Shown here in pieces: positions 1 through 24,808 of a stretch of DNA of 24,808 nucleotides. Source of the DNA: a virus (lineage: Duplodnaviria; Caudoviricetes); the IMG/VR virus record IMGVR_UViG_3300036715_000180, positions 1 to 24,808 of that record; one strand, given 5' to 3'. The position numbers and the translations under genes are program-made. The notes under the pieces are model-generated. The model did no database searches. It worked only from the letters and a program-made list of their open reading frames with translations, and was not told the DNA's origin. Position 1 is the first letter of the stretch. The number at the start of each line of letters is the position of its first letter.

Positions 1-1
1 T

Positions 2-244
2 GCGGGATTGCAATCAACTGCGGTCTTAGATCAATCCGAAGCGGTCAAGATGGCTGATGGCACGGTGAGAAAGTTACGCGAATTACCAAGTCTATATGTG
101 ACATTTGATTTTAAAAATGATGGTAGTACATCTATCCCGCTGATTAATCCAAATGACGGATCGACCATTGGCAGCACTACATTAAACACGGCCATGTTAA
201 ATATTCTCGCAGTTGTACGGTATGAGCAATTAAAAGTCGTTTGA
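2..244 (+). CDS. Hypothetical phage protein, 5'-truncated by window edge
   Basis: Frame is open from position 2 to TGA at 242-244; the TTG start at 8 in the track is probably not the true start. Confidence 0.65.
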   Translation, partial: AGLQSTAVLDQSEAVKMADGTVRKLRELPSLYVTFDFKNDGSTSIPLINPNDGSTIGSTTLNTAMLNILAVVRYEQLKVV

Positions 245-261
245 ATTTGAAAGGGCAGTAA

Positions 262-963
262 ATGTCTCTGCTCGTTCTATTTAACAGGTCAAGCGGTAGC
301 GGAACAATAATATCGCCGCTCAAGGGCAGTATAGTTTTAAGTGGCAAAACACCGAGCGTTGTACAGCCAATAAATGTTGTTGCGGTAAAAGGTTCGTTAG
401 TATTCACTGGATATTCTGCTGGATTACTTCAGCCGAAAGCAGTAGCGCCTGCAGTCGGGCATCTTGTTTTAACCGGATACATTCCATCGGTAACAGTTAG
501 TTCAAGTGGTGCAATTAATCCGTTCAAAGGCTCTATCCTGTTGAGTGGATATGCACCAAGTATTCAGCAGCCGAAGTCAATTACTCCGGTAGCCGGACAC
601 TTAGTTTTAACAGGATATGCACCAAGCTTTTCCAGTCCACAAACTATTAATTTAGTCACTGGTCATTTGACATTAAGCGGATATGTTCCATCGATAAGTC
701 AGCCGCGCAACATTGCAGCGGTAGCGGGTCATGTCACTTTGTCAGGCTATATACCAAATATTAGCCAGCCAAGAACGGTAGCACCTAGTACTGGGCATAT
801 CAATTTAAGTGGGTATGTTCCAGTAATTACATCAGGAGGGGCGCAGTCGATTGCGCCAATTGCGGGACACATTATTTTAACGGGCTATGCGCCAGGTGTT
901 TCGGGAGTTGTAGCGCAAAATAGTTACTTACTTCCAATGCATCGGCATCGAGGTAATCGTTAA
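262..963 (+). CDS. Repeat-rich putative virion fibre/structural protein (233 aa)
   Basis: Purine-rich GAAAGGG before ATG. Nine ~22-aa repeats, consensus P-x-x-G-(H/S)-L-x-L-(S/T)-G-Y-x-P-S-I-x-Q-P. Followed by a terminator. Function inferred from position and repeats. Confidence 0.75.
   Translation: MSLLVLFNRSSGSGTIISPLKGSIVLSGKTPSVVQPINVVAVKGSLVFTGYSAGLLQPKAVAPAVGHLVLTGYIPSVTVSSSGAINPFKGSILLSGYAPSIQQPKSITPVAGHLVLTGYAPSFSSPQTINLVTGHLTLSGYVPSISQPRNIAAVAGHVTLSGYIPNISQPRTVAPSTGHINLSGYVPVITSGGAQSIAPIAGHIILTGYAPGVSGVVAQNSYLLPMHRHRGNR
316..907 (+). repeat. Degenerate intragenic tandem repeat, ~66-nt/22-aa period, 9 units
   Basis: Unit cores read directly: GSIVLSGKTP, GSLVFTGYSA, GHLVLTGYIP, GSILLSGYAP, GHLVLTGYAP, GHLTLSGYVP, GHVTLSGYIP, GHINLSGYVP, GHIILTGYAP. 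Confidence 0.85.
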
Positions 964-982
964 GTCAGACAACACATTAACT

Positions 983-1006
983 AACCCGCAAATCGCGGGT
1001 TTTTTT
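983..1006 (+). terminator. Rho-independent terminator
   Basis: AACCCGC-AAATC-GCGGGTT hairpin running into a T-tract, intergenic. Confidence 0.8.
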
Positions 1007-1025
1007 ATATTCAAAAGGAATCAGC

Positions 1026-1394
1026 ATGGCAACTATTACACCGACACTTACCTATGTTAGCGATGACAGATCAGTCGCCCGTTTTACATGGGGGCCAATG
1101 GCAAATGGTGATGTTGGATCGCCTGTTTCTTTTGTTGAGTGGGCAGATCGATCTGTTCAGGTAACAGGTACATTTGGCGCGGGTGGGAATATGAGATGGC
1201 AGGGCAGTAATGATACCGTGAACTTTTCAGTACTTACCGACCCACAAGGAAATGCATTGGATTTAACGGCGGCAAAGATCAAGGCAGTTACAGAACTTAC
1301 GACAAAAGCACAGCCTTCGATTACTGCTGGCGATGGCACAACTGCATTGACGGTAACGCTTATCGCTCGTCGCGCGCAACCATTAAGAGCCTAA
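1026..1394 (+). CDS. Hypothetical phage protein (122 aa), beta-rich, probably virion-associated
   Basis: AAGGAA SD upstream; Gly/Thr/Val-rich; lies immediately upstream of the portal. Confidence 0.75.
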   Translation: MATITPTLTYVSDDRSVARFTWGPMANGDVGSPVSFVEWADRSVQVTGTFGAGGNMRWQGSNDTVNFSVLTDPQGNALDLTAAKIKAVTELTTKAQPSITAGDGTTALTVTLIARRAQPLRA

Positions 1395-1397
1395 TCC

Positions 1398-3896
1398 ATG
1401 CTCGATCAACTGGATGAATTAACGCCTGAGCAGCAGCAAGCACAACAGGCGCAGATTGAGCGTCTGGACGCGTTCTCTGACACGATACGCAAGATGCGAA
1501 AAACGGCAATTGATGCTAGAGCGCAAATGGGCATTGAGGATCAGTGGCAAGAAGACGAGGATCATTACGAAGCAATTGATGATGCGACTCGGACTACTTC
1601 AAGCAGATTAAAGCCGTATGATTTTGGTGGAACTGGAACAGGCCCGACTCGCTTACCGGAAAAAACACTGACACGCAGTACGGTATTTGTTCCAATGACG
1701 CGCCCTTATGTCGATATGGCATCGGCACTGATCTCTGATTTGTATCTACCAACAGACGATAGGAATTGGGACGGTGAGCCTACGCCAATTCCAGATTTGA
1801 TCAAGCAAGCAAAAGACATAACGCCATTAGTACAGCAAATGCCAGCCATGCCTTCCATGATGGGACGCATTAAAAGTATATTTGCACCGCAGCCACAACC
1901 AGCTCAACCACTACAACCAGGACATCCGCCAATGCAAGGCGCAGCACCTCAAACAGTAGGCGATGTAGCGCAGCAACAGATAGACGCGGCAAATGACGCA
2001 TGGAAAAAAGCACGGACACAGATTGATGACTGGTTAGTTGACTGCTCCTACAATGCGGAAATGCGCAAAGTCATCAAAGATATGGCGCGTATTGGCACGG
2101 GAATTATGAAGGGGCCATTTCCTAAGTCGAAGTCATCTAAGGCGGTGATCAAGACTGGCGAGGAATATGCAATAGAGATTTCGCAGAAGGTAATTCCCGC
2201 GTCAAAACGCATTGATCCTTGGCGATTCTATCCAGATCCAGCGTGTGGCGAGAACATTAATGATGGTAGCTACGTTTTTGAGCAGGATTTTATTACGCGT
2301 AGCAAGTTACGTGAATTGCGTAAATTAGATCATTATATTGGCTCTCAGATTGACGCTTGCATGGAAGAAGGGCCGGTTAGTGCAACTTCAGGCAATAGAA
2401 AAACTGCATCCGAAAAACGCAGTGATTCAGAGCTATTCGAAGTTTGGTACTTTGAGGGTCAAGTGGAATGGCAGGATCTGGAAGACGCAGGATGTATTGT
2501 CGAGGGCAAGGCAGGTGATGTGTTTCATTCTGTCGTGACAATGGTCAATGACCGCGTGATCAAAGCCGCCTTATCGCATCTTGACTCTGAGGAATTTACT
2601 TACGATATCGTAGTATGGCAGCGTAAATCTGGCTTATGGATTGGCGATGGAGTAGGTCGCCAAGGACGCACAGCACAACGGGGATTAAATGCCGCCGTGC
2701 GTAACCTGATGGATAACGCAGGACGCTCAGCCAGACCGCATACTGTAATCAATCGGTCAGCAATTCAAGCCGGCCCCGATCCTTTTACGTGGTACACAAA
2801 GAACGATGCAGAACTTCAACAAGTCGCGCATGCGATGATGTTCTTCAATGTGCCAAGTATGCAAAATGAACTAATGGGCATAATTCAATATTTCTCAAAG
2901 ATGTTCGAAGATGCTACTGGCCTTCCGATGATGATGCAAGGCCAGCAAGGTGCGGCACCGGAAACAGTCGGCGGTATGCAGTTGCTGATGAATAATGCAT
3001 CTATCGTTCCAAGAGATATCGTTCGTCGTATTGATGATGCGTTGACCGAACCTAGCATTAACCGTTACTACGAATATTTGATGCTACATGGTGAGGATAA
3101 TTCCGCTAAAGGGGATTTTAATATTCATGCGCGCGGATCTAGTGCGTTGATGGAACGGGCAGCACAAGATAAATTCTTGATTCAATTGGTGCAGTTTTCA
3201 GGAAACCCTGCTTTCGGTCTTGATCCTGAAATGCTTATGGAAGAATTACTTAAGTCGGTACGGATCAATCCAAAGAGATTGCAATTGTCTGACGAAAAGA
3301 AAAAAGCCATGGCAAGCCAACCACCGCCAGAAGATCCTCGCATCACAGCAGCTAAGATCATGGCAGCAGCAGGCGTTCAGCGCGTACAGGCACAAGGTCA
3401 GATTGATAGTCAATTGCAGCAAGCTGAGGCAAATTCAGAGTTACAACGCATTGAACAAGAATCGACTCATGAGCAGCAAATGCTTCAGTCTGGCGGATCT
3501 ACTCCTCATATGGCTCAGGCAACAGCAAGGATAGAGCAGGAACGTATCCGCGCCAATACTGCGCAAATGGTTGAGGCTAGTCGATCCCATGCGGAGATGG
3601 CAAGAGCAGATAAAGAAATTCTCATCGCACAGCAAAATGGTGAATACGATTTGCGTAAATTGGAATTGCAGCGCGAGATTGCTTTGCTTGACTATGCGAA
3701 TAAAGAAAAGATTTCAATCAACGATGCAAAAGCAATGTTGGCAAAATCTGCAATGGATAACCAAACCAAGCGCGAACTAGCTTCAGCAGAAGTGCAATTG
3801 GCAAGCAATGAAAACGCCAAGAATCGTGAATTGGATTTGCATAAGCACACCACAAGTTTAGTGCGCGATCAAATGACTAATCCAAATACGCCATGA
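1398..3896 (+). CDS. Portal protein (podovirus P22/N4-type, 832 aa)
   Basis: Size and position before scaffold and capsid. Portal-like motifs: DMARIGTGIMKGP, RIDPWRFYPDP, FEDATGLPMMMQGQQG, ETVGGMQLLMNNA. Long Q/E/A-rich C-terminal coiled coil. Confidence 0.88.
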   Translation: MLDQLDELTPEQQQAQQAQIERLDAFSDTIRKMRKTAIDARAQMGIEDQWQEDEDHYEAIDDATRTTSSRLKPYDFGGTGTGPTRLPEKTLTRSTVFVPMTRPYVDMASALISDLYLPTDDRNWDGEPTPIPDLIKQAKDITPLVQQMPAMPSMMGRIKSIFAPQPQPAQPLQPGHPPMQGAAPQTVGDVAQQQIDAANDAWKKARTQIDDWLVDCSYNAEMRKVIKDMARIGTGIMKGPFPKSKSSKAVIKTGEEYAIEISQKVIPASKRIDPWRFYPDPACGENINDGSYVFEQDFITRSKLRELRKLDHYIGSQIDACMEEGPVSATSGNRKTASEKRSDSELFEVWYFEGQVEWQDLEDAGCIVEGKAGDVFHSVVTMVNDRVIKAALSHLDSEEFTYDIVVWQRKSGLWIGDGVGRQGRTAQRGLNAAVRNLMDNAGRSARPHTVINRSAIQAGPDPFTWYTKNDAELQQVAHAMMFFNVPSMQNELMGIIQYFSKMFEDATGLPMMMQGQQGAAPETVGGMQLLMNNASIVPRDIVRRIDDALTEPSINRYYEYLMLHGEDNSAKGDFNIHARGSSALMERAAQDKFLIQLVQFSGNPAFGLDPEMLMEELLKSVRINPKRLQLSDEKKKAMASQPPPEDPRITAAKIMAAAGVQRVQAQGQIDSQLQQAEANSELQRIEQESTHEQQMLQSGGSTPHMAQATARIEQERIRANTAQMVEASRSHAEMARADKEILIAQQNGEYDLRKLELQREIALLDYANKEKISINDAKAMLAKSAMDNQTKRELASAEVQLASNENAKNRELDLHKHTTSLVRDQMTNPNTP

Positions 3897-4117
3897 TCAC
3901 TGAGTTTAAATTAACGACAGCGGAAATTCATAGCAGTGCATGGATGCGGATTAAGGCGCACTTAGAGGAACGATTGGAATTGCATCGCAAATCGAACGAT
4001 AGCAATTTAACGCAAGACGAAACCGCTCGATTGCGGGGACGAATAGCGGCAACACTTTATGTTTTAAGCCTGGGGGTCGAAGACCTACCGGAATCTGTAG
4101 CAGGTAACGACGAGTAA
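3893..4117 (+). CDS. Small phage protein between portal and scaffold (74 aa)
   Basis: ATGA overlap with the portal stop; helical W-x-x-IK...ETARLRGRIA pattern typical of small post-portal podophage genes. Confidence 0.75.
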   Translation: MITEFKLTTAEIHSSAWMRIKAHLEERLELHRKSNDSNLTQDETARLRGRIAATLYVLSLGVEDLPESVAGNDE

Positions 4118-4145
4118 AACCGTTGCCCTGTTTAGTACGTCAATG

Positions 4146-4172
4146 ACCCGCCAAGTGCGGGTTTTGTTTTTT
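4146..4172 (+). terminator. Rho-independent terminator-like hairpin
   Basis: ACCCGC-CAAGT-GCGGGT followed by TTTGTTTTTT; same stem sequence as the hairpin at 983. Confidence 0.7.
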
Positions 4173-4182
4173 GGAGAATCAA

Positions 4183-5019
4183 ATGAGTGAAGGAATTGAA
4201 GTAGCACAAAGTTCTTATGTGAGCGACGAATCTACGGCTGCAGCTGCTGCATTCGGAAAAGCACGGGGAGAAATCCAAGAACCAATTGAAGTCGATGTTG
4301 AGCCACCAGAACCGGAGATTGTAGAAGATCCAAAAGTTCTAGCGGGGATGACAGAGAAAGAAATTACTGAGCTACTTGGCGAGATACCAAAGTACAGAAA
4401 GCAGATCGATAACCTTGCAGGAAACAATGGAAAGCTTAATGCGGCAATCCAGAAGCTACAGCAAGAAGCCCCTCGCGGGGAATTGATCACTGTCACAGAT
4501 GAAGATATGGCTGACCTTCAGGACTTCCCTGAGTTAGCAAACATGACCAAATCTGCCTTGAATAAAGTTCTTGGCAAGCTCAATACAAGAGGCACGGGGC
4601 CAGTACAAACACCGGACGATTACATCGCTCTGGCAACTAAAGCTGCGCAACAGGTCGCTACAAGTGAGCGCGTTAAAACACATATCGAATTATTAGACGG
4701 TCTTACTCCTGGCTGGCAAAACATCATTGGGCTACCAGATGCCAATGGAGCTATTCCAGACACCGAGTACCGACGCTGGCTATCTACGCAACCGGCCGAC
4801 TATAAAAAACGGATTGATGATTCAACCAATGCGTTTGAGATCGGTTCTTCAGTCAAAAATTTTAATGAAGCAAAAGAGGCTTCAGCCAAAAAACAGCAGC
4901 AAAACAAACAGCGCCTAGCGAATGCAGTACAGCCTAACGGTCAAGTGGCAGCGCGAAGCAATATCTCGGAACAATCCGCAGCCGATAAAGCTTTTCAAGC
5001 AAGTCGATTGCGATCATAG
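4183..5019 (+). CDS. Putative capsid scaffolding protein
   Basis: GGAG at 4173-4176 favours ATG 4183 over TTG 4171. Acidic N-terminus, coiled-coil character, basic C-terminus, directly before the capsid gene. Confidence 0.75.
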   Translation: MSEGIEVAQSSYVSDESTAAAAAFGKARGEIQEPIEVDVEPPEPEIVEDPKVLAGMTEKEITELLGEIPKYRKQIDNLAGNNGKLNAAIQKLQQEAPRGELITVTDEDMADLQDFPELANMTKSALNKVLGKLNTRGTGPVQTPDDYIALATKAAQQVATSERVKTHIELLDGLTPGWQNIIGLPDANGAIPDTEYRRWLSTQPADYKKRIDDSTNAFEIGSSVKNFNEAKEASAKKQQQNKQRLANAVQPNGQVAARSNISEQSAADKAFQASRLRS

Positions 5020-5029
5020 GAGTTAAATC

Positions 5030-6085
5030 ATGTCAGTATCAGCATATTCAAATATAACGCAGCGGGTAGGCACCCTGAAAGGTGAGATCTTATCTCACGC
5101 TGCACCAGTCGAGGTTTTATCTTTGGTCGGTACAGATAAAGATAAAGTCATTCCAAAAAACAAATCCAATAACGTCAAGTTTCGTCGTTGGCTGCCTTAC
5201 GGTGGTGTTGATAATCAGTGGATCACTGCATCTAATGTCGCTTCGTTTGCATCAAGTCAAAGTGCGGTAGATGGTGTAACGCCAACTGCAGATACATTGA
5301 CACCAACAGACATCACTGCAACGCTTGTACAGTATCTTGTTCTGTACTGCGTTACAGATCAGATGACCGACATGCACGAAGATGGCGATATCATCCCTGA
5401 TGAAGCTAAGCGTCAAACTGGTCAACGTATGGGCTTGATTGGTGAAATGGTGCGTTACGGTGCTTATAAGGCGGGTACAACTGCTTTCTATAGTGGCGGC
5501 ACAAATCGCAGCACAGTCTCCAACACAGTGACAATCAATGTCTTGCGTAAGGTTGCCAAGACATTGTTAACCAATCATGCACGACCAATTACGCAAGTAT
5601 TAGTTCCATCAACCAACTTTGCCTCGGCACCAATTGAAGCTGCGTTTATTGTGTTCTGTCATACCGACTTAGAACCCGCTATCCGTGACTTGCCAAACTT
5701 CAAGGACATTGCCAACTACGCACAACGTAAGCCAATCCACGATATGGAAATTGGCTCATGCGAGCGTTTCCGTTTTGTCTTGTCCCCTGAGTTGGCTGGC
5801 TATCCTGATTCTGGCGCAGCAATTGGCTCAACAGGCATGATCTCAACTACAGGCACATTGATTGACGTTTATCCAATGATCATGATGGCCGATGAATCTG
5901 TTGGTCAAACACATTTGGGCGGCGTTGAAAATTGGGATGCATGGTACTTGCCGCCTTCACAGCGCGATAAGTCTGATCCAGGTGGACAACGTGGTTATGT
6001 TGGCGCGAAGTGGTACTACACCGCCATTATCCAAAACCAAGGCCGTCTTGCTGTTGTCGAGGCGGGCACACCGTACCTGTCTTAA
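5030..6085 (+). CDS. Major capsid protein, N4-gp56-like family (351 aa)
   Basis: AGGAG SD. Motifs IPKNKSNNVKFRR, GVTP, FCHTDLEPAIRDLPNF, EIGSCERFRFV and DKSDPGGQRGYVGAKW match the N4-gp56 major capsid pattern. Confidence 0.92.
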   Translation: MSVSAYSNITQRVGTLKGEILSHAAPVEVLSLVGTDKDKVIPKNKSNNVKFRRWLPYGGVDNQWITASNVASFASSQSAVDGVTPTADTLTPTDITATLVQYLVLYCVTDQMTDMHEDGDIIPDEAKRQTGQRMGLIGEMVRYGAYKAGTTAFYSGGTNRSTVSNTVTINVLRKVAKTLLTNHARPITQVLVPSTNFASAPIEAAFIVFCHTDLEPAIRDLPNFKDIANYAQRKPIHDMEIGSCERFRFVLSPELAGYPDSGAAIGSTGMISTTGTLIDVYPMIMMADESVGQTHLGGVENWDAWYLPPSQRDKSDPGGQRGYVGAKWYYTAIIQNQGRLAVVEAGTPYLS

Positions 6086-6143
6086 TTAACTAACGATGAA
6101 AAAGGCGGCTAGTTCAGCGCCTTGATTATCAGAAGGAATAAAC

Positions 6144-6356
6144 ATGGCTGAATCAATTAAACAGCGAACTAATTCGATGGCAAATCACCGTGACGCGGAG
6201 GCAATGCGTAAGTTACTTACTGCAACGCAATCCGACCTTGCGGCGATACGCTCATCGTTTATTCTGCTGACCGCAAAGTTAGATGCTGATGCGGGTGTTA
6301 CCGACACCACATACAGCTCCCTGACTAATCCCCCTGCACTTACTACATTAGTATAA
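6144..6356 (+). CDS. Hypothetical protein (70 aa), possibly capsid-associated
   Basis: AAGGAA SD; follows the capsid gene; helical region then KLDADAGVTDT. Confidence 0.7.
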   Translation: MAESIKQRTNSMANHRDAEAMRKLLTATQSDLAAIRSSFILLTAKLDADAGVTDTTYSSLTNPPALTTLV

Positions 6357-6366
6357 GGAAATTATC

Positions 6367-6735
6367 ATGGCTCAAAATATAGCAGGTCAAACACTGACCT
6401 ATTTACCATCCCAAGGCTCGGCAGCTTTTGCCAATGGTCTTAATGTTCTCGATGCAACGGCAATTGTCGCCACTGATTACATTGAAATCGTTTGCGGCTT
6501 TAAACCAAAGTATGTCAAATGGGAAAACGTCACGGATCGCGTCTGCGGTGAATTTTACGAAGGTATGGCGGTTAACAGTTGCATCAAGACCGCCGCTGCA
6601 GGCACTCGTACTCTTGAAGTGACTGGCGTGAACGGTGGTATCACCATTACCAATACAGGTTTTCGCGTTCTTCAAAATGCGACGCTTGCACTGGTATTAG
6701 CTTCAAAAACATGCGCTTGGCGCGTTCAGGCGTAA
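6367..6735 (+). CDS. Hypothetical virion protein (122 aa), possible head decoration protein
   Basis: AAGGAA SD; beta-rich with a GFKPKYV motif; lies between the capsid gene and a strong terminator, consistent with capsid-level expression. Confidence 0.7.
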   Translation: MAQNIAGQTLTYLPSQGSAAFANGLNVLDATAIVATDYIEIVCGFKPKYVKWENVTDRVCGEFYEGMAVNSCIKTAAAGTRTLEVTGVNGGITITNTGFRVLQNATLALVLASKTCAWRVQA

Positions 6736-6753
6736 CGTAGTTTGATGTAAAAC

Positions 6754-6783
6754 AAAGACTCCTTCGGGGGTCTTTTTTCTTTT
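6754..6783 (+). terminator. Rho-independent terminator with C(UUCG)G tetraloop
   Basis: AAAGACTCC-TTCG-GGGGTCTTT followed by a T-rich tail; typical post-capsid terminator. Confidence 0.88.
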
Positions 6784-6796
6784 CTGGAGAAGAAAC

Positions 6797-7285
6797 ATGG
6801 CAACACGAAATACTAATACCGCAGAGATGCAAGGCCCATCAGCTCCTGAAGTCATGATGCCTGCTAGTGGTAGCTTTACTTACGAAGATGTACCAGAAAT
6901 CGAAGTTGTTGTTGATGTCATGGCAGATAAGGCGGATTGGGCTGAGAAGATGCGCTTTAACAATGAAATGATCACTATCCGTATTCAAGAAACGACCAAT
7001 CCAAATGAAGAATTACGCGTTCCAGTTAGTGTGAACGGCATCCAATCCCATCCAGTGTATGGAAATTATTTGCCGCGCGGCATAGAAATTAATGTTCGTC
7101 GCTTTGTTGCAGAACAATTGTTGCGTGCCAAGCCAATCAATGTTCGTACTGTTAAAACAATTGATCATGATGGTAACGATACCGCAAAGATTGTTCGCAC
7201 GATTGGAACCGCCTATCCGTTTGAAGTGATCGGTGCAAAGCCTAGAGATACCGACTGGCTGCGTTCAATCCGCGCGCAGGCGTAA
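6797..7285 (+). CDS. Hypothetical phage protein (162 aa)
   Basis: GGAG SD; VPVSVNG...LPRG...VRRFVAEQL...YPFEV; positioned between head and tail genes. Confidence 0.75.
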   Translation: MATRNTNTAEMQGPSAPEVMMPASGSFTYEDVPEIEVVVDVMADKADWAEKMRFNNEMITIRIQETTNPNEELRVPVSVNGIQSHPVYGNYLPRGIEINVRRFVAEQLLRAKPINVRTVKTIDHDGNDTAKIVRTIGTAYPFEVIGAKPRDTDWLRSIRAQA

Positions 7286-7288
7286 GTA

Positions 7289-7969
7289 ATGAATTACCTA
7301 GAGTTAGTCAATAAATTTCGTGAGAAATGCGCTGCGTCTGGATCTCCGCTTTCATCGACAGTATCGCAAACAGGTGAGTCTTTACGTTTCTGTAATTGGA
7401 TTAATGACGCATGGATGGATATACAAGGAGCAGCAGAGGATTGGCAATTTATGCGCGCAAACTTTACTTTTCCAACCGTTCTGCATCAGCAATCCTATAC
7501 GCCGGCACAAGCGAATACAACGAATTTTGCTAACTGGAAGAATGACTCTTTCAGGATTTACCGTACTGCTCTAGGTACAAACAATGAAATGTGGTTGCCA
7601 TTTAATGAGTACGAATATTTTCGTAATCTCTATCAATTTGGCGCTATGCGTAACACGTATCAGCAGCCGGTAGTAGTAAGTATTGATCCTGCAAAAAATC
7701 TCTTGCTTGGTGCTGCGCCAGATGGCATAGGTTACACGGTGACAGGGGAATATTTCTCTGTACCTGTTGAGCTTTCTGCCAGCACAGATATTCCCTCTTT
7801 GCCTGTTGAGTATCATCGCGCAATTATCTATCGCGCCATGATGTTCTATGGCGCATATGAGGCGGCTGGTGAGGTATTCCAGCAAGGGCAATCTGAGTTT
7901 AATAAAGTCTTTGCGCGGTTAGAACTCAATCAATTGCCGAAGATTAATCTTGGCGGTCCGATGCTATGA
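7289..7969 (+). CDS. Head-tail adaptor / tail tubular protein A-like (226 aa)
   Basis: MNYLELVN start, WINDAWMDIQ...W.F and LPVEYHRAIIYRAM are typical of podophage adaptors; overlaps the start of the nozzle gene. Confidence 0.75.
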   Translation: MNYLELVNKFREKCAASGSPLSSTVSQTGESLRFCNWINDAWMDIQGAAEDWQFMRANFTFPTVLHQQSYTPAQANTTNFANWKNDSFRIYRTALGTNNEMWLPFNEYEYFRNLYQFGAMRNTYQQPVVVSIDPAKNLLLGAAPDGIGYTVTGEYFSVPVELSASTDIPSLPVEYHRAIIYRAMMFYGAYEAAGEVFQQGQSEFNKVFARLELNQLPKINLGGPML

Positions 7970-10014
7970 AGATGCCTACTGTTAGGCAAGACTTCTATCC
8001 ATTAGGTGGTGGTCTTGATCTCGTCACGCCAGCGATAGCGATTGAGCCGGGTAAGGTCATTGACTCGCAGAATTACGAGCCAGCTATCGGAGGTGGGTAC
8101 AGTCGCATATCAGGCTATGAACGCTTCGACGGACGCACTGCGCCTACCGGATCGAGTTATTGGATATTACCAGTGAGTGTCACGGGGGTGATTGCATTGG
8201 GTAATACGATTACCGGAGCAACCAGCGCAGCAACTGGCATTGTGTTGGCAATCGTGACCGGCTATCTGGTCTTAGCGAGAGTATCAGGTACATTCAATGC
8301 CAGTGAAAACTTGACGATTTCAGCCGTCACGGTTGCGACAAGTATCGATGCGATTGGCATAAATAGCGCTTCGTCTACCTCATTGAATGCAGACTACGCT
8401 TTGCTTGCTGCAAATGATCAGCGCCAATTCATTCTGCAAGTTCCGGGCAGCGGTCGGATTCGTGGCGTGTATGTGTTTAACGATGTCGTTTATGCCTTCC
8501 GTGATAATGCTGGCGGTACTGCTGGTGATATGTATCAGTCAACTGCTAGTGGCTGGGTCAAGATCAATTTCTTGACTGAACTCAGATTCAATACCGCTGT
8601 CGGCCAGATTAATATTGGCGATGTGATTACTGGCGGAACAAGTGGCGCAACTGCGACTGTTACTGCGGCCTTGCTGATGACTGGAACATGGACGGTAGCA
8701 GGCATTGGCTCATTGGTTCTCTCTGGTGTTACTGGAACGTTTGCAAGTGGAGAGGCAATTAAAGTTGCCACGGTGACTAAAGTAACTTCATCTTCTGCAT
8801 CTAGTGCCATCACTCGAACTGTCGGTGGATCAATAGAGTTTTTTAGTTATAACTTTACCGGCTCTACCAATACAAAAAAAATGTATGGTGCAGATGGGGT
8901 AAATCTAGCATTTGAATTTGACGGAACAAATTACATTCCTATTCGTACAGGGATGGCATCAGATACACCTTCGCATGTGATTGCGCATAAAGGTTTTTTG
9001 TTCCTTGGCTTCCTCGCTTCCGTTCAATATTCAGGATTGGGCAATCCTTATGCGTGGACGGTAGTTCTTGGATCGGGTGAGATTGATACATCAAAAGCAG
9101 TCACTGGATTTCTTCCTCAGGGTGGATCTAGCGCGGGTTCAGCTTTAGCCATTTTTACCTCAGAGCGCACTTTCGTTCTGTATGGAACAAGTAATGCAGA
9201 CTTTAAATTAGTCTCATCCATTTTTGATATTGGCTACTCTGCTTTTACCATGCAGCAGGTATCAAATGATTCATTTGGATTGGGCAATCGTGGCATACAA
9301 GCATTGATCACTACCTTAAATTATGGCGATTTCGATTATGATTCGATTTCACACATGATTCAGCCTTTGATGAACCGCAAACGCGGCATGGAATGTGCAT
9401 CAAATACTGTCCGATCAAAAAATCAATACCGCGTCTATTTCACTGATGGAACGGCTCTCGCAGTCGGACTGACTGGCGATAAAGTCAGCGGCCTTATGGT
9501 ATTAAATTACAATAGGGCAGTGCGCTGCATTACCTCGCAGACCTTATCTAATGGTGCTGAAGTCACTTACTTCGGGTCGGATGATGGTTATGTGTACATG
9601 GATAATGTCGGCACATCACAAGATGGCGCAGCGATTGAATCGTGGTTACGCCTGCCATTTAATAACGACAAGTCGCCACTAATCAGAAAGCGCTTTCGAC
9701 GTGCGATTCTGGAAATGTCCGTAGATTCCTATGCATCAGTCAATATCTCATATGACTTAGGCTATGGCAATCCGAACGTACAACCCAGTGCACCACAAGC
9801 CGATACCGCGTTGATTGGTGCTGGCGGATATTGGGATCAATTCACCTGGGATCAATTCACATGGGATGCGCAATACGTGTCCAATCCTGTTCTGTCGATT
9901 GACGGTACAGAGAAAAACATCAGTCTTATTTTCTATTCCAGTCGCGCACAAGATCAGCCGCACACGATCTCTGGCGTGACGCTTGTTTCTACTCCCCGCA
10001 TTTTACAAAGGTAA
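7966..10014 (+). CDS. Tail nozzle / tail tubular protein B-like (682 aa)
   Basis: N-terminal GGLDL motif, beta-propeller-like composition, C-terminal RKRFRR and WDQFTWDQFTWD; located between adaptor and fibre. Confidence 0.75.
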   Translation: MKMPTVRQDFYPLGGGLDLVTPAIAIEPGKVIDSQNYEPAIGGGYSRISGYERFDGRTAPTGSSYWILPVSVTGVIALGNTITGATSAATGIVLAIVTGYLVLARVSGTFNASENLTISAVTVATSIDAIGINSASSTSLNADYALLAANDQRQFILQVPGSGRIRGVYVFNDVVYAFRDNAGGTAGDMYQSTASGWVKINFLTELRFNTAVGQINIGDVITGGTSGATATVTAALLMTGTWTVAGIGSLVLSGVTGTFASGEAIKVATVTKVTSSSASSAITRTVGGSIEFFSYNFTGSTNTKKMYGADGVNLAFEFDGTNYIPIRTGMASDTPSHVIAHKGFLFLGFLASVQYSGLGNPYAWTVVLGSGEIDTSKAVTGFLPQGGSSAGSALAIFTSERTFVLYGTSNADFKLVSSIFDIGYSAFTMQQVSNDSFGLGNRGIQALITTLNYGDFDYDSISHMIQPLMNRKRGMECASNTVRSKNQYRVYFTDGTALAVGLTGDKVSGLMVLNYNRAVRCITSQTLSNGAEVTYFGSDDGYVYMDNVGTSQDGAAIESWLRLPFNNDKSPLIRKRFRRAILEMSVDSYASVNISYDLGYGNPNVQPSAPQADTALIGAGGYWDQFTWDQFTWDAQYVSNPVLSIDGTEKNISLIFYSSRAQDQPHTISGVTLVSTPRILQR

Positions 10015-10017
10015 TTC

Positions 10018-10971
10018 ATGTCCAATATTTATTACACGGTCACTGGTGCGCCAGTTGCCCAAGGTAGGGGTGCGTCTAGTTCTATTCGAAGTGAGTTCGC
10101 ATTGATTAGCACGGGGTTTGATGGGGTAGCTACTGGATTTGCAGCTAAGGGAAATATTGCAGGGCAGACTTGGACAGGCATACATACTTTTCCTGCAACG
10201 ACTTACGGCGTGACAGCGGCACTTGGATCTTCTGGAGCCGCATTTGCAACACTTGATTTTGTTAATGCCGTAGCATTTAGTAGTACGTTGCCAGCGCAAG
10301 CAAGTAACGTAGATAAATTCACTACAACGGATGGAACCAATGCAAGCTGGTCTGCCAATCTTAAAGCCTCAGTCATACGATTTAAAGACGGTACAGACGC
10401 AACTAAACTGCTCGCCTTCTCGCTCTCTGTATTGACTACTGGAACAACACGCACAGTCACAATCCCGGATAAATCTGGAACGATGGCAATGACAAGTGAT
10501 GTCGGAATAGTCTTACTAGCGACTCTCACGCCAACGGCAGCGGCAAACGTAGATTTTCTCACGACATTTTCAGCTTCGTACGATAATTATTTGATTTTAG
10601 GTGATGCGCTAGTACCGAATGTTAGCGACCAATTATGTCTGCGTGTGGCTGTCGCAGGCGCTGCTGATTCTGCGGCAAATTACTGCGCAAGCACAACATT
10701 AAACACTTATGCACCAGTGACAAGTACGGTTTTTGCTACAGGTAAGGGAGGCGGTTTTGTCTGCAACATCAACAACGTCAACGGAACGAACGGCAAAACT
10801 ATTACCTCTAGAGGTTCTGCGCAATCTGCGGCAGGGACTAATTTTACATCGCAAACTTCAGATTATACATATATCGGGGCATCTTCGGTAACAGGGATTC
10901 GTTTGTTTTGGTTTAGTGGTAATAACTTTACAGCCACAGGCACAATAAAAATTTACGGCTATTCCAACTAA
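10018..10971 (+). CDS. Short tail fibre / receptor-binding protein (317 aa)
   Basis: N-terminal IRSEFALISTGFD attachment-like helix, Thr/Ala/Gly-rich shaft (TRTVTIPDKSGT), beta-sandwich-like C-terminus ending GTIKIYGY. Confidence 0.75.
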   Translation: MSNIYYTVTGAPVAQGRGASSSIRSEFALISTGFDGVATGFAAKGNIAGQTWTGIHTFPATTYGVTAALGSSGAAFATLDFVNAVAFSSTLPAQASNVDKFTTTDGTNASWSANLKASVIRFKDGTDATKLLAFSLSVLTTGTTRTVTIPDKSGTMAMTSDVGIVLLATLTPTAAANVDFLTTFSASYDNYLILGDALVPNVSDQLCLRVAVAGAADSAANYCASTTLNTYAPVTSTVFATGKGGGFVCNINNVNGTNGKTITSRGSAQSAAGTNFTSQTSDYTYIGASSVTGIRLFWFSGNNFTATGTIKIYGYSN

Positions 10972-10979
10972 GGACTTTT

Positions 10980-11318
10980 ATGACATATAAAATTTGTTAT
11001 TGGGATGACATCAGCAAATCCCAAAAAGAGCGCGACGCAACAACAGAAGAAGCGGCAGAGATTGACGCAAGAAAGATAGCGCCTCCTTCTGTTCCACAAA
11101 CAGTCACCATGCGCCAAGCTCGTTTGGCTCTCAATGCAGCAGGATTGCTTTCGGCAACTCAAACAGCCATCGACTCAGGAGGTGAAGATGCAAAGATTAC
11201 TTGGGAATATTCCAGTGAAGTGCATAGAAATAACGGTTTAATCCCTACAATGGCGGCATCGCTCGGCATGACAGAAACGCAGATTGATAATCTTTTTATC
11301 TTAGCGGCGACATTATGA
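10980..11318 (+). CDS. Tail-fibre-associated protein (112 aa), possible assembly chaperone
   Basis: AAGGA SD; the VPQTVTMRQARLAL...WEYS...LGMTETQIDNLFILAA pattern commonly follows tail fibre genes. Confidence 0.7.
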   Translation: MTYKICYWDDISKSQKERDATTEEAAEIDARKIAPPSVPQTVTMRQARLALNAAGLLSATQTAIDSGGEDAKITWEYSSEVHRNNGLIPTMAASLGMTETQIDNLFILAATL

Positions 11319-11764
11319 TTATTGCTCTATATAAAGCCACGCATTCAGGATTGCCAGGGATTTATAACCGCCTCGTAAGATGGTGGACAAAAGGCAATTA
11401 CAGCCATTGTGAAATTTTATTCTCAGATGGTATCTGCGCATCCGCTTCTTACATGGATGGCGGTGTGCGATTCAAGCAAATAGACCTAGATATTACCAAG
11501 TGGGATTTTGTCCGCGTTCCAGATCATCTTGAAGTGAATGCGCGGCTTTGGTTTAAGATGCACCAAGGAGATGGATATGATTTATTGGGCAATCTACATT
11601 TTGTTATCGGGGCAGTATCGGACGACAAAAACAAATGGTTCTGCTCAGAAGCAGTTGCCGCCGCACTCGGAATAAAAGAGGCGTGGCGATTTAGTCCGAA
11701 TGAACTTGCCGCCATCCTCAATTCACAGCCGCCTACGGGCGGTTTTCTTTTTTGGGGCAAGTGA
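11315..11764 (+). CDS. Permuted papain-like (NlpC/P60, YiiX/YaeF-type) peptidase/amidase
   Basis: Putative catalytic His (YSHCEI) precedes Cys (WFCSE), with G.GYD between them, which is the circularly permuted order. Confidence 0.75.
   Translation: MIIALYKATHSGLPGIYNRLVRWWTKGNYSHCEILFSDGICASASYMDGGVRFKQIDLDITKWDFVRVPDHLEVNARLWFKMHQGDGYDLLGNLHFVIGAVSDDKNKWFCSEAVAAALGIKEAWRFSPNELAAILNSQPPTGGFLFWGK
11727..11753 (+). terminator. Terminator-like hairpin inside the 3' end of the peptidase gene
   Basis: AGCCGCC-TACG-GGCGGTT followed by TTCTTTTTT. Confidence 0.65.
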
Positions 11765-12159
11765 TGAGTGACGAAAAAATGTACACAGAATCAGAAATGC
11801 GCCATCTTGCCGCAAGAGAGGTTGCGCAACAAAGAATGTCTGACATAGAGAGAAATATCAATCAATCTGAAGATCGCACTTTGAGCGCAATTGCAGAGAT
11901 TAAAACACAAATAGCTACATTGACCAATCTCGTTCGGGAGCAAAGCTCAAACATGGAAAAGTCACAAGATAATCTGCGTGAAGAGATCAAGAAAGATTTC
12001 GCTACAAAAGCAGAATTACAAGCCGATTTTGAAACACTTAATACGAAGATTGATACGCAATGGTCAAAGCTAGTCTTAATTGTTTCGACGGTCACAACGA
12101 TAGGCGCACTGTTTGGAATACTTGCTCAGTTCGTGTTGAAGTTCTTACACGTAGGATAA
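11764..12159 (+). CDS. Coiled-coil protein with C-terminal transmembrane helix (holin-like/lysis-associated, 131 aa)
   Basis: ATG at 11764 in a TGATG overlap; heptad-rich body; hydrophobic LVLIVSTVTTIGALFGILAQFVL; directly upstream of the endolysin. Confidence 0.7.
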   Translation: MSDEKMYTESEMRHLAAREVAQQRMSDIERNINQSEDRTLSAIAEIKTQIATLTNLVREQSSNMEKSQDNLREEIKKDFATKAELQADFETLNTKIDTQWSKLVLIVSTVTTIGALFGILAQFVLKFLHVG

Positions 12160-12162
12160 ATA

Positions 12163-12624
12163 ATGCAACTCACTCCTCATTTCAGCGTAGAGGAATTTAC
12201 GCAAAGCGATACTGCACGACGATTCAATTTAGATAATTCACTACCGGATGTTTTCAAGGGAAATGCTATTTCTACTTGCGAGATGCTGGAACGGATTAGA
12301 AATTTCCTCTCAAGCAAAGCAGGTAAGGATATCGGTATCGACATCACTAGCGGATTTCGCTGTGTCGAACTCAACGTCAAAGTCGGCAGTAAATCCACTA
12401 GCGATCACTTATCTGGAAATGCAGCAGATTTCAAAGCACCGGATTTCGGTACGCCGTACAACATCGCCTCGATGCTTTCCCCGATGGTAGATGCTCTCGG
12501 TATTGGACAATTAATTTACGAGTTTGACTCATGGGTGCATGTGAGTACAGTCAAGCCTTCTAATCTAATTAATCGCGTTCTCACCATTGGTCACGCTGGC
12601 GCTATCGCTGGCATTGTTAAATGA
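12163..12624 (+). CDS. Endolysin, peptidase M15 family (153 aa)
   Basis: AGGA SD; TSGFRC..LN..VG, S.HL.G.AADF and WVHVS zinc-peptidase motifs. Confidence 0.9.
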   Translation: MQLTPHFSVEEFTQSDTARRFNLDNSLPDVFKGNAISTCEMLERIRNFLSSKAGKDIGIDITSGFRCVELNVKVGSKSTSDHLSGNAADFKAPDFGTPYNIASMLSPMVDALGIGQLIYEFDSWVHVSTVKPSNLINRVLTIGHAGAIAGIVK

Positions 12625-12634
12625 AGGAAGTGCC

Positions 12635-12886
12635 ATGATTCCAGTAAGACAAATATGCAAGAACATTTTTACAGGTGCTGACAATGAAACCTACCACATG
12701 GCTAAGTTTTCATGGGCAGGTTCGATGATTGTCATCTGTGCAGTTGCGGTACATCGCGGATGGTCGGGCTTTGATGTGGATCTATTGGCTATGGCAGGTG
12801 CATTGGTGGCAGTTTGCACAGGTCATTCAGCCGCTATCTACGGAATGAAAACAACCGAACCGCCGCACAAAGAAGGGGATAAATAA
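12635..12886 (+). CDS. Putative holin (83 aa, two hydrophobic segments)
   Basis: AAGGAAG SD favours ATG 12635; two predicted TM stretches and a charged C-terminus; between endolysin and Rz. Confidence 0.65.
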   Translation: MIPVRQICKNIFTGADNETYHMAKFSWAGSMIVICAVAVHRGWSGFDVDLLAMAGALVAVCTGHSAAIYGMKTTEPPHKEGDK

Positions 12887-13419
12887 TGCTAAACCCTTAT
12901 TTACTCTATATAAAAATAGCCGCCAGCCTTGCTCTCATCGCTGGCGTTTTGTTTGGCGCGCATGAAGTTGCCAACCACTGGCGCGAACAAGGCAGGCAAG
13001 AAATTCAGTTGAAGTGGAACAAAGCAGACCAGATTCGCCACACGGCAGAACAAGAGTTAATCAAGAAACGCAATGAAGACAACGCACGACAACTGTTCCT
13101 TTACGAAGCACGCAACCAAGAAGTCAGGAGAGAATATGAACGACGAATTGAATTACAGAATCGGAACAATGCTAGGGATATTGCTGATCTGCGTGCTGCT
13201 GGCGGCTTGCGCATCAAACTGCCCACCACAGTCTGTAGTGGATTTACCAGCCAAGCCACTGCCCAAAGCGCCGAAGGAGATCATGGTGAAAGTAGTGCCA
13301 GACTCCCTGAACAAATTGAAGATGGTCTTTTCCAATTTGCCAACGACCGAGATCAAGAAATAATTCAATTGGGCGCATGTCAAAAATGGATCAGGGATAA
13401 CGGGCTATACCCAGAATGA
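12886..13419 (+). CDS. Rz: i-spanin (Rz-like, 177 aa)
   Basis: N-terminal TM, coiled-coil periplasmic region, GGLRI motif, two Cys including C-terminal ACQKWIR; contains an embedded lipoprotein ORF. Confidence 0.85.
   Translation: MLNPYLLYIKIAASLALIAGVLFGAHEVANHWREQGRQEIQLKWNKADQIRHTAEQELIKKRNEDNARQLFLYEARNQEVRREYERRIELQNRNNARDIADLRAAGGLRIKLPTTVCSGFTSQATAQSAEGDHGESSARLPEQIEDGLFQFANDRDQEIIQLGACQKWIRDNGLYPE
13136..13363 (+). CDS. Rz1: o-spanin lipoprotein (Rz1-like), embedded in +1 frame of Rz
   Basis: AGGAGAG SD before ATG 13136; hydrophobic signal with LAAC lipobox; Pro-rich mature part (CPPQ...PAKPLPKAPK). Confidence 0.85.
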   Translation: MNDELNYRIGTMLGILLICVLLAACASNCPPQSVVDLPAKPLPKAPKEIMVKVVPDSLNKLKMVFSNLPTTEIKK

Positions 13420-13595
13420 CCCACTTCTGGGCATTCTTTTTCACGACTGTTTTCGCCATGTTGCGCGAGGTAAGAGCAAAGAACTTTTACCATTCATTTA
13501 TCTACTTTTCATTGTTTGTGGTTGGTATTATTGGGATGGTAATTAGTCTCATGGCCTATCTCGTTTCAATGTTTATTAATTCACTTAAAAACTAA
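13416..13595 (+). CDS. Small hydrophobic membrane protein (59 aa), not in ORF track
   Basis: ATGA overlap with the Rz stop. Reads MTHFWAFFFTTVFAMLREVRAKNFYHSFIYFSLFVVGIIGMVISLMAYLVSMFINSLKN and fills the gap to the next gene. Confidence 0.6.
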   Translation: MTHFWAFFFTTVFAMLREVRAKNFYHSFIYFSLFVVGIIGMVISLMAYLVSMFINSLKN

Positions 13596-13604
13596 GGCTC
13601 AATC

Positions 13605-14909
13605 ATGGCAGGACTCATTAATACGCAGACGACAAATCTCGATGGATCTGGAGATAATGCGGCGAAACTTGCACAGGTAGATCAAACTGTAGCGGGTGGA
13701 TCGGCCGTAGTTCAACCTACAGTTCTGCCAATGAAAGACCAGATCAACGCAGCATATCAAACGCATTTTGGACGACCAGCGGATGAGGCTGGAATGGCAT
13801 ACTGGATGAATACAGCAAACCAGAACCCGAATACCAATATTGCAAACATGATCGGTATGGGCGCTCAGCAACAAGATCAGAATGCGCAGGCTTCGATTAA
13901 TGCTGGTGGCGTAGATACTACGCACACATGGAATCCCTCATTAAATACGGCCGATGTCGCGCCTCAGAAAGATATATGGGATGCAACGACAAACACATGG
14001 AAGGCAGCAGCTACACCGGTCAGCTCAGCCCCAACTGGCGCTGCACTGTTAGGCGATCCTACTAAATGGAACATCACTAAAGATCAGACAACTCAAGGTC
14101 AGATGACAAATTTGATCGACCCGAATAGCCCCTATTATCAAGCATGGAAAAATGCAGGGGCGAATGATGCAGCGGCTAGGGGATTTACAGGCAATTCTTC
14201 GATTCGTGATTCTGCCATTATGGATTCTATCATGCGCAACGCTACGCCAATCGCGCAAAGTGACGCAGCAGTTTATGCGAAAGCTGCAGGTTATAACGCT
14301 GATGAACCGAATCAGTTTGCGATGGCAAACCAGAATGCATCGAACAATCTCAACTTAGCAAATATCTCAGCAAGCACGCAGAAATTTGTTGCAGGGTTAA
14401 GTTCAGATACGCAAAAGATTGTCGCAAACTTGAACAATACGAGCCAGCAAACGATCAGCGCAGCGCATGATGCCAATGCGGTATTCCTAGCTAATAACAA
14501 AGCGGCACAAGATGCCCTATCACAGTTGGCAAATGGCTTGAATGTCAACAGTAGCAATACTGCATTGACTGGCGGTGCAAAAGAAACGGCTAACAATAAC
14601 TTAATTGATATCTACAATAACAATCCGGTTAACCTTGCTAATCCTAATTTTGTTAAAACACCATACCAAGTCTATACGCCTGAAAATGGCAATGGAATCA
14701 TTAACCAAAATACAGGCGCACCAGTCACTACGCCGCCAGCAGTAACAACACCACCGCCAGCCACAACGACAACACTCACGCCCGAACAACAAGCGGCTAA
14801 AGATGCGGCAGATCATGCTACGGCAGTAACTACAGTAGGAGGCACAGATGTTAGTGATCAATTAGACTTTTCCAAAGAGCCTAAAAAAGTGAACGGTAAA
14901 ACTGTATGA
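13605..14909 (+). CDS. Putative internal virion/ejection protein (434 aa)
   Basis: AAGG SD; Ala/Asn/Gln/Thr-rich; AAARGFTGNSS motif typical of podophage ejection proteins; N-terminal DUF4214-like segment; Pro/Thr-rich tail. Confidence 0.7.
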   Translation: MAGLINTQTTNLDGSGDNAAKLAQVDQTVAGGSAVVQPTVLPMKDQINAAYQTHFGRPADEAGMAYWMNTANQNPNTNIANMIGMGAQQQDQNAQASINAGGVDTTHTWNPSLNTADVAPQKDIWDATTNTWKAAATPVSSAPTGAALLGDPTKWNITKDQTTQGQMTNLIDPNSPYYQAWKNAGANDAAARGFTGNSSIRDSAIMDSIMRNATPIAQSDAAVYAKAAGYNADEPNQFAMANQNASNNLNLANISASTQKFVAGLSSDTQKIVANLNNTSQQTISAAHDANAVFLANNKAAQDALSQLANGLNVNSSNTALTGGAKETANNNLIDIYNNNPVNLANPNFVKTPYQVYTPENGNGIINQNTGAPVTTPPAVTTPPPATTTTLTPEQQAAKDAADHATAVTTVGGTDVSDQLDFSKEPKKVNGKTV

Positions 14910-15325
14910 CCAGTCTAATCCTTCGTGATCAGGTCAATGACATCGAAAAACAAATGCTGTCTATGCCGCAAGTTGAATTGCCTGTTGAGCATTACTTCTC
15001 TCATAAAGTGTATGCGCGTGAATTACATATTCCAAAAGGAACGACGCTCACAGGGCGCATTCATAAATTCGCTAATCTCAATATCCTGATTCAAGGGGAT
15101 ATGTCCGTTCTGATTGATGGTGAAGTTAAGCGAGTCACAGCACCTTACACCATTGTTTCACCGCCAGGAACAAAGCGGATTGCCTACGCGCATGAAGACT
15201 GTATCTGGACGACGATACTCGGCACGGATGAAACGGATGCAGATGTAATCGAAGAATTATTCACCGCACAAAGCGATCAAGATTACTTAGCTTTTTGCGA
15301 CAAATTAAAAATTAAAGGGGGATAA
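14906..15325 (+). CDS. Cupin-fold-like phage protein (139 aa)
   Basis: HYFSHKVYARELHIPKGTTLTGRIHK...SPPGTKRIAYAHED resembles the double-stranded beta-helix pattern; ATGA coupling. Confidence 0.7.
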   Translation: MTSLILRDQVNDIEKQMLSMPQVELPVEHYFSHKVYARELHIPKGTTLTGRIHKFANLNILIQGDMSVLIDGEVKRVTAPYTIVSPPGTKRIAYAHEDCIWTTILGTDETDADVIEELFTAQSDQDYLAFCDKLKIKGG

Positions 15326-15326
15326 C

Positions 15327-16250
15327 ATGGCTTTTGTTGTTACAGCGGTAGCTGCCGCATTTGAAGTCGGGGCGACCGCAGCGACTATTCTTACGGCAGT
15401 TTCCGAAGTTGGTATTGCTTGTACAGTCGTTGGCGCAGTCACTGGAAGCAAGGATCTGATAAAGGTTGGCTCGGTGCTTGGCATAGCTGGCGGTGTAGGT
15501 AGCCTCGTCAATGCGGGAATTGATGGATTGGCTAATGCGGCGGCATCTGAGGCAGCAAATAAAGGAGTGGCGGAAGGTGCGACCGAGGCAATAGGTAGCG
15601 ATGTTGCAGGCGAAAAGTTTCAGCAAGAAGCGGCAAATGCTCTCATATCGGATGGTACTGCAGCGACATCGAGTGTTGTTCCTGGTGAAGTTACTCAGAC
15701 TGCGTTATCTAATACCGGCAATACTTTAAATAGTGCTGCAAACGTAGCAGTAGATACGCCAATTGTTACCGCTAGTGCACCACCTCCAATAGATTCATCA
15801 CTTGCAGGAAGTCCTAACTATGTTGATCCAACCGCTGGCGTTACTTCACCCAATGCGCCAGTAGTAGCCGATGGAACGAATGGCGCACAAACTACAGTTG
15901 ATAACGTGAGTAAAGTCGGAACAACCGATTACAGCCCGATACAAGGAAATAATCCTGCGGGTCAAGCGGCAGAGGACTACGGAACTTTAGATACTGGAAT
16001 CAAGCCATCTAACGACTTACTAAGTACAGTCAAGGAAAAATTTGGCGCAGCGTGGGAGTCAATGGGAGCGCAAGGAAAGTCTGAGATTTTAAAATCAATC
16101 ATGGCTGTCCCAGGCGGCATCCAGCAACAAAAGAACGCAGCGGCACAACTTGCCTTGCAACAACAAAAAGTCAATCAGACCTCCTACGGTGGGCAAGTGC
16201 CACGATTCGAAACGTTTGGCATCATTAATTCAGCAAAGAAAGTAGGCTAA
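15327..16250 (+). CDS. Putative ejection/DNA-transfer protein (307 aa)
   Basis: GGGGGA SD; hydrophobic Gly/Ala-rich N-terminus, low-complexity middle, Q-rich C-terminus, as in small podophage ejection proteins. Confidence 0.65.
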   Translation: MAFVVTAVAAAFEVGATAATILTAVSEVGIACTVVGAVTGSKDLIKVGSVLGIAGGVGSLVNAGIDGLANAAASEAANKGVAEGATEAIGSDVAGEKFQQEAANALISDGTAATSSVVPGEVTQTALSNTGNTLNSAANVAVDTPIVTASAPPPIDSSLAGSPNYVDPTAGVTSPNAPVVADGTNGAQTTVDNVSKVGTTDYSPIQGNNPAGQAAEDYGTLDTGIKPSNDLLSTVKEKFGAAWESMGAQGKSEILKSIMAVPGGIQQQKNAAAQLALQQQKVNQTSYGGQVPRFETFGIINSAKKVG

Positions 16251-16252
16251 TC

Positions 16253-16753
16253 ATGCTAGGGAAAACAACTAATCTAATGTTGGAAAAAGCCGAAGAAGGC
16301 ATTCAAGCCAAAGTCAAGCCTGCAATGCAAGCAAATCTGAGTAAAGTTGTCCATGCTGGCTTGACGATTATGTACTCACCGCAAATGGCAGATGCGCGCA
16401 ATAAGCACTTGAACGAAGTGACCGACTTTGCTGCTGAGGCAGGCAAAGGATCATCGCGCATGATCTACAATTTATATCTACAAAGTAAAAAGAAAATGCC
16501 GCTTGATATTGTTGTTCCCGCTTGTATGATCTTCGCTTTCGAATACCTTGATCTGATCGAAAAAGCCGGTAAAATTAAAGTGACTCCCGATGTGATTGCG
16601 AAGGCGACACAAAGCGTATCGGATGCTGTCTTGCCGATGTTTGGCATTACTCCAGATAAGATGAATAAACTGGTTCAACAGTCACAACAGAAGCAAGGAC
16701 AAACTCCACCCAAGCCGCAAGGCATCATCTCTGGCGCACAAGGAGTAGCATAA
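16253..16753 (+). CDS. Hypothetical protein in ejection module (166 aa)
   Basis: AGG SD; helical; TAATG overlap with the next gene. Confidence 0.7.
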   Translation: MLGKTTNLMLEKAEEGIQAKVKPAMQANLSKVVHAGLTIMYSPQMADARNKHLNEVTDFAAEAGKGSSRMIYNLYLQSKKKMPLDIVVPACMIFAFEYLDLIEKAGKIKVTPDVIAKATQSVSDAVLPMFGITPDKMNKLVQQSQQKQGQTPPKPQGIISGAQGVA

Positions 16754-17823
16754 TGGGGATTTTCTTAGCGGCACTGGCAGCAGCTGGCGATGCTGGCGTT
16801 CAGTCGATGAATCAGAATATTGATCAGCAGAATCGCTCTGATTTAGAAACTCAACGGTCTGAACTGGCAACGCAGAAGGAGAAAGCGCTGACTGATTACA
16901 ATAATCAGGCAAAGATAAATTATGATAATCAAGTCAGAAAAGCAAGATCGGATGAAGTGAGTGATGGCGCACAAAAACTGGCACAACTACGTGCAGATGT
17001 CGCTAATCAAAATGCACAAGACCAAGGAGACGCCGCAGAGAATGCCTATGCAAACGCACCAGGTCTTTCTGATAGTGATAGGCGTGCTGGCATTATGGCA
17101 TCTCGTCAATACACCAAGGACAATACAACTAGCGGCAAGGCAGTGGCAACGGACGATGATATCCTGCATGCATCCGTCAATGCTGGATATACAAGCCCGA
17201 TGGAATTGCTGGCGATGAAGAAGCAAGATGCCCTTGCTAAATCACAAGCGATGCTAGCGGACATTAAAGAGCGTCATGAAGATAATAATGTTCAAAGGAC
17301 GATTCAGGCTGGAGAGCAAAATGCCAACTGGATGAAAGTTATGATGGCGAGAATTGAAGCGGATAAGTCGTCCAGTTCTGATAGTGAAGATACGGCAGCC
17401 ATCAAAACAGCAAAAGTCATTCAAGCCGATGAGAAAGGTCGAGGCAATGATATTTCTCTCGCGGAAGCAATTGACCGGACGCATAAGGCAGCAGATGCTG
17501 GAAATAACTTTGCGTTAAATTATGCAAAACTTCAATCGGAAGCTGGAATGATTCGACCAGATAAGGGAGATCCAACTAAGCCGGCACCGGGTAAATTATA
17601 TGCAACGGTTGACGATGCAATCGCAGCAGGTCAAAAAGCATTTATCAATCCTAGGGCGACATCAAAGCCAAGTGCCGCACCAAAACCTAGTAATTCCGAT
17701 AGTTCATTAAAAATTGCAAATGGTGTTACTTACGGAGGAAAAACTATATCTTATGATGACGTTCCCGCTGGCGCTACGTTCACCGATCCAAACGGAGTAA
17801 CTAGAATCAAAGGCGGTAAGTAA
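16753..17823 (+). CDS. Putative ejection protein (356 aa)
   Basis: AGGAG SD; short hydrophobic N-terminus, coiled coil, C-terminal YDDVPAGATFTDPNGVTRIK; TAATG-coupled to the giant ORF. Confidence 0.7.
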   Translation: MGIFLAALAAAGDAGVQSMNQNIDQQNRSDLETQRSELATQKEKALTDYNNQAKINYDNQVRKARSDEVSDGAQKLAQLRADVANQNAQDQGDAAENAYANAPGLSDSDRRAGIMASRQYTKDNTTSGKAVATDDDILHASVNAGYTSPMELLAMKKQDALAKSQAMLADIKERHEDNNVQRTIQAGEQNANWMKVMMARIEADKSSSSDSEDTAAIKTAKVIQADEKGRGNDISLAEAIDRTHKAADAGNNFALNYAKLQSEAGMIRPDKGDPTKPAPGKLYATVDDAIAAGQKAFINPRATSKPSAAPKPSNSDSSLKIANGVTYGGKTISYDDVPAGATFTDPNGVTRIKGGK

Positions 17824-20800
17824 TGGCAAATCCTTGGGATAACGATGCTGTAGTCAGTGCGCCTTGGGAAAATGATAAACCTGTAGCGGAATCCAAAGGC
17901 ATCATTGCGTCTGCATGGGATGGCGTGAAGTCTGCTGCAAGCAATGTCGCTGATGGCGTTGCAAGTGACGTGAAGAGTTTATATAGCTCGCCATCTAGCG
18001 TCATGGAAAACCTCGACCAGAAAAATCCAACGCCGTTGAATGAGCAGGGAACATCTAACCCTGCTCTCGGCCCGATGCGTAAGGATTATGTTGATAGCGT
18101 TCGCGCCAAGACATTGCCAGATCAGATCGATCAAGCTAAGACAGATCCGCAAGCGGCCAAGATTGCAGCGCAAACGCTTGCGCGGTCTAAGCAACCTGAT
18201 ACTTTATCGATGACTAATCAGGACATTTCTGACCACGCAGAAAGAATGTTGCATGGTGATGCTGCGCCAACTGATCTGTATGGCAATACTGAAATGCAGA
18301 AGGTTGACGATACCCCATACCAACTGACAAAGGAGGATGTTGATCATTTGATGAAATCTGGCGCCACTCTGGAAATGAGTAGCGGCTCAACGATCAAGGA
18401 TATCACTGCCAACGCAATGGGCGGCCTGTTGACGACCGGCGCGAAGTCTGTCGCCGCATTCAGTGATGCAGTTGGCGCTGATGATATGGCTGCAAAGGCC
18501 GATGCTTATGCCAAGCACGTTAATGAAATCATGCAGGAAAATGGAGGCAGCTCTGTTTCTGGAAAAGCAGCAAGTATTGTTGGTGCGATCACCAGTGTTC
18601 TAGCCTTGCCAGAATTGGCACTTGCTCATGTGGCGGCGAATGCTGGACTGTTTGCGATCCCTGCTTTCCGTGATACGCTAAATGAAAAGCTAGCCGAAGG
18701 TAATAGTTACGGAAATGCATTGTCACATGCTGTTGCTTCGTTTGGCGTAAATATGTTATTGCCAACAGTCGCAACAAAAGGCAGTGGCGCGGCTGCCAAG
18801 TTGTTCGGTGCGGCTGAAAAAGACTCTCTTGGGCAGACTGTCATTACGGCTACTGGCGCAAAGGGCGCAGCGGCACAACTAGGTTCTGCTGCTGCGGAAG
18901 GCGTTGGATTTTCGCTAGCTAGCCATGGCATTGATAAAGGCATTGATTTTGTATCAGGGCAAAAAAATGACTCTCAGTTAGATTCAAAGGATCTATTGGC
19001 AAACGCTATTGCTTTTGTTGCATTGCGAGGTCAACAAGCAAGAAAGCAGTACAATGGCTCTGCACTACATGATCAAATCGCAAATGAAATAAACTCAGTT
19101 AATCTTGCTGATGATTCGCAGTCAGTAGCCTTAAATAGACTCAAGCTAGATCCAAATTCAATTACACCACAAGAAACCGTTAAGCCTTTATTGGCGGCTC
19201 CCCTCGTCAATTCAGTTGCGCCTACAGTTGCCACCGACACACTAAGCAAGCTCAACGCAATCCGTCCATCGCCAGCCGATCAAATGTCATCCCTTCTCAG
19301 TCCAGAACAACGGGCATCGCTAGAGCAGGCAAAGAGCGAAGTCGTAGCAAAGCAAAAAATTGATAGCATCACCAGCGCACCGGATATTGATACGGCGATT
19401 GCAGCGGCGAAAGAAGCGGTCATTGCACCGATAGAGCAAAATACTAATCCAGCAAGAGAAGGCTATACGCCTGCAAGTTGGGTATTGCGTGAGAAAGCTA
19501 CTGGTAAAGTCATTGCTGAAACATTCGATCCTCAGAAAGTGGCCGCGCTTAATACTGACAAATACGAAGCTGTTCCTATCAATGAACATCTTGGAAGTCT
19601 ATCTAGCCACATTGCTGAATCGACTCAGGCGATTGATGCAGCAAAAGCAAAGGCACAAGAAGCCGCTGATCTGGCAGAGCATAATCGCATGGGCGAAGTC
19701 GTCTCACGCGAACAGTTGCCTATCGACAGTCCAATGACAGTCAATAAAAATCAAGTCACGCAAGGTATGCATGATCTCTTTGCGGCACATGATGCGATTA
19801 CCGGAACTAAGACGGTCATCGTTGATAAATTACCTGGGCATGCTGACGGTATGATGGTCGGCAAGGATGGAACAATCTACATTCACAAAGATGCGTCCAT
19901 TAACCCGATTGATGTCTTCAATCATGAAGTGTCGCATGTCACCGATCAAATTCTTGGCGACTCTGCAACGATCAAGCTTGCTGACGATGCAGTAACTTCT
20001 TCGATGACACCAGAAGCAAAAGCCCGTTATGCCATGTATTACCACGGCGGAGAACTTCCTGAAAACATCAAAGGTATTCTGACGACTGAGCAGCTTGCAC
20101 AAGCGGAAAAAGGCAGTCTCACCAAGAAAAATGCAAAAGGTGAATGGGTCAACGACCTGAAATTAACACCTGAACAATCGAATAAGATAGCAGATATTTT
20201 CCACAATAAAGATGGCAAAGGTACGGCTTACATTCAAGAATTACGGGCAGACTTACGCGCTCATGCTGTCAAAGACTCTGGATACTGGAAGACATTCAAA
20301 GATTCCTTGATTCAGCATTTTGGCGAAGAGAAGGCCAATGGAATTTTCACCAATCTGGCGAATGCTTTCAAAGCGACATTGGAGAAATACCAAGAAGCGT
20401 ACAAGAACAAGCCATCATTTGCGATTAAACAATTAGTTAATAATCACCAAGAGATTTACAACGCCATTGCTAAAGCAGATGCCGAGGCAACGAATGTTCG
20501 TGAAGTCGTTAAGGTCAAGGCAGAAAAGAAACAAGCGGAAGCAGCGGCACGCAAAGAATTAATTGATGGCTTGCAAGAAAAAACGAATAAAGAATTACGT
20601 GGTATTGCGGCAAATCATCCTCGCGTCTATTTGAAAAATGCGGCCGCAGAGTTAGTTGCAAAACGTGACGCTGATTTACGCTTGAGTAAGTCGATAGCGG
20701 CAAAAGACCAACTGAAAAAGTCATCTAGCGTCAATCCAAATGTCGATAGCATGGCTGATGCAATTGCGAAACTTGGCGGTATTAATCGCGAAAGTGTGGC

Positions 20801-23800
20801 GCAACGCTTGCAATTATCTCCTGAAGAACTCAATGCAAAGGGGCAAGTCGGCTTCCGTGCGGCACCGTTATTCCACAAGTACGGCATGAATATCGAGCGC
20901 ATGGCAGAACGCCTGGCAGAGCTTGGCTATATCCACATGGACGAAGGCGGCAAGCACGACCAGCACGACTTTGAAGACAAGTTAATGGAAGTAGCAAATG
21001 GGGTTGAAGTTCACACGCCTAATGCTATGATGTTAAGAGCGCAAGCAGAACATGAGCATGCCATGCAGGAAGTTGGCGTGGAGTCGAAGGGTGACTTTGA
21101 ACATGTTGAAGATCGCGGTGATGCTGTTCAAGATGCCGTAGAGGGTAAACGCGATCCATTGGATGATAGCGATATTGCTTTCTTTGATCATGAGATCGAA
21201 AATAAAACTACCGCGCAAAATATGCGTGATCTTGGCTTTAGTGAAGAGGAAATTAAGAATGAACTTGCCAGAGAAGAAGAATCCAACGCCAGAAGAGAAG
21301 CGGAAATTTCTCATTCTGATGAGGGAATTTCACAAGATACCACCGGAAGAACGGGTGATGGTAGCGAAAGAGATGAAGCGCCGTATTCTCTCCAAGGCGA
21401 AAGCGCAGACGAAGCCAACGCAAGGCTAGAGAAAGAAGACCGTCAAGCCTACGAAGACCGTCAATCCGAGCAGGAACAGCATAACCGCGCCCAAGCTGAT
21501 AAGGAAGTTGGTAACTTCGGATTGACTGGCAGCGACCGTTCGGCAGATCGCAACGATGGTCAGAATAATTTGTTCAGCCCGAAGCGCGAAGATTACAAAT
21601 GGGAGACTGTCACTGAGACTGAAAATGGACCAGAGTTTAGCAATAAGCATTTTCTCTTACTGCCTACGCATGTGGACAATACATTCGATGCGAAATGGTT
21701 TCTTGGTGGTCGAGAGTATGCAGAAAGTAATGCGCATCACTATTGGGTATTTGATAAAAATAATCAAAAAGTCGCTAATCTTTCCCTTGAAATTGCGCAT
21801 GGCAAGATAGAAAAATTGCTTTCTATTGAGGTTGAGCCTACACTGAAAGGCAAGGGAATCGGCCGTGATGTTGTTGGCTCATTGTTAGCAAATGACAATT
21901 ATCTTCCTGATCATGCGGGGCAAGGCACTGGCTATGATGATTTACTGGCAAGTACCGATAAATATTTAAAAGTCTTCGATATCTTGAAGCAAAGTGAACC
22001 ATTCTGGAAAAAGGTAGGGGCAGATGAACTCAACGCAGACAATAACGGACAAACCAACTGGTCAAGTTTTGAGCGAGGACAGGCACGCAGAGAGGATGCG
22101 CCGCGCCAGGGAGGGATCGGAGAAGGCAATGCAGAGTCCGGCGAACCAGGAACGATTAAGTCAGGCCCTCGCCCGGATGCGTCAGGTTCAGAAAACGAAG
22201 TAAAGTATTCGCCTAAGCGCGAAGAAACATGGCACTACAGCCAACTATCAAAATCCATCGAAGAAGCGCCTGATCGCGTCTTTGGTGCGCCTAAACAAGT
22301 CGCAATGTGGCTGGACTCTAACGCTGGCAAGCTAGGCGTTAAGAAGGACGAAATACAGTGGACGGGTGTTACCGACTGGCTCAACATGCAAACCGGAAAA
22401 GTATCTAAGGCTGATGTCTTGGATTACTTGCGTTCTGGCGGTGTGCAGGTTCATGAGGTAATGAAGGGCGAGGATCAATATAGATATTTTGTAAAAGATA
22501 TGCAGAAGAAGTATGGTGATTCTTGGGTTGGCGATTTGTCCGATGCTGAAAAGAAAAAGAAAGAAGATTTTTTCAATTCAAGCAATGAGTTGGGTCAAAC
22601 AAAATATGAACAATATCAATTACCAGGTGGTGATAACTATCGTGAGTTATTGCTGACATTACCTAAAAATCAGGTATTGCCAGAAGGTTATTCCGTCATA
22701 GACAATCCAAGTTCAGCGCAAAATGCAAGAAAATTTATTGTCATTGATGGAGATAATAATAGGCTTGGAAGCGGCAATACAAAAGAAGAGGCTTTGCAAA
22801 CTTATTTTAATCATCATCAATCTGGTGATATGTATAAGTCCACCCATTGGGATGAAAAAAACATTCTCGCGCATATCCGATTTAATGACCGTACAGATAC
22901 CGAAGGCAATAAGGTTCTCTTTATAGAAGAATTGCAATCGGATTGGGGACAAGAGGGCTTGAAGAAGGGATTTAATTCACCAGATGATTACGAAAAAACA
23001 TTAGCCGATTTAAAAGCTAGATACCATGCAGCACCAGATGATAGTCCGCAACAAGACTCATTGCGTCGTCAGCTTGAAGACATGGTTTTATCCGATAATA
23101 AGAAAGGCGTACCATCTGCCCCATTCGTCACTAAAACAGAATCATGGCTACAGCTAGGCATCAAGCGCATGACAGCTTATGCCGTTGAACATGGCTATGA
23201 TAAGGTGGCTTTTGTGAATGGTGAGCAGTCTTCTAGCCGGTATGACCTGACAAAGCACATTGACGAAATCAGTTACCTGAAAAAACCAGATGGAAGTATT
23301 GCCACAATATCAGCAACAAAAGACGGATCATTTGTCTTTGATAAGCACAATATTGATATGGATGAAGTCGAGGCAACATTTGGAAAAGAGATTGCTAAAA
23401 AGATTGAATCAAGCGAGGGGCATAGCGATAATCGAGGACGTAAAGTTTTAGAAGGCGTTGATCTCAAAGTCGGCGGCGAAGGAATGAAAACCTTCTACGA
23501 TAAAATCGTTCCTCAGAATATCAATGATGCCTTAAAGAAGATTGGCGGCGGCCGGGTTGAGGGCGTGGATATTGGCGTTCCAAATGAGATTAAGTATTCT
23601 GTTGAAGAATATCGCGGTCCGACTGCGACACTTGAGCAAGTCAAACTTGTTCTTGATGTAGCTTCCAAGCCTGGCTCCGTATGGGAAAGCCCGATAACAG
23701 GTGAGCGCCAAGATGGCGTAGTCTCTCGTATTGCCAATGAAAATCCTTTAAAGAGAATAGTCAAGTCAATGGAAAATGGATCTTCATTTGAAGATGCAAT

Positions 23801-24808
23801 GGCAGAATTTCCATCTGATAGCGTGGCTAAAATCTTTGGTGGTAAGCTAATTGATGCAACTCCACCTCCTAAAATTGAAACATCATCGCAAAACGGCTTC
23901 ACAATAACCGACGCAATGCGTGACAAGGTAAGTCAAGGCTTGCCTTTGTTCTCACCAAAACGCCAAACAGAAACGCCAGAGTTTAAAAAGTGGTTTGGCG
24001 ATTCAAAAGTCGTTGACGATGAGGGTAAGCCGCTTGTTGTTTATCATGGGACTGGCGAAAACTTTAACGAGTTTAGCCTTGACAAGATGGGGTCATTTTC
24101 TAATGCTGATTCTGCCAAAGGCGGGTTTTTCTTTACAGACAGCAAGCCGCTTGCAGAGCAATTCAAGCAAGAGGCACAACGTAAAAATTTGAATTATGGC
24201 GATATTCGAAAAAAACTAAACAATCTTGATGATGCTGAATTTAAAAATCTAGCTACAGATGCGGGCCTAAAATTAGACCTGGAGATAGAAGGTAAGGAAT
24301 TTGTCATTGATAGCATGATAGATCGACTTGAACGAGATAACGATACATCTTTTATTGATGATAGAACTAATATTGATAGAGATATAAAACGATATATTGG
24401 GAAAGATGCTTTTGAGAAGGGAAATGTTGTTAATGCTTATTTGAGTATTAACAATCCAATGGAAGTTGTTGTTGATAGTGGATCTGAATTTGACGAGGAC
24501 TTGATAAATTCATCTATTAAAAAAGCGAAACTAGGCGGCTATGATGGGTTAGTCATTAAAGGTATGCTTGATTCTGCTGCTTCGGATGATCGCGGCAATA
24601 ATCAGATAAGTTCAAATGTTTATATTGCATTTACGCCTACCCAAATAAAATCCGCTACAGGTGAGAATAGGAAATTCGACGCAAGCAATCCTGATATTCG
24701 GTTCAGCCCAAGACGCGATATGCCAGATGTCATCATTGGCAACCCGCTAGGTGAACTGGCAAATCATGCCGAATATGAAAAGGCAAAGGCTGGAGATACA
24801 ATTTCCGC
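17823..24808 (+). CDS. Giant polyvalent ejection-type protein, at least 2,328 aa, 3'-truncated (zincin, GNAT, unassigned domain, ART-PolyVal-like, further domain)
   Basis: ATG at 17823 overlaps the upstream TAA. Manual translation (MANPWDNDAVVSAPWEND...) shows no in-frame stop to the window end. Motifs: HEVSH 19923-19937, KGKGIG 21846-21863, FWKKVG 22002-22019, IEELQSDW 22923-22946, YHGT 24042-24053. Confidence 0.92.
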   Translation, partial: MANPWDNDAVVSAPWENDKPVAESKGIIASAWDGVKSAASNVADGVASDVKSLYSSPSSVMENLDQKNPTPLNEQGTSNPALGPMRKDYVDSVRAKTLPDQIDQAKTDPQAAKIAAQTLARSKQPDTLSMTNQDISDHAERMLHGDAAPTDLYGNTEMQKVDDTPYQLTKEDVDHLMKSGATLEMSSGSTIKDITANAMGGLLTTGAKSVAAFSDAVGADDMAAKADAYAKHVNEIMQENGGSSVSGKAASIVGAITSVLALPELALAHVAANAGLFAIPAFRDTLNEKLAEGNSYGNALSHAVASFGVNMLLPTVATKGSGAAAKLFGAAEKDSLGQTVITATGAKGAAAQLGSAAAEGVGFSLASHGIDKGIDFVSGQKNDSQLDSKDLLANAIAFVALRGQQARKQYNGSALHDQIANEINSVNLADDSQSVALNRLKLDPNSITPQETVKPLLAAPLVNSVAPTVATDTLSKLNAIRPSPADQMSSLLSPEQRASLEQAKSEVVAKQKIDSITSAPDIDTAIAAAKEAVIAPIEQNTNPAREGYTPASWVLREKATGKVIAETFDPQKVAALNTDKYEAVPINEHLGSLSSHIAESTQAIDAAKAKAQEAADLAEHNRMGEVVSREQLPIDSPMTVNKNQVTQGMHDLFAAHDAITGTKTVIVDKLPGHADGMMVGKDGTIYIHKDASINPIDVFNHEVSHVTDQILGDSATIKLADDAVTSSMTPEAKARYAMYYHGGELPENIKGILTTEQLAQAEKGSLTKKNAKGEWVNDLKLTPEQSNKIADIFHNKDGKGTAYIQELRADLRAHAVKDSGYWKTFKDSLIQHFGEEKANGIFTNLANAFKATLEKYQEAYKNKPSFAIKQLVNNHQEIYNAIAKADAEATNVREVVKVKAEKKQAEAAARKELIDGLQEKTNKELRGIAANHPRVYLKNAAAELVAKRDADLRLSKSIAAKDQLKKSSSVNPNVDSMADAIAKLGGINRESVAQRLQLSPEELNAKGQVGFRAAPLFHKYGMNIERMAERLAELGYIHMDEGGKHDQHDFEDKLMEVANGVEVHTPNAMMLRAQAEHEHAMQEVGVESKGDFEHVEDRGDAVQDAVEGKRDPLDDSDIAFFDHEIENKTTAQNMRDLGFSEEEIKNELAREEESNARREAEISHSDEGISQDTTGRTGDGSERDEAPYSLQGESADEANARLEKEDRQAYEDRQSEQEQHNRAQADKEVGNFGLTGSDRSADRNDGQNNLFSPKREDYKWETVTETENGPEFSNKHFLLLPTHVDNTFDAKWFLGGREYAESNAHHYWVFDKNNQKVANLSLEIAHGKIEKLLSIEVEPTLKGKGIGRDVVGSLLANDNYLPDHAGQGTGYDDLLASTDKYLKVFDILKQSEPFWKKVGADELNADNNGQTNWSSFERGQARREDAPRQGGIGEGNAESGEPGTIKSGPRPDASGSENEVKYSPKREETWHYSQLSKSIEEAPDRVFGAPKQVAMWLDSNAGKLGVKKDEIQWTGVTDWLNMQTGKVSKADVLDYLRSGGVQVHEVMKGEDQYRYFVKDMQKKYGDSWVGDLSDAEKKKKEDFFNSSNELGQTKYEQYQLPGGDNYRELLLTLPKNQVLPEGYSVIDNPSSAQNARKFIVIDGDNNRLGSGNTKEEALQTYFNHHQSGDMYKSTHWDEKNILAHIRFNDRTDTEGNKVLFIEELQSDWGQEGLKKGFNSPDDYEKTLADLKARYHAAPDDSPQQDSLRRQLEDMVLSDNKKGVPSAPFVTKTESWLQLGIKRMTAYAVEHGYDKVAFVNGEQSSSRYDLTKHIDEISYLKKPDGSIATISATKDGSFVFDKHNIDMDEVEATFGKEIAKKIESSEGHSDNRGRKVLEGVDLKVGGEGMKTFYDKIVPQNINDALKKIGGGRVEGVDIGVPNEIKYSVEEYRGPTATLEQVKLVLDVASKPGSVWESPITGERQDGVVSRIANENPLKRIVKSMENGSSFEDAMAEFPSDSVAKIFGGKLIDATPPPKIETSSQNGFTITDAMRDKVSQGLPLFSPKRQTETPEFKKWFGDSKVVDDEGKPLVVYHGTGENFNEFSLDKMGSFSNADSAKGGFFFTDSKPLAEQFKQEAQRKNLNYGDIRKKLNNLDDAEFKNLATDAGLKLDLEIEGKEFVIDSMIDRLERDNDTSFIDDRTNIDRDIKRYIGKDAFEKGNVVNAYLSINNPMEVVVDSGSEFDEDLINSSIKKAKLGGYDGLVIKGMLDSAASDDRGNNQISSNVYIAFTPTQIKSATGENRKFDASNPDIRFSPRRDMPDVIIGNPLGELANHAEYEKAKAGDTIS
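21259..21429 (+). CDS. Putative nested small protein (56 aa) in +1 frame of the giant ORF
   Basis: GAGGA at 21246-21250, 8 nt before ATG. Reads MNLPEKKNPTPEEKRKFLILMREFHKIPPEERVMVAKEMKRRILSKAKAQTKPTQG. The main frame here is a low-complexity linker. Confidence 0.5.
   Translation: MNLPEKKNPTPEEKRKFLILMREFHKIPPEERVMVAKEMKRRILSKAKAQTKPTQG
21573..24716 (+). repeat. Dispersed (F/Y)SP(K/R)R junction motif, 4 copies
   Basis: FSPKR 21573-21587, YSPKR 22206-22220, FSPKR 23949-23963, FSPRR 24702-24716, all in the giant ORF frame. Confidence 0.85.
22024..22203 (+). CDS. Putative nested small protein (59 aa) in +1 frame, directly after the GNAT core
   Basis: AAGGTAGGGG at 22011-22020 before ATG. Reads MNSTQTITDKPTGQVLSEDRHAERMRRAREGSEKAMQSPANQERLSQALARMRQVQKTK. 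The stop lies 2 nt before the YSPKR junction codons. Confidence 0.5.
   Translation: MNSTQTITDKPTGQVLSEDRHAERMRRAREGSEKAMQSPANQERLSQALARMRQVQKTK

Follow-up and report, generated by a model that had tools for sequence, protein, structure and literature searches.

The 56-residue open reading frame at 21259..21429, here called ORF A, is very probably a real and so far unannotated nested gene with predicted expression, lying in the +1 frame of a giant phage gene, wholly inside it, and having its own Shine-Dalgarno (SD) sequence and start codon. The window analysed is the whole stretch of 24,808 nt, and the argument that ORF A exceeds chance comes from its homologues and strain variants rather than from features of the window. 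In this sense, the original prediction of a real overprinted gene has gained strong support, albeit not from the SD sequence and the amphipathic pattern to which it had pointed. Judged by sequence, the product belongs to a divergent class of helix-proline-helix hairpins. The account that we favor as a whole, namely that of a real nested gene translated from its own SD, whose product would dock on and mask an acidic tract of the giant protein, is put forward tentatively, at somewhat less than even confidence.

The giant gene and its nested frame

The contig carries a podophage-type head-tail module, as given by PHROG matches, including a portal/connector gene (1398-3896) and a major capsid gene (5030-6085); these and all other features discussed here lie on the + strand. 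The giant gene (17823..24806) is placed at the end of this module, encodes at least 2328 amino acids and leaves the contig with its 3' end open. In a Pfam search it matches the ADP-ribosyltransferase domain ART-PolyVal (PF18760, E=6e-15, best stretch 24015..24188), while its homologues bear LPD and ART families, and for these reasons we take it to encode a phage polyvalent protein, i.e., a large multidomain protein with conflict domains in a virion module. The ART-PolyVal domain, a GNAT-like cassette sitting beside it and the head-tail context all resemble what is described for such proteins in the main text of Iyer et al. 2017 (PMC5512222). Polyvalent proteins are thought, in the same text, to be packaged and injected, and gp47 of phi24B is described as a packaged ejection protein (10.64898/2026.04.10.717836). 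By analogy, the giant protein is likely packaged into the virion and ejected from it into the cell.

Upstream of ORF A, an alignment of homologues delimits a domain with the pattern AIAKLGG...ELGY...DExGKxD, followed by a long helix (20742..21092), which we call the LGG domain. Its structure model has a pLDDT of 82, and it has no Pfam match, no Foldseek match at E<=0.001 and none in the Atlas, while a fold search gave nothing clear (the top hit was VIA, with Z 3.4, rmsd 3.9 and 65 aligned residues) and a single-sequence scan for the region confirmed nothing. LPD22-type cores (L001, L006, L008, L012 and L015) contain an LGG domain as well, and there it leads directly into a folded region without a linker; these relatives, inspected by eye, were rejected as an argument, and in L008 the folded region carries repeated +1 stops. 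In the window, the domain gives way to an acidic tract (21048..21257, net charge -15 in 70 aa), the putative docking site, which ends in the helix motif MRDLGFSEEEI, and it is this motif that encodes the SD of ORF A. Downstream of the tract, the main frame overlapped by ORF A is rich in D, E, G, R and S, with a net charge of -10 over 56 aa. It is followed by a conserved segment, GES..EA.AR...FGLTGSDRSAD...GQNNLFS (21426..21587), which served as the anchor for collecting homologues, and whose GQxxLF ending (21564-21578 and homologues) resembles the beta-clamp-binding motif QL[SD]LF. Next comes the exchangeable GNAT-like cassette with its KGKGIG motif (21603..22073), for which the only PDB match is weak (YjdJ, E=0.82) and a search for homologue DNA found none. 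Several cassettes of the giant protein end in a recurring (L/K/R)(F/Y)SPKR/SPRR motif (at aa ~1251, 1463, 2056 and 2294), possibly a processing or recombination boundary.

ORF A itself starts at the ATG at 21259 and ends at the TAG at 21427-21429, with the SD sequence GAGGA (21246..21250) 8 nt before the start and a predicted pairing energy of -6.0 kcal/mol, which falls among the values found at the sites of the main genes. The original prediction had described this arrangement, a main frame reading as an E/D/G/R/S linker and a position after the AIAKLGGI...MAERLAELGY domain and before the GNAT cassette, here called GNAT-like, and on all these points it holds. The product (MNLPEKK...KPTQG) has no Cys and no hydrophobic signal, and AlphaFold predicts helices at 11-25 and 29-49, separated by a proline kink, with a pLDDT of about 90. 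The +1 frame is free of stops from 21142 on, upstream of the ATG, and another ATG in the same frame at 21163, which has no SD, would give a product of 88 aa.

How much of this would be expected by chance? With the main-frame residues kept fixed and synonymous codons redrawn, an ATG appears at the position with P=0.76, the frame is open with P=0.59, and an ATG, an open frame and an SD of equal strength coincide with P=0.23. Namely, the residues E-E-E-I-K-N-E readily spell GAGGA...ATG, which makes the SD-ATG pair in this window unremarkable. The same is true of the basic, amphipathic product that was originally emphasized: it is predicted to be helical and has a net charge of +8, but the redraws give +10.1 on average, and its helical moment is equalled by 411 of 2000 redraws. 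The basic charge is thus a by-product of the reading frame, and we have dropped both charge and helical moment as arguments for ORF A. Taken by itself, then, the window shows nothing beyond chance in its SD, start codon, open frame, charge or amphipathy. What does stand above the redraws is the number of D and E residues, with 7 vs 3.0 expected, a value reached in 43 of 3000. A promoter scan showed no excess (15 sites vs 13.0±4.3 in shuffles), and the one predicted promoter upstream of ORF A (21004-21031) carries no weight as evidence. A search for RNA data sets holding the sequence listed none, a result that does not bear on expression either way. A second nested +1 ORF of 59 aa, ORF B (22024..22203), is a candidate gene in the linker after the GNAT-like cassette; its SD is among the strongest off-frame SDs of the giant gene and the combination of ATG, open frame and SD has P=0.02 under the codon redraw, while a search for homologue DNA returned none.

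Homologous loci and strain variants

Alignment of the LGG domain retrieved 14 viral loci, and those with an acidic linker (e.g., L002, L013 and L136) have helical +1 ORFs at the matching place. A second set, collected by the downstream motif FxLTGSDRxAD, comprised 119 viral loci (39 of them with short flanks) and 77 genomic ones. Two metagenome scans added one locus, from the second, with no confirmed locus in the first, and a search of cultured phage for the downstream motif gave nothing useful (two matches at E=9). From 205 motif loci, 131 had at least 300 upstream codons; removal of redundancy reduced these to 99, and 9 further loci were discarded to give a set of 90. A nested ORF was called if a +1 ATG with an SD of -4 kcal/mol or stronger opened at least 35 codons at the position of ORF A. 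Such an ORF is present in 56 of the 90 loci, as compared to 23.6±3.6 under redrawing and a maximum of 33 in 200 redraws, whereas the +2 frame yields 0 of 90 and shifted anchors yield between 5 and 17 of 81-90 loci. Under a stricter null, the excess holds both for loci with the LGG domain (32/39 vs 14.3±2.6) and for the remaining ones (24/51 vs 8.8±2.3). What is more, wherever the motif LGF[ST]xxEIx[ND] occurs, the window included, the main frame uses the codon that makes the ATG (9 of 9 sites, with 3.3±1.4 expected). Stops in the +1 frame are only modestly depleted, with 4 vs 11.1, 8 vs 9.6 and 7 vs 6.0 observed vs expected in three successive 10-codon bins.

Selection on the nested frame can be read from 17 pairs of related loci in which both members have a called ORF. 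Inside the nested ORFs, changes fall on main-frame positions 1, 2 and 3 in the numbers 167, 135 and 128, as opposed to 206, 155 and 684 upstream and 144, 143 and 369 downstream. In other words, the main-frame wobble share drops to 128/430 inside the nested ORFs from 684/1045 upstream and 369/656 downstream. The pattern points to purifying selection on the nested frame, albeit with two caveats: no more than 11 of the 17 pairs show higher conservation of the nested protein than of the main frame, and the variant discussed next is a low-depth one with a main-frame stop.

Contigs from other runs, aligned to the window, provide a further view. X3 and X4 share a variant, with low depths of 4.5 and 2, for which 15 changes are listed within ORF A. 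Of these, 11 lie at third positions of ORF A (p=0.002); 10 of the 13 ORF A codons hit are silent, and the main frame is altered non-silently in 12 of 14. In the rest of the variant, 21 changes were scored, 12 of them at main-frame wobble positions. A main-frame TGA at 21291, inside ORF A, leaves ORF A intact, and the main frame appears to be dead in this lineage. Consequently, the bias is evidence of selection on ORF A but not of two functioning frames in competition. The variant is unlike the window before 21205, and after 21420 its +1 frame continues as EEEKQKFLLK, resembling the first helix of ORF A; a search of viral contigs did not find this run-on sequence. In X2, the acidic tract is replaced right up to the SD (21033-21255) while ORF A has no listed difference, and in X4 the core of ORF A (21287-21393) is swapped for a diverged stretch of the same length. 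An unchanged ORF A beside a heavily diverged tract counts against tight co-evolution of the two.

Could ORF A nevertheless be a frame open by chance, given that E/D-rich linkers yield GAGGA, a following ATG and stop-free basic +1 frames unaided? The redraw probability for the window, with charge and amphipathy inside the null, and the modest stop deficit speak for it, yet the family excess lies far over both nulls, the wobble pattern is reversed, the ATG is kept at all motif sites and, as described below, a class profile finds matches outside its training set. We consider chance quite improbable. About as improbable, by the smallest of shades less so, is that the +1 frame is entered by programmed frameshifting, giving the giant protein an alternative C-terminus and a shortened form, or is translated only to tune the main frame. 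The open stretch ahead of the ATG would suit such a reading, but the ATG is preserved at all motif sites, several homologues (L042, L044, L080 and L093) have a +1 stop 1-7 codons before the nested start, and the class is conserved at the protein level.

The helix-proline-helix class and its possible partner

The class was defined from 24 nested peptides, hand-picked by the pattern helix-[LIF][PST]P..R-helix, and its members share 10-32% identity with ORF A. When ORF A is left out of the training, the resulting profile gives it 8.5 bits; 11 of 2000 redraws score as high, as do 7 of 2000 shuffles. In the same leave-one-out test, 21 of the 24 members pass and three fail. When run against 2838 off-frame segments, the full profile picked up three members on which it had not been trained, L085 (E=4e-6), L050 and L067 (E=0.12), each with an SD and a start codon. 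A further hairpin-class locus, L142, belongs to a Comamonas prophage. Searches for relatives of the ORF A protein at near or longer lengths, in viral contigs and in the Atlas gave no match, and none of the Pfam, PHROG or PDB families was significant. In particular, DUF3106 was rejected, since its 14.4 bits (E=0.055) fall under the Pfam cut-off of 24.3, with weak matches in 3 of the 24 class members. A fold search returned generic two-helix matches, headed by NblA (Z 6.0, rmsd 2.5, 50 aligned). Two further nested families were seen, one with the pattern M..qarKiW.SPQGVsLl..ml behind ddrB-ParB-type regions (L035, L040, L055, L082, L083, L178 and L211, six of the seven with a PF18763 match), and another, tp.daW..rM..St.Tp.eK..atk.l.kL.k.r, behind LGG domains (L004, L005, L011 and L014).

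What does the hairpin class accompany? At all 22 of its loci, the 60 residues before the called start have a net charge between -4 and -17, in most cases of -8 or below. Regions of the ddrB-ParB type, behind which the tracts are neutral and other nested families are found, precede none of the 22. Over 27 loci, similarity of the nested proteins correlates with that of the acidic tracts (rho 0.23, p 0.001), a correlation confounded by adjacency and by the SD itself lying within the tract, and it does so neither with similarity of the LGG core (rho 0.03) nor with that of the downstream motif (rho 0.06). Net charge shows no such relation between nested ORF and tract (rho -0.05). The LGG core is present in 15 hairpin loci and absent from 7, and the class thus does not strictly follow it. 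In L085, L050 and L067, linker and motif are separated by other sequence, and the hairpin is found with the acidic tract there too. Co-folding of ORF A with residues 972-1255 of its host protein, i.e., the giant protein, gave 0.58, as compared to 0.01 for the best control, with contacts agreeing at 25% or more and a partner pLDDT of at least 71. We rate this as a weak pass: the score came without an interface, and of 157 solved complexes, 18 passed with values of 0.60 or below, as did the two mismatched pairs (out of 215) that passed at all, counts that apply roughly to the alignments used here.

With this in mind, the frame, its conservation, the silent-biased changes and the association with acidic tracts lead us to infer the following. 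Ribosomes would initiate at the SD of ORF A on the late message of the giant gene, and a small helix-proline-helix protein would be made alongside the giant protein. The hairpin would then dock on the acidic helical tract just upstream in the giant protein and, once docked, could mask, chaperone or compact it during synthesis and packaging. That the product binds its own host protein at this tract is, going by the models, a tentative proposal with slightly under an even chance, and that it masks or chaperones the tract is possible, though doubtful.

The main rival, which we hold to be somewhat unlikely, is that ORF A is real but merely occupies free coding space, encoding an independent effector that acts on a host or another phage protein, for instance in host takeover or anti-defence. 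Such an effector would be expected to diverge fast, as members of the class do, to be exchanged between strains, like the core in X4, to remain identical next to a diverged tract, as in X2, and to outlive a main-frame stop, as in the X3/X4 variant, and nothing would have to link it to the LGG core or the downstream cassette, neither of which ORF A follows. The association with acidic tracts, kept even where other sequence intervenes, together with the weak co-folding pass, argues against it. A small basic protein that binds or condenses DNA inside the virion would fit a helical, likely late product of net charge +8, yet the frame alone gives a higher charge, acidic residues are enriched rather than depleted, and the class matches no HTH family; we regard it as quite unlikely. 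Least probable by our estimate is an antitoxin-like inhibitor of the downstream GNAT-like cassette, a very remote reading that adjacency recommends. Here, many unrelated cassettes follow the hairpin class, and the window's own is found in none of the other 20 of the 21 loci compared, while in P0003 an ORF-A-like linker comes without a GNAT and in P0004 a GNAT follows a different linker; nor does ORF A show the co-occurrence that marks GNAT toxin-antitoxin pairs. A link to the cassette, as either inhibitor or partner, which the original prediction had entertained, is therefore unsupported, and its broader suggestion of a partner for an adjacent domain survives, weakly, on the upstream acidic side, in the tract association and the co-folding that it had proposed.

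Known parallels and the meaning of nested linkers

Embedded genes of this kind are not new. According to PMC7314908, TraH is an out-of-frame product within traI of the IncP plasmid RP4 that stabilizes the TraI complex. Just as with ORF A, the nested product is small and charged, and the frame around it belongs to a very large multidomain protein that is transferred; the analogy is one of architecture. That said, TraH is acidic and has been tested, whereas ORF A is basic, only 56 aa long and located in a phage virion polyvalent gene, with its binding weakly predicted. Similarly, Rz1 of phage lambda is embedded on the same strand in the +1 frame of Rz, and read-through of a stop is discussed as a route to embedding in PMC6139136. 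Like ORF A, Rz1 is of a type missed by gene callers, and it is a partner of its host-frame protein. However, ORF A has no apparent lipoprotein signal and lies outside a lysis cassette, its host frame being a cytoplasmic-type linker of a protein of >2300 aa. For ORF A itself, the reading as a two-component spanin was rejected, given the lack of Cys and of a hydrophobic signal, and a host frame that is an acidic soluble linker.

For the mode of binding, the best PDB sequence match of the class profile is the N-terminal NRPS docking domain of PaxB (PDB 7B2B/7B2F), which, according to PMC8251938, is a basic, proline-kinked helix pair that binds acidic helices. The two share a basic helix-proline-kink-helix arrangement and the motif LP.aERK.LL, but the match is not significant (E=0.082) and the window has no NRPS, and PaxB is thus an analogy for how ORF A may work only. 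As for nesting within polyvalent genes, a word search of the main text of PMC5512222 turned up no nested partner genes (the words "overlap" and "linker" are absent and "frame" occurs once, in an unrelated sense), and a search over titles and abstract openings, mostly open-access, gave no report of it. While embedded +1 genes such as Rz1 and traH are already known, nesting in polyvalent genes was not found in the literature searched.

One can take this a step further. Polyvalent proteins might be two-gene cassettes, each of a domain and its small cognate binder, fused by reading through the binder, in which case their "disordered linkers" would shadow, in the other frame, concealed genes for docking or immunity whose products keep the injected domains inert until ejection, with ORF A as the binder of the acidic tract. 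The idea is hinted at by the main-frame stop of the X3/X4 variant, with its intact ORF A running into a repeat of the first helix, by the distinct nested family behind ddrB-ParB and by ORF B behind the GNAT-like cassette; we offer it as speculation, and think it rather unlikely to hold in this form.

A single synonymous change in the main frame, AAT to AAC at an Asn codon, can remove the ATG of ORF A while leaving the giant protein unaltered. Phages commonly inject polyvalent proteins as weapons, and the class to which ORF A appears to belong suggests, if our account is true, how their acidic or toxic segments stay harmless and compact during assembly. In that case, many phage and prophage genomes would carry a small-protein family that gene callers overlook, and a low-complexity linker could be the trace that a second gene leaves in the main frame.

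Follow-up and report, generated by a model that had tools for sequence, protein, structure and literature searches.

Genomic context and domain content of the large protein

The window, that is the whole contig of 24,808 bases that we analysed, carries a podophage-type morphogenesis module with portal, major head protein, tail genes, lysis genes and, as its last gene, a large ORF that is open at the 3' end (Table 1). The contig is an incomplete genome. The portal, major head and tail genes lie upstream of the large ORF and on the same strand, so that this ORF stands in a virion morphogenesis context. The metagenome runs containing the contig sequence come from microbial mat and sediment, and one of them (X1) may be its source; no RNA datasets were listed among these runs, and a tRNA scan detected no tRNA. 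The major head protein shares 56% identity with its counterpart in MW202426 and about 23-34% with those of cultured phages of Stenotrophomonas, Xanthomonas, Pseudoalteromonas and Rhizobium.

The chain encoded by the large ORF joins domains with quite different activities: an MPTase signature and GNAT-like, GNAT-fold and ART modules. We assigned it to the polyvalent proteins of Iyer et al. 2017 (PMC5512222) because of its ART-PolyVal domain, which is typical of that family as described there (PF18760, 56.6 bits for a cut-off of 31.2). Its full-length relatives P0001, P0002 and P0003 have 3003-3425 aa. From the gene context and from the virion proteomics of phi24B gp47, a protein with LPD domains that was detected in virions (bioRxiv 10.64898/2026.04.10.717836), we infer that the large protein is probably packaged and injected with the DNA. 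The N-terminus (17823-17876) consists of a short tandem PWxND repeat in common with P0002, and P0001 begins with a repeated FDPSTA; the N-terminal tandem repeat is possibly a head-targeting leader.

Table 1. Position of the features of the window that are discussed in the text
Feature	Position	Strand	Remarks
Portal	1398-3896	same as large ORF	upstream, with tail genes
Major head protein	5030-6085	same as large ORF	upstream
Large polyvalent protein	17823..24806	+	2328 aa covered, runs off the contig end; last gene of the module; predicted ejection protein
Zincin-like metallopeptidase (MPTase) domain, candidate processing enzyme	19698..20480	+	HEVSH 19923-19937 (aa 701); ExxA third ligand E806, 20238-20240
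Conserved unnamed domain and acidic/polar linker, motif-free	20520..21572	+	77% identical to P0002 (aa 901-1250)
Junction motif 1, FSPKR	21573..21587	+	aa 1251; identity to P0002 28/30 before, 5/30 after
Cassette 1, GNAT-like domain and polar linker	21588..22205	+	LPD37 at this place in P0002
Junction motif 2, YSPKR	22206..22220	+	aa 1462; YSPKR in P0002 between its own two different cassettes; flanks 2/30 and 2/30 identical
Cassette 2, widespread unnamed domain of 576 aa with a predicted GNAT-fold core and large inserts	22221..23948	+	PBECR5 at this place in P0002
NEIKYS	23583..23600	+	inside cassette 2, start of variable insert
Junction motif 3, FSPKR	23949..23963	+	aa 2043; identity to P0002 4/30 before, 27/30 after
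Cassette 3, ART-PolyVal ADP-ribosyltransferase-like domain	23964..24701	+	Pfam PF18760, E 6e-15
Junction motif 4, FSPRR	24702..24716	+	aa 2294; identity to P0002 21/30 before, 4/30 after
Beginning of another module, interrupted by the contig end	24717..24808	+	no Pfam hit; no match among compared relatives

The domain of cassette 1 is weakly GNAT-like (Pfam E-value of 0.0065, below the cut-off; Atlas 0.94). For cassette 2, the predicted model has a GNAT-fold core (Z of 8-9.7, rmsd of about 3.3 over 124-145 residues) and GNATs make up most of the top 50 rows; with this model Foldseek gave no match at E<=0.001, the best Atlas match was unnamed (0.86) and no Pfam family was found. We confirmed at least 549 relatives of this cassette and estimate about 1400 matching stretches in phages. 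Its residues R, E, Q, S and Q around EExQSD are invariant, and it may be a new enzyme family. Farther downstream, a PRTase reading of the last 30 residues of the interrupted module was set aside, since it found no support among the compared relatives. In the ART domain (24039-24137), as read by eye, the strand-1 His is present (VYHGT) and a Phe (GFFFT) occupies the place where the family description puts the strand-2 Tyr (PMC5512222).

Four copies of a short motif bound the cassettes

An earlier note on this DNA had reported four copies of (F/Y)SP(K/R)R, hereafter the tag, and had placed one at each junction between effector cassettes. We confirmed that the four copies are in frame within the 2328-aa ORF, with the codons quoted there, and that they indeed bound the GNAT-like, the second GNAT-fold and the ART cassettes, one per joint. 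The count expected by chance is 0.0016, and two or more copies were found in 0 of 20,000 shuffles. Two controls allowed for the choice of the motif after the fact: with a loose reduced alphabet, four copies of some 5-mer were obtained in 57 of 1000 shuffles, and with BLOSUM scoring the observed score was reached in 2 of 1000. A six-frame scan of the window detected no in-frame tag in any real ORF beyond the large one, with a single out-of-frame match at 21386. The other predicted ejection proteins of the window are without the tag, and none of its capsid, portal and scaffold proteins carries it, which is not the distribution of a prohead-protease site.

At identical tag residues (19 pairs) the codons agree in 38 of 69 cases for an expectation of 31.7 ± 3.8, and within the window in 12 of 24 cases versus 7.7 expected. 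The final Arg codon is CGC in all four window tags; Ser is encoded both by AGC and by TCN, which are two or three bases apart. Conservation of the tag is mainly at the protein level, as the earlier note had proposed, with a slight excess of codon identity that is far from DNA identity. Among the at least 60 chance-like families given by a repeat finder there is a single 25-nt, 76% pair.

Natural cassette swaps occur at the tags

P0002 (3083 aa) is the closest relative. It has the N-terminal part and the ART in common with the window protein. The places of the two GNAT-type cassettes are taken by LPD37 and PBECR5; four matching tags nevertheless stand at its four joints (4/4, as in the window, 4/4). 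When identity was counted over the 30 residues before and after each tag, we observed that it flips at tags 1, 3 and 4 and that tag 2 persists between unrelated flanks (Table 1). Domain swaps in homologues therefore coincide with the motif, as the earlier note expected. One extra YSPRY of P0002 lies inside PBECR5 and not at a joint. In P0001, [YF]SxxR stands at each end of cassette 2 and at two other places that are likely joints. P0003 has the linker region and an ART in common with the window protein, with a different, later MPTase, and at the equivalent places we read by eye FFDL, LHDL and VHDI. The 3145-aa protein of MW202426 shows FSR, KS and YS tags at likely joints.

Contigs of two runs (X3 and X4), which belong to two other studies, meet the window at 22205, the base just before tag 2. 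Upstream of this join they carry at least 255 unrelated bases, whose frame ends, as read by eye, like the LPD37 cassette of P0002. In these runs there are also allele edges within conserved domain sequence, at 23887, 24054 and 24661-24673, which indicates that exchange uses any shared stretch. Runs X2-X4 also contain alleles with a diverged linker (21000-21290) and with other versions of cassette or insert, and appear to sample a locally mosaic phage population.

The tag variant follows the host protein

Among relatives the tag takes forms such as KSADR, FASR, YQLKK, FQ and FSNR. To compare them, we anchored the cassettes on conserved domain ends, the tag being excluded. The ART set had 72 cassettes with both ends, of which 64 were unique and 47 were used, after removal of 6 with an N-terminal extension, 3 in tandem and 8 second copies or near-duplicates. 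The residues downstream of an ART agree more closely with the upstream slot in their own protein than with the slots in others, with a mean z of 1.39 reached in 0 of 20,000 permutations, which are uncorrected for kinship here as in the two following cases; the own slot is the single best match in 15 of the 47 (4-residue test). With cassette 2 the upstream and downstream tags match as well (z of 0.79, 0 of 20,000 permutations, 28 cassettes out of 31 before de-duplication), and the own slot is best in 5 of 28 (5-residue test). For eight held-out cassettes taken from genome contigs, the result was 60-550 of 20,000 permutations. Across relatives, then, the same ART and GNAT-fold cassettes take the tag variant of the protein in which they reside.

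A zincin-like domain lies upstream of all four tags

The MPTase domain, on which the earlier note is silent, is the candidate processing enzyme. Its H, E, H and distal E are invariant in 18 of 18 aligned rows, and the third ligand, ELRA at aa 806, fits the gluzincin pattern (E,H)xx(A,F,T,S,G) as defined in PMC7213743. In the predicted model (pLDDT 77) three strands precede the HExxH helix, and the best structural rows are mostly zincins, with weak scores (Z <=5.9, rmsd of 3.2-4.0 over about 97 residues). Foldseek with this model gave no match at E<=0.001, the best E-value being 0.52; no match was found for the MPTase region in viral contigs, for the linker region in metagenome contigs or for the MPTase profile in PDB sequences, and a search for longer proteins with the MPTase alignment returned only 3 proteins.

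All four tags lie downstream of the MPTase, which in the window is itself without flanking tags. In the MPTase clade to which the window belongs, the density of tag-like matches after HExxH is 2.8 times that before it (117 in 47,458 aa versus 21 in 23,736 aa), with a tag-like pattern that was chosen after seeing the data.

Tag class and MPTase clade are associated

An HExxH is present in 79 of the 110 de-duplicated proteins with a scored joint. The remaining 31 have none in the stretch covered; 20 of these are complete reading frames, and many are FS- or YS-tagged. In the clade of the window's MPTase, S is found at tag position 2 in 17 of 19 proteins, and in the clade marked by 'ADLSTFLHE' Q-type tags are found in 12 of 13 (Fisher 5e-6, uncorrected for kinship); the exceptions are L099, L153, P0034 and L240. 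Clade profiles assigned 10 of 46 held-out proteins, with the tag class as follows: 5/5 S and 5/5 Q. In the 36 unassigned ones S is the commonest letter (18) and Q is rare (2). Because the Q slot often adjoins the protease, we rescored joints away from it, with old and new rows pooled: S in 11, Q in 0 and unclear in 6 of 17 for the clade of the window, versus Q in 12, S in 1 and unclear in 5 of 18 for the 'ADLSTFLHE' clade.

On the cassette tree only 2 independent protease-tag pairs stand on supported branches (sign test, p of 0.5), and another test gave 1 pair. Co-evolution of protease and tag is therefore suggested by these comparisons, and shared ancestry could explain the link. In Pseudoalteromonas phage Y7 the large protein bears FSR tags, and the 4560 aa covered contain no HExxH. 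Caulobacter phage Jess A gp39 contains an HExxH, and its ART is bounded by LxQG on either side. In two other contigs (L001:3-9246 and L019:2-13270) the polyvalent gene is split into two adjacent ORFs, of which the downstream one is tagged and without HExxH; these split genes are a natural case for processing in trans.

Motifs of head proteins fill the same slot in other phages

In phages of another type, the same ART terminates in [LM]xKA (L017, L027 and L042, one lineage) or in ITES (L012 and L037). The genes in the scaffold slot of such phages are enriched in these motifs, with 7, 8 and 9 observed versus 1.4-1.6 expected, and the gene in the protease slot of L012 has 9 versus 2.3 expected; some control genes are mildly enriched too. 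The 'protease-slot' genes of L017, L027 and L042 gave no match to named protease families and are identified by position alone. The regions L017:8870-20404, L027:6863-19808 and L042:7751-20182 each have repeated [LM]xKA in at least three large cargo-like genes, and the motif is also seen there in the protease-slot gene, the scaffold-slot gene and the capsid N-terminus. Proven head-protease sites of similar style are AXE in SPN3US and SXE in phiKZ (PMC10052503, PMC5694885). In the head module of the window, on this incomplete contig, we detected no head-maturation protease gene between portal and capsid.

What the tag may do

The earlier note had offered a protease-cleavage signal or a packaging/unfolding signal. 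The former is our best reading, with a candidate protease in the same chain and tags at the swap edges; the latter is its main rival. More precisely, we propose that the tag is a recognition site for cutting by the protein's own candidate zincin domain, and give this a probability of about 0.5. The broader statement that some protease, whichever it may be, cuts at the tag is probable. The large protein would be packed whole into the head and its chain threaded into the cell, where the zincin would refold and cut at the tags. This would release pieces of about 23 kDa (GNAT-like), 65 kDa (GNAT-fold) and 28 kDa (ART) from a 134-kDa N-terminal part. An incoming cassette would be kept only when its ends fit the preference of the resident protease, and the in-step change of tags within a protein may be due to this requirement.

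Self-processing is favoured by the swap pair with P0002, the in-step tags, the codon counts, the association of clade and tag, the tag density after HExxH and the head-protein motifs elsewhere. Against it stand the 20 complete relatives without HExxH, many of them FS- or YS-tagged, and the phage Y7 protein, which is tagged and shows no HExxH in the part covered. The association of clade and tag rests on 2 pairs and has exceptions, the own slot is the best match in a minority of cassettes and the window's MPTase is not flanked by a tag. Moreover, N4 vRNAP, ArdC and TraC1 possess an MPTase and yet are packaged or transferred whole, as described in PMC5512222, and the metal ligand of ArdC is dispensable for the function tested in PMC7213743.

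The tag could instead be a handling signal that is not cleaved, a peptide whose binding serves to pack or unfold each domain or to thread it through the tail. Candidate binders would be the zincin-like domain, another ejection protein and a host chaperone or translocase. Such a signal explains the protein-level conservation and the in-step change equally well, fits the relatives that keep tags without HExxH, and agrees with the unprocessed packaging of the MPTase-bearing N4 vRNAP (PMC5512222). However, the other predicted ejection proteins of the window are untagged, the same slot in other phage types is filled with motifs that, like protease sites, are enriched in head proteins, and the tag class follows the MPTase clade. 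We consider this rival unlikely, though the strongest one.

Cutting in trans, by a phage protease encoded outside the contig or by a host enzyme, appears more doubtful still. The complete relatives without HExxH, the incompleteness of the contig and the head-protease-type motifs in the slot of other phages all speak for it. On the other side, the capsid, portal and scaffold proteins of the window are untagged, we detected no protease gene between portal and capsid, and a host enzyme is not expected to track the MPTase clade. Omptins cut at dibasic sites; this type of site was set aside because relatives use FSxxR without a dibasic pair.

The least probable of the rivals is that the tag arises from cassette shuffling as a by-product, being a patch of homology or a duplicated target site with no function in the protein: swap edges do coincide with tags, the X3 and X4 contigs reach motif 2 from different upstream DNA and codon identity slightly exceeds expectation, but both types of Ser codon are used, the repeat finder gave one weak pair and other allele edges lie inside conserved domains. 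Of the microhomology for shuffling suggested in the earlier note, the swap edges at the motif stand, while the DNA likeness of the copies is barely above the prediction from codon usage, so that microhomology would be at most a by-product; a DNA repeat or recombination site as primary cause is not supported by the codon counts or the repeat finder.

Relation to known systems

Iyer et al. already proposed autoproteolytic release of the domains of polyvalent proteins (PMC5512222). Like those described there, the large protein is a giant chain of several enzymes, with ART-PolyVal modules, GNAT-type modules and an HExxH MPTase, and its gene lies beside virion genes. The parts of that paper available to us give no cleavage site or junction consensus, whereas here a tag is mapped to every joint and varies in step. 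phi24B gp47 and N4 vRNAP are likewise giant virion proteins of podophages with an HExxH or metallopeptidase domain (bioRxiv 10.64898/2026.04.10.717836; PMC13434306). In the available text of these two sources no processing between domains is reported, and peptidoglycan is the proposed target of the gp47 peptidase. The HExxH is pointed out in the 2026 N4 paper, whose accessible portion contains no mention of 'proteoly' (PMC13434306).

Ejection proteins processed by a prohead protease, namely T4 gp21/Alt, phiKZ gp175 and SPN3US gp245 AXE (PMC5694885, PMC10052503), also bear a short consensus on head-packed, injected proteins, and cleavage was proven there by mass spectrometry. In those systems, as these sources present them, a separate serine protease also cuts capsid and portal and mostly removes propeptides. 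Here, in contrast, the tag occurs in one protein only, at its internal joints, and that chain also contains the candidate enzyme.

RNA-virus polyproteins offer another parallel. They are single chains with an embedded protease and a boundary consensus that differs between lineages; their cleavage is proven and they are translated in the infected cell. The protein described here would differ in being virion cargo made beforehand with freely swapped cassettes.

The protein family and the idea of autoproteolysis are thus already known. New at this locus are a clean pair of naturally swapped proteins, a co-occurring allele whose break falls at the tag, and a rule linking clade to tag that can be tested. 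We found no description of such a junction code in the open-licence PMC and bioRxiv papers, as far as their text could be searched.

A wider generalization is that tailed phages widely inject self-processing polyproteins, in which the zincin reads a lineage-specific junction code and moving cassettes are re-tagged to suit the resident protease, even to head-protease codes (xKA, xES) when they travel as capsid cargo. The junction codes would then be xSxxR in the clade of the window and xQ in another. We put both forward tentatively, as somewhat less than an even bet.

If it is true, the junction code would make it possible to recognise domain boundaries and new effectors directly in a sequence. 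The self-cleavage of polyvalent proteins, predicted in 2017, has so far lacked a site, and the tag, the swap pair and the clade-to-tag rule make it testable. The tags also offer a way to split thousands of unannotated giant phage proteins into candidate effector domains. Should the cleavage reading be wrong, the tag would still mark a conserved signal for the handling of 300-kDa proteins that are threaded through a phage tail.

Other short motifs near the tags

The earlier note also took NEIKYS, inside cassette 2, for a degenerate tag that may flag a sub-insert. A variable sub-insert does begin there, but we rejected NEIKYS as a fifth tag: it is without P and R, homologues do not conserve it and 53 of 300 shuffles produced an echo of this kind.

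Just before tag 1, and overlapping it, is QNNLF (21558-21575), which we take to resemble the QxxLF motif that binds the sliding clamp. At this place relatives carry QGLMF, QKSMF, QGDMF or QGGLF, even with a different tag.

Follow-up and report, generated by a model that had tools for sequence, protein, structure and literature searches.

A +1-frame gene candidate behind a GNAT-like domain in a giant phage protein, and its place in a class of nested genes that follow particular domains of polyvalent proteins

How might a phage make a giant, injected protein whose enzymes attack the host and yet spare its own replication? The locus described here raises this question and, if the reading developed below is true, would go some way to answering it. 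The window (the whole 24,808-nucleotide stretch analysed, a 24.8-kb contig) has a tailed-phage character, with genes for a portal, a major head protein, an SU10-type adaptor, an Rz-like spanin and tail fibres. A plus-strand gene for a giant polyvalent protein (17823–24806, >2328 aa) lies 3′ of the portal, major capsid, adaptor, tail and spanin genes and is still open at the end of the window. Within it, right behind a GNAT-like domain, is a short +1-frame reading frame, ORF B, which the preliminary description took for a candidate inhibitor overprinted on the gene of the enzyme it would silence. Iyer et al. (2017; PMC5512222) inferred that polyvalent proteins are packaged in the capsid and injected, and that RimI-like GNATs acetylate proteins. 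In its multidomain build, its conflict domains and its virion-gene context, the giant ORF fits the proteins portrayed in the passages of that paper: an ART-PolyVal domain (Pfam E 5e-21, above cut-off) and a weaker GNAT-type domain stand beside virion-gene neighbours.

In the giant ORF, [FY]SP[KR]R motifs at 21573, 22206, 23949 and 24702 mark off a series of modules; a degenerate version of this junction pattern is not above chance over the gene (10 matches versus 6.7 expected). On the plus strand, the order is as follows. An unnamed main-frame domain, here called preA (20727–21257; no Pfam match), is followed by a first +1-frame reading frame, ORF A (21259–21429), which has 56 aa from its best start, where an SD-like GAGG (−6.0 kcal/mol) makes for a better candidate than the longest ATG. 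The junction motif FSPKR (21573–21587) opens the GNAT module, in which the GNAT-fold domain (21588–22079) runs into ORF B (22024–22203), and YSPKR (22206–22220) closes it. Next come a conserved unnamed domain common to 80 related loci (22224–23240; hereafter the shared domain) and the ART-PolyVal module, from FSPKR to FSPRR (23949–24716). Just 5′ of ORF A (21033–21255), the allele in sequencing runs X2 and X3 has diverged from that of the window by 51 differences and 14 gaps, a recombination-like patch. At 22205–22219, contigs of runs X3 and X4 match either from YSPKR onward or up to YSPKR, with unrelated flanks, as expected if modules swap at the motif.

Four tests, each weak, agree with the earlier reading of 21588–22079 as a GNAT. 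The domain is matched below cut-off by Pfam (E 0.007) and NCBIfam (E 8e-4), scores 0.94 in the Atlas, and has an acetyl-CoA-binding-type motif near 21831–21870. The top structural matches of the module's model are GNATs, with Z-scores of 6.0 or less from a poor model (pLDDT 58), and a Foldseek search with this model and that of LPD37 (see below) returned nothing at E 0.001 or better. Weak but concordant, these results point to a GNAT-like module with predicted acetyltransferase activity. There was no match to toxin families. DNA homologues of the GNAT were not found in viral contigs, metagenome contigs, genomes, phages or plasmids, a pattern search of metagenome contigs gave four matches, all unrelated, and a search for stand-alone GNAT proteins was blank. 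The one homologue, P0003, is a protein sequence only, 66% identical over the GNAT. Its order is preA domain, linker, GNAT, G/R/Q-rich linker, junction and shared domain, so that a linker of the same type is present in frame.

The coordinates and sequence given previously for ORF B (22024–22203, plus strand, +1 frame, 59 aa) were verified, and ORF B has its own start signal and an open frame inside a longer gene. The SD-like AAGGTAGGGG occupies 22011–22020 within the KKVG codons of the GNAT, 3 nt ahead of the ATG at 22024, and its duplex with an anti-SD 9-mer has a calculated energy of −8.3 kcal/mol. The preceding +1 stop, TAG at 22015–17, is itself within AAGGTAGGGG, which makes the ATG the third codon of the open stretch. 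At the other end, the TAA (22201–22203) stops 2 nt short of YSPKR, and the GC contents reported earlier (40/60 at 22081–22140 and 21/60 at 21961–22020) are both exact. Both of the GC-richest of the gene's 692 60-nt windows fall in ORF B. The description of the main frame as a G/P/R/E linker is partly right: these residues make up 27 of 61, but the first 16 codons of ORF B overlap the conserved tail of the GNAT, where QTNWSSF is identical in P0003, and only the remainder lies over the GC-rich linker.

Such a frame could arise by chance, with a hydrophilic linker poor in L/I/V/M opening the +1 frame, Asp-Glu codons yielding the ATG and KKVG codons yielding the purine run. We assessed this by synonymous recoding with the main-frame protein held fixed. 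At the ORF B site, an ATG appeared in 75% of recodings, an open frame in 19% and such an SD in 4%; all three coincided in 0.66%, a post hoc figure that nonetheless speaks against chance, as does the fact that ORF B starts and stops at the exact ends of the GC-rich stretch. Across the whole gene, 0.44 such ORFs were expected versus one seen (P 0.36), so ORF B alone is not beyond chance expectation. A +1 stop requires a main-frame L/I/V/M codon and there are only four of these in the 60 residues over ORF B, which makes ORF B by itself weak evidence. Nor did the claim that its product is strongly helical survive this control. Helix propensity (P 0.66) and hydrophobic moment (P 0.68) were no better than those of the recodings, and helicity and amphipathicity were rejected as support for ORF B. 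The argument from adjacency to the junction fared no better: a stop lies beside a junction motif in 7 of 69 nested candidates versus 6% at random positions, and the placement was rejected as a general rule.

ORF B matched no family in Pfam, PHROGs, NCBIfam or PADLOC, RHH/DUF1778 included, has no homologue within reach of our sequence searches (best local phmmer E about 0.5) and joins none of the nested families identified in related loci. Between the window and P0003, codon position 2 is kept in 11 of 24 linker substitutions versus 25 of 45 in the GNAT core, which is no excess. The P0003 linker is compatible, in the +1 frame, with as many as 20/32 residues identical to ORF B (main frame 10/34), which we take as a lead only. 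Hand counting in the 30-nt loose end of a related contig gave 5 of 10 residues kept for the +1 frame against 4 of 10 for the main frame, which is uninformative. One contig, of depth 3.4, has the sole variant in ORF B, at position 22070; it changes ORF B but leaves the main-frame protein as it is and, like the lack of a homologue, speaks for a chance frame. Three sigma-70-like sites were found versus 1.8 expected and were not used as evidence. On the other hand, the anatomy of ORF B matches that of nested families found elsewhere, for example behind LPD37, and on balance we regard a chance frame as unlikely.

Two further explanations concern the reading frame as such. Parts of ORF B recur in an unshifted frame on contigs from three other runs, whose near-identical pieces are gap-free (run X1, possibly the source, is left out); ORF B is therefore not an assembly error. 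SD-like runs can stimulate +1 shifts, as in prfB, and programmed +1 ribosomal frameshifting would give a shortened polyprotein ending in ORF B, with its stop at a module boundary. However, the +1 frame opens only two codons ahead of an ATG that has an SD at initiation distance, and related nested ORFs start with a canonical GGAGG-ATG, which together make frameshifting very improbable.

The case for ORF B as a gene comes from its context. A +1 coding score was computed in 115 sliding windows across the giant gene, using a codon model trained on other loci. Only five windows reached 0.00 or more, and all five fall on ORF A, the top +1 coding peak of the gene, or on ORF B. ORFs A and B are thus the +1-frame coding-signal peaks of the giant gene; in line with a chance frame, one window within the GNAT comes close, at −0.02 versus 0.00–0.03 for ORF B. 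Among 773 distinct +1 ORFs of at least 40 aa from the window and the 80 related loci, ORF B ranks 62 by this score. The share of ORFs with a strong SD is 5–9% in the three lowest score bins (660 ORFs), 48% in the bin of ORF B (29 ORFs) and 60–75% above it, a trend that is supportive rather than decisive because base composition and SD strength are not independent. Homology adds to this picture. There are 17 homologous pairs among 112 nested candidates, of which seven have no main-frame match; divergent nested pairs resemble each other more closely in their +1 products than in their main-frame ones (58% versus 39%), and one pair is 46% identical over 92 aa in the +1 frame with no main-frame match at all. 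In tblastn searches with the nested products, all matches but one were in the +1 frame of giant genes.

We then asked which domains have a nested ORF behind them. Twenty-three hand-seeded domains were searched in the giant ORFs, with identical copies merged and copies at ORF ends dropped, and a domain was scored as paired when a nested candidate had its start between 150 nt before and 240 nt after the end of the seed. The labels are read from motifs except for ART-PolyVal, LPD37, LPD1, Zeta, DUF7178, PRTase and the GNATs of L023 and L058, and the counts come from related loci that are not independent. Nested ORFs follow an unnamed domain of L008 in six of eight instances (all of one family), LPD37 in 3/3, preA in 6/10 (the window included), LPD1 in 2/3, PRTase in 1/2, and the Zeta toxin and the window GNAT in 1/1 each. 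None follows the end of ART-PolyVal (0/55 instances of related loci; 2/56 at its start), the MPTase-like (0/11), ParB-like (0/4) or RadC-like (0/2) domains, or six other unnamed or tentatively named domains (0/9, 0/6, 0/4, 0/3, 0/2 and 0/1), and the shared domain has one in just 1 of 71 instances. DUF7178-type domains gave 0/8 in the preset window and 6/8 after a later widening to +620 nt, which is not firm evidence. The Pfam-supported GNATs of L023 and L058 had none (0/1 and 0/1), nor did a domain that is GNAT-like by motif only, with no Pfam hit (0/3).

Together, the homology and the survey indicate, at the level of sequence, that SD-led nested +1 genes in polyvalent proteins are real and placed behind particular domains. 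The expectation that polyvalent genes would carry such ORFs after effector domains was thus borne out for particular domains but not for other GNATs, and GNATs in polyvalent proteins do not all need a nested partner. Because the nested genes are real and follow particular domains, the cassette idea holds at the class level, even though the junction and helicity arguments failed their controls. Hidden frames recur behind particular domains of related giant genes, and on this ground ORF B is probably a real nested gene whose translation is predicted, although it is among the less well supported examples of its class. A nested candidate lies no more than 450 nt upstream of the shared domain in only 12 of 56 distinct instances, and these belong to unrelated families. 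The upstream domain is therefore the better predictor, and ORF B belongs with the GNAT side; if it is a real gene, we consider it likely to be coupled to the window GNAT.

Some of these pairings deserve description in their own right. In L020 (6669–6830), a +1 ORF with a GGAGGAG leader begins over the tail of a Zeta-toxin-like domain and continues behind it, an anatomy like that of ORF B; a scan for further copies of this Zeta domain returned only the query's own contig. In L008, L022, L026, L028, L029, L043 and L066 (e.g. L029 3658–3840), a nested family resembling a helical hairpin follows one unnamed domain whatever lies downstream. That domain has no Pfam match; by eye it is reminiscent of SAM lyases. 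Free-standing copies of the nested family or of the L008 domain were not matched in cultured phages.

The pairing that serves as an analogue is that of LPD37. The set comprises 22 viral loci and three cultured Erwinia phages; 18 of the 22 loci (one truncated and three near-duplicates dropped) and two of the three phages were compared after anchoring by eye on a main-frame motif, and the third phage also has the ORF. A stretch of 77 codons behind LPD37 is free of +1 stops in all 20 loci, whereas 18 of the 20 have such stops in the domain core. The nested products align, with one invariant Trp; their starts vary (SD −2.1 to −12), and the partner is conserved with LPD37 in all 20 loci. Over a dual region of 21 codons, both frames are conserved, the main frame no less than the +1 frame (38% versus 33%), which counts against the analogy. 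In the cultured phages Pavtok (L087, 1844–2068), Stean (L088) and PEp14 (L089; both 1850–2074), it is an unannotated 74-codon GTG-start +1 ORF in a DarB-like giant gene. From the sequence comparison, the C-terminal part of Pfam LPD37 appears to be dual-coding.

The LPD37 model (pLDDT 85) has as its nearest structures minimal GNATs, AcrVA5 first (Z 5.8, rmsd 3.3, 81 residues aligned), which suggests that the N-terminal part of LPD37 (L092 2477–2860) may be a putative acetyltransferase of weakly GNAT-like fold. It has no profile similarity to the window GNAT and is thus only an analogue. Complex prediction for LPD37 and its nested protein gave 0.34 (runs of 0.00, 0.43 and 0.34) versus 0.12 for the best of three controls; at least 14% of contacts were shared between runs and the partner pLDDT was at least 59. 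Of 157 solved pairs, 116 came up to the mark for such scores, as did 2 of 215 mismatched ones; 18 of the 157 and both of these mismatches did so at 0.60 or under. The prediction that LPD37 binds its nested protein is thus weakly supported by modelling.

What, then, might ORF B do? Translation of the late mRNA would also begin at the SD-ATG inside the giant gene, and the helical protein so made would attach to the GNAT and hold the enzyme inactive while the giant protein is synthesized. From the position of the gene and the passages of PMC5512222, the giant protein would then be packaged and injected without the partner, leaving the acetyltransferase free in the next host. Such a cassette may have originated as an enzyme gene with a small downstream partner gene, after which the main frame came to be read through the partner and the pair became part of the polyprotein. 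We put forward, tentatively and as the likeliest of the readings considered, that ORF B is a cognate inhibitor predicted to bind the GNAT-like domain and to form one cassette with it. The coding peaks at ORFs A and B, the domain-specific pairing, the constancy of the LPD37 partner and the P0003 arrangement of a GNAT with a linker of the same type are all in keeping with this. The lack of a homologue, the gene-wide expectation and the absence of any helicity excess count against it, as do the GNATs without a nested ORF (L023, L058 and the three motif-only instances), the linker codon positions and the variant at 22070. ART-PolyVal, a presumed effector, never has a nested ORF behind it, some nested modules lie upstream of a shared domain instead, and the domain ahead of ORF A is not known to be an enzyme.

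Several of these points would sit equally well with a real nested gene that is not a GNAT inhibitor and instead encodes a chaperone for folding or packaging, an adaptor for substrates, or a small protein that acts on the host independently and stays with the module by linkage. All of the evidence for a real gene applies equally to this possibility. Nested ORFs occur behind domains without known toxicity, such as preA and LPD1, and also in trains or upstream of domains, and other GNATs manage without one. Set against it, one nested family stays constant behind one domain though the downstream domain differs, and the complex prediction lends weak support to binding by the LPD37 pair. We hold this alternative possible but doubtful. 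If ORF B is coupled to the GNAT, an inhibitor is a somewhat better guess than another kind of partner. Extending the inhibitor reading to the whole class, phage polyvalent proteins would consist of effector-immunity cassettes captured one after another. A +1-frame inhibitor would lie in the linker behind every internal domain that could harm the phage's own host cell, among them the GNAT, LPD37, the Zeta-type kinase, PRTase and DUF7178. A single mRNA would then yield the virion protein with its several toxins as well as the antidotes, and the protein would be armed by being injected without them; as a general rule this is rather unlikely.

The GNAT/ORF B arrangement can be compared with several known systems. 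In GNAT-RHH type II toxin-antitoxin systems (KacAT, with DUF1778 antitoxins), a small adjacent protein is proposed to neutralize the GNAT by contact (PMC6698736, PMC9177977). The pairing of a GNAT enzyme with a small adjacent protein is alike. However, ORF B has no RHH/DUF1778 match and is nested, in another frame, behind its enzyme within a polyprotein gene; the GNAT, itself internal to that protein, has no toxin-family match, and there is no stand-alone two-gene operon. The pair is not a member of that family. If the inhibitor reading holds, it would work by analogy like an effector-immunity cassette. In polymorphic toxins, among them the MuF toxins of phages, the toxin domain comes last in its protein and immunity is encoded by a separate gene. 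The likeness to these lies in a small partner gene right behind an effector domain, swapped as a unit; here, by contrast, the main frame continues through the partner. Embedded out-of-frame genes include Rz1 in Rz of phage lambda, comS in srfAB of B. subtilis and traH in traI of IncP plasmids, each of which, as proposed for ORF B, starts independently within a longer gene on the same strand. The difference is that here a variety of nested families recurs, and each family goes with certain exchangeable domains of one polyprotein.

The polyvalent proteins of phages and conjugative elements in PMC5512222 share with this locus a giant multidomain protein among virion genes and a GNAT near an ART domain; they differ in that the main text uses 'overlap' and 'linker' 0 times and nested partner genes are absent from its passages. 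Across open-access abstracts and passages of PMC5512222 and PMC13551039, nested genes in polyvalent proteins are not described. New here are the domain-by-domain pairing survey with its negatives, the observation that not all GNATs are partnered, and the presence of the LPD37 pair in phages in culture. If the idea is true, dual coding would extend to many 'linkers' and to the C-terminal end of LPD37 as modelled in Pfam, and natural inhibitors would make unstudied enzymes clonable. Since the LPD37 pair occurs, unannotated, in the cultured Erwinia phages, the idea is directly testable.

Other nested or short reading frames were noted along the way. Behind preA in L024, L031, L036, L041 and L048, short basic helical ORFs resemble ORF A by eye (phmmer not significant). 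A Trp-rich nested family occurs in the N-terminal part of giant genes (L004 4359, L015 5016, L017 525, L028 1470, L048 3729, L066 4710 and L080 21); its members share little upstream or downstream homology and the family is not bound to one domain. A short nested module lies 5′ of an unnamed domain that is shared by L020 (9123), L025 (3079), L034, L050 and L059 (7392), sometimes fused to another nested family. In the window, 5′ of the portal gene, a 233-aa ORF of short repeats (262–963) has BON/YscD-like Pfam hits. Lastly, L075 has a 200-codon +2-frame ORF (5770–6372) that overlaps a large gene and shows, by eye, HNH-like motifs.
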